Shown here: piece after piece, positions 1 to 64,000 of the stretch | Position numbering within the stretch: position 1 is the stretch's first letter | Layout of the letters: every line of letters begins with the position of its first letter | Origin: Octopus vulgaris | Taxonomy: Eukaryota | Direction: 5' to 3' | Length of the DNA: 64,000 nt | Assembly: GCA_951406725.2 (NCBI GenBank) | Contig: OX597817.1 | Span: 49,228,001-49,292,000, forward strand | Notes under the pieces: model-generated | The model's database searches: none | Told to the model about the DNA's origin: nothing | Seen by the model: the letters and a program-made list of their open reading frames with translations, nothing else | Translations under genes and position numbers: made by a program

Positions 1-458
1 CAGTGGTACTGAACTTGAAACCACGTATTTACAAAGCGAACCTCTAAACAAAACATTTTTCAGACGAATATTATTACCACTAATTTTTATTCTTATTTTG
101 GTGCCGAAGATGAGATTGACTCGTAAAACGTTTGTCTGTAATGATGCAGCGTAAAAAAATTAATCTCCTAATGCGTTTTAAGCTAAAACATCTCACTTTT
201 TTTTTATTGTATCCAAAAAATTACAGCCAAAAACAGTTAAATTCTTTTCTGCGTTTAACATTAAAGGATTGGTTAGTTTTAATAGTCTAGCAGAAATGCT
301 AACCTAGGGCTTTGAGTGAAACCAACAGATTCCATATTGTATATATTACAGTCTTTCTATTCCCTGTAGGATTATGTAATTACTTTTAAGAACAAAATTC
401 AAAACTTTCCTTCCGACCACTCTCTTCCGATTCATAGAATAACGAAAAGAATAAATAC

Positions 459-518
<60 letters not shown>

Positions 519-531
519 TGATGATGATGAT
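459..531. repeat. (AAT)n/(GAT)n microsatellite
   Basis: Direct trinucleotide run; source of the poly-Ile ORF 346..588. Confidence 0.95.
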
Positions 532-974
532 AAAGAGTGAAGAAAAGAAAAGTTTCCAAATGTTCGAGTTTGAAAAGTTTCGTAACAAAATTAAAATTAC
601 ATTTGAAGCATTCGCTACTATTCATAACCAACGTATTTATATTAACTCACAATCATAAACCCTGTAACTCTGTCTGTCTGTATCTCTCTCTCTCTCTCTC
701 TCCTACTTACTATTTATTTGGTCTCTTCCTCCTTTTTTCCTGTTTTTCTCCGTATACCAAACGATATACGTTAAATAATGGACATAGAAAAAAAATTCGT
801 TATTCTGATGTTAAAAGTAATTAAAAATATAATAGGTTTGTTCTGTTTTTGCCCGATTTTACGTCTTTACTTTACATGTTTTAGATTTGTTTCAAATTCA
901 TATATTTACATAAATAATAAAACTGGAGTTATGGCAAGCTTTTAAAGGAAAAAAAGAACTTCCATCATCAGACA

Positions 975-1095
975 TTTTTATCTTTTATTTTACTACTTGT
1001 TTCAGTCATTGGACTGCGGCCATGCTGGGGCACCAGCTCGAAGAGTTTAGTCGACAAACCAACATCAGTTGTCAAGCTGCAGAGGAGACAAACAC
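975..1095 (-). mobile_element. SINE family A (CORE-type, tRNA-derived), partial 3' part
   Basis: cttgtttcagtcattggactgcggccatgctggggcacc matches the tail of the full-length copy at 13430-13822. Confidence 0.75.
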
Positions 1096-1123
1096 ACACA
1101 CGCGCGCGCACACATACATACTT

Positions 1124-1163
<40 letters not shown>

Positions 1164-1295
1164 ATATATACACACACATACATATATGTATGTATATATG
1201 TATGTGCTTATGTGTATATATATATATACATGTACACACACGCATACATATCTACACACACACATATATATACACAAGGGGTGTATGAAAAGTTT

Positions 1296-1428
<133 letters not shown>

Positions 1429-1444
1429 TTATGTAGGTTTATCT

Positions 1445-1623
1445 ACCCCAACATCGCTTGACAACCGATGCTAGTGTGTTTAGTCCCCGTAATCCAGCGG
1501 TTCGGCAAAGAGACCGATAGAATAAGTAGCAGGCTTACAAAGAATAAGTCCTGGGATCGATTTGCTCGACTAAAGGCGGTGTTCCAGCATAGCCGCAGTC
1601 AAATTACAGTAACAAGTAAAAGA
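1445..1623 (+). mobile_element. SINE family A, 3' half
   Basis: gcttgacaaccgatgc...cggttcggcaaagagaccgatagaataagt...aaggcggtgttccagcatagccgcagtcaaa is the reverse complement of 13430-13620. Confidence 0.85.
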
Positions 1624-1638
1624 CTATCTATCTATCTA

Positions 1639-1685
<47 letters not shown>

Positions 1686-1864
1686 GTATATATATGTATA
1701 TATATATATATTAAAAAAATATATATAAAAATACAAAATGAGACAAGAACGCAAAACACTCAAAGAGACGACACAAAAAACGGACGGGTCATTCGAAGCC
1801 TCTAATCTTCAGTCAAGAACCGGATCATCCTCGCAATTTCGGCTGATTAATCTTGAGATCGCTC

Positions 1865-1905
<41 letters not shown>

Positions 1906-1941
1906 ATACATGTATTTGCATGTAAATGTACATATATATAT

Positions 1942-2380
1942 CCTTTTGTACGCTTGCCGTCTTTGAGTTGGGAGTAGAAGATCTGTTTGGGAAGTCGTTC
2001 GTCAGTCATTCTAACCACGTGGTCGCTCCATCTTAGTTGAAGAAACGCTACAAGGACTCCCTGAAATCGAACCTCAAAAAGTGTGACAGTGACTTCACCA
2101 ACTGGGAGGAAACGGCAAAACACAGACCACTCTGGAAAAGCACCATCCATGAGGGAACGGCGAATTTCGAGTCGAAAAGGTCTGCAGAGCTGGAGGAGAA
2201 AAGACGACGACGGAAGGAGCGCCAACAACAACCACGTGCGACTCTCCCTTCCAGCACTAGATGTCCGCACTGTGACCGATCTTTTCGAGCAAGAATTGGT
2301 CTTATCAGTCACCTGCGGACTCACCAATAAATTTGCGCGAAGACCATCATCCTCGACCTTGAGGGATTGCCATAGTAGTA
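1942..2380 (+). mobile_element. RTE-clade LINE 3' fragment with 5' inversion, 14-bp TSD and (TAG)n tail
   Basis: The plus frame 2037-2330 (KKRYKDSLK...[21 protein letters not shown]) is a typical RTE C-terminus with a C2H2-like end. The minus strand of 1942-2037 encodes the immediately preceding motif [32 protein letters not shown]. The direct repeat gtacatatatatat occurs at 1928-1941 and 2381-2394. Confidence 0.9.
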
Positions 2381-2416
2381 GTACATATATATATACATAA
2401 ATATATATATATACAT

Positions 2417-2497
<81 letters not shown>

Positions 2498-3270
2498 TTT
2501 ACATGCAAGTATATGTATATAATGAATACTATATTATATTATATTGTATTGTGTATCATCACCGTTCTACCGTCCTATTTTTCATGTTTGCACAAATACA
2601 AGACGGGTTTCTTTCAATTTTCGTCAACCAAATTCTCTTACAAGGCTATAGTAAAAGACATTGGTTGACTATCAATCCGGATATGTATGACTTCCATCTT
2701 AGAAGTCCTTTTTTTATCTTAGAAACGAACAACCGAAATATGTATGGCCTTGTACGTTTATTGATATTGTTTGTGTTTCTTATGAAAATAAAATATGTCT
2801 TCAATGGTAGAAGCCAGTTTTTATTTTAGAAAAGTACGACCAAAACACAGGAAAGCTGCTTTGGTATTAGATTGCATAAGTATTTTACCTGGTTAACGGA
2901 ATGGGTAAATTTGATCGGCGACTATACAACATACAGCAAGTGTCTGTCAAAACAACATTGACAAACAATACACAAACTCAAATCGTTTGGAAATTCACAT
3001 ACCTCAGCTCTGTCTGTCGTATGTATACTGTGTATTAGCCCATACTCAGCATTTTTACCAAACAAGCAGAGTTTCCCGAACATGGAAAATGCTATTTATA
3101 TCAGTGCCATTTACGTTGTTATATATTTCAGCATATTTGTAAAGTACGAATGAACAGTCATTTCCAAGATCGAGCAATAGCGTTTCGTAACGGAACTAAG
3201 CAAATCTGAATTCATTCTCTATTTTGTATCACATCGAAACTAACTATGACTTAACTTTTCCTCTCACACC

Positions 3271-3325
3271 GTCTCCGACGAAGGGATATTATTATTAATT
3301 AATATTCTAGAAACAGCTGTAAGAC
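3271..3325 (+). ncRNA. Minimal hammerhead ribozyme motif, family H1 (CCGAYGA core)
   Basis: gtct-CCGACGA-agggatatt...aatattcta-GAAAC-agct-GTA-agac: helix I gtct/agac, AT-rich helix II, palindromic helix III ACAGCTGT. The surrounding element (about 3218-3394) ends at a TA run. Confidence 0.7.
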
Positions 3326-3867
3326 CTTCTATCTATAAATGCTCTAATATCTATACAGCCTTGGTTTTTTTTATCGCATTACGCAGAAAATTCCTATATA
3401 TATATATATACATAGTTACATATATAATATAATATATTATATTGTATTATATAATACGCACGTGTGTGTGTGTGTTTGTGAACGCGTGACTCGGATCTTC
3501 CAATGAGAATCTAGTATACCACCAACAAATAATGAACACTCTTTCAAGCTGAACGAGGCCAAGGCTTTACACAACATGACCATTTGATGGATTAGACACC
3601 TGTTTTATTGACTATATACACTCTGAGAAATGGTATTAACTGCTTACCTACAAGTATATAGTCCACATCGTGCGTTGACAGCTTTTTTATATTTTGCTTA
3701 TAAACGCATGTATGTGCGTGCATGTGTGGATAAATATATATGAACATAGACATACAAGCATATATATACTTATAAATATATATGTGTGTGAGTGTGTATG
3801 TGCATGAATATACGTGTGCGTGAATGTATGGTTGTGTGTGTGTATATATAAATGTATGTATATATAT

Positions 3868-3909
<42 letters not shown>

Positions 3910-4076
3910 GTACATATGTATGTATCTATGTATTATATATATACGTATATATGCATCTATATATATATGTATATATATATATATGTATATATGTATGTAT
4001 ATAGGTGCATGTATAATATGTATGTATATGTATCTATATATGTATATACATATGTGTATATACATGCATATATATG

Positions 4077-4133
<57 letters not shown>

Positions 4134-4215
4134 CATTTTGTATTTTATTTTATATATATATGTAGTGGCGTACGTACACTTTGATCTCTTATATATATTA
4201 ATATATATATATTTA

Positions 4216-4249
<34 letters not shown>

Positions 4250-4989
4250 CACTCATACATATAACTACATAAAAATACACATTTACGTATTTGTACATAA
4301 GTATCTGTAAAAGTAATATTTAAATTTTGTGTCCGAGTGTGTATCTATTTATACATACATGCATACACATGTCAAATTACACACACATACATGATATATA
4401 TATATATATATACACTCACACACATATACATACTTACACACATACACACATACATCTACATACATCCATATATACTAATACGTATGGCTTCGTCGCTGCT
4501 TGTACATCTGTACATGCCATACATAAATATCTGCACTGACTCAAGTGCCATATTATATACATAGCAACATATGTATAATATTATATGCATATTGAGTCTA
4601 TATTAGTTTTTCTTTTTTATATATTCTTGCTTTTGTCTAAATTTTTAACACACTCTACTATTTTGTATACATATCTAATATCATAAGCAGGCATCCAGAA
4701 AGTAAACTTATGAGGTGATAGATTTGCAATATGAAATAAAATCATAAGGACCCAATCAGTTTATAAATGATTGTATTTGGTTACACGAGTGACATTTTTT
4801 AAGAAATAAATTGTAACTCTACCCTAACCTCTTGCCCCGAGGTTAATTGCATAAGAACGCGGTGTAGTGATGCGATTTGGTATATATTTCTGTGAGTGTT
4901 AAACAGATGATAAAATAAAACGAGAAAGGAAAATATACCACTGGCCATCTGGTGAGATGGAGGCAGATTATTATTTTTTTTAGTCTTTT

Positions 4990-5210
4990 AGCCTTTTATC
5001 TTATACTTGTTTCAGTCATTAGACTACGTCCATGCTGGGGCACCGCCTTGAAGAATTTTTAGCTGAAAAGTCGACCCCAGTACTTATTTTTGTTTTTATA
5101 ACAAGCCTGGTACTTATTCTATCGGGCCCTTTTGTCAACTCGCTAAGTTAAATGTACGTAAATACACCAAATACCGGTTATTACGCAGTGATAGGGGACA
5201 AACACAGACA

Positions 5211-5250
<40 letters not shown>

Positions 5251-5265
5251 TACATATATGCATAC

Positions 5266-5301
<36 letters not shown>

Positions 5302-5492
5302 GTTTCACTGTGTGGCACCTTGGGCAAGTGTCTTTTACTAGAGCTGTGTTTACGTCCCCGTAACGTAGCGGTTCGACAAAAATGACCGATAGAATAAGTA
5401 CTAGGCTTACAAAGAATAAGTTCTGGGGTGGATTTGTTCGACTAAAGGCGGTGCTCCAGCATGGCCGCAGTCAAATGACTGGAACAAATAAA

Positions 5493-5564
<72 letters not shown>

Positions 5565-5730
5565 ATGGGCTTACTTCAGTTTTCCTTTACGAATCCAATC
5601 CAATCACAAGGTTTTAGTCGGACCGAGGCTATTGCAGAAGATACTCGCCCAAGGCATCACGCAGTGGAAATGAAGCTGGCACCAAGTGTTTGAGATACAA
5701 ACCTCTCATCGCACAGCCACGCCTGCGTCT
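4990..5730. mobile_element. Cluster of SINE family A pieces (minus 3' half about 4990-5210, plus about 5305-5490, minus 5' half about 5563-5730)
   Basis: Matches to segments of the 13430-13822 copy; a plus copy appears nested in the internal microsatellite of a minus copy. Confidence 0.75.
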
Positions 5731-6148
5731 GATTGTTTTCTTGTTGTTTTAGAAGCGAAAACCCATTACTCTACAAGAATTTGCGGGTGGGAAAATTGAA
5801 GAACTTAAATGAATATATAATTGTTGGCTGTCAGATAAATTAGTTCATTTAAATGTTTACTTTCCTGTTTCATAATATTTGGACCCTTTCCAATGCTATC
5901 TGAATTAACATGAAAAAAAAACACCAATTATTGTCGTGCTTTATGATTTTATTTTAATTTGTACCTCTGTTCTTCCTCTGTAACTTTTATTTATCGTTTA
6001 TGAAATTTGAATAAATTTTACCTCTTTTCAGACATAAGATGATAATGATGATGATGATGATGATGATGATGTTACAATTAGAAAAATACGAACGAAATTA
6101 TCTCATATTCTAATGCCCACCCACTCAATACACACATACACAATATAT

Positions 6149-6352
6149 AGGCGCTGGCGTGGCTGTGTGGTTAGAAGTTTGCTTCCCAACCACATAGTTC
6201 CGGGTTCAGACCCACTGGACCAAGGACCAACCAAGGCCTTGTGAGTGGATTTGTATGATGGAAATTGAAAGAAGCCCCATCGTATATGTGTGTATGTGTG
6301 TGTGTGTGTGTCTTTGTGTCTGTGCTTGTCTCGCAGACCTCTCGACAACCGG
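6149..6352 (+). mobile_element. SINE family A, 5' half
   Basis: ggcgctggcgtggctgtgtggttagaagtttgcttcccaaccacatagttccgggttcag head with Pol III A/B-box-like motifs. Confidence 0.8.
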
Positions 6353-7074
6353 TGCCCAGAATTGATTCGCTCTATTGATTTATAAACATATATCAGAGGC
6401 GACTCCAGGTTTTCAGTGTTACTCGGGCTCATCACAAATTTAGCATGACACATGACTGCTCGAAAACTTTCACGTTTCGCTTTATTTCTAGCTCCAGATG
6501 GCATATTTTTTTATATATATGGCACGATGACATCCTCCACTTCTAAGTTAAAAGTAAAAATAAAGCAACCCTGCGAAATACAAATGATCTTTACGCACAG
6601 ACGCACAGAATAACAGCAATCAAATAACGACAGTAGAGTGCACAACAAACATCAGAGATCCGACTGTCGCCTGTACTCTTGACAAGAGATGTCAGTTAAT
6701 CTTTTACATCTAACAGGCTCTTCCGTATTAGCCCGAGTTGTTGGATAGATTTTCGTTCCTTTAAGAATATTGTAAAACAGAAACTTTTCATAGATTGTAA
6801 TTTAAATCTTAATCTCTATAGAAATTTATTGCTTTAAAAAAGTATAGAATTTGAATTCCTTTTAATTTTTACCATTATAGACAACAACTGGGACTGTAAC
6901 TTCTGAGCCAGGTAAGGTGGGTGTTAACGATGTCGAGAGAATGTCTGTTACGTATGATATTTTTGGACACAAGGCACCTCTAAGACAACCGCCAGATGCT
7001 GAACGAATATAAAAGAATTGCGATCAGGGTCAATAAAAGGAGCCCAAGTTATTTGCTGAAATTACATACTTGAA

Positions 7075-7436
7075 GTAAGAATCGTTTGCACGCCGGGCAA
7101 AATGTTCAGAAGTATTTCGTCCTTTTTTTACGTTCTGAGTTCAAATTCCACCTAGGTCGATTTTACCTTTCAACCTTCGGAGGTGGATAAAATAATATTT
7201 TCTACGCTAGGCACAAGGCCCGAAATTTTGGGGGAGGGGATCTGTCGATTGGATCGACCCCAGTATGCAACTGGTACTTAATTTATCGACCTCGAAAGAA
7301 TGAAACGAAAAGTCGACCTCGGCGGAAATTGAACTCAGAACGTAAAGACAGACGAAATACTACTAAGCATTTCGTCCGGCGTGCTAACGTTTCTTATTTC
7401 TTTATTTCCCACAAAGGGTTAAACATAGAGGGGACA
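7075..7436. mobile_element. Two SINE family B copies in opposite orientation (plus about 7075-7198, minus about 7200-7436)
   Basis: cacgccgggcaaaatg...ttctgagttcaaattcc and its reverse complement gaactcagaacgtaaagacagacgaaatac. Confidence 0.8.
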
Positions 7437-8605
7437 ATTCACACCCTATGTTTACTGAGTCTAATATCTTCATTTAATAGTCAATAGCATAGACTTTCTT
7501 TTTATGAATCCTTCAAGACGATTCTTGTATGTATCCTCAAGCTTACTGCTTGTCTCCTGTGGGATGTTGGCCCACTCTTCCTTGGTGAAAGCCTCGAGCA
7601 AGGTCAGGTCGATCGATTTCCTAGCCATCACTCTGGTTTTCAAGTTTTCCACAAGTTCTCGGTCAGATTCAGGTCAGGACTCTGACTTGGCCATTCTAGG
7701 ACGTTCACGTCATTGTCGTTGAACCATTTCTTCACTACCTTAGCAGCAAGTTTTGGATCATTGTCCTGTTGGTACTTCCAGTTGTAGTCGAGTTGGAGTT
7801 TCTCAGCAGATTCCTTCACGTTTTCATCAAAGGATCCTGATGTAATCCTCCTTTCTCATGATTCCTTGGACCTTGACAAGGTTCCTTGTGCCACTGGAAG
7901 AGAAGCATCCCCATAGCATTATGTTTCCACTAACATGCTTGACAGTCGGCAAAGAGTTCTTCGACTTGTATGCTTCTCCTTTCTTCCTCCAGACGTATTC
8001 AGCATCCATCCGGCCAAATAATTCCAATTTCGTCTCATTAGAGATCATCTGAAACAAGATCCTGGCTTTTAGTTAACCATCCTGTGGTCTGATGAGACGA
8101 AGCTTTAAATATTTGACCATACGGATGTCAACGTCCTAGAATGACCAAATCAGAGTCCTGACCTGAATCTGACCGAGAACTTGTGGTGGGACTTGAAGAC
8201 CAGAGTGATGGCTAGGCAACCGATCGACCTGACCCAGCTCGAGGCTTTCACCAAGGAAGAGTGGGTCAAGATCCCACAGGAGACATGCAGGGAGCTTGTG
8301 GACACATACAAGAATCGTCTAGAAGCAGACACAAAAATAATGGCTATGCTATTGACTATTAAATAAGGATATTAGACTCAGTAAACCTAGGGTGTGAATA
8401 TTTTTGAACATGGCATTTTTTGAAAATCCTTGGATAAAATACCCTTGAAAAGTAGAATTTCTTGAATAGAGTGTATTGTTGTTATTCTTTCACTTGTTGG
8501 TCACATACAACTCATAAACAACCTTGACAAAATGCATTCATTTAATCACAAAAATAAAAAAATCACAAAAATTAACAAGTGTATGAATAACTTTGAGGAC
8601 GACTG
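7437..8605. mobile_element. Tc1-like DNA transposon remnant: two inverted 3' portions of one family joined head-to-head
   Basis: The minus strand encodes PTVKHVSGNIMLWGCFSSSG...QQDNDPK...WPSQSPDLNLTEN (Tc1 DDE motifs, with stops and frameshifts). Plus 8130-8400 is the reverse complement of 7437-7705. The right end aactttgaggacgactg|ta is a CAGT...-type TIR followed by TA. Confidence 0.85.
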
Positions 8606-8754
8606 TATATATATAAGCATAAGATCGTTATTTAAAATACCGATCATATCAAGTGGCCAGCATGTGAATAAAAACCTTATTGGTATTAATTATTATTAAA
8701 ATTATAATTCAGGGTATCTAAGAAATACCACCATGCTACAGATAGCAGTCAAAA

Positions 8755-8813
<59 letters not shown>

Positions 8814-8895
8814 CTATCTATCAATTTATCTATCTATCTATATATATATGTATGTATATATATATGTATATATGTATATATATATATATACATAT

Positions 8896-8945
<50 letters not shown>

Positions 8946-9707
8946 ATATGTATATATATATATAACGGGAAACTTTATGAAAATAGACAAAAGACGAAGG
9001 CAGGTGGAAAACAAACGAACAATATATATATATATACACATTATATATATTTATATATATATATATCGTGCTTCCACAGTTTCTGTCGATCTGATTTGCT
9101 GAGGCAACTGTAATAGAAGATATTTGCCTAAGGTACTGCGTAGCGGGACTGAACCAGAAACTCTATGGGTAGCAATCAAAAGTTTTTAACCTTTTAACCA
9201 TGCCTACGCCTAATATAATTTCACTAGGTCCTTATTTTCTTTAGTAATTTCCCTAATTATTTAACACAGAGGTCACTAGTCCACGCAAAAACTAAAAAGA
9301 AAAATCTAGCTAATTATACCACTGCACAAAATTAGGTCTGTCTGAATAAAATAATTTGCTCTGTGATTGTGTTGCTGTTGCTTTGTGTCCAAAACATGGG
9401 AGGTGAGCGTCAGTGAAATACGACATTCTGTAAAATAAGGGGTTGAGCTACAAGATATTGAGAAAACCTGCCATAGGTGAACCGCAACAGAATTCATGTA
9501 TGAATAAAGATGTTTAAACAGTGTCCATCCCATCACATTTTCAGATATAATCAATATTAAAGCAAATATATTGAACAACATAATCGTCACGTCTTAAAAC
9601 CTTATTGAGTGATTTTATAGAAATATTGGCTACTATTTCTAACAGGTAAAAAAACCACGTATTGACTACCTCATTGGCAGTCATTACCTCAAGGAAATAT
9701 TATATTC

Positions 9708-10104
9708 TTTTCTACTCTAGGTACAAGGCCCGAAATTTTGGTGGAGGAGGCCAGTCGATTAGATCGACCTCAGTACGTAACTGATATTTAATTTATCGAC
9801 CCCGAAAGGATGAAAGGCAAAGTCGGCCTTAGCGGAATTTGAACTCAGAACGTAACGGCAGACGAAATACCTATTTCTTTACTGCTCACAAGGGACTACA
9901 CACATAGGGGACAAACAAGGACAGATAAACGGATTAAGTCGATTACATCGACCCCAGTGCGCAACTGGTACTTATTTAATCGACCCCGAAAGGATGAAAG
10001 GCAAAGTCGACCTCGGTGGAATTTGAACTGAGAACGTAGCGGCAGACGAAATACGGCTACGCATTTCGCCCGGCGTGTTAACGTTTCTACCAGCTCGCCG
10101 CCTT
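9708..10104 (-). mobile_element. SINE family B dimer with 17-bp TSD
   Basis: Head (reverse complement of ggcggcgagctggtagaaacgtt) ends at 10102. There are two gcctttcatcctttcggggtcgat units. The direct repeat aaggaaatattatattc lies at 9691-9707 and 10105-10121. Confidence 0.9.
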
Positions 10105-11808
10105 AAGGAAATATTATATTCCTCGCTGCAAAATACCGAAAGTTTAATTAGGTTTCCTTAGGTCACTATGCTGAGGTCATATCCCGCTGTGTACATGAAG
10201 ATGTGATGTTCTAAAGAAGCAATAATATTACGAGAAAAAAATGGGTTTTTTCTTTCCCAAAATCGAACTTGGGATTATCGGACCTGTCGTTTTCTCTTGA
10301 GCCAAAGATGGAACCTCGAGATGGCTGCCCGATATGTTAGAAATAACAACCAAATCGCCCTTAAATTATCTTGCTGCCTTAAAAATATGAAGCACATATT
10401 TAATTATGTACTTCTAAATGTACTATACCTGGGAAAATACTCTATGATCACAGTTAGATGGACTTCGATCAGGATCCCCAAGGAAAATTTTACAAGGCGG
10501 AAGAAGACTACGTTCAGGTCTTGACTGAGGGTGGGGGAAATTTCCTCTTAAGATCCAAGGGAGTGGGCTGTTTTTCTTATAAAGATTGTTCGAAAATATG
10601 ATCATTTACGTAGCAGTTCTAAGATTGTAGGTGCCCTGGAAAAGTGAGATTTTTACATTCTTGAAAATAAATTTCAAAATATTCTGAAAATAAGTAAAAA
10701 AAAAAACCGGTAAATTTAGAAGGAAAGTATTTATTACAATTTATCAAATGTGATATTAAAATGATTAATTTATTTATTATTTTCACATTTTCTTTCTTGC
10801 ATATGGAACAACCCAAACATAATATGGCATCCCAAAGCACGGAGCGTCCTTTAAGACGGGGACCTCGGGGATTTCCCAATTTGCCGGCATTTTTCAACTG
10901 GTACTGCGTAGGACCCTCATTGAAACTTCTATGGTTCTGATCATAACTAACCCGGGACTAAACAACAATTACATGCGTAATTTTTATGAAAATATGCAAA
11001 ACAAAAACGAAAGCAAAAACAAGAAAAAGGGACGAACTAAAAAAAAAGCGGGGTTGATTTGAAAACTGATATCAGTATTTATAATTTAGTAAGTAGTCAA
11101 GTTCGCTAAGGTTAAACATAAATAATGTTTTAAGATCTAGTCACCGTTATAATCTTAAATGTTTGATTTATATTACCCATTTTCAAGGGGCATAGAGCAG
11201 CTATTCATTAAAACGTGTGAATCTCTCGGGATACGAAAGATCTTTTACCTTATTTTGATCTCTTTCCTTTTCTCACCCCCCCTCTCTCTCTCTACAAAAA
11301 AAATCAAAAAAAAAAAGAAAGGAAAAAAGGAAACTTTTACTCAGCCCCTTCTTTGACTCATCTTGTCTGAAGTGCGGTGCTTATATCGCATTTCTATAAA
11401 CTTTAAAAAGTATGATATTTATTTCGTATAAGCAAGATATTGTCCTCTTTTTTTCTTATCAACTTAAACACTAATGCCCCTCGTCAATGCTCTGACATGC
11501 ACTTCCATTCCCATGCTTATTTGTTTATGTTCAACTAATATAGCAGTCACTATTTTACGTGTCATTTCTCACAAATGAATTTACAGAAGGCAAATTGACT
11601 ACATTAAGAACACACACATATTCACATACACACACATATACAGACACACACATATTCACTCACACACACACATACAGACACACACTCCTTTTCTCCTTCT
11701 CTTCTCCTCTCTTTCTATCTTTTGCTCTCTCTCTCTCTCTCTACTGTATGCATGCATATGGATGCATGTATGTATCTATGCAAGTGTACATTCATATATA
11801 TGTATATG

Positions 11809-11854
<46 letters not shown>

Positions 11855-11873
11855 GTGTCTGTATATCAATATG

Positions 11874-11915
<42 letters not shown>

Positions 11916-11930
11916 GTGTCTGTATATAAT

Positions 11931-11978
<48 letters not shown>

Positions 11979-12234
11979 AAAACAAATGGGTGTGTGCATA
12001 TGTAGATAGATAAAAATAAATGGGTGTATATATATACATTTATATATATATATATACATATAATAAATATTAGGGAATAAATCCAAATTTACAGGGAAAA
12101 AATCAGATTTAGGATTAAATCCAATTTTATAGTAAAATATTATAAAATATTATTAGAGACAAAACCACTATTTTGCAAAACAAACAAGGAAAGACTTAAT
12201 CAATACATAAAATTTTAATAAATAGTCAAAAAAA

Positions 12235-12277
12235 CCACTACAATTGTTTCTTGTCTTGATCGACAATCTTCAGGTGG
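12235..12277 (-). ncRNA. Hammerhead ribozyme motif, family H2 (mirror copy)
   Basis: Exact reverse complement of 12324-12366. Confidence 0.85.
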
Positions 12278-12323
12278 ACTTCCAATAAGTCAGTTTCAAA
12301 TTTGAAACTGACTTATTGGAAGT

Positions 12324-12366
12324 CCACCTGAAGATTGTCGATCAAGACAAGAAACAATTGTAGTGG
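12324..12366 (+). ncRNA. Hammerhead ribozyme motif, family H2 (canonical core)
   Basis: ccac-CTGAAGA-ttgtc-gatcaa-gacaa-GAAAC-aatt-GTA-gtgg: helix I 4 bp, helix II 5 bp, palindromic helix III ACAATTGT, GUA cleavage triplet. Confidence 0.85.
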
Positions 12367-12482
12367 CGGTTTTTTTGACTATTTATTAAAATTTTATGTA
12401 TTGATTAAGTCTTTCCTTGTTTGTTTTGCAAAATAGTGGTTTTGTCTCTAATAATATTTTATATATACATATATATATATAC

Positions 12483-12551
<69 letters not shown>

Positions 12552-12564
12552 TATATATACATAT

Positions 12565-12615
<51 letters not shown>

Positions 12616-12969
12616 GTATTTGTTTATGTGTTACAGTGGTAGTAGTAAGCATAATCCTGTTTCAATTTCCAATTAAACCAGTTCACTTTCCCTTTTTTTT
12701 TCACTAATGCTCTCCCACCCCGCCCCAACTGCTCCCTATGTCCAGTGACATGGAGACGATATGCTGCGCAACACAACAACGAGAATTATTTGACCTTGGT
12801 CAGCCAGATAAAGGCATTTGATTCGATCTTCTACAAATAACCCAATTTATCGATTTATCGACACATTTAAGTAATATTGTATTTAGTAAATAATTAGCGC
12901 CGTTAATTACAAGCTGCCAAAGAGCTAATTATCATTCTGCTGCTTTTCTAACGGAACAAATACTATACC

Positions 12970-13005
<36 letters not shown>

Positions 13006-13180
13006 GTATGTATATATGTTTGAAAGTAAAGATTTTTTTTGTAATGTTTTAATGTGTAAATTTTCCACTCATCTATGTCAGTGAACAACACAATGCTAGT
13101 AAACTGATCACTGTTGACTTCAGCGATATACTTCCAGTTGCGAGATAAATTGTACTATAGAAATCTTTAGGAGCGTAGCA

Positions 13181-13252
13181 GCGTCGGTGGTGTAACGGTT
13201 AGCATGGTTGCCTTCCAAGCAGTCGATCCGGGTTCGACTCCCGGCCGACGCA
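13181..13252 (+). tRNA. tRNA-Gly (anticodon TCC)
   Basis: 72 nt GCGTCGG...CCGACGC-A with a perfect acceptor stem, anticodon arm GTTGC-CTTCCAA-GCAGT and T-arm CCGGG-TTCGACT-CCCGG. Very close to metazoan Gly-TCC. Confidence 0.96.
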
Positions 13253-13262
13253 TGTTATTAAC

Positions 13263-13272
13263 TTTTTTTTTT
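13263..13272 (+). terminator. RNA polymerase III oligo-T terminator
   Basis: T10 run 10 nt downstream of the tRNA 3' end. Confidence 0.8.
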
Positions 13273-13429
13273 AAATTTATGGTGAGCCAGTTCGATATTC
13301 AGCTGTGCGTTGAGGCCAATATATAGCATGGGTGCAGGCGTAACTGAGTGGTAAGAACTTTGATTCCCAACTATATGGTTCCGTTTTGTGTGGCATCTTG
13401 AGTTGAGTATGTATATGTGTGTGTATATA

Positions 13430-13822
13430 CTCTTTTACTCTTTTACTTGTTTCAGTCATTTGACTGCGGCCATGCTGGAGCACCGCCTTTAATCGAGCAA
13501 CTCGATCTCGGGACTTATTATTTTGGAAGCCCAGTACTTATTCTATCGTTCTCTTTTGCCGAACCGCTAAGTAACGGGGACATAAACACACCAGCATCGG
13601 TTGTCAAGCAATGCTAGGGGGACAAACACAGACACACATAGACACACACACACATATATACATATATACGACGGACTTCTTTCAGTTTCCGTCTACCAAA
13701 TCCACTCACAAGGCTTTGGTCGGCCCGTGGCTATAGTAGAAGACACTTGCCCAAGGTGCCACGCAGTGGGACTGGACCCGGAACCATGTGGTTGGTAAAC
13801 AAGCTACTTACCACACAGCCAC
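13430..13822 (-). mobile_element. SINE family A, essentially full length
   Basis: tRNA-like head, CORE-like gtggcaccttgggcaagtgtctt, internal (TA/TG)n, and 3' tail ending in gtaaaaga repeats. Confidence 0.9.
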
Positions 13823-14147
13823 GCACGCACACACGCACATCAATGTTTGTATACATATAAATACACACTCATATATATTGTACAGATTAATGAAAAGACC
13901 TGTTTATTTTTTACGGAGATATTTAGTTTTTAAAAAGCTTCGTTATTTTAAATTTTATTGAGTCCTCTGCGCTAAAGTTCTTTTATACCCGAAAATGTCT
14001 TTGCTATGTTCACTCGCCTCTTCCTTCATTCTCTTTCACTGACCTTTCTCATATTAATAAATCTGCATGCACTATTATTATTATTAGTAGTAGTATTCAT
14101 ACACATACACAGTTGGTCTAACACTGAAGAAAGTTTTTTAAAACAGC

Positions 14148-14183
14148 CTTTATATTTCGAGCGCAAAGGCCTCTCTTCAGAAG
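14148..14183 (-). ncRNA. Minimal hammerhead ribozyme motif, family H3
   Basis: Minus strand ctt-CTGAAGA-gag-gcctttgcg-ctc-GAAA-t-ATA-aag with palindromic helix III ATAT. It lies in one arm of an imperfect inverted repeat (14118-14185 / 14333-14400). Confidence 0.6.
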
Positions 14184-14552
14184 AACACAGTCAAAGGGAT
14201 ATGTATTTACATAGATCCCCATTTGGGGAGCTGTAGCTACTAGTACAAGCACCGGACTAAAATGGGGTCACTTGCCCATTCGGCTTACCCAAAATGGCAG
14301 GATCTGTATAAGCATACATTTCTTTAACTATATCCTTCTGAAGTTTCGCATTTGCACCCAAAATATAATGGCTTCTTTTTAAAACTTTCTTCACTGTTAG
14401 AAGATCACCCCATTCCTCATTTCATTTCATATTCTACCTCTGAACTACAATGATTCAAGCGAAGTACAATGCTTTACATTCCTACAATATGTATTAGATG
14501 CCTTTTCTCTCTTCTGTGACACAAATATCTATTTATCGCTCTTTCTGCCTGG

Positions 14553-14587
<35 letters not shown>

Positions 14588-15156
14588 TATATAAACACAA
14601 ACCCCAACACACTCACATATATATTTATATATATGGATAGATACATTTAACGTAGATACACATATATGTGTGTGTTTACCTTGGCATACCAATATTTAAA
14701 TGTGTATGGACGCAAAAATTTTGGATTCTTGTTTCCGCATTGTTTACATAACTTTCTGTATTTATCCATTTATACAATGCCTAGTGTATAGATAATGCAA
14801 TATGAGAGAGGACTAGGGCTAATTCCTAACTTTCATGTAACCCAGATGTGGCTTATATATTATTATAACGTCTCTAGGTATTTAGATACATTATTATTAC
14901 TTAAAATAATACACATTTTTATATTCTACATACGTACATGCCTACACACACGCATACACATATGTTCACGAGAAAATAATTGCCCATATTGTTTTATGCG
15001 CTTGTATATGTGTAGACTAGATGTGTTGGTAAGGCATATGCTTGTTTATAAATGTAAAACTAAGTTTATGTAACGATTAATTAATGTAGATATACAGTTC
15101 CCAAAATAGGAGCATATTAGGAATATTCAAATACACACACTTTTATAAATATATAC

Positions 15157-15225
<69 letters not shown>

Positions 15226-15396
15226 TATACATTCGATACTTTTTTCCAAGGAATCTAATGCTCTTAGCTTAGTTTTTCCTTGAGGCTGGCCAGATTAGAG
15301 CAATCTCAAGATTAATCTGCCCAAAATGGCGAAGATAATCCGGTTCTTGAATGAGGATATATATATATAACTATTTGCATATGCATAATATCTATA

Positions 15397-15682
15397 ATGC
15401 GAACTGGCAGAAAGGTTAGCACGCTGGACAAAATGCTTAGCGACATTTCGTCCGACTTTACGTTCTGAGTTCAAATGCCGCCTTGGTCGAGCTTGCTTTT
15501 CATCCTTTCGAGGTTGAGCATATATACGACGGGCTTCTTTCAGTTTCTGTCTACCAAATCCACTCACAAGGCTTTGGTCGGCCCGAGGCTATAGTAGAAG
15601 ACACTTGCCCAAGGTGCCACGCAGTGGGACTGAACCCGGAACCATGTGGTTGGTAAGGAAGCTACTTACCACACAGCCACTC
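15397..15682. mobile_element. SINE B 5' part (plus, about 15397-15517) abutting SINE A 5' half (minus, about 15520-15682)
   Basis: Matches to both family consensus segments seen elsewhere in the window. Confidence 0.85.
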
Positions 15683-16034
15683 AAGGTTTTTAATTTTAAT
15701 ATTTATGTAGTATGATATTAATAATAACTTTTTCATTAACGGTTTAATTATCCATAATTAGCATGTATTAGTTATCCATAATTATTATGTTATTACGAAT
15801 CTATTTGTAATAGGTGTTTAATGCATTTCTAACGCTGTATTCTTGCTTGCATTACTTCATGACTTAGTAAATAATTTGTAGGAATGGCAGTGGTTTTTAC
15901 TAATTACTGCTATTTGTGATGATTGGCTCATTTATTTGGTGGCTCCTTTCTTTAATGGCTCCTTTTGTGACAACATAAATGCCATTCTAAGTCACGACTG
16001 TAGAACAGATCTTAATATACATTTATCTATCAAC

Positions 16035-16066
<32 letters not shown>

Positions 16067-16168
16067 GGCTGTGTGGTAAGTAGCTTGCTTCGAACCATAT
16101 GGTTCCGGGTTCAGTCACACTGGGAGTGGATTTGGTAGACGGAAACTGAAAGAAGCCTGTCGTATATA

Positions 16169-16238
<70 letters not shown>

Positions 16239-16386
16239 GACCATAGCTAAGTTCCAGGTCTGGTAATATTGCGAATAAAGGGTTCAACGTTGGTTTTATG
16301 TCAGCGTGTGGTGTATATACCAATTTTTTGCGTAATGAGATAAACAACCAAGGCTGTATAGATATTAGAGCATTTATAGATAGAAG

Positions 16387-16438
16387 GTCTTACAGCTGTT
16401 TCTAGGATATTAATTAATAATATCCCTTCATCGGAAAC
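16387..16438 (-). ncRNA. Hammerhead ribozyme motif, family H1
   Basis: Minus strand gttt-CCGATGA-agggatattattaattaatatccta-GAAAC-agct-GTA-agac. Confidence 0.7.
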
Positions 16439-16476
16439 GGTGTGAGAGGAAAAATTAAGTCATAGTTAGTTACACA

Positions 16477-16528
16477 GTCTCCGATGAAGGGATATTATTA
16501 ATTAATATCCTAGAAACAGCCGTAAGAC
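16477..16528 (+). ncRNA. Hammerhead ribozyme motif, family H1
   Basis: gtct-CCGATGA-agggatatt-attaatt-aatatccta-GAAAC-agcc-GTA-agac. Confidence 0.7.
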
Positions 16529-16595
16529 CTTCTATCTATAAATGCTCTAATATTTATACAGCCTTGGTTTTTTTATCGCATTACGCAAAAAATTC

Positions 16596-16663
<68 letters not shown>

Positions 16664-17110
16664 ATATATATATATATATATTATATATATATATATATAT
16701 AGACACACGCACACACACACACACATATTTGTGTGTACAGAGAAGTGAAGAACACGAGACAGAGAGGTAAAAGAAGAAGTGCAAGCAACATTCCCCGTAG
16801 TTTTTTTCCCCCAGAATCTATTCTCTTCATTCATTTGTAATGTAATTACCCAAAATGTAGTAAGTTTTTGTTTGTACTGCCCACAGCTGGATGAAAATTA
16901 AAAATACGCCATTAATTTTACTTGCCATCTTCTGATTTTCAACGTGTCGCTCTTTCATCAAACTGCAACCTCTTTAAAACTATCATTATTTATTTCTCTA
17001 ACTTGCCTTTGTCACTTTATTATACAAACATTATAAATATACATATATCAGCTTCAATGTCTACGCATTTGTTCACTGTTTCTCTATGGGTACGTGTGTC
17101 TGCCTATTTG

Positions 17111-17170
<60 letters not shown>

Positions 17171-17260
17171 TATATATGTATGTATGAATGGATGGAAGGA
17201 TTTATATGTACAAACACACACATACACACACACACATACACACACACACACACACACATA

Positions 17261-17700
17261 TACGTGGTCTGATCAATAAGTACCCGGAATGTTGCCATAG
17301 TAACGAAGCTAAAGCATGCACAGATTGACCATACACGTTGCAGTGCATGTGCACTAAGTTTTAACGTTCTAGCTTACTTCCGCTGTTTACAGCAGTGCTT
17401 GGAAGGAAAGTGTATAGCGTGTGATCGTCGCATTGACCATTACAGACAAAGATGATCAGAGAAACTGCATCACATTTTAGCAACATCTGGTCAGAAGCCT
17501 ACGCAAAGTTTTCAAGACGTTTTCATCGTTCTCGACCCAATCAAGGGGGATCTTGTGCAATTGAAACCCGAGTGTCTTCTTGGTCAGCTGAAAGCAGTTT
17601 TGTCACAAACTTGGCAGACATGCGTCTCAAACCCAAATCCTTCAGTGATAATGGACTGAGCAGAACCGTAACTGATCTGCACATCGTCTGATAACTCATA
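17261..17700. mobile_element. Decayed mariner-like element
   Basis: ta|cgtggtctgatcaataagtacccgga resembles a mariner TIR. The minus strand encodes ELSDDVQISYGSAQSIITEG, similar to the second HTH of mariner transposases. A related copy lies at about 21792-22610. Confidence 0.6.
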
Positions 17701-17861
17701 TATATATACACAAACAGACATAGACTGCTGGCTAGTTGTCAATCTCTCACAACAACTTCTGCATAAGTTGTTATGCGTGTATATATATATATATATATAT
17801 ATACATACATACATGCATACACACACACTCAGAGTTATACCTTACTTTACGAGGACCCAGT

Positions 17862-18040
17862 GGAGGCGCGTGGCTTAGTGGACAGTGTGTTGAACTCATG
17901 AGCGTAAGGTTGTGGTTTCAATTCCTAGATCGGACGACGCGTTGTGTTCTTGAGCAAAACACTTCATTTCAAGTTGCTCCAGTCCACTCAGCTGGCAAAA
18001 ATGAGTAATCTTGCGAAGGACCGGCGTCCCGTCCAGGTAG
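17862..18040 (+). mobile_element. SINE family C (tRNA-like head)
   Basis: ggaggcgcgtggcttagtgg...ggtttcaattcc head followed by gtgttcttgagcaaaacactt CORE-like segment. Confidence 0.75.
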
Positions 18041-19197
18041 AGAATTTATATATATATATATATATATATATACAGAGTTATACCTTACAAGACTCCGTGT
18101 TCACGAGTTTTATTTTTCAGCTCACTTTGTATAGTGAGCTGAATGATGTAAACACAAGATCTAAATTTTGAACGAAGTACCAGTTTCTACTACCATAACA
18201 AATGCATGTGCGCGTTACTGAGAAATTTATAGAATGCGAAAACAATGCTTCTTCTAAGCAAACAACTCTAGACTGTTTTTTTAAAAAAAGAAGTCTACAA
18301 GTCCGTCTACGAGTACTTGTGAATCGGTGATCGCGTCTACAAGTGATGGGGTGTACCAGTTTAGCGCGTGTGAAAGTGATTCAGAAAACGATAATAATAA
18401 AATTATGGTTATTATAAATGACCTTGACATTCTTTTTTACTTTACATAAAATATTCTTTACATTCTACTGTTGTTTTATTGCCATTGTATGCATATATAC
18501 ATATATACAAATAGACGGATAATGTGAAAGAAAAGGAGGATAAATTTTAAGAAAGATAGATATGGAAAGAGATAAAGAGAGAGAAAAGAGAGGGTGAGAA
18601 ACAGACAGATAGACAGGGAAAGAGGGAGAGAGTGAGAGAGAGAGAGGAGGAGGAGGAGGAGGAGGAGAGATGTTAACACATATATTACATAAATTGTATC
18701 TTCCTAGTTTCATATAATTTTCCTTTCCGTGTTGCACTATACATACATAATTACGGCTCCGGCACCACATTTTCTTTTATCTCCGAGAAGAAATTATTAG
18801 CTTTCGCATCAAATATTCTTCCTTAGTGGAGAAAGGGTTACTGTAAAATAATCTCCAATGACCATTCTCGTGACGCAAGGCAACTGATTCAGAAAGATGG
18901 GAGAGAGGAAAGGAGAGAGAGAAAACAAGGGGAATCTACCAATTACTTTACTGTTAATTCCGTTCTCAATCCATGGCTTACACTCAGAGTTCAAAAAGCT
19001 GGAATACCATATGGTAACCTAGCCAGCCGACCCTATAACAACTCTCCTAATTCGCTGACCATGTTGTGAATATGTTCGTATACGTTGGTTTCAAAAATTT
19101 TGGTAAAAGGCAAGCAAACTGTGGGGAGGTGGCAAGTCGGTTGTATTGACCTCAATATTCAACTGGTACTTAATTTATCGACACCCCAAAAGAATGT

Positions 19198-19491
19198 AAT
19201 AGAGAGTGAGGTGGAGGAATGAAAATAGATGTGAGATATGAAGAGATATTGCATTTGTAGATCCATTATTTAGGCAGAATGGTATGCATATAAGATTCCA
19301 ATACCTTGTGAGTAAAAATCCACTGTGTACAAACTTTATACTTGGAATGACCAATTTTAGATACTATTGGATTTTACTCACAAGGTATTGGAATCTTATA
19401 TGTATACCATTCTGCCTAAATAATAGATCTACAAAGGCAATATCCCTGCATATCTCTCATCTATTTTCATTCCACTACTTCACTCTCTATT
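19198..19491. repeat. Inverted repeat, about 124-bp arms with 45-bp spacer, directly upstream of an H1 hammerhead
   Basis: 19198-19322 versus 19368-19491 (for example taagattccaataccttgtgagtaaaa / ttttactcacaaggtattggaatctta). Confidence 0.9.
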
Positions 19492-19537
19492 TCGTATCTT
19501 ATCTAAATTAACTATTGTTTAACCATTTTCTCACACC

Positions 19538-19585
19538 GTCTCCGATGAAGGGATATAATAAATATCCTGGAAACAGCTGTAAGAC
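19538..19585 (+). ncRNA. Hammerhead ribozyme motif, family H1
   Basis: gtct-CCGATGA-agggatat-aataa-atatcctg-GAAAC-agct-GTA-agac; the element runs into (TATG)n(TA)n. Confidence 0.7.
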
Positions 19586-19716
19586 CTTCTATTTATAAAT
19601 GTTCTAAAATCTTCACAGCCTTGTTTTTTTTTTTATTTCATTCTGAAAAAAAATTATATTTATGTATGTATGTATGTATGTATGTATGTATGTATGTATG
19701 TATGTATGTATGTATG

Positions 19717-19779
<63 letters not shown>

Positions 19780-19782
<3 letters not shown>

Positions 19783-21191
19783 AGTGTTAAGATCAAGGAT
19801 AGCTGACTTCCTGGAGACCCACAAACTCCTAAATGCAAATCAGCATGGCTTTCGCTGTGGCAGGGACTGTCTAACACAGCTCTTTCACCACAATGAAGAT
19901 GTACTCAAAGCCTTGGGAACAGGTTCGAACTCTGATGTCATATATCTTGACTTCAGTAAAGCGTTCGACAAGGTAGACCATAATATCCTACTCTCAAAAT
20001 TGGTAAATGTTGGAATCCGTGGAAAAGTTCTACACTGGATTAAGTATTTCCTGGCGAATAGAACACAACATGTTATAGTTGATGGAGTCCACTCAAGCCC
20101 AGCAAAAGTCACCAGCGGTGTCCCCCAGGGGACTGTCTTGGGTCCGCTACTCTTCATAATTTACATAAACGACATTTCCAGTGTCGTACATTACTGCAAA
20201 GTGAAAATATTTGCTGATGACACTAAGCTCCAGCAAATCGTCAATGAAGAAGCAGACCGAACTCAATTCCAGTCTGATCTATATGCTGTGAGTCAATGGG
20301 CAGACAGAAACAAAATGCAACTGAACGAGGGAAAATTTGAGCTGATGCATTTTGGAAGAAATTTCTCACTAAAACAGCCATACTCTCTTCCTTCAGGGGA
20401 ACCGCTCACAGCCTCTAACAATATCAGAGACCTGGGTGTAATTGTTGATGACGATCTCAGTTGGAGTGCACACGTCAACAAGAAGGTCGATATAGCTCGT
20501 AGGATGAGTTCCTGGATCTTAAGAACTTTCCGGTCCAGAGAACAAGGTGTCATCATACCACTTTTCTCCTCCTTTGTACGGCCACACCTCGAATACTGCT
20601 GCCCACTGTGGTCTCCCCATACAAGACAAAACATCTCCAGGATTGAATCACCCCAGAGGGTACTCACTAAACGAATTGAAGGCATGGCTGCTCTCGATTA
20701 TTGGGATGGCCTTAAAGCCCTGAAACTCTACTCTCTCCAGCGTCGCCGTGAGCGGTACATCATTTGTACGATGTGGAGAATATACCGCCAACTTTGCCCA
20801 AACGGCCTGAACATTAGCTTCAAGGTTCACCCAAGACTGGGACCACGGGCCATACGTCCACTGCTCAATTCAAGATCACAGCATACATGTACACTGCAAC
20901 ATAATTTCTTTTCCTCAACAGGCCCTGCCCTATTCAACATTGTCCCGAAAGAGATCAAAGAGGAAAAGGATCCCATCAACTTTAAACGGAGTCTGGATAG
21001 ATTCCTTCAAAGAATACCAGATAAGCCACCCATAATTGGATACAACTCACCCAACAAAAACTCACTACTTGAATGGACCATAAACAAAACTTGACTTAAA
21101 CAGGATTCAAATAATCCTATCAGGTGGTGCTATTAAGTTAGACATGGCCTGGACCAATGTTTGGTCGAACATATCTAAGTTTATCTAAGTT
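19780..21191 (+). mobile_element. 5'-truncated CR1/L2-group LINE
   Basis: RT frame followed by about 100 nt of 3' UTR and a tandem tail (tatctaagtt)x2; (TA)n on both sides. Confidence 0.9.
19784..21094 (+). CDS. LINE ORF2 reverse transcriptase, C-terminal 436 aa (N-terminally truncated, no real start codon)
   Basis: Motifs [39 protein letters not shown] and RPHLEYC with no stops. Confidence 0.9.
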
Positions 21192-21850
21192 TATATATAT
21201 ATATATATATATATATAGATATGTGCATACGTACGTACATACGTATGTATGTATGTATGCATGTATGTATAAATTCCCAGACAGTATATGAAATACAATA
21301 TACAGTAATAAATTGGATACATTATTTTGCTTATTATTGGGTAATTATTTCTTTTTTTTATTAATATGAATGTTTATATAATGTTCATGATATTCGTATT
21401 CATAACTTAATTTGTAATCTTATTTTGTTTGCTACATTAACTGCTACTTGGGAATATAATTAATCCAATGGGATTATAGGTTACATAAGTGGTACAACTA
21501 CTATATTTAAACAGCGATCTAGTTTGCAAGAATTTAGATGCAAAACAACAATGCGGTTATGCTGTTATTTCGATATCTTTGACAATTCGAGTAACGCCCC
21601 GGCTTCGGATGTAATAAAAAATATGTTTTGCAGGCTATGCACACCGTCAATAGGCTGATACATTTGCCAACGTATATTTTCACCGTAAGGTAAACATGTA
21701 AAACGAAAGAACAGTGGTAGATGAGATTAGATGTATAGTTTAAGCAATAGGATATGTATATATATCGCAAAACAGCTCAAAAAGTTTGTGATACATGTGT
21801 GTCTTGATCAAAAGTATCAGGACTCTTGCTATAGTAATGGAACTATATAA

Positions 21851-22424
21851 GGCGGCGAGCTGGCAGAAACGTTAGCACGCCGGGCGAAATGCGTAGCCAT
21901 ATTTCGTCTGTCGTTATGTTCTGAGTTCAAATTCCGCCGACTTTACCTTTCATCCTTTCGGGGTCGATTAAATAAATACCAGTTACGCACTGGGGTCGAT
22001 ACAATCGACTTAATCCGTTTGTCTGTCCTTGTTTGTCCTCTCTGTGTTTAGCCCCTTGTGGGTAGTATAGAAAGAGGTATTTCGTCTGTCGTTACGTTCT
22101 GAGTTCAAGTTCCACCGAAGTCGACTTTGCCTTTCATCCTTTCGAAGTCGATAAATGATGTACCAGTTACGCACTGGGGTCGATGTAACCGACTTAATCC
22201 GTTGTCTGTCCTTGTTTGTCCCCTCTGTGTTTAGCCCCTTGTGGGTAGTAAAGAAATAGGCATTTCGTCTGCCGCCATGTTCTGAGTTCAAATTGCTTTC
22301 ATCCTTTCGGGGTCGATAAATAAAGTACCAGTTCAGCACTGGAGCCGATGTAATCGATTTAATCCGTTTGTCTGTTCTTGTTTGTCCCCTCTATGTTTAG
22401 CCACTTGTGGGCAGTAAAGAAATA
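21851..22424 (+). mobile_element. SINE family B tandem array (head plus three repeated body/tail units) inserted in a mariner-like remnant
   Basis: Repeated atttcgtctg...ttctgagttcaa...gtttagcccc units. TSD-like tatagtaatggaacta (21830-21845) and tattgtaatggaacta (22425-22440). Confidence 0.9.
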
Positions 22425-23013
22425 TATTGTAATGGAACTAAAGTATGCAGAATGACGTCGCTTGGCACAGATTGACGTTGAACTCTGTCGCGCATGCACA
22501 CCAGGTTATAACGTTCTCGCTCACTTACATTGTTTAAAGCAGAGGCTTCCGAGTAAAGTGTATCGAATGTGGTCGTCTCACCACACCACAGAGGTGACCA
22601 TGGCAGAGAAAATGTGTGTGTGTGTTGATCGGATCAACTGGAACCCTCGTCGTCGTAACCGACGGAGTGCCACGATTCTTGTGGAACCCCGTATCTGTTC
22701 GATCTTTAAAAACTGTTTCGTTCGACATACATTCACTAGTGTAATTTCCCAATAGCATTCTTTGTGAGAACATATTTCGGTGGTCAGAGACACTATGTTA
22801 AACTATGTAAAATGTCAGAGAAACAACCTAACTATTTCTTGCAACAAAATCAATGTCAAACTCAAAATGCACCCAAGTCAAAATGTTTTGGGGTCGATAA
22901 ATTAAATACCAGTGAAACACTGGGGTCGATGTAATCGACTAGTCCCCTCCACCCAAATTTAATGTCTTGTGCTTTTAGCAGTAAGGATTTTTATTATCAT
23001 CATCATAATTGAG

Positions 23014-23055
<42 letters not shown>

Positions 23056-25299
23056 GATGTAATATCAGTCGTCGTAGTGCCAACACATGCATTCTGTTAG
23101 TTACAAGTGGTACATTGCCTCACCTCAATGTGTTTATTCTTGAAAAAAGGCTTACACACATACACATACATACGCGAGGACTAAGCCTTCTAATGATACA
23201 TACATACATACATACATACATACATGTATACATACGTACATATGTATGTATATGCATATATGTATCAATGGAAGTCACCGTCCTCGTTATCATAATACAA
23301 TAACAACAGCTGTGAAGGAAGTTGGATGTAAACTCGGTTGTTATTATGATTGTTATGTAAATAAATTTCGTTATGAAAAGAAATCTTTTCCATTAAGTTT
23401 CTGATGGAATGATGCAGACATATTGTCCCTTACACTTCCACTGCTGCTGCTGCTGCTGTTGTTGTTGTAGTTGTTGTTGTTGTTGCTGTTGTTGTCGTAG
23501 TCGCCGCCGCCCCACCGCCGTTGTCGTTGTCATCGTTCTACTTTAGCTGCAAGTGAATCCTGAATTGAGCAGAATTTTGATCCGAGCTATTCTAGTTTCT
23601 TTTTTTTTCTATGGCGTAATGTGTTCTAGACTAGTGTCCAATGCGTTCTTCCGTTTCTTAAAAAAAAATAGTCAATGATTGAAGAGGTCATTTGTTTCTT
23701 CTTTTAGCAGGTCGTTCAACTACATACCGGGTCCCCCTTTCATGTTATAATTAATAGATGATAGACAGCTACGATAAAACTTTTGCTTATAAAAGACAAA
23801 GCACAAAAGGAAATAAATATTCGCATATTGCTGTTGTTTAGCCCCATATTACTCACCGGACCACAAAAGAGGGGATCTGGAGGAGTTCAGACTGATACTA
23901 ATTTACCTGGAACGGAGAGTAAGAATCTCAAATGTACCACGAGAACAAGACGTTTGGTTGGTAGTGAAATTTACGGTCTTGGAAGACCCTTGACATGCTG
24001 CTGGAAATGAAAAGATTCCGAAAAGAATATTAGGTTGTGATGGGTTTGGAGATTTTGATTCAGGTGAAAGCTGAGGCAATAGACAAAATCCCCGACTAAA
24101 TAGATATCTGAAAAAGGCATCAGCCGCAAGTAGTAGTGGAAGACTGATGTCCTCGATGCTACAGCTCCGAAAATACTATTCACTTCAAGGTTTTCTGCCC
24201 CAACAGTAACAACAAAAACAACAGCTGAAAGAGGGCTCCCACTACTGTCAACACTTCGATTTCAACAGCAGCAACAGCCGTTCAAGAATTTGGACCTGGA
24301 GATCTCCATTTCTAGCGACTTCAGGGGCCACCTCCCAGTGGTGTCGGGTGTCAACGAAGAGCCCTCGACTACAACAAAACGACCAAAGTTTTTTTTTCCA
24401 AGGTCTGGGGTCTCCCGCCCCTAAGCCCTAGACCATCACCTAATCCCCCTTACCCGCCTTGTTGCTTAACAACAACAACAACAGCAGCAACAACCACAAT
24501 ACAAATAATTACAGGACGGAATATCTGCCTCTCCGCAGGATTAAGATATGTGGGCCTTTCTCACATTCCTTTTCCGTTTTATGGCCTTCTTTATAATAGG
24601 AAGTATAAACACTTAAGAAGGGCCGCAGCCGGCTTGCTTGGAATGAAATTAGCTCTCGAACATTCTTCATCGTGAAGCATGAATGTTGCGTCATCAGAGC
24701 CGAAGCACATGTTCCAAGATACAAGCAGACGAAAGTCGTTCGATGGTTCCGAGTAGCAGAGATGTAACATGGCAACAAAGCCACGATTCGATCTACAGCC
24801 GACTATAATGGGCGCATGTTCCTCGACTTCAAAAAGCTGTGTAAAACTTTACAGCAAAACTTCGACCGGATTGCATGATGTATTTCTATACCTTCCTCCA
24901 CAGCCTTCTTTGATTTTCGGTGAGGGATTCTCAGTGTTACGAAAAGCTATTAACAGCTGTGGAGATACGGAAAGTGATGAGCGATGGTTGCTGCAGGGAT
25001 GGCATACCCATATGCTTAACATTTATATGTCCTCTTGGCAGATATCTACCGAAATTAGCGGCATAACGGTAGCAGTGAAACTGCTGAGAAATGACCCAAA
25101 CAAATAGGATTACATTTATAATTTTTGGCCCTTTCGATCTTAGCTTAAATCCCGCCAACGTCAACTTTGCCTTTCATCCTTCCAGGGTCGATAAATTAAA
25201 GTAAGGGTCAAGTGCTAGAGTCGATGTCAAGTGCTGGAGTTGACTAATTCCTCGCGCCCATAAACATTTGAGATCTTGTACCTAAATCAAGATTTATCA

Positions 25300-25710
25300 C
25301 CTTTTATCATTTACTGGTTTCAGTCATTAGACTGCAGCCATGCTGTGGCACTGTAGAAATTTAGTTACACAAATTGTTGCCTTGAGAACTTGGTATTTAT
25401 TGCATCGGGCTCTTTTGCGAACCGCTAAGTTACGGGGATGTTAACACTCCAAAACCAGTTGCCGAACAGTGGGGGACAAACTCGCGCGCGCGCCAACTAC
25501 TGCTTTTGACAATTAGTCTTGGTTTGCTTACACTCCCGCAACTTAGCGGTTCGGCGAAAGTAACCGACAGGGCAATTACCAGACTTTAAAAATAAGTACT
25601 GATTGACGTTGGGGCAATATGCTCGACTAAAAAAGAAAAAAGAGCCCTTCAAGGCGATGTCCCAGCATGGATACGCTCCAATGAGTGCAACAATTAAACG
25701 ATAAAAGATA
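25300..25710. mobile_element. Two SINE family A 3' halves in opposite orientation
   Basis: gaaccgctaagttacggggat (minus copy) and acttagcggttcggc (plus copy). Confidence 0.7.
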
Positions 25711-26033
25711 ATTGGTACAACAATACTTTCCTGGAAGAACTTCGTGGATTAAAGGGAGATTTAACTACTTTCTCTTGCAAGTCAATCACACGTGTGGACG
25801 CACCTGCGCTGGATCGCGGTAATTGTTTTATGCAAGGATGAAAAACCAAAGTGTAGCCTCTGTTGGATTTGAACTGAACACCTTCAGGGACGTGGCTAAA
25901 TTAATACCACAACACCATTTCCATCAAAATACTTTAAACACCATCATCATCATCACCATCACCATCACCACCAGCACCACCACAACCACCGTTGCCGCCA
26001 TCACCAGCAGCAGCAGCAGCATTATCATCATTG

Positions 26034-26091
<58 letters not shown>

Positions 26092-26321
26092 TATCATCAG
26101 CAGCAGCAGTTAGATCTTTATATTGCTATTTACTATATCTTTACGCTTCAATTAGAATTATAATCTGTTAACTTGCAATACTCTGTCACTCATTCCCTCT
26201 TTCACCTTCTTTCCTCTGTCTCAGTAAATATGTGTGTGTGTGTGTGTTTATATATATATACATACATATATATATATATATATGTATGTATGCATGTATG
26301 TATATATATATACATATATAT

Positions 26322-26359
<38 letters not shown>

Positions 26360-26453
26360 TGATTCTAGTTTCAGCTCATGAGCTGTGGCCAAGCTGGGGC
26401 ACCGCCATATATATATATACATATATATGTATGTGTTTATATATACATATATC

Positions 26454-26487
<34 letters not shown>

Positions 26488-26640
26488 TATATATATATGT
26501 GTATATATATATGTTTATATAGACATATATATCTTTATATAATATATATATTTATATATATATATGATAGAGATTAATGTATGCATATATACATATATAA
26601 CGTATATATGTATAAATATATAAATATATGTACACACACG

Positions 26641-26674
<34 letters not shown>

Positions 26675-27659
26675 AATATATATATCTGTGTACACGTACA
26701 CACACATATTCATGCACACACAGGCACATGCAGACACACATATGGATATATAGATAAATAGCTATATAGATATACAAATACATACATACACTCACGCCCG
26801 CACGCACACACACACACTGCCTCACACATCTACGTATATACATATTGGGTGGAGGTGTGTCTGTACATATGTGTATGTGTACGTACATTTAAATGATGAA
26901 CGTGTTTTGATATGTCACCTCCTCCTGAGAAACATGTTTAGATATCTTGTTACCCATAGTTACCCATACCCAGCAAGTCGCCCCACTCTCACTCATTCCC
27001 TTTTGCCTCCCTTTCATCTTCTTCCACCTCTTTTCATCCATCACCTCCTTTTTCCCATGCGACCCTATTTCTTTCCCTTCTTTTCTCGCCCTCTTTCTCT
27101 TTATCTCAGTCACTTCTACGCGTAGTGTACGCTGTCTTCCGTAACCTACTATCAATGTGTTACCACCACCACCATCACCACCACCACCGCTGCTATCTCT
27201 AACATCGCCGCCATTATCAACGCTATCACCACCTCGTTGTTCGTCCGCCATGTTTGCTCGTCAAGTTTCCTCACTATTACCGCCCAATGAGACACAACCC
27301 GTCAATTGTTATTCTTATCAATATTATCACGCATCTCCACACTATGTCATAGTATCACCAGCAACAGAGCGTGGTCAATTAGTTGTTTGATTAGCGGAAA
27401 TATAAACGCCGATCGTTCTTCTGACAAGCGCCATCATAATTATTAATACACTTGCTACAATGCCCAACTAATTGGTATTGGTGTTGTTGATATTGTTGCT
27501 GTGATCAGTAGCAAAATGAGTTATATGATCTATAGTTTCTATGTCCACACTGTTGTTGCTTTGCTTCAGATCAGACCAGATCGATCAGATAGTATTATAA
27601 TCAAAGGTGTTCCAGCTGTTACCATTCTGTCTTTATTCCAGACATTTTGCAATTTATTA

Positions 27660-28052
27660 TTTTATTTCTTCTTACTTCTTTCGATCATTTTGACTGTGAC
27701 CATGCTGGAGCACTGCCTTTAGTTGAACAAATCGAACCCAGAACTTATTGTTTGTAAGCTTAGTACTTATTCTATCAGGCACTTTTGCCGAGCCGCTAAG
27801 TTACGGGGACGTAAACACACCAACATCGATTGTCAAGCGACGGTGGGGGAACAAACACAGACACACAAATACATACATGTATGTATGTATGTATGTATAC
27901 GAAGGCTTCTGTCAGTTTCCGTCTACCAAATCTACTCACAAGGCTTTGGTCAGCCTGTAGCTATAACAGAAGATACTTGCCCAAGGTTCCGCGCAGTGGG
28001 ACTGAACCCGGAACCATGTGGTTGGGAAGCAATCTACTTACCATACAGCCAC
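27660..28052 (-). mobile_element. SINE family A, near full length
   Basis: Colinear with 13430-13822. Confidence 0.88.
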
Positions 28053-28078
28053 TTTTATTAAAAAATTATCTACAAGTA

Positions 28079-28353
28079 AATAGATATATTAAAAATATGT
28101 GCGTCAAAATAATAGATTTTAAAGAATATCCAGACGCCGATATAAAAACGTTAAAACATGCGTGTATAGGTAAAAATATTGGATAATTTTAATTTCGCTC
28201 CCCATCGTATCTTTTAATCCGTTTCCATCACCACTTCAGACATTCTCCAATATTTTTCCATATACATGCATGTTTTAACGTTTTTGCGACTGCATCCGGA
28301 GATTCTTTAAAATCTATTTATTACTTCACACATATTCTTTAATATATCTATCT
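28079..28353. repeat. Old imperfect inverted repeat (about 105-bp arms)
   Basis: aatagattttaaagaat...aaaaacgttaaaacatgc...aaaaatattgga versus tccaatatttttc...gcatgttttaacgttttt...attctttaaaatctatt. Confidence 0.8.
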
Positions 28354-28589
28354 ACTGACAGATTTTTTTCTCTTTTAATGTCTGTGTATTTATATATTTT
28401 TAGTCTATCATATACAATTGTCCTTCAAATCCATCTCTAATAGGAGTCATGTTTGCGGATTGAATTACCAGGCCTTTTGTTTCTTCGTATTACATAGTTA
28501 TATCTTTCGTCTCAAGTTACGCTTAAGCACTTCTAAGCCCAAACCTCTATACTGTGAGAGAATTTCTAGTCAATATCCTTTCTCAAAAC

Positions 28590-28643
<54 letters not shown>

Positions 28644-28942
28644 AAAAACATGTCAAGATAGAAGATGCTAAAATAATTTTATAAAAAACATTTCAGTACC
28701 GGTTTCCGTCTTTGAGACCTTTTCAACAGTAAGTACGGAAAACAATTAAATTTGGAAAAATTAAAAGAAAATTTTAAAAAATTTTTCTTTTAAGTCAAAT
28801 AAGTGACAAGCAAATCTGTGGTATTGAGCAGAATATTTGTTGTAGCCCATCTTTTATACCAAGACAAAACGATGTACAAAACTCTTCCAATCAGTTAAGA
28901 TCAAAAGCCATCATAGCCACTGTCCGGTAGTGCATGAGGGCA

Positions 28943-29189
<247 letters not shown>

Positions 29190-29608
29190 AAAGTCAAAAG
29201 GAAGATCGCGATTCGATTGTAATAGATACTTTATTGGTTGAACGATATAATTCAATTTCGTTTTTGGATTTGGTTTCCAAGATTCATTATGTGAGTTCAT
29301 GTGTTGAAGCATATTCTGTTATATCTGGGGAGAGTCATTTTCTTTTTGTGCCTTATAATTTCACACACTCACCAGCAAAATTTCTACTTATTTCTTATTT
29401 TTATTTTCCTAAAATTTTTGTTGCGTCTTGCAACTTTTTCAATAGTCAAGACTATTGAAAAGGTTGCAAGAAAAGGTTTAAGTGGGTCGATAAATAAACC
29501 ACCAGTTTAACACTAGGAGCGATGTAATCGACTAATCCCCTTCCCTTCTAATTTCAGCCCTTGTGCCTTTAGTAGAAAGGATTATTATTATTATTGTTAC
29601 TGCTGCTG

Positions 29609-29680
<72 letters not shown>

Positions 29681-30186
29681 AAGTACCTGCCATTTCGTCC
29701 AAAATTTGTAGCTCCCTGTCTATGTTAGAAATCACCGTTGCTTTCGTTGTCGTTGCTACTGCTGCATATGCTGTTGTTGTTGTTGTTGTTTTTGTTAAAG
29801 TCATTGTTTCCCTTTGAATAGCATGTAGAAGGGGACAAGGGGCCTAGCTGTGTCAGTTCGTCAAAGCCCCTACCAGTAAGCTAGTATCAAAGTAGACGAG
29901 GTAAAGAAATACTTGCTTCAGATATAGAGACATTAGTATTGTCATGACGCTTGTTTGGTTATCATTATTGCGACACAGTACGGGTACGTGGCGAGTAAAC
30001 AGGTGACTCGCAACAGCATGCGATCGAATGGACCCTGTACGGATTTTCAGGTTCTGATATCCCGATTTATGGGAGTAGAATGGGAGTCAACGAAACTGGT
30101 AGGGCATAAACCTAATTGTTGTATGAGCAGGAATTGAAATCAGATGAGCTTTGTTTGTCAATAAGTAGAAAGCGAAATATAGAAAT

Positions 30187-30523
30187 GGGATATGTTTCTT
30201 TATTAGCTACACAGGGCTGGACACAGACGGGACAAATTACAAAGTAGAGCTTTTCTTTTTGGGGAGAAAAAAAAAGAAAGGTGGGGTAAGTTTTCGATCA
30301 AAAGGGATCGTAAAAAGGAAAGAAAAAAATTATCAGTAGGGATCGTGTATCACAGAAATGTCATGGAGTAAAGTGTAAAGGGGGGAAGCAGATAAGGTTT
30401 ATCCATGGAAAGAAAAGCCTACGGAAAAGACCACGGTAACCTCGGTCAATAATGTCACATGTTAACACATTTATTTGCAAGTAAGTAACTCTCTGTTTAA
30501 AATTTTTCCGGGTTCATAGGATT
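30187..30523 (-). mobile_element. Dispersed repeat, probable LINE 3' UTR
   Basis: Reverse complement of 36339-36669; ends in ctaataaagaaac on the sense strand. Confidence 0.7.
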
Positions 30524-31529
30524 ATGCTCAGAAGCGGCAACAAAAGACAGAGCGACAATATATCAGACCGTGACTGCTGTTGCAGGGGCTGCTATGTGGG
30601 AGCAGCCGAGAATTGGTAGAGCAAAAGCAGACAGACAGAGACCCCTTATACTCAGTGCCACCAGCACCCGAGACCGACGATACAGAGTGCCGAGAACCCA
30701 ATGGTTCCCCTCCGCCCCATCCTACCCGACCCTTCTTCCTCCTCTGCTTTCTCCCCCTCTCTCATATTCTTTCTCATCCTATCAATTGTAACATTTATAA
30801 AGAAAGAGGCTTTGTGTCTTTACCCTTGTATATGTGCCTGTGTGTGTGCATATGTGTGCGTATGTGTGTACGTGTGTACATGTGTGTACACATGTGTGTA
30901 TATATGTGAATATATAATTGTGAGTATGTGTGCGCGCGTTTGCTTGTCCGTATCTTTGTCCATCTGTTATAATTGTTTGTCATGAAGAGAATACACGTTT
31001 GTCTTAGTAGCAAGAGTATTTTTCCTCTTCTTTTAACCGTGGGTGTTCTAAGAAATTGCTCTCTACTGTGTGTGATGTAATGGCGTATTTATAACGGAGG
31101 TTTGACACATCCGGTGTCTGAACGTGTTGTCACACCCCACTGCCAATAATGAATATGTTTATATGTCGATCGGCCAAAAATGAGGCAGAATACTTAGGCA
31201 GCCGAACAGATGTCTGGAATTAACTGACAACCGAATTAATGAAGTTATAATATGACGAATAATTGTTCTCCCATGAATTTGGCATCTTTGAATGCACAGA
31301 TCTAAAAACAATTTTTTTTTCTTATATAAACTAATATAAACTAAAGCTGAATTTTTGACATGAAAATACATTCACGAATAAAAGCAATTTATGATAATAA
31401 TATATTGCTATTATCATAAACATGTGATACTGTCTATTTTCGATTCGGTTTTCGTGCCTATTCTCATCTACGGTCAGGAATGCTAGGTAATGACAGAAAG
31501 AGTAGGGTCGCGAATACAAGCAGTTGAAA

Positions 31530-31830
31530 TGGGATTCCTCTGAAAGATTGCAAGAATAACGTTATTCGGGGTGCGTAGCTCGTTGATTAGAGAGTCTCTG
31601 CAAGTCGAGTCATTGCTTGTCTGTTTTCAGAGGTTTCACTTCCTGCATTCTGGACAAAAGGGATTGTTCAAGCGGAGCCAATCGGTAGAGGACCTAGGAA
31701 CTTAACAAGAACGTGATGGTTGCATAATATGCAAATTCTCCGTTCATTACGCTTGGGAATCCGGCTGGAATAATCTTAGAACAGTTGCTTCTGGTAGGGA
31801 CCTATGGAGAAACACGACCCTCTCAGAAAC
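31530..31830 (+). mobile_element. Highly decayed RTE-like LINE 3' end
   Basis: Broken frames give GRGP..., LGI... and TVASGRDLWR, resembling an RTE C-terminus. Confidence 0.4.
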
Positions 31831-32009
31831 AGAGGGCAGCTAAAAGGGATGGATCGATAGATCGATGGATATGATACTATACTACCGTAATAGCTAACAA
31901 ATATAAAATATAAAGGCTAAAAGCCAAAACTGAAGTAATACCCAACCAAAAGATTTAATGATCTTAAAGATTGCCGCTGGTTATTGAAAATAGATAAGGA
32001 GTTCAAAGT

Positions 32010-32945
32010 TTTGGCACAAGACCAGAAAATTTAGGATAGTGAATAACACCACTGGTCCCAGTATTCAACAGGTACTAATTTTATCAGCTTCATAAAAAGA
32101 AAAAGTCGACAGCGACGGGATTTGAACTCAGAACGTAAAGAGCCGGAAGAAACAACGCAAAGCATTTTATTTGGCGTAGTGACGATTCTACCAGACTTCG
32201 GTGAGATTTGAACTCAGAAAGCAGAAAAAGAAAGCTACGAATCATTTCGTCCGACGTGCTAACTTTTCTGCCAGTGCGTCGTTCCATTGAAAATTCTTTT
32301 CTACTCGAGGCACAAGACTCGAAATTTTTCTGGAGAGAGGGCAGTCGATTAGATCGTCCCAGTGCACAACTAGTACTTCATTTATCGACCCCGAAAGGAT
32401 GAAAGGCAAAGTTGACCTCGGCAGAATTTGAACTCAGAACGTAACGGCGGACGGAATACGGCTACGCATTTCGCCCAGCGTGCTAACGTTTCTGCCAGAG
32501 CGTCGAACTTACGATCGTGAGGTTTTGAGTTCGAATTCTGGACCGGGCTGCGTGTTGTGTTCTTGAGCAAGACACTTTATTTCACGTTGCTCCAGTTCAC
32601 TCAGTTGTAGAAAGGAGTTGTGACGTCACAGGTGGCAGGCTGTATCGGTCCTTGCCTTTCCCTTGGATAACATTGGTGGCGTGTAGAGGGGAGTTCGGTA
32701 TGCATGGGCGACTGCTGGTCTCCTATAAACAATCTTGCCCGGACTTGTGCCTGGGAGGGTAACTTTCTAGGTGCAGTCCCATGGTCAGTTATAACGGAAG
32801 GGGGTCTCAGCAGTGTGCAAATGGTACTTATTTCATTGACACCGGAAGGATGGAAGGCAAAGTTGACTTCGGTGGAATATTAACTCAGAACGAAATGCCG
32901 CTAAGCACTTTGTTCGACGCGTTAACAGTTCTGCCAGATCGCTAC
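32010..32945. mobile_element. Cluster of SINE B (minus) and SINE C (plus, about 32505-32800) copies
   Basis: Repeated atttgaactcagaacg motifs and gtgttcttgagcaagacactt. Confidence 0.8.
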
Positions 32946-33756
32946 CTTAATCTAATAATAATAACAAACTTAATTATATTGCTTCTGTCATTTGGTTTTA
33001 ATCAAAGTGATGCTTGTTTGCAGTGACGATATGTGTGGGATTTGATGGTTGATAGTCTTGAATAATATCTATAAATATTTTAGAATTAGGTTGTTAAATA
33101 TTAACTATTTTATTACTAGAGAACTCATTATTGATAAATCCTTTTGCGGTTTGGGCTTTACTTGTTATCTAACAGATCTTAGCAGGAGATTTTCGTTCCG
33201 TAGATTGAGCACAATAGTCAGTTTCATTTAACGAACTTTGGCTTCACAAACTAAATATTATATTTCTCTTACTTGAAAACATGTAGTTACATCACTGCAT
33301 TATTATTCCAACAAATCTCTTAGGTCACTTGATATCAACTTTAAAGAGATAAAATGTTACACTCTGACTGCTTATTCTCGCGCAGAAACAGTGTGGGTGG
33401 GGGTTAATAATACAGCAGTAATTACTAAAATAGCAGCAGTACTCATTGAAAGCGACACCTTATATAAATTGTGAAGGAATACATTGTAACTTGAGGCTTT
33501 TCGCTGGAGTATAACACCAGCTCTGAGACAGAATGGTTTATAGATTTATAAGAAAAAACTAATCCGTTTTCCTTCAAATCTGTTTACTTATTTTACGATA
33601 AACATTTCTGTAAACATAATAAATGTTATTAATTACAAACACATATGTATATATAAGCATATACATGCATACCTATACACACACACACACACACACACAC
33701 ATGCATATATATATATATATATATTTACATACGTAACTATATATATACATACATAC

Positions 33757-33792
<36 letters not shown>

Positions 33793-33815
33793 ATATATAT
33801 ATATATATATATATA

Positions 33816-34189
33816 TCTATATAAACGGCAGTTTGTCTCTGTGTGTTTCTGTGTGTCTGTTAGGTTGTACCCTCACCCTGACCACAGCTTTCAACCGATT
33901 CTGATGAAACTTGACACACACATAGCCCAATGTCATAATTCAAAACTAACGCAGCGAAAATTTTGAAAAGTTCCCCCAGTTCTGAAAAAAAATCGATAAA
34001 TTCGACATGGGGTCGAGAATCAGAAACACAAACCACAGACTGTCTAGGGGACGCAACTCCACCTTTTTAACTCTCAAAAATAAATTTGCCATAATTTTTT
34101 TTCCATTTTTTTTGCTATTTTTTGGCTATAACTCTCTAAAAATGCTTTATAGTTATTTCCCTTACAAACCCGAGCAACGCCGGGCGATA

Positions 34190-34192
<3 letters not shown>
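33816..34192 (+). mobile_element. Non-autonomous Helitron-like element
   Basis: 5' a|TCtatataaa, internal tgtctg microsatellite and caaccgattctgatgaaacttg, 3' subterminal hairpin cccgagcaacgccggg. The terminal CTRR is absent. It shares its 3' ~100 bp with 50682-50780. Confidence 0.7.
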
Positions 34193-34232
<40 letters not shown>

Positions 34233-34343
34233 CACACACACACACACATATATACATACATGCACACACACATATACTCAAACACGCACACACAGACATA
34301 TATATTGAATTTGTTTTGCCTGTATTAATAGAAAATATATGTA

Positions 34344-34401
<58 letters not shown>

Positions 34402-34704
34402 GTGTGTGTGTGTGTGTGCTGAAGTATCTTGAAGCGTTGAATGGCACGCAATTTACGCGATGTCCTTGATGAAAGTCTAATAATTCCAAATACAACGTTC
34501 CTTGTAAAGGCGCTTACCCTAGGATGTTCAACTCACGATCTTATGGTAGTTGGCTGTGTGTTCCAACAAAGCACTCTATGCCACATTGCTCCGGCACGCT
34601 CAAGGGTAAATAATCTGATGCAGCATTCTATTTCTGTCTCGATCTCCAGTTACCCAAAACGTGTCGAGAGAATGTCTTTATCTTTAAGCGCAGGTTATGT
34701 ATAG

Positions 34705-35360
34705 GCAACGAGCTTCCACGTAGTTTCCGTCTACCAAATTCTCGTTGATCCGATGCTATAATAGAAGACATATGCTCAAGATGATGCATAGTGGAACTAA
34801 ACTTGAAACCATGTGTTGCAAGCAAGCTTCTAAACTACACAGCCATGCCTGCGCGTGTGTGCGTGTACGTGAAGGCGCGCGGCCATATTGCATTTGTGAT
34901 CTAACTTCAGTTTACTAGGGTTTTGGTGGTTTGCTTGTTAAGCTTTTTTCTGAGAAGGTCAGTCTCTGAGGCCCTCACACTGCTTTGTTTCTCAACCACA
35001 TGGTACCGGTTTCAGTTCCACTGTGTGTCACCTTGACAAAGTGTCTTTAATTGTCGCCTCTGGCCGACCAAACCTTGTGAGTGGATTTAGTAGACGGAAA
35101 CTGAAAGAAGCCTGTCGTAAATGTATATATGTATGCGTGTGAGTGTGTTTGTTGCACACACCGTTTGACAACCAGTGCTGGTTTACCTACGTCCCCATAG
35201 CTTAGTGGTTCGGCAAAAAAAAACCCGCTTGAATAAGTGCCGGGTTTTAAATAAAAGGAACTGCGATAGATTCATTCGACCCCAACATGTTTTCAAAGCG
35301 GTGCCCCAGCAGGGCCTTAGTCTAAATACTCAAATAAGTGAATGATAAACGATAAAAGAT
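34705..35360. mobile_element. SINE family A copies (minus 5' half 34705-34853; plus about 34990-35360)
   Basis: Consensus segments gtttccgtctaccaaat and gccgaccaaaccttgtgagtggattt. Confidence 0.8.
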
Positions 35361-35377
35361 ATGTATACGCACGTGTG

Positions 35378-35419
<42 letters not shown>

Positions 35420-35531
35420 TAGGTGAATGAATTATCCTATGTTTATCGTGTGTGTGTATGTGACCGCGTGTGTACCCGTTGGCGATTTTTTTCCCTCTGT
35501 CTTCCCTTCTCTGGATCTTTCCTTCTCCTAT

Positions 35532-35566
35532 GTTTCCGACGAAGAGCTCCGCTCGAAGCGTTAAAC
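35532..35566 (+). ncRNA. Minimal hammerhead-like motif, family H4 (CCGACGA core, GAAA changed to GAAG)
   Basis: gttt-CCGACGA-a-gagc-tcc-gctc-GAAGC-GTT-aaac. The element (about 35477-35667) ends at (TA)n and its 3' 65 bp recur at 56177-56241. Confidence 0.55.
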
Positions 35567-35662
35567 CCTCCTTATTTCCTTCTTTCCTGAGCGTCCAATA
35601 ATACTATATTTGTTCCACGTCCTCGCGTTGTTGTGTTTTTTTGTGCTTTCATGTTTGGATTA

Positions 35663-35699
<37 letters not shown>

Positions 35700-35748
35700 T
35701 TATTTATATATGTATGTATGTACGTATATAATATATGTATGTATGTAC

Positions 35749-35790
<42 letters not shown>

Positions 35791-36338
35791 TATATATGTA
35801 TGTATGTACGTATATAACACACAAACAGACATAGATTAAATGGATTTATTACCCTTTATGTATTATTTTTTTATTTATTTCAATTCGGATCTACAAACAT
35901 ATATAAACTCGTATACTATTCATCCAAATTTGAAATTATGCTCCAAGCAGCTTATACAACTGTTCGAGAGAGGTGATAGTGTGCATACATACACATGTGT
36001 CTGTTTTAGACAATCTGTACAGTTTTTCTTCCTCTCTCTCTCCTTCTCCTCCTCCTCTTCCCCTTCTACTACTACTGCTACTACTACTACTACTTGTATG
36101 TATCTTTCTATATGTCTGTCTATCACCTTATTTCGAGCATCATTTACAACCCATTCAATATTGTGACAACACATCAGTCTGTGTTTATCAGTCTGTAATA
36201 ACAAGTATTCATATACATTAGAGACGGTTATGTCAGTAAATGCTTCAAGAACGACAACCCTCTTCATCGCATTCATTGTTATTCCACTTGCCTTTTGCTG
36301 TATAACTTCCACTGGGATATATTTCTGAATCCGGACCA

Positions 36339-36669
36339 ATCCTATGAACCCGGAAATTTTTTTAAATCCTATGAACCCGGAAAAAAATTAAAACAGAGAG
36401 TTATTTACTTGCAAATAAATGTGTTAACATGTGACATTATTGACCGAGGTTACCGTGGTCTTTTCTTTCTACGGATAAACCTTATCTGCTTCCCCCTTTT
36501 CACTTTACATCATGACATTTCTGTAATACACGATCCCTATTGATCGTTTTTTTTACGATCCCTTTTGATCGAAAACCTACCCCACTTTTTTTCTCCCCAA
36601 AAAGAAAAGCTCTACTTTGTAATTTGTCCCGTCTGTGTTCAGCCCTGTGTGGCTAATAAAGAAACATAT
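36339..36669 (+). mobile_element. Dispersed repeat, probable LINE 3' UTR
   Basis: Second copy of 30187-30523; its 3' end resembles the SINE B tail. Confidence 0.7.
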
Positions 36670-37379
36670 TTCTATATTTCATAACAGTGTGTTTGAGAAA
36701 ACTGTCGACGTATCTTTGAAACCCAGAATCCGGCTTTTATCGTATAGACAAACTCACGCTACATCTCATCACCAAGCTTGGTATACATGTTTGTTGTTGC
36801 TGATGCTACATACTTCCATGTAACTAATAGACCTTTTGCGGATATAAGACGTTTTGGCGCCGCCTATCTGGCGCCACTGATTCAACGCTGACTTATTTGA
36901 CATCAAAACTTTTAATATTTCTCTTGCCTTAATATTTTTCTCGTTCGGTCCCTCTCACCCCCTCTTTCATTTTCACTGTATTAATGTGTGTGAGCATCTG
37001 GTTACCTTTGTATGTGTAATTTTTCTCTCTCCTTCGACACCCTCACTCTCTTTCTCTGTATGTGTATCATTTTTATCTTTTTACTTGTTTCAACTATTTG
37101 GCAGCAGCCTTCCTGATGCACCACCTTGATGTATTTTTAGTCGAATGAACGAACCCCAGGACTTGTATTTTTTAAAGCCTGGTATTTATTCTATCGGTCT
37201 CATTTGCCGAAACATTAAGTGACGTGAACATAAACACACTAACACGGACTATCAAGCGGTGGTGGGGGACAAGCACAGACACAAACACACACACACATGC
37301 ACACTTATATACATACATCATGATCGACTACTAGCCACTAAAACTTGTTTATTCTCTCTCTGTTTATTTTCTCGTGGTC

Positions 37380-37411
37380 CTTTCTGTTGAAGAGCGTATG
37401 CTCGAAACGTA
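37380..37411 (+). ncRNA. Truncated hammerhead-like motif, family H5 (CUGUUGA core), lacking the 3' strand of helix I
   Basis: cttt-CTGTTGA-a-gagc-gtat-gctc-GAAAC-GTA then tata. The upstream 50 bp match the minus strand of 52020-52068. Confidence 0.5.
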
Positions 37412-37415
37412 TATA

Positions 37416-37952
37416 CAGGGTGTCCCAAAAAAATGTATACACACCTTAAATAATTGTAAGTTTGGGGTTTATTATAATTCGAATAATTTTCAACATGTAA
37501 AAGAATTTACAAATATCATTCTATTGTCTTGTTATCGCATGTTCTCAAAAATGATGTCCGTTCTGCTCCAGACACTGCTGACAACGCGAAGCGATGGAAT
37601 GGCACACATCATGGAACAATTCCCTTGGGATATTCGTACATTCAAGTTCAATGGTTGCCCTCAATTGAACGACTGTTTCAGGTTTCTGTGCGTAGACTTT
37701 GTCCTTTAGGTATCCCCATAAAAAGAAGTCTAGTGGTGTGAGGTCTGGTGAACGTGGAGGGTATTCGACAAAACCTCTCCGTCCAATCCACCTGTTTGGC
37801 AAGATCCCATCAAGAAAGGATCTAACATCGCGATGGTAGTGTGGAGGTGCCCCATCTTGCTGGAAATAAAACTTTTCCTGTTCAAAGTCCTCTCTAATGC
37901 TTGGCATGACAGACTGTTGCAGCAAGTGTATACATTATTTTGGGACACCCTG
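37416..37952 (-). mobile_element. Internally deleted Tc1/mariner element of the DD41D (rosa/Visitor) type
   Basis: 27-bp TIRs cagggtgtcccaaaaaaatgtatacac / gtgtatacattattttgggacaccctg, flanked by TA. The minus frame 37545-37925 has QQDGAPPH...PPRSPDLTPLDFFLWG with 41 residues between the second and third Asp. Confidence 0.92.
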
Positions 37953-39353
37953 TATATATATATATATATATATATACAACGGGTTTCTTTCAGTTTCCGT
38001 TTACCAAATCCACTCATAAAGCTTTTTTCGGCCCGAAGCTATAGTAGAAGACATCTGCCAAAGGTTCCACGCTGTGCGACTGAACCCAGAACCATGTGTG
38101 GAAAGCAGGCTTGTTACGACACAACCATGCCGGCGTCATTCTTCTCTTTCAGTACCAAAACATTCTGCTGCCAAAACGGGTTGGATGGCTAATGTCCCCA
38201 CTTGATTGTCTCATTCTGGCCATTCACCGGAGGTTTTAAAGCCGTGATCATTTTATTTATTTATTTATTTCTATAATGTATCTAGGACTAGATTAATTTA
38301 ATTTTTCCTACTTTGATACAACATATCTGAACAAATAGCAATGTGTGAGATGAAAAGAAGCTTTGACTGCTATTTCTAAGACAAACTGCTTTCTGTTTAA
38401 CCGCCTCTGTAGAATTTTACACGATTGTTGCCATTGTTGTTTAGCTCCAGGCTCAATTTGACTGAGTAGTCCTAAAGTAAAAAAAAAAAAAATACACCAA
38501 CCGTGGCAATCCCGTCTTCCTTCTGTAAGCTGGGAACCCAAGTCAAATTATCTATGTGTCTTAAAACTATGATGATGAATATGATTTGAGGAACATTTGG
38601 CTTCTACTTCTTGTAGGTTCAAAACCTCGTATAGGCTTCCTCGGTGGTCATAGCAGATGTTGTTATGAGGTGAGGAGAAGTGGATTACAATGATGTAGGC
38701 CACAGATTTTGCTCGAGACTAATGCCACTGCATTGGTTATCTACAACTTACATTCAATCAAAGACAATCCAAAACATCGAATAGGTAAAATCGTTAGGGT
38801 CTCTTGCAGGATTTCTTTCGGTTTTCCGCTTTGTGAGTTGAATTCTCGCTCGAGTCAGCTTTAAATTTGTTCTTTGCAGGATTGATAAAAATATTTTTTT
38901 TTAATGCATCTAATCCAGCATCGCGACCGATTCTCCTGTTTCTTTGTTCTCTTTGGATTGTTTCTCTAATTTAGAGATCCAGATCTCTCGCATTGTATCA
39001 TCTTAATTAGACCTGAGAATTATGTTGAGCGTACATGTGTCTATGGAATGCTCAACTTACTTAGTTTTAGGTGGTCTTGCATCGGGCGACGCATAAGACA
39101 GTCAAAAACCTCCTGTAGGGTCGGTCAGCTCATAAGTCATCCTCACTGAATTTTTCCATCTTACGTTTGCCAGCTGAAGGTCTAGATAATTCGTCTTGTG
39201 TCACTTCATCTTGGGATGCCCCGCGCACCAATGTCCTTGATTGTTCTGCTTCAGAACTTGGTTGGCGAGTCTGTTCATAGGGAGACTGACATGTCCGAGC
39301 CAACTCAGATGTTGATGGATGGGCAGTGGTTGTTGGTCTTCTCTCTCTCTCTC

Positions 39354-39426
<73 letters not shown>

Positions 39427-39942
39427 GGGGCTGTGGGAAACCCTGCTGTACTCTTTTTTTCACCCCAACTTTCTCTCACTTCTTTCTTCTTGTTTCTGTT
39501 GTACCTGTTCTACAAAGGACCAGCCTTGTCACACTGTAAGTCACGTGGAATCTCCCCGAGAACTACGTTAAGGGTACACGTGTCTGGGGAGTGCTCAGCA
39601 CGGTAATTTCATGAGCTGGCTGTTCCGTTGATCGGATCAACTGGAACCCTTGAAATCGCAACAGACAGTGTGCCACGATGTAGGTATATAAATATCTATA
39701 CATTATAATTATCTATGTATTTATCTAGATAGATAGATAGATAACATAAATGTGCGCGCGCGTGCATCTCCATCAACAGAAAATACAATTTACTTAGGCT
39801 TCCAAATCAATACAATTTTTTTTGCGAAATAAAACTATAATCTCTGTTACCTGTATGCATTGTTTAATAGATTTCACACATGCATATATTTATTTAAGCG
39901 TATCAAGTAATTATCATATCTATTTATCTTTCTTTCTTTCTT

Positions 39943-40001
<59 letters not shown>

Positions 40002-40048
40002 CTCTCTATCTCTCTATCTCTCTATCATTCTATATGTGTGTGTGTGTG

Positions 40049-40106
<58 letters not shown>

Positions 40107-40324
40107 TGCATACATGTATGCATGAATACACACCTGTACATATCTATTCATATCTACACATATATGTGAATACACAAATGAGCATGTAGTCAGCGTTTTC
40201 AGTACTATATAGTATTTAATAATCTACACACACATATAATATATACATATTCAAATATAATATATACATATTCATATATTATATAATATATATATTGTAA
40301 ATATAAGCACATATATGTATATAT

Positions 40325-40521
40325 AGGGTGGCCCAGATGTAGGTTTACAGATATCACGTAGGCACTTGAAATTTCTTTTAATACATTTTATTACTTTTAA
40401 ATTTCTATCTAACAATTAACTAAATTAGCAGAAAATAATGGTTTCATGTTTTGTTATACTTAAGTTCTAAAATGGTAATATATGAATGCAAAAGAGATAG
40501 TTTGATATTTTGGGCCACCCT
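40325..40521. mobile_element. Possible small Tc1/mariner-type MITE
   Basis: 11-bp inverted ends agggtggccca / tgggccaccct in a TA-rich context. Confidence 0.4.
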
Positions 40522-40551
40522 TTTGTACATATATGTGTACGAATATTATTA

Positions 40552-40634
<83 letters not shown>

Positions 40635-40762
40635 ATATATAGCATATAGCAGATATATTTATAATATATATAATTACATAAATATGACTAACAACTTATA
40701 TTTATAATAATTATAATATATAGTGTATTTATGTATATAGTATGTTTTGCTTAACATATCTA

Positions 40763-40867
<105 letters not shown>

Positions 40868-40888
40868 ATATATTATATATATAGTCAC

Positions 40889-40983
<95 letters not shown>

Positions 40984-41200
40984 GTATATATATATAAATA
41001 TAATTTTTGCATAATTGCAACATATATTGGTGTAATGTGTAATATATATTATATACTATATGCTTAAATAATAAATATGATGTACATATATATCATATAG
41101 TATATGTATATAAAATATAAATGTATATACATCATATGCAGAGAGACATTGTATACGATATATATATGTGTGCATATAAATATATGTTTTATATATAACA

Positions 41201-41606
41201 ATATCTGCCTTAAATTTCCTAAAACACCACGCGTATATGTACATTTTTTAAATATCAGAATTTATACCCATACTCTATACAATTTTTCATAACTTCAGAA
41301 GCGTATTTTCTCTGTATTGCTATTGTAATTTCTTTACTGTGAATATAAATCCATATCAATATTTACGAACAGATTTGCTTTGTCCCATAACTTATTCGTC
41401 AGCTCACATGAGGGATGACCACTCTTATTTTCTTTAACGTAAATATGAAAAAAACAGTACACATTCTTCATGAATGTGTTTATAGAAATTGGTTTCAAAC
41501 GACATATAACGAGAAGATGCATAACATCATAATTTTATATAAATAAATATATATATATATACATGTACATATACGCGTGGTGTTTTAGGAAATTTAAGGC
41601 AGATAT
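41201..41606. repeat. Perfect 44-bp inverted repeat with 318-bp spacer
   Basis: atatctgccttaaatttcctaaaacaccacgcgtatatgtacat (41201-41244) and its reverse complement (41563-41606). Confidence 0.9.
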
Positions 41607-42273
41607 GTGTGTTCGTGTGTGTGTATTATGTATGTATGTATATATATATATATGTGAATATATATATATATACATATATATATATACATACATACATAAT
41701 ACACACACACACATAATACACACATATATATATATAATACTTTAATTTATAATGTATTATGTTTTATATTAATTAATAGTTAAAATGGAGGATTTCAGCT
41801 CATCTAATTAAATTCGTAATAACCAGATGCCCATGCAAACGTTCATATATATTCATTAAAAAGAATGTAGCTGAAAGCATCAAAAATTATTAACAGAACG
41901 TACCTCTCATTACCTATAATTTCTGTTAATTATATTACATTAGAAATACCTTGTCGTTGCATTACATAATCGTTTTCTACTCCTTTTAAAATATTTTGTT
42001 TTACATTATTCAATAATGACTATAATACAGCGAAACAAGATAAATATTTATCCCTAACAGAGTTAGAGAGTCATAATTTTTTTTTTTTTAATGTTGATCT
42101 CTATTTTCTTTTTATTATTTTGAAAACTGCTGAAGGCTGTTGATCATTTTGATAAGTTTGTCTTCCATTATTTCCAAAACAAGGTATTCATTCAATCAAA
42201 CTTATACATCACACATTTTCCATTTTGGAGATGAGGAACTGCTTGTTGATCAAAAAAAAATTGATTATACCTA

Positions 42274-42691
42274 GGCGGCGAGCTGGCAGAAACGTTAGCA
42301 CGCCGGGCGAAATGCTTAGAGATATTTCGTCTATCGCTACGTTCTGAGTTCAAATTCCGCTGAGGTCGACTTTGCCTTTCATCCTTTCGGGGTCGATTAA
42401 ATAAGTACCAGTTTCGCACTGGGGGTCGATATAATCGACTTAATCCGTTTGTCTGTCCTTGTTTGTCCTCTCTATGTTTAGCCCCTTGAGGATAGTAAAG
42501 AAATAGGTATTTCGTCTGCCGCTACGTTCTGAGTTCAAATTCCGCCGAGGTCGACTTTGCTTTTCATCCTTTCGGGGTCGATTTAATAAGTACCAGTTAC
42601 GCACTGGGTTCCATATAATCGACTTAATCCGCTTGCCTGTCCTTGTTTGTCTCCTTTATGTTTAGCCCCATGTGGGCAATAAAGGAATAAG
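42274..42691 (+). mobile_element. SINE family B dimer
   Basis: ggcggcgagctggcagaaacgttagcacgccgggcgaaatg head and two body/tail units. Confidence 0.9.
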
Positions 42692-44163
42692 ATTTGGTTA
42701 TTCCTAGCAAGACAAGCGACTGTGTAAAAAGCAGCATCGCTAACTGATGCTTCTACAATAGCAACAAAAGATGGTCATTCATAGAGGTATGTTTTCTGAA
42801 ACGTGTTAAAATAACTCGACTAAAGTTTTATATATACGGCAGAAATCTCAAATACATATTCGTCTCTAAAAGTTAAGAAGAAAATAATTGTTTCTAAAAT
42901 TGCCACAAGGCCAACGATTCTCTGGGGAGGGCGTTAGTCGATCACATATATCCCAGTTGTATCATAACCGCTATTTGTTTTAACGACATTGAAAGAATTA
43001 AAGGTAAACTTGACCTTTGTGGTATTTGAACTCTGAACACGAAGAAATGAAACATTTTTGTCCGACGCGCTAATGTTTCTGCCGACCTTAACGATTCCAG
43101 TAAATTCTAACATAAGCCCATTATTTTTATAGTTGATTCAGTCGAGCGTATAATTAGAGCACAACGCCAGTAATATACATATAAGGGATTGGTCAGTTAC
43201 TCCGACCATAGTATTTGACTTATTCTTCATTTTATCAGCTCCAGGAGGATAGGAGGATGCAAGAGAAAGTTTACCTCGGCAAGATTGGAACTAAGAATGT
43301 GATGAACTGAAAGAAATAACCCAATGGATTTCTCTGACGCTCTCATGGTTCTACAAATTCAAAGCCCTTACCATTGCTTCTTGCATAAGCACAGGGTCAC
43401 CAATTTGCAAGAGGTGGGGAACGGTCGATTATATTAGTTTCAAACTTTGGTACGAGACTAGCTATTTAGGAGGAGGGGTTAAGTTGATTATGTCGACCTT
43501 AGTGTTCAACTAGTACTTATTTTATCAACCCCGAAAGGGTGAAACGCAAAGCTGACCCCGGCAGCATCTGAACCTAAAACGTAAACCAATATTTATTGAT
43601 TATGCTAGGGATCATGAGTTAGTTTCGATTCCTGTCACAAAGATTAATGGAAGGGGCAAATGTCACGCCAAGACTATTTCGAACAGGTAACTCATTATGT
43701 AAAAGTACAAAACGCCAATAGCCTGATGTGTTTGTCGTTGGACGTACTTTTCTAAAACGTGAAATTGGAATGTTAAGTATCAAATACATAATTTCTAGTA
43801 CAGGAATACAATTCTCAGGTGTGAAAAGATACAATATCATAGCAAACCAAAGAAAAACATTGTTGTGACACATGCAATGGTGTAACATAAATTCTAGCAT
43901 TAAGGAAAAACTCTCTCTGGGAAATTATATTTGCCCCACACAACGAGACAAATAAAAAACACTTTAAAAATCAATGTATACTCAAATATTCAATGATGAA
44001 AAATTTTCATCTTCAAACGTCATACATAAAACACTACTATGTATGTATGTATGTATGTATGTATGTATGTATGTATCTATCTATCTATCTATCTGTGTAT
44101 GTATGTATGTACGTATGTATGTATATATGTATATATATGTATACATGTGTGTATGTAAAGATG

Positions 44164-44194
<31 letters not shown>

Positions 44195-44295
44195 GATAAT
44201 AATAATAATATTGGGGAGTTTAACTCCAAACTTACAGGGAAAAATTCGATTTATTAATAAATCAAATTTCACAATATATATATATATATATACAC

Positions 44296-44347
<52 letters not shown>

Positions 44348-44383
44348 GGTCCCGGGTTGAGTCGGGGTTAACCACAGTAAATA

Positions 44384-44444
44384 ATTTATTTTATAGAAGG
44401 AGCTTCTATATACAATATATAGAAGCTCCTTCTATAAAATAAAT
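44384..44444. repeat. 29-bp-arm hairpin whose arms are themselves hairpins
   Basis: atttattttatagaaggagcttctatata-caa-tatatagaagctccttctataaaataaat. Confidence 0.85.
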
Positions 44445-44450
44445 AAATAA

Positions 44451-44557
<107 letters not shown>

Positions 44558-44660
44558 GGAGTAAACACATAAATGTGAAACAAGGTGGAAAAAAAGAGTA
44601 CTCAAATACCAGTGGTAGAGTAATATGCTTTATTTTAAGCAGCAGAAAATTCAACAAAAT

Positions 44661-44698
44661 CTGTTACTCTGAGTTTCTCGTTGCCGTTCATCAGACAG
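44661..44698 (-). ncRNA. Hammerhead ribozyme motif, family H6 (mirror copy)
   Basis: Exact reverse complement of 44722-44759. Confidence 0.8.
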
Positions 44699-44721
44699 TT
44701 TTTGCTAGAATCTAGCAAAAA

Positions 44722-44759
44722 CTGTCTGATGAACGGCAACGAGAAACTCAGAGTAACAG
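44722..44759 (+). ncRNA. Minimal hammerhead ribozyme motif, family H6 (canonical core)
   Basis: ctgt-CTGATGA-a-cg-gcaa-cg-a-GAAAC-tcaga-GTA-acag: helix I ctgt/acag, GNRA-capped mini helix II, near-palindromic helix III ACTC-A-GAGT. Confidence 0.8.
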
Positions 44760-44791
44760 ATTTTGTTGAATTTTCTGCTGCTTAAAATAAA

Positions 44792-44885
<94 letters not shown>

Positions 44886-44893
44886 TTATTTAT

Positions 44894-44945
<52 letters not shown>

Positions 44946-44946
44946 T

Positions 44947-45097
44947 GGAGGCGCAATGGCCTAGTGGTTAGGGCAGCGGACTCGCGGTCGTTGGATCGCG
45001 GTTTCGATTCCCAGACCGGGCGTTGTGAGTGTTTATTGAGCGAAAACACCTAAAAACTCCACGAGGCTCCGGTAGGGGGTGTTGATCCCTGCTGTAC
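44947..45097 (+). mobile_element. SINE family C (tRNA-Arg-like head)
   Basis: ggaggcgcaatggcctagtggttagggcagcggactcgcggtcg...gtttcgattccc with A and B boxes, but no closing acceptor stem. Confidence 0.85.
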
Positions 45098-45539
45098 TCT
45101 CTCTCTCTATATATATGTATATATATTTATATATAGATTTATATACATATATATACACGCAAACATTTTTGTATAGATTGACAAATAGTCAGAGAGATAT
45201 AAACATATACGTAAATAAATACATGGTGGGCAGATTATTAGATAAATATATCCTGTGCGTATAGCTATATAAATACGCATAAATATATGAGTGTGAATGT
45301 GTGCGTATGAGTATGTTTACAATATAACACACGAAGAAACAAATACACGTGTGTGTGTGTGTGTGCGCGTATGTGTGTGCATGTAAGTGTGTATATACAT
45401 ATTCATACACAAACATATTAAACACACACACACACATAAACAGGCAAACAAGACAGGAAGAGATAAAGATATAGCTATAAAGATATAGACATACATGGTC
45501 ACACGAATATTTATATATATATATATATATCACCGTGAC

Positions 45540-45793
45540 CGACCAGGCTATCAGATATTGCTACACATCGCTGGTCACAATGCGCTTGGCATTGTTTTAG
45601 CCTTCAAATGACACCACCCCGCTGGCTAAGCGAGCAGGCCAACAGAAGAATGAGTGAAAGAAAGTTGTGGCAGGGATAACCACCACCCCTGCCGGAGCGT
45701 CGTGGAGCTTTAGGTGTTTCCGCTCATTAAACACTCACAACGCCCTGTCTGGGAATCGAAACCGCGATCTAACCACTGGGCCATTGCGCCTCC
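45540..45793 (-). mobile_element. SINE family C
   Basis: The reverse complement begins ggaggcgcaatggcccagtggttag and matches 44947-45070. Confidence 0.85.
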
Positions 45794-45861
45794 ACTATAT
45801 ATATATAACAGAAATAATATATAAATATATGCATATATACATACCTACATATTTGATATAC

Positions 45862-45945
<84 letters not shown>

Positions 45946-46226
45946 GTATATATATGTATATCAAATATAAATCGAAATTCCTCCCCTTGTGTCACAATAT
46001 ATGTATATATCTAAATATAGGTATCTATAGATGAAATGTATTGTGTCTTAATATACACACCTAGCCACACACTCGCACAGGTAAGCACATGGACACGTGT
46101 ATAAATCAATATAATAGAGATACAACGTAAATACATGAAGCACAGACCTATATTTTGTGACATATATATGTGTGTATGTATGTGTATGTATGTGTGTGTA
46201 TATATGTATATATATATATACGTCTG

Positions 46227-46279
<53 letters not shown>

Positions 46280-46343
46280 GTATGAATGTATGCATATATA
46301 TGTATAAGTATATATATATGTGTGCGTGTGCATATATATTTGC

Positions 46344-46392
<49 letters not shown>

Positions 46393-47134
46393 ACCACATT
46401 CATATATATCCGCATGCATTCTGCACACATATATTCCATACATACACTCACACATGCATATTTGTCATAAAGAAATTCATACGTATACATGTATGCATTT
46501 GCATATACAATCATGCCAGTATGTATGTTATATATGTGCATATATATGTTATATATGTGCATATGTATGTTATGTATGTGCATATGTATGTATGTATGCA
46601 TGTATGTATGCATGTATGTATGTATATATGTATGTATGTAATTATGCATGTATGTATATATTACGTTTTCGGACAGATTATGCAAGGGTCTCTTATCAGA
46701 AACCTACAGCAATTTAGTGTCAGTTGTGGGCCAAAGATATGGATTTGTGGAGGCCCCTGGATAAAAGATCTGTGGAGGCCCCTAGACAAAGGATCTGTGG
46801 TGGCCCTGACTAATAGATAAATTCGAGGATAATGTCAAAAGCAATGACAACTTTATATTTTTTTCACATATGCAATAAAACTTGTCAAATGAATCGGGTT
46901 TGTAGAGTCACATGCGTTTCAAAGGGGACTGTCTTCGAAATTAAAGAGGTTGATTTATTCTGAACAAAAGTTGCAGTCCCTATGCCTAAGTTTATAAGCT
47001 CCACTTGTGCAGACGTAGTTAACTGACCACGGAAATAAAACGTCTCATATAAAATCAGTCCTGAGTGGAAAAAGCACTACCAACAATATAGACAGTAACA
47101 ACTGAATTGATTATGTGGTTTATATATATATATA

Positions 47135-47232
<98 letters not shown>

Positions 47233-47421
47233 AAGACACTTGAAGCATGCACATGCGTCTATTACTTATTTTATGTATCTTCGATCGCATTCTTAACGTA
47301 GTGGTCATCATATACGTCGTAATTACAATGTTGGCACTGAATTCTATAGAATATCTGTTGGAAAACTTAAAAAGAGTATATATATATACATACAAATATA
47401 TATATACATACATATATATAC

Positions 47422-47468
<47 letters not shown>

Positions 47469-47620
47469 CCCAGTTGCTAAAATAATATTTGAAAATAGAT
47501 TAATTTTTCAAATTCCCTAGTAACGTTGCTAAAAATTCGATGAAAACTCGTGGAAAATGTGTGCATACAAAAACACCCCACCTCAAACACACATGCATTT
47601 ACACACACATACAAACACAA

Positions 47621-47731
<111 letters not shown>

Positions 47732-48035
47732 CACAGGTATTCGTCTAAAACTCTATTGATATCTAAATTATGCCTATTTCTGCCATTCATATCTGCATCA
47801 TTTATGTAAGAAATAGTTTATTACTTAATTCCATATCTTTTTACGTATATGTATATGTGTGTGCCTCGTCGTCCAAATGAGCAATCAAGACTATCACCAT
47901 TATTTAACGTCTGTCATCCATGCTACCATGGTTGGACCAAAACGTAAGACTTTTCCATTTTTCCCGGGCGTCAAACGAATACACTTGTTCCTTCACCTGT
48001 CTTCGTTTTTGTTATTCTATAAATCTGAATTCTAT

Positions 48036-48121
<86 letters not shown>

Positions 48122-48122
48122 G

Positions 48123-48205
<83 letters not shown>

Positions 48206-48717
48206 CTCTATCTATCTATCTGCCTGTCTGTCTATGTATCCGTCATGTAAGCATAGTAGTTATTCATCTCTGCACATATGTATGAGCTGCCTCTTACTTT
48301 TGTTGTATGCGTCTGAAGAGTTCTAATTAGACGGAAACATGATCGGTGTCCTCATACTTTCTGAATATCAAATTCATTCATCATATTTCTTTTTTGTAAT
48401 ATGTAATATATTTCATTATGTAAAATACACAAGTATCCCCTCCCATCTGTATTCTATTTTTAGCGAGTTTTTCATTTAGTAAAATCATTTTTCTTGATGC
48501 TGATGAAGAAATTCCAATCAATTGACATATTTTTCATTAGTATCACAAATGCATTAGCACCTATCTTACTGTAATTCCCAAACACACAAGCAATCACGTA
48601 CGCGTATAACTGTGCAGGCGTGCATACATAAATGCAACAATGCATGCATACACATATGCACAGATATGCACGGTCGAACAATTATGAATGATGATGATGT
48701 ATGAGTATATATATATA

Positions 48718-48798
<81 letters not shown>

Positions 48799-48874
48799 CA
48801 TACATATATATGTATATATACTTATATATACATACATACATGCATACATACATACATACATACACATATATATA

Positions 48875-49102
48875 TAGTAACCCTTGCTATATCTTGGTTC
48901 ACACATCGCGGTTTATTATTTAAGCCTACGTCGAATCCTCCGTGGTGTTGATTAGTATTTATAACAAAATAAATATATATATATATAAATTATAAAAATA
49001 ATGATGAAAATATACAGTACAGTACTGTTTCTACTTCGCGGATTTTCCCTTATCGCATGGTGTTTTTGGAACGTAACAACCGCGATAAACGAGGGATTAC
49101 AG
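48875..49102. mobile_element. Decayed pogo/Tigger-like MITE
   Basis: Imperfect inverted ends tagtaacccttgctatatc / cgcgataaacgagggattac. Confidence 0.4.
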
Positions 49103-49369
49103 AATATGAAAAAAATCTGTTTGCTCCCTAAAGGGTTTGCTTTTTGATTTATTTTCTTAATTCGTGATTGAAGAACTTTCATACATATGTGTATGTGCGA
49201 GCACACATACACACACACACACACACACGTATAAATACAGACACATACATACACACACGCACAGACACATACACACCAACATATATATATATATATATAT
49301 ATATTAATTTACTCTGCTATGTATTGAGTACCTTATTTACTGTGGTTAACCCCGACTCAACCCGGGACC

Positions 49370-49489
<120 letters not shown>

Positions 49490-49686
49490 CATAGACACAC
49501 AGAGGCACAGACACACACACATATATATGTATGCTTGTAAGTATGAATGTGTTTGAAATGAAAAAGTTGACAAGGGAATCGGTAATTACATAATCAGTTT
49601 CATTAACTTACACATGTTTATTTTAACAGCAGGTTATTAGTATCGCTACGCCTATGCGAAATCTTAACATATATACATATGCATAC

Positions 49687-49732
<46 letters not shown>

Positions 49733-49745
49733 CCATATATATATG

Positions 49746-49819
<74 letters not shown>

Positions 49820-50064
49820 ATGTATACAGAGACATGATGCCTTCATACGTGTAAATATATATGCTCCTGCATATAATTTTTCAATATGGGATATTAATTA
49901 TATATCAGATTTTGTGTTTGAAAGAGTGTATTTGGTGACACAAAATAATTCGTATATCCTTGTCGCAAATATATATTTTAGTTTTTCCTAAACAATTTAT
50001 ACATTTGTATAGCGATGCTGTTCATAAATTGTTTATTTACCTACCTAAATGTGTGTGTATACAC

Positions 50065-50099
<35 letters not shown>

Positions 50100-50131
50100 G
50101 ATAGATAGATAGAGATATATAAACACGCACG

Positions 50132-50194
<63 letters not shown>

Positions 50195-50261
50195 CTAGAT
50201 GGATATAGATATATAAACCTACACACACATATATAGATATATATGTATGTATGTATGAATT

Positions 50262-50293
<32 letters not shown>

Positions 50294-50298
50294 TATAA

Positions 50299-50358
<60 letters not shown>

Positions 50359-50407
50359 AATGTATGTATGTACTTATGTATGTATATCCATGTATTTATA
50401 TATATAT

Positions 50408-50572
50408 CGAGATGGCAGAATCGGTAGCACGCCGGGCAAAAAGCTTAGTGGTTTTTCGTCCGTCTTTACATTCTGAGTTCAAATTCCGCCGAGGTCGACT
50501 TTGCTTTTCATCCTTTCTGGGTCGATAAATTAAGTACCAGTGAAACACCTCCACCCCACAAATTTCAGGCCC
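50408..50572 (+). mobile_element. SINE family B
   Basis: tggcagaatcggtagcacgccgggc...ttctgagttcaaattccgccgaggtcgactttg. Confidence 0.85.
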
Positions 50573-50589
50573 TGCTTTGTACCTATGCA

Positions 50590-50681
<92 letters not shown>

Positions 50682-50682
<1 letters not shown>

Positions 50683-51050
50683 TCGCAGTATCGCCCGGCG
50701 TTGCTCGGGTTTGTAAGGGAAATAGCTATATAAGCATTATTAGAGAGTTATAGCCAAAAATAGCAAAAAAAATGCATTAAAAATGATTGACTCATCGTAG
50801 ACATTTCTAGAGAGTTACTTCCCTTATATAATAGCGAAAAAAATGCATTAAAATGGAAAAAAATGATGGTAATTTTTTTTTTAATCGTAGACTCATCGTA
50901 GACTCGCGCTAATACCCAGAAGGGCTCGATATGAATCACGACTATAAGATACCCGGTTTTGGTTAAACTGCACCGCAAAATGTGGGAATAGTTAGGAATC
51001 TAAATCGTAGGAGACAGACACTCAGACAACTTCACTTTTATATATAAAGA
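50682..51050 (-). mobile_element. Non-autonomous Helitron-like element
   Basis: The minus strand starts a|TCtttatatataaaag and ends with hairpin cccgagcaacgccggg then cgatactg-CGAG|t (a CTAG variant); A/T target with no TSD. Confidence 0.75.
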
Positions 51051-51986
51051 TATATATATACATGTATGTATACACACACACATATATAGACTTGAAATAT
51101 ATTTTTATTCTTGATTTAAATATAAAAAGCTGATGTTTTCATATTTTTTATCGTTTACACACTCAATTCCTAGGGCTTTGACGACGCTGGAGCACTACTT
51201 TGAATTAGGCGAACAACTCGATCTCAAATACTTATTTTAAAGTATGTTTCTTAGCCTCTCTTTTTATCTCACGTCTTTACCGAACCGCTCAGTTATGGTG
51301 AAGTGAAGAAACTACTACCACTTATCAAACGACGGTGGGGTGCAAATACAAACACGCACATACACAAACGCATATACACACATGGATACATATATACATA
51401 CATAGATACATAAATACACACAGGTACACGTACATATGTTTGTATATATATATATATGCGTGAATATGTGTGAGTATGTATGAATATATATACATATACA
51501 TATATATACATATAGATACACACATACATACTCACGCACACAAACACACACATTCACACACACACACATACACTTACATACACATACATACACAAATGAA
51601 CTCAACAAGCTTCCCCAAATTTTCCGACTATCAAATTCTCTCTCAAGACAATTATCGATCCGACGCTATAGCAGAAGACACTCGACCAACATGCTGCGCT
51701 GTGGAAGTGAACTCAAAATTTCGTGGTTATCCATCGAACTACTTAACCATACATCCATACCAGCTATATAAATACCCCTTCTATGGTTACGATAATGTTT
51801 ATATTATGTACACAAGTCACACTGCTCTGATAATAATTTTTTCATAATCATAATCTTGAAAGTATAACTTATATATATATATATATATATATATAGGGAA
51901 AATTCACAAAAAAAAACAAAAGACGAAGACAGGTGGTGTAGAAAACAAATAGATGTATTAGTATAACGCTCGGGAATTGAAAAAGT

Positions 51987-52022
51987 CTTTAACGTTTCGA
52001 GCCTACGCTCTTCCACAGAAAG
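51987..52022 (-). ncRNA. Minimal hammerhead-like motif, family H5 (CUGUGGA core)
   Basis: Minus strand cttt-CTGTGGA-a-gagc-gtag-gctc-GAAAC-GTT-aaag. The element (51896-52068) ends at (TA)n, and a terminal fragment of it lies at about 8965-9022. Confidence 0.6.
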
Positions 52023-52065
52023 GAACACAGAAAGAAACAGGGAGATAAAAAAAATGTGTGTAGTG

Positions 52066-52193
52066 GCCGAACCGCTAAGTTTCGGGGACGTAAACACACC
52101 AACATCGGTTGCCAAGCGATGGCGAGGGGACAAATACAGACAGACACACACACGCACACACACACACGTACATACACATACATACACACATAA

Positions 52194-52245
<52 letters not shown>

Positions 52246-52392
52246 GACGAGCTTCTTTCAGTTTCCGTCTACCAAATCTACTCACAAAGCTTTGATCAGC
52301 CTGACGCTATAGCAGAAGACACTTGCCCAAGGTGCCACGCAGGGGACTGAACCTGGGAATCAATCTTCTCACCACATAAACACGCCTGCGCC
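52066..52392 (-). mobile_element. SINE family A, 3'-truncated
   Basis: Colinear with 13558-13822. Confidence 0.85.
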
Positions 52393-52840
52393 TGTATATA
52401 TGCATGCATTTCAAACAGAACTGTGTCTAATCTGGTGGATAGTCAGACTTATTCTGAAGCAGCATCTTCATCCTAATAATATTGTCTAATACTGGCAATA
52501 TCGAATATATTTGATACGTAGTTAACATAGCATAAGTTTAAAATACGAACAACAGCAAAGTACCGAAGGATAGAAATTATATTTTGAGTTCGAGTCCAAC
52601 TGGAACCGGTTTTACCTTTCATCTGTCTTGAGCGGATAGACTAACAAATATTTGCATGCAGATTGAAGACCTCGTGGAAATTGTGAGAAATAACTATCTT
52701 GTAATAATTTAAAAAGGCACAGGTGTAGAAATGTCAAAGTACTCCTTTGTAAAATACTTCCTAATGTTTTGCTCTCGGTTACGCGTTAAGCTTTTGCCTG
52801 TCCAGAAGCATTGTCATACGTTTGTCCGAAACATTCAAGC

Positions 52841-53080
52841 TTCAATTCAATTCAATTTTTATTGGCTTCAGAAGGCAATAGGATGGCCATGTAGGGGGAC
52901 AGGGAGGGTGGTCATACAAAGAGTTCAGGCCATTTCTGGTCAAGAGAGACTTTGAACCGAGCGGTCGTCGACATCTTCACTATCTCGTCCGGCAGCTTAT
53001 TCTACGGATCCGCAACCCGGACGGAGAAAGCCCCTCTCCTTCGATTGAGATGAAATCGTCGTAGATAAAGCTTCTCTTCA
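52841..53080 (-). mobile_element. CR1/L2-group LINE 3' end
   Basis: Minus frame KLYLRRFHLNRRRGAFSVRVADP*NKLPDEIV...FKVSLDQKWPELF and an (AATTG)n tail. Confidence 0.7.
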
Positions 53081-53704
53081 GACATTTAGTTTCTCTTTCT
53101 TTCTTACACTCTGAGTAATACTAAGCTGTACTTTCGTAAGACCCAAATTACTCTAATGTTTGATAAAAAAAAAATGGGTATGTGTATCGTAAATGAGGCA
53201 TAGACGGCAGTTAAATATCTCCCGTGTATCACATGTGATACACAAGACAAAGGGTTAAAACACATCGCTGCAGTAAACGTAGCGTTTAATCACTTCTAGC
53301 TTGTTAAAATAAATATCACTTATGTACTACTGGAGTAAATTTAATCAACCCAGACAAATTGTGGTTTATGCCAAAATGAAAGAGATTATCATATTCAGTT
53401 GACACTACTCGATGGAGGCGTGTTGCATGAAACGGTGTAGGACATTTCAGTCACTAGCTTTTGGAAGTCATCGAGTTACTGGGTTCAAATAGTTTTAACG
53501 ACTAGCAATAATGAATTTTGCATTCAATTAATGGGCTTAATGCATTTTAATAAACACTGACCCTGAGGCCAGGGGAAAAAGAACTTTGTTGTATAGAGTT
53601 ACGTCCTAGTCTAGAATTTACTCCCCGAGGGAACAAAGTTATAACCATGTAATATAAAAGACGTTTGTATGTGTGTATGTGTATGTGTGTGTGTGTATGT
53701 GTAA

Positions 53705-53765
<61 letters not shown>

Positions 53766-53788
53766 GTGTGTGTGTATATATGTGTGTG

Positions 53789-53819
<31 letters not shown>

Positions 53820-55023
53820 GATTGATAGTTAGATAGACAGATAAATAGATATATTATACATTTATATATATATATACACTCATATATATATATGTTTATA
53901 TATATATATACACTCATATATATATATGTTTATATATATATGTACATGTATATGTACATATATATTGTATATATACATAAGTGTGTGTAATTGTGTGTGA
54001 GTATTTGTGTGTAGTGGCATTCATATACAATAATGTCATGGTTTAATTATATGGTACTATATGAGGATTTAAATGAAAACTTGTCAAAATATAATCATTA
54101 CATCAAAATATAAGAAAAAAAACTATATATCCCTATTTTTACAATACAAAGAATCCAAGAATGAATTAATTACATTTTAATTAATTGATTCAGCAAATAT
54201 TCGCAGGAACCATTTAATCTACGTAATCTTCATATTGGGATATTATGATAAAAGAAAGGGACCACATTTTGAATTACATGAGTTGGTAGAATCTTTAGCA
54301 CATTGGATAAAATGTTTAGCGGCGTTTCTTCCGTCTTTTTTCGATGAGTTCGAATCTCGCTGAGGTCAGCATTGCCTTTTATCTCTTCGGAATCAGTAAT
54401 GTAAAATATCAGAGAAGTACTTACTGGGGTTTGGAGTTGGATGTAATCGATTGTTCCCTGTTCGAAAATTGAGGGCTTTGAATCCTGATCGGACAGGCGT
54501 CGCGTTCAGAGGGGAATAGAGTGATCTTAGTCAATCATACGCCATACTGAACGAGTAACCAGCTTTATGAGACATCGGGCTCGAGAAGAATACGATAACA
54601 TGTACACGAAAACTATACAGACATACACAAGTATTAAAAAATATGAGGATCTTGAGAAAATTTATTTTAATGGAGTTTCGGTTCTACCCAGGCTTTTGAA
54701 TGAAATATTTTAGCAAGAAATGTTTTTGGAGCTTATCGTATTGGCTGCACCTCCAGTTCAAAGAACCGAATTTGTCGTACAGTATCACGTCACAGAAATT
54801 CTCTTTGTGGTTCACGATAAAATTACACATGGCAGCTGAACATTAAGTCACATGCATGCACATTCAAATTGTATGAGGTTTCTTTGCAGTACAACTGCAA
54901 CATATAACATATATGTATTTATACACAGACACACACACATACACATACACTTGTATATGTATATGAATATATAACTCACACACTCAGACACATAAATATG
55001 TATGCACATATAACATATGTATG

Positions 55024-55076
<53 letters not shown>

Positions 55077-55094
55077 AGTAGATGTATATATGCG

Positions 55095-55133
<39 letters not shown>

Positions 55134-55499
55134 GTATCTATATGCATACATAAAAAAGTACAAATACACACATACGCGCGCGAACATGCACACACAAGCA
55201 CACACACATATATATACGTATTCATGTATGTGTGTTGATACGAATGTGCTTATACATTTTTGGTTCTCTCTTTATATACAAATAAGATAGCTAAACATTA
55301 ATTGATGGATCTCAGAATATGTTGCCATGAAAATGAGACAATTATAGGTCATCGAATGTTAATAGCTCGCCGTATTCGTCACACAGACCAATCTGACGAA
55401 GACAACCAAAGTCGAATCTTTGAAGTCACTGTCAACTTTTAATTGCAAACTCCAGTTGTACATACATGTAGACACGCGCGCACGTGCGGATGAATATGT

Positions 55500-55948
55500 A
55501 TTCTTTTATTCTTTTATTCTTTCATTTGTTTCAGTCATTCGACTCTGGCCATGCTGGAGCATCGCATTCAGTCAAGCAAATCGACGCCAGGACTTATTAA
55601 TTGTGAACCTAGTACTTATTCTAACGATCGCTTTTGCCGATTACGGGGATGTAATCACACCAACATCGGTTGTGAATCGATGGTGGAGAGACAAATTCAG
55701 ACACAGACACATATTCATACACACAATAACACACAGACAGACACACACACGCACACACAATATGCATATATATATATATATATATACGACGAGCTTCTTC
55801 AAGTTTCCGTCTATCAAATCCACTCACAAAACTTTGGTTGGCTTCAGGCTAGAGGCTATAGCAGATATCGGTTGCCCAAGGAGTCACGCAGTGGGACTGA
55901 ACCCAGAACCATGTGGTTGAGAAACAAGCTTCTTACCACACAGCCACA
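55500..55948 (-). mobile_element. SINE family A, near full length
   Basis: Colinear with 13430-13822. Confidence 0.85.
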
Positions 55949-56078
55949 CATAAATGTTTAAATATTATTAAATATGGGTGTATACATATTATTCAAATTT
56001 ACAGAAAACGAAGGACGAAGACAAAAAGGAACAACGAGCTGGGGTATTAGTTTAACGCTCGGCTAGAATAGAAAGGTA

Positions 56079-56112
56079 TTTGACGTTTCGAGCCTACGTT
56101 CTTCCACAGAAA
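56079..56112 (-). ncRNA. Minimal hammerhead-like motif, family H5 (CUGUGGA core)
   Basis: Minus strand ttt-CTGTGGA-a-gaac-gtag-gctc-GAAAC-GTC-aaa. Confidence 0.55.
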
Positions 56113-56236
56113 GGATTGAGGGGGAAAAAACTGAAAGAGAACAGAAAAACCGGAGCGAGGAAAAGATGTGAATTAAACTATATTTGTTCCACCTCCTCGC
56201 GTTGTTGTGTTTTTTTGTGCTTTCTTCTTTAGATTA

Positions 56237-56287
<51 letters not shown>

Positions 56288-56290
56288 CAT

Positions 56291-56454
56291 GGGCGCAGCC
56301 GTGGCTGTGTGGTAAGAAGCTTACATCCTAACTACATAGTTCTGGGTTCAGCCCCACTGTGTGGGACTTTGGGCAAGTGCTTTCTACTATAGCCTCGTGC
56401 CGACCAAAGACTTGTGAGTGGATTTGGTAGACAGGAACTGAAAAAAGCGTGTCC

Positions 56455-56455
<1 letters not shown>
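56291..56455 (+). mobile_element. SINE family A, 5' half
   Basis: gggcgcagccgtggctgtgtggtaagaagc head plus CORE-like segment. Confidence 0.85.
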
Positions 56456-56487
<32 letters not shown>

Positions 56488-56580
56488 GAGACACTATATA
56501 GTTAGTAAATAAATATATATGGGCGGCGTATTAGACAGTGTGTGTTAGTGATTATATACACATGATCATATCTGTATATG

Positions 56581-56617
<37 letters not shown>

Positions 56618-56621
<4 letters not shown>

Positions 56622-56947
56622 AATATTAGGGAATAAATCCAAACTTACAGGGAAAAATCAGATTTAAGATTGAATCCAATTTTATAGTAAAATATTATAT
56701 TATTAAATTAGAGACAAAACTACTATTATGCAAATCAAACAAAGAAAGACTTAAGCCAATACATAAATTAATTTATATTATTTAGAAATGTAACAATTAT
56801 TAATATCCACTACGATCGTTTCGTGTCTTCAGTCATCAAATCTATGAGTAGTAGACATTCATCAGGTGGTTTCAGAATATTCTTGGCGAGTTTTAAACAA
56901 TTTCTTTGTTTGATTTGCATAATAGTGGTTTTGTCTCTAATTTAATA
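56618..56947. mobile_element. TA-embedded element, family H2, with 47-bp inverted repeat
   Basis: The left end is homologous to 12061-12240. 56701-56747 and 56901-56947 are inverted copies. (TA)n lies on both sides. Confidence 0.8.
56807..56869 (-). ncRNA. Hammerhead ribozyme motif, family H2 (canonical core)
   Basis: Minus strand ccac-CTGATGA-atgtct...agacac-GAAAC-gatc-GTA-gtgg with palindromic helix III ACGATCGT. Confidence 0.85.
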
Positions 56948-56953
56948 TAATAT

Positions 56954-57022
<69 letters not shown>

Positions 57023-57364
57023 AATAAAATATATGCATATATATAAACATATATGTACGTACCTACCTCTACATGTACATATACACGCATATATGTGTAC
57101 AGGACACCAAAAGGACGTCGAACACATAGAGAGACGAAAAACATAGACACAAACCAAGGAACAAGACAAGCAAAAAAAAGGAGATACAGGACAATAAGCA
57201 CAACGAAAAATCCCCTTCTTCAGTCGCTAAAGTTTCATCTACTAAACGTTTCAAAGGATAAAAGCGAGACGTATACTTCGAATGAAAAATTCCTTCCTGC
57301 GAAAAGCAAATCAATTAAAATTCTGAGATCTTGTCGCAGAGGGGTAAAAAAAGCAAGACGGTAA

Positions 57365-57462
<98 letters not shown>

Positions 57463-57575
57463 GCATATAGAGATATGATTATGTGTATATACAGTCATAT
57501 ACGCCGCCCATAAACAATATTTATTTACTATCTATATAGTGACTCTTTGTTTCTCATTTTCTCATGCGTTTAAAT

Positions 57576-57634
<59 letters not shown>

Positions 57635-57932
57635 CGTGTGCATAGAGGGTTAGGTGTCGCATACAGACATTGAATACTGAGAAAAAAGGTCGAAGGAATT
57701 CTGGAAAGAAATACTTTAATTTATTCATTATTAGCGCTTACGTTCGATTCTCGAGCTAGCGGTAATAAAAATAAATAAATAAATAAGATTTTTTCTATTA
57801 TTTTGACGACCTTTTTTCTCAATATATCTATATATTGAGAAATGCATACATAAATGCATACATATATATATATATGTGTATGTATGTATACATGTATATA
57901 TATATGTATGTATGTATGTATGTATGCATGTA

Positions 57933-57977
<45 letters not shown>

Positions 57978-58184
57978 ACATATTGACATATGAAGAAAGG
58001 GTCCCAGAGAGAAATAGCGAAGGAGAAGGGGAGAAATTATATAGATATATAGATAAATACAACGGATTGACCGATCGATGCTTATAAGTATATATGTGCA
58101 TGCGTACTATGTGTGGGTCTTTGTGTGACTGTCTGTATGTGTATGCATGTGAGCGTGTATATGTGTGTGTGTGTGTGTGTCTGT

Positions 58185-58234
<50 letters not shown>

Positions 58235-58324
58235 ATTGGACTTTGAAAAAAGTTTCGAAAGCTTTATGACTGTCTATGTGCGTGTATGAATAACATTTAT
58301 ACGCACAAAAATATATACATATTA

Positions 58325-58387
<63 letters not shown>

Positions 58388-58427
58388 ATATTTATATATA
58401 TATATATTATATATATATGTATGTATA

Positions 58428-58561
<134 letters not shown>

Positions 58562-58813
58562 CGCGCACGCACACACACACACACACGCACATATAAAGAG
58601 AGAGATAGAAACAGGAATAAAGGGAACAAGGCATGCGCGTGTTCGTCAAAATTCATTTAATAGATACAGGCATATTCAGTGATCATACCAGATCGAATTC
58701 TTAAAATCGAACCTCAAAAAAACAGGAGACATAATCCATTTAAACAAGAGTTGGCAAGAGGAAATGTCGCGGTGCCGCTTATCTGGACAGGTGGTGGCTA
58801 TACACACACACAC

Positions 58814-58868
<55 letters not shown>

Positions 58869-58887
58869 TAGATAGATAGATAGATAC

Positions 58888-58926
<39 letters not shown>

Positions 58927-59665
58927 TACATACATATGAATACATACATTTGCAGACATACACACACACACACACGTACTTTTATAAGTAGAGTGGAGCC
59001 AATGAAGTTTCGGACGATTAATCTTTGTTAGATAATCCGATGGAGACAATTAGGCCTAGATTTCAAAGTTACTGTCACCACTTTTCTTAAAATATATACT
59101 TTACCAAAAGCATTAATTAATTCTTCAGTTTTATGTAAAATTGTTTCTATTACGACATAAAATCAAACAAACACATTCCCAACAATCCTTCTAAAAGCTT
59201 GTGAGTGAGTCCTAGCAAGACCACTGCAGTCCCTCTTTCAGTGCTTCCTTGCAACTGACAAACTTCCAAGCAAATTCCCGCATGCACCAAATGTCAATTT
59301 CTAAAAAGAATTAGTGAAGTAAAATTATGTAGCAACACCAAATGGCGGTGTCCCAACATAGCCACAGCTCATGTGCTGAAACTAGACCAAATCAATTCAA
59401 ATCAATTGAAATGTATATACACACATATAAACAAGGGTTACGGAATAGAGTAGGAAAGATCCGGGTTATATATGTTTCATAGCGAGCGGGACCTCAGAAG
59501 TGGTAAAATTCAAGTGGTGTGTATACCGCCGGCTACCCTTCCGGCCAAAGATATCTTCTCCTCTCATACTGTGCTCTCTACACATTTTGCCTGAATCATG
59601 TTTGCGCCAACATGGGACAATGTAACTTGGGACAATGTAACTTTTAATCTAATCAAGATATACTT

Positions 59666-59748
59666 GGTCTGAAGAGTAGCCGGCGGTATACACCTCACTT
59701 GGATTTTAGCACTTTTGAGGTTCCACTCGCTATGAAACATACGTAGCC
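59666..59748 (+). ncRNA. Hammerhead ribozyme motif, family H7, tandem copy 1
   Basis: ggt-CTGAAGA-gtagc-(long loop)-gctat-GAAAC-atac-GTA-gcc. Confidence 0.7.
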
Positions 59749-59760
59749 TGAAACATACTT

Positions 59761-59843
59761 GGCCTGAAGAGTAGCCGGCGGTATACACCTCACTTGGATT
59801 TTAGCACTTTTGAGGTTCCACTCGCTATGAAACATACGTAGCC
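59761..59843 (+). ncRNA. Hammerhead ribozyme motif, family H7, tandem copy 2
   Basis: ggc-CTGAAGA-gtagc-(long loop)-gctat-GAAAC-atac-GTA-gcc. Confidence 0.72.
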
Positions 59844-60137
59844 CGAATCTTTCTTACTCTATTCCATAATTCTTGTATTCTTATTCGCACACCCAGCAAC
59901 ACTGGTCGCCTACCGTGGAGTATCAAAAGAACTTTTTACATCTTATCGTTACGAAAATAATCAACAACCATCTATTTCAATAAACCACTATTGTCCCTGA
60001 AAGTTGTTTCTTTTTTATATTTACTACGGATTGATTGAAGTAACTTTCTCCCTATACCTTGATCCCGGGATCTTACGTTTATATATACATGCGCGCACAC
60101 ACACACACACACACTCACACACACACACACACATACA

Positions 60138-60271
<134 letters not shown>

Positions 60272-60302
60272 AATATGTATGTATATATATATAAATTTAT
60301 AT

Positions 60303-60543
60303 AAATAAGGATAAGATAGTGATTTAAATTCCCAGCATGGGAATAAAAACCTTCAAAGGTAATAATTATTATTAAAATTATAATTTAGGGTATCTAAGAG
60401 ATACCACCACGTTGAAAATAGCAGCCAAAACTTGACTCTAAAACCACTCTCCTGGTGGTGTATGAACATTTAATGTAGTTTTAGTCAAGTTTTGGCTACT
60501 ATTTCCAAACTGGTGGTATCTCTTAGATACCCTAAATCATAAT
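60303..60543. mobile_element. TA-embedded fold-back element, about 60-bp imperfect arms
   Basis: 60377-60437 versus 60483-60543; related termini beside (TA)n at 8611-8757 and 61281-61395. Confidence 0.7.
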
Positions 60544-61214
60544 ATATATATATATATATATATGCATTTATGTATGTATGTATGTATGTATGTATGTATG
60601 TATGTATGTATGTATGTATTCATGTATGTATATATGTATGTATGTATGTATATATGCATGCATGTATAGTTATGTATGTATCGGAAGGGTGGATACCGAA
60701 CCAGATAAAGTCATAAAAGTAAATTATAGCGGGTATTTAAATATTGGGTTAAAAGTTCCTAATAGCGCACTATGTAGAGTTACTTTACCAAAATAATTTT
60801 ATTCTTTCTAATTCGTTTCGAAACATAAAGCGACACAATGTTTCCTACTTTAAGCTTGCTTCCGATTGGTTTCTACAAGAAATAGTCCTGGTATCAATAA
60901 GTGATACATATTGAATTACTATCGGAGTAACTATCTTTTGTCCAACAGTGGATGACGATGTAAATAGGGCTTGAACGATTTAGATCAAACACAAGCTTGA
61001 TTCTATCATATACTCTATGTCTCCTCTATGTGTAATATTTTGATATCCATTACTTCTTGTTCTTTAATTCACAAGATATTAATCACATCACAGACTTAGG
61101 TAGATTTGCACTGCTATTAATTAAACATCAAGTTTAGATAAGATAAAATTTCATCCTGGCTTACGTGTGTATGTGCATATATGTATGTGTATACACACAT
61201 ATATACATAAATAT

Positions 61215-61283
<69 letters not shown>

Positions 61284-61427
61284 AGGATAAGATCGATATT
61301 TAAATACTGATCTTAGGTGGCCAGCATGGAAATAAAAACTTTCAAAGGCAATAATTATTATTACAATTATAATTTAGGTTATTTAAGAGATATTGATATG
61401 TATATATATATTGTATATATATATATG

Positions 61428-61474
<47 letters not shown>

Positions 61475-61588
61475 ATATAAATATTGCATATATGTATATA
61501 TATATATTGTATATATGTATATATAAATATATATTGTATATATGTGTATATATATATGTATGTATATATATATGTATGTATATATGTG

Positions 61589-61615
<27 letters not shown>

Positions 61616-61620
<5 letters not shown>

Positions 61621-61779
61621 CGTATGTATATATTATATGTACCCGTTTATCTATGCATGTACGTATATATGCCTATAGATATGTGTGAAGGTATATAGTG
61701 GTATAAATATATAAACACGATGACATACAAATGTGCATACAATATATACATATATGTATATATACACGCACACACAAAC

Positions 61780-61873
<94 letters not shown>

Positions 61874-62037
61874 GTTTGTGTGTGCGTGTATATATACATA
61901 TATGTATATATTGTATGCACATTTGTATGTCATCGTGTTTATATATTTATACCACTATATACCTTCACACATATCTATAGGCATATATACGTACATGCAT
62001 AGATAAACGGGTACATATAATATATACATACGTACAT
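61616..62037. repeat. 422-bp palindrome centred on a (TA)n run
   Basis: About 175 bp on each side of the TA run are exact reverse complements (acccgtttatctatgcatgtacg / cgtacatgcatagataaacgggt). Confidence 0.92.
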
Positions 62038-62078
62038 GACTGCATATAGAAAGCATGTATTCGCGCGCGCACTTTCTC

Positions 62079-62174
<96 letters not shown>

Positions 62175-62660
62175 TGTGTGCATTCCACTGCTTCACAATA
62201 GCAGCAAAAACTCTGAAGAAATGAAAACAACTAACAATATATGTTCAATTGTTTTCGTCAGTCGACAACTGTCACAAAATTTTTCCTACGAATGTCAATT
62301 GTCCTACTCTTAACCTGGTAATTTATCCAACGAATAACAATAGCAATTGTCCCACTCTTATCCCGGTAGGACACCAACCGTGACCGATATTGATTTGATA
62401 CCGATTTAAATTCTGTCCTGATATTTGGATCGAAACGTATTGGAATTTTAGGACTGAAACATCGATACTTTAAATGAAAAGTAAATTCTTTGTACTGCAC
62501 CTCTATGTTACCTCTTCTACACTGTTCAAATATACATATCCGCATAAACATTAACACACACACACACAAATAAATATATGTATGTCTGACGATATATGTA
62601 TACATGTTTATTGGCGTATGTATATATATATATATCGATGGGTGAATGAATTATTTATTC

Positions 62661-62694
<34 letters not shown>

Positions 62695-62696
<2 letters not shown>

Positions 62697-62812
62697 GACG
62701 GGCCTTCAGTTCCTGTCTACCAAATCCACTCACAAGGCTTTGGTCGGTTCGAGGCTATAGTAGAAGACATCTGCCCAAGGGGCCACGCAGTGGATCTGAC
62801 CCTAGAACCAGC
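62695..62812 (-). mobile_element. SINE family A fragment
   Basis: gtctaccaaatccactcacaaggctttggtcgg...gccacgcagtgg. Confidence 0.8.
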
Positions 62813-62837
62813 GACTCTTGGTATGTACACACACACG

Positions 62838-62924
<87 letters not shown>

Positions 62925-63165
62925 CTTATAAAATAAGGGCAAGAGAAAAATTCTAATGCCAAATATGCCGAAAAAAAGACAACAAGCATTATAATTTATG
63001 CGTCTCGAAACATGCCGATAGAAATTTCTAAAAAATTCCGTTATAACCGTATTGGTCCCAATTTCGGAGTTAATTCATAAGAATTTTCCCCTCGTCATAA
63101 ATGGAATACTTACTCATACCCACGGAAAAAGCAAGCACTAAGTACCCCAAATAGATCCAAAATAG

Positions 63166-63212
<47 letters not shown>

Positions 63213-63671
63213 AAACTTAAAAGGTTATTGTTCATGGCCGGTCACCGAGTGACCATTGGTTTCGCACCTTTAGAATCCTCAGTGGTATGAATGATTCAGT
63301 AGTCTCGTTGGCCGGAGGAATACACAGTTTATGTGCCTCCCACGCATCACCTATACCGCTAAAAACAATATAATTGCGAAATCAATGGTCATTCCTAGAC
63401 CAGCCATAACCAACAATATTCTTAATAATTACTAATTAAATATCTTAGTCTGCTGACTGATTATATAATTTTTAATTGTCAGACAATTATCCAATATTTC
63501 AAAGACCATATCTATTCCTTTTATATAGAAAGAGAAACTGCGAGGAATATCAACAAATTCTGTTGTTTTATATATTTTCTAGTTTCTATGTTTCTTTACA
63601 TGTGTATATACGTGCACATAGACACATACAAACACACACACACACACACACACACACGCATATATATAGAG

Positions 63672-63735
<64 letters not shown>

Positions 63736-63788
63736 TGATTGATTGATTGATAGATAGGTGGATAGATAGATAAGATAGATAGATAGAT

Positions 63789-63863
<75 letters not shown>

Positions 63864-63877
63864 GCGGTTAGATAGAT

Positions 63878-63912
<35 letters not shown>

Positions 63913-63962
63913 ACAGACAGACATATAGATAGATGGATAGATAGATAGATAGATGCACATAC

Positions 63963-63993
<31 letters not shown>

Positions 63994-64000
63994 GCCTTAT

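What the first reader, a model, noticed from the sequence alone, without database searches (positions are those of the whole stretch)
56618..56947. Covariation between two H2-family ribozymes supports selected function
Seen: this element shares its terminus with 12061-12240 and has a hammerhead at the equivalent position. Helix I (ccac/gtgg) and the core are kept. The free N7 position differs (A versus U), loop II changes length while the tgtc/gaca stem is retained, and helix III changes from ACAATTGT to ACGATCGT, a double change that preserves the palindrome. Inference: selection acted on the RNA structure, including dimer-competent helix III.
Basis: partly seen in the sequence, partly recalled or inferred. 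Interest (0 to 1): 0.75.

Follow-up and report, generated by a model that had tools for sequence, protein, structure and literature searches.

The report
Hydra-type Penelope transposon hammerhead ends
The two self-cutting-RNA motifs are real and are leftover ends of one family of Penelope-like jumping genes, and the family's history shows that their short palindrome stayed able to pair, likely because the jumping gene needs two RNAs to pair up to cut; this is a new example of a known kind, and this copy probably does nothing for the host.

Summary
Observation confirmed. 56807-56869 (-) and 12235-12277 (-)/12324-12366 (+) are type-I hammerhead motifs in truncated, inverted-end insertions in (TA)n. 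They are ends of a Penelope-like lineage whose intact 839-aa ORF carries the Hydra-clade motifs.

The two-copy argument alone is weak. It is one event (ancestral ACGATCGT to ACAATTGT, two transitions at CpGs), and another pair breaks (U-A to A.C).

Family data rescue it. Of 4018 genome-wide motifs, the variable helix III pair is A-U in at least 2184, G-C in 707, G.U in at least 862, but A.C in only 18, near the mutation background (11). G.U lineages were amplified twice. Thirty stem and core positions are invariant across 16 subfamily representatives. Across 9 hammerhead families this pair is always paired (permutation P=0.002).

Against: helices I and II show no compensatory change, and a U.U subfamily has 341 copies. 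Genomic copies decay in core and flank alike, so selection likely acted on the replicating element, not the host.

Palindromic helix III, covariation and dimers in these ribozymes are published, and the scan found PLE hammerheads in this genome before, on other DNA. Cleavage is untested.

The parts
56618..56952 (-). Copy B: 5'-truncated Penelope-like (Hydra-type) insertion with a short inverted arm, sitting in (TA)n
   Evidence: 95% identical over 292 nt to the end of ORF-bearing locus L143
56807..56869 (-). Type-I hammerhead motif of copy B (subfamily S12)
   Evidence: same motif in the closest genomic copies
56812..56819 (-). Palindromic helix III, ACGATCGT; predicted cut between 56811 and 56810 (GUA/GUGG)
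   Evidence: sequence; self-duplex -10.0 kcal/mol; cut site inferred from the hammerhead consensus
56824..56857 (-). Helix II (TGTC/GACA) with 26-nt loop II; flanking A.C mismatch at 56858/56823
56618..56806 (-). Element 3' end downstream of the ribozyme; the outermost ~75-80 nt ('tail') is absent from inverted arms
   Evidence: inverted arms begin at query position 75-81 in many copies; 90% identical to copy A over 150 nt
56901..56952 (+). Inverted, tail-less, ribozyme-less second arm of copy B
   Evidence: 52 nt, 94% complementary to 56696-56747
12061..12463 (.). Copy A: fold-back insertion of young subfamily S01, end of the lineage with intact 839-841-aa ORFs
   Evidence: 98% identical over 226 nt to the repeat upstream of intact ORFs in L141 and L145
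12235..12277 (-). Hammerhead motif of copy A, left arm (helix III ACAATTGT)
12324..12366 (+). Hammerhead motif of copy A, right inverted arm
44203..44289 (+). Older terminus-only fragment of the same or a related lineage, no ribozyme
   Evidence: 78-81% identity to the A and B termini

Best explanation
Both motifs are type-I hammerheads in the pseudo-LTR of one lineage of Hydra-type Penelope-like retroelements, and their palindromic helix III was likely kept pairable by selection on the replicating element, which is predicted to cut its RNA as a dimer. Shown: the motifs; their place ~270 nt upstream of intact RT + GIY-YIG ORFs, in the same sense; the subfamily history; the counts. Inferred: tandem or separate element RNAs pair through helix III, form two active cores and cut at GUA/GUGG, probably with help from the element's protein; subfamilies that lost helix III pairing did not amplify. 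Copy B itself is a truncated passenger and likely inert.
For: Intact 839-841-aa ORFs carry the A-type motif upstream. Motifs DKT, CxCX5C, CxxC..E, N..CxH, no GxKF/Y and no CX2-5CxxC match the Hydra description. Of 4018 matches: AATT 1843 (81), GATC 707 (80), ATTT 341 (79), GATT at least 862 (48, longer pattern), AATC (A.C) 18 (29), control ATGATCGT 11 (40). In 4 of the 10 A.C loci fetched (L131, L137, L138, L140) the other arm of the same insertion still reads GATC. G.U arose inside S01 (GATC+GATT as one clade rejected, p-AU 1e-66) and is also amplified in S05/S06. 30 of 30 core and stem positions are invariant in 16 subfamily representatives, against 2 of 26 upstream and 10 of 45 downstream columns. 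Loop II lengths of 6-27 nt exclude a coding constraint. Across 9 hammerhead families chosen by helix I of 4 bp or more, the outer variable pair is paired in 9 of 9 (P=0.002) and the central pair is Watson-Crick in 7 of 9 (P=0.004). These pairs would close a loop of 2 or 0 nt in a monomer, so they fit a dimer. Literature: PMC4209133, PMC6765202, PMC11167929.
Against: Within the lineage only one pair shows a clean compensatory change, and it happened once. The alignment test is modest (22 of 500 shuffles reach the covariation score; 163 of 500 reach the number of covarying pairs), and RNAalifold finds 0 of 8 pairs with a double change. The U.U subfamily (self-duplex only -2.9 kcal/mol) has 341 copies and an 822-aa ORF. 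The outgroup subfamily has an A.C in helix II and U.U at the fourth helix I pair. The base pair of helix II is paired in only 7 of 17 rows. The terminal 115 nt are also well kept (93 of 115 columns). Representatives were picked with a motif pattern, so the 30-of-30 figure is partly circular. With identical interiors merged, the central pair drops to 5 of 7 (P=0.02 Watson-Crick, 0.07 with G.U). In the Anolis element, ribozyme mutants inserted normally in vitro and no reads ended at the cut. No ORF was found linked to subfamily S12 itself.
Confidence: 0.8

Rival explanations
1. The helix III change is mutational drift: the ancestral ACGATCGT lost both CpGs, and the palindrome survived by symmetry; the ribozyme is conserved only because the lineage is young.
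For: GATC is ancestral and the change happened once. Both substitutions are CpG-type transitions. Two of four double-CpG outcomes are palindromes. ORF DNA is only ~10% diverged between the S01 and S11 lineages. A U.U lineage amplified.
Against: A-to-G, against CpG decay, founded a G.U lineage inside S01, while A.C has 18 copies. C15.2 and G16.2, the other halves of the CpGs, never changed among 16 representatives. P that 30 of 30 positions stay invariant at the ORF's rate is 0.01 (all sites) or 0.0004 (third positions). Cross-family covariation uses all four Watson-Crick types.
Confidence: 0.08
2. The structure is selected, but not for self-cleavage: helix III is an RNA-RNA or protein-binding dimerisation signal for the RNP, or the ribozyme rides along as a parasite of the element.
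For: Cleavage was dispensable for insertion in vitro in the Anolis element, with no reads ending at the cut. Naiads thrive without canonical hammerheads, and Craig et al. raise parasitism. Low activity of PLE ribozymes in vitro.
Against: All 12 catalytic-core positions are invariant among the 16 representatives, which a pure pairing signal would not need. The Anolis ribozyme does cleave when protein is present.
Confidence: 0.1
3. These genomic copies have been domesticated and are selected for a host function such as transcript processing.
For: None found. B's motif is intact.
Against: B is 97-99% identical to other dispersed copies, so intactness is expected. Rare alleles: 13 in 90 constrained columns against 57 in 285 flank columns, P=0.33 (copies were top BLAST hits, which limits power). 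Core-damaged copies are seen. Read-through RNA of copy A would pair each motif with its own antisense.
Confidence: 0.02

Closest known systems
Hammerheads of Hydra-clade Penelope-like elements, including Hydra-1_Obim (Craig et al. 2021, PMC8557442; section 11, passages and supplement parts seen)
   Same: C-terminal GIY-YIG, DKT, CxCX5C, CxxC and CxH motifs, (TA)n targets, tandem and inverted ends, a tail at one end, a 3' hammerhead with an extra nucleotide on both sides of stem II as in many rows of their File S2.
   Different: Different family from Hydra-1_Obim (its ribozyme has other stems and a 9-nt helix III). Helix III here is an even 8-nt palindrome, against mostly 9-10 nt in their Hydra rows. 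The tail is ~75-80 nt, against 30-40. ORF-to-ribozyme distance reaches 2-3.2 kb, while their elements are generally under 3 kb in total. The RWK motif reads RIKWK.
Minimal and small-palindrome type-I hammerheads of metazoan PLEs (Cervera and De la Pena 2014, PMC4209133; parts 1-2 of 4 and supplement file 2 part 2 seen)
   Same: Short helix I, extra nucleotide after A9, palindromic helix III with varying 4-nt interiors, many families 'full of covariations', inverted pairs 100-700 bp apart, proposed dimer action.
   Different: G10.1-C11.1 of their consensus is absent here (U-A after a variable mismatch). No octopus entry in the searchable supplement (file 1 could not be searched).
PAc (Poseidon, Anolis) protein-assisted hammerhead (PMC11167929; passages and section 3 part 2 seen)
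   Same: Hammerhead in the pLTR, AT-rich targets, tail defined by two end points.
   Different: There the ORF starts inside stem II. Here the ORF starts ~270 nt downstream, and the ATG at stem II opens only 9-17 codons.

Membership tests
Type-I hammerhead ribozyme | Core CUGANGA...GAAA...UH with helices I-III, ends in helix I | tested here: met
Type-I hammerhead ribozyme | Match to an Rfam hammerhead model at gathering score | tested here: not met
   only a tRNA in the window; the evalue mode was not run
Type-I hammerhead ribozyme | Self-cleavage at the NUH site | not testable with these tools
   needs an in vitro assay or raw RNA reads
Metazoan PLE hammerheads (Cervera 2014) | Located in the pLTR, same sense as the ORF | tested here: met
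   L141, L142, L145, L150, L156 and others; B's own subfamily only through S11 (L143)
Metazoan PLE hammerheads (Cervera 2014) | Palindromic helix III | tested here: met
   exception: U.U subfamily, 341 of 4018
Metazoan PLE hammerheads (Cervera 2014) | G10.1-C11.1 pair | tested here: not met
   many published Hydra rows also lack it
Penelope-like element, EN+ | Single ORF with RT and C-terminal GIY-YIG | tested here: met
   RT motifs IQIDI, PMGAPDS, YRDD and VVY..YIG; Atlas clusters with PF26215 and PF01541 at 0.95-0.98; homologues with PF26215; direct Pfam scan and PDB search found nothing significant
Penelope-like element, EN+ | pLTR-ORF-pLTR tandem, inverted 5'-truncated copy, one-sided tail | tested here: met
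   L156 and L141/L142 layouts
Hydra clade | DKT; CxCX5C linker; CxxC and CxH around E/N; no GxKF/Y; no two cysteines inside GIY-YIG | tested here: met
   one cysteine inside GIY..YIG
Hydra clade | RWK motif | tested here: inconclusive
   RIKWK at the equivalent place
Hydra clade | (TA)n insertion preference | tested here: met
   both window copies are flanked by (TA)n; not counted genome-wide
Hydra clade | Grouping with published Hydra RTs in a phylogeny | not tested
Non-LTR retrozyme | Tandem head-to-tail non-coding units with one hammerhead each | tested here: not met
   A and B are single or inverted ends of a coding element

The most novel reading that the evidence does not exclude
Helix III palindromes act as a self-recognition code among co-resident Penelope-like families. 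Homodimers are stable (AATT -6.4, GATC -10.0, AGCT -11.1, GTAC -9.8 kcal/mol), most cross-family pairs are weak (A with B -1.9), and the G.U form bridges A and B (-6.1, -7.9). Lineages would then change their pairing code through a wobble intermediate, and dimer cleavage would be family-specific.
Probability: 0.1. Interest if true: 0.55.

Novelty: new member of a known kind. Interest (0 to 1): 0.2.

Why it matters
The kind is known. What this adds is a well-resolved natural series in one young, apparently intact Hydra-type lineage: paired states amplify, the A.C state does not, and one U.U state is tolerated. The role of PLE hammerheads is still open (dispensable for insertion in vitro in the one tested element). 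An intact ORF plus natural helix III alleles gives ready material to test dimer cleavage and its effect on transposition.

Tried and rejected
Rfam gathering scan: no hammerhead. Pfam and PDB scans of the 839-aa ORF: nothing significant. Single-strand folding did not favour the full hammerhead fold. My first pair count used a mis-registered structure string and was replaced. Coding constraint on the ribozyme was rejected. The retrozyme reading was rejected for A and B. Expression: no RNA holder listed on record, and all listed runs are contigs, which cannot show RNA ends; no reads were laid, so expression and cleavage in vivo stay open. Lunse et al. 2017 is not held; I saw only its title and a review's summary, so overlap with its variants is unchecked. 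The ORF fragment near L089 is ~1 kb from the ribozyme and was used only as a search query. Rows dropped: 20 of 36 EN hits went into the tree; 45 of 234 terminus-anchored places had no recognisable ribozyme, mostly truncated arms; 12 of 21 clusters failed the helix I filter, of which 5 were palindromic and 7 not. Clade groups were named after the tree had been seen.

Full report
OBSERVATION. The features are in the sequence. Copy B (56618-56952) has a type-I hammerhead motif on the minus strand at 56807-56869. Copy A (12061-12463) is a fold-back with the motif on both arms. N7 is U in B and A in A, loop II is 26 against 6 nt, and helix III is ACGATCGT against ACAATTGT. The first 150 nt are 90% identical. 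Both copies sit in (TA)n. Rfam finds no hammerhead at gathering score, and monomer folding does not favour the hammerhead fold.

WHAT IT IS. The genome is 2.8 Gb, probably an octopus; that rests on one partial named hit and earlier scan notes. It holds 4018 matches to the 3' half of the motif with free helix III interior, against 21 for the control. A protein fragment from a flanking locus led to intact 839-841-aa ORFs. These have the A-type ribozyme and terminus ~270 nt upstream in the same sense, 98% identical to copy A. L156 shows the full inverted pLTR / pLTR / ORF / pLTR layout. B's subfamily was not seen linked to an ORF; its sister S11 is (L143, 95% identical to B over 292 nt). The protein has RT motifs, a C-terminal GIY-YIG, DKT, CxCX5C, CxxC..E and N..CxH, and lacks GxKF/Y and CX2-5CxxC. 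These are the features Craig et al. give for the Hydra clade of Penelope-like elements. Pfam and PDB sequence scans were blank; Atlas and homologue hits carry PF26215 and PF01541. Inverted arms lack the outer ~75-80 nt, like the PLE 'tail' but longer.

TEST 1: HOW MANY EVENTS? Terminus-anchored extraction gave 189 ribozymes of 234 places, sorted into 13 subfamilies by loop II. Trees were built from flanks and from ORF DNA (20 of 36 EN hits). GATC subfamilies are basal and paraphyletic (p-AU 0.00015 against one clade), the derived group is one clade (100/99), and an outgroup subfamily reads GATC in 28 of 31 arms. So A versus B is one event, GATC to AATT, made of two CpG-type transitions. Two of the four ways to lose both CpGs are palindromic anyway, so the pair alone proves little.

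TEST 2: WHICH STATES AMPLIFY? Of 4018: AATT 1843, GATC 707, ATTT 341; GATT at least 862 under a longer pattern, nearly all from two lineages among the first 100 listed (97 of 100); AATC (A.C) 18. The mirror CpG control ATGATCGT has 11. In 4 of 10 fetched A.C loci the other arm of the same insertion is still GATC, so A.C looks like late mutation. G.U arose within S01 against the CpG direction. Copy numbers are not independent events; the evidence is a handful of lineage founders.

TEST 3: CONSERVATION. In 16 representatives, 30 of 30 core and stem positions are invariant, against 2 of 26 upstream, 10 of 45 just downstream and 93 of 115 at the terminus. At the ORF's rate of change in 6 lineages, P is 0.01 (all sites) to 0.0004 (third positions). 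The choice of representatives by motif makes this partly circular. Loop II lengths of 6-27 nt and 9-17-codon frames exclude coding constraint. On the 17-row alignment the variable helix III pair is A-U 7, G-C 7, G.U 3, unpaired 0, but the whole-structure test is modest (22 of 500 shuffles for the score), and helices I and II show no compensatory change.

TEST 4: OTHER FAMILIES. A pattern excluding this lineage has 4809 matches against 319. Among 50 loci fetched (21 clusters), 9 families had helix I of 4 bp or more. Their interiors are AGCT, CTTG, TCGG, GATC, GATC, GTAC, GATT, TCGA, CCAG: outer pair 9 of 9 paired (P=0.002), central pair 7 of 9 Watson-Crick (P=0.004). After merging like interiors: 7 of 7 (P=0.005) and 5 of 7 (P=0.02). 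Relatedness among families is not modelled.

AGAINST. The U.U subfamily has 341 copies, an 822-aa ORF and a weak self-duplex (-2.9 kcal/mol). The outgroup has A.C in helix II and U.U in helix I. The base pair of helix II is paired in 7 of 17 rows. In the one PLE tested, cleavage needed protein, was dispensable for insertion in vitro, and no reads ended at the cut.

WHO IS SELECTED? Rare alleles among genomic copies fall 13 in 90 constrained columns and 57 in 285 flank columns (P=0.33). This shows no sign of selection on inserted copies, with limited power. Selection therefore likely acted on master elements.

MECHANISM. Shown: anatomy, linkage to the ORF, history and counts. Inferred: the variable pairs would close a loop of 2 or 0 nt in a monomer, so they likely form between two RNAs. 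Self-duplexes are -6.4 (A), -10.0 (B), -5.8 (G.U) and +0.3 kcal/mol (A.C). Two ribozymes from tandem or separate transcripts would pair, probably helped by the element's protein, and cut at GUA/GUGG. What the cut does for transposition is open.

WHAT IS KNOWN. Cervera and De la Pena 2014 (main text parts 1-2 of 4; supplement file 2 part 2; file 1 not searchable) already report PLE hammerheads with covariation, palindromic helix III, dimers and inverted pairs. A review (passages) repeats this. Craig et al. 2021 (passages, section 11, supplement parts) list Hydra-clade hammerheads, including one from an octopus family different from this one. A retrozyme preprint was seen as passages only; its supplements are closed. 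Lunse et al. 2017 could not be read. Five literature searches and one supplement motif search (long runs are cut there) did not show this family; Repbase and Dfam were not searchable. The scan already noted PLE hammerheads in this genome on other DNA; a search by this sequence found nothing.

VERDICT. Real feature, largely correct inference, known kind: a new family of Hydra-type PLE hammerheads. Interest 0.2. The self-recognition-code reading remains possible at about 10%.

Noticed in passing
window 3275-3321 (+), 16391-16434 (-), 16481-16524 (+), 19542-19581 (+): Four motifs of another hammerhead family (helix III ACAGCTGT or one change from it, helix I GTCT/AGAC) all read CCGA instead of CTGA in the core, suggesting an amplified U4C core variant.
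   Followed up: no
L141, L143, L154, L156, L091-L093: Distance from ORF end to the 3' ribozyme varies from ~0.2 kb (L156) to 2.1-3.2 kb between subfamilies. Long ORF-less inverted arms of 1.85-4 kb with internal repeats exist.
   Followed up: partly
L287 (G000:C1:33099608-33105376), L205-L207; related pieces at window 50646-50912 and 34076-34253: Tandem ~545-nt units, each with a hammerhead (helix III ACGTACGT), retrozyme-like; earlier scan notes describe such arrays.
   Followed up: partly
L091 and L092 (G000:C1:8.39 Mb and 8.77 Mb): Two near-identical 4.7-kb inverted insertions whose two arms differ at the same two positions near the ribozyme; likely a segmental duplication.
   Followed up: no
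L150, L151, L157 (subfamily S03): Amplified subfamily with a central U.U mismatch in helix III (341 copies) and a long ORF: a natural test allele.
   Followed up: partly
window 19784-21094 (+): 436-aa open frame with an RVT_1 domain (E 4e-25); another retroelement, class not determined.
   Followed up: no
window 13181-13252 (+): tRNA gene (Rfam RF00005, 62.5 bits).
   Followed up: no
window 56618-56692 and 12061-12140: One-sided tail of ~75-80 nt, longer than the 30-40 bp usually described for PLEs.
   Followed up: partly
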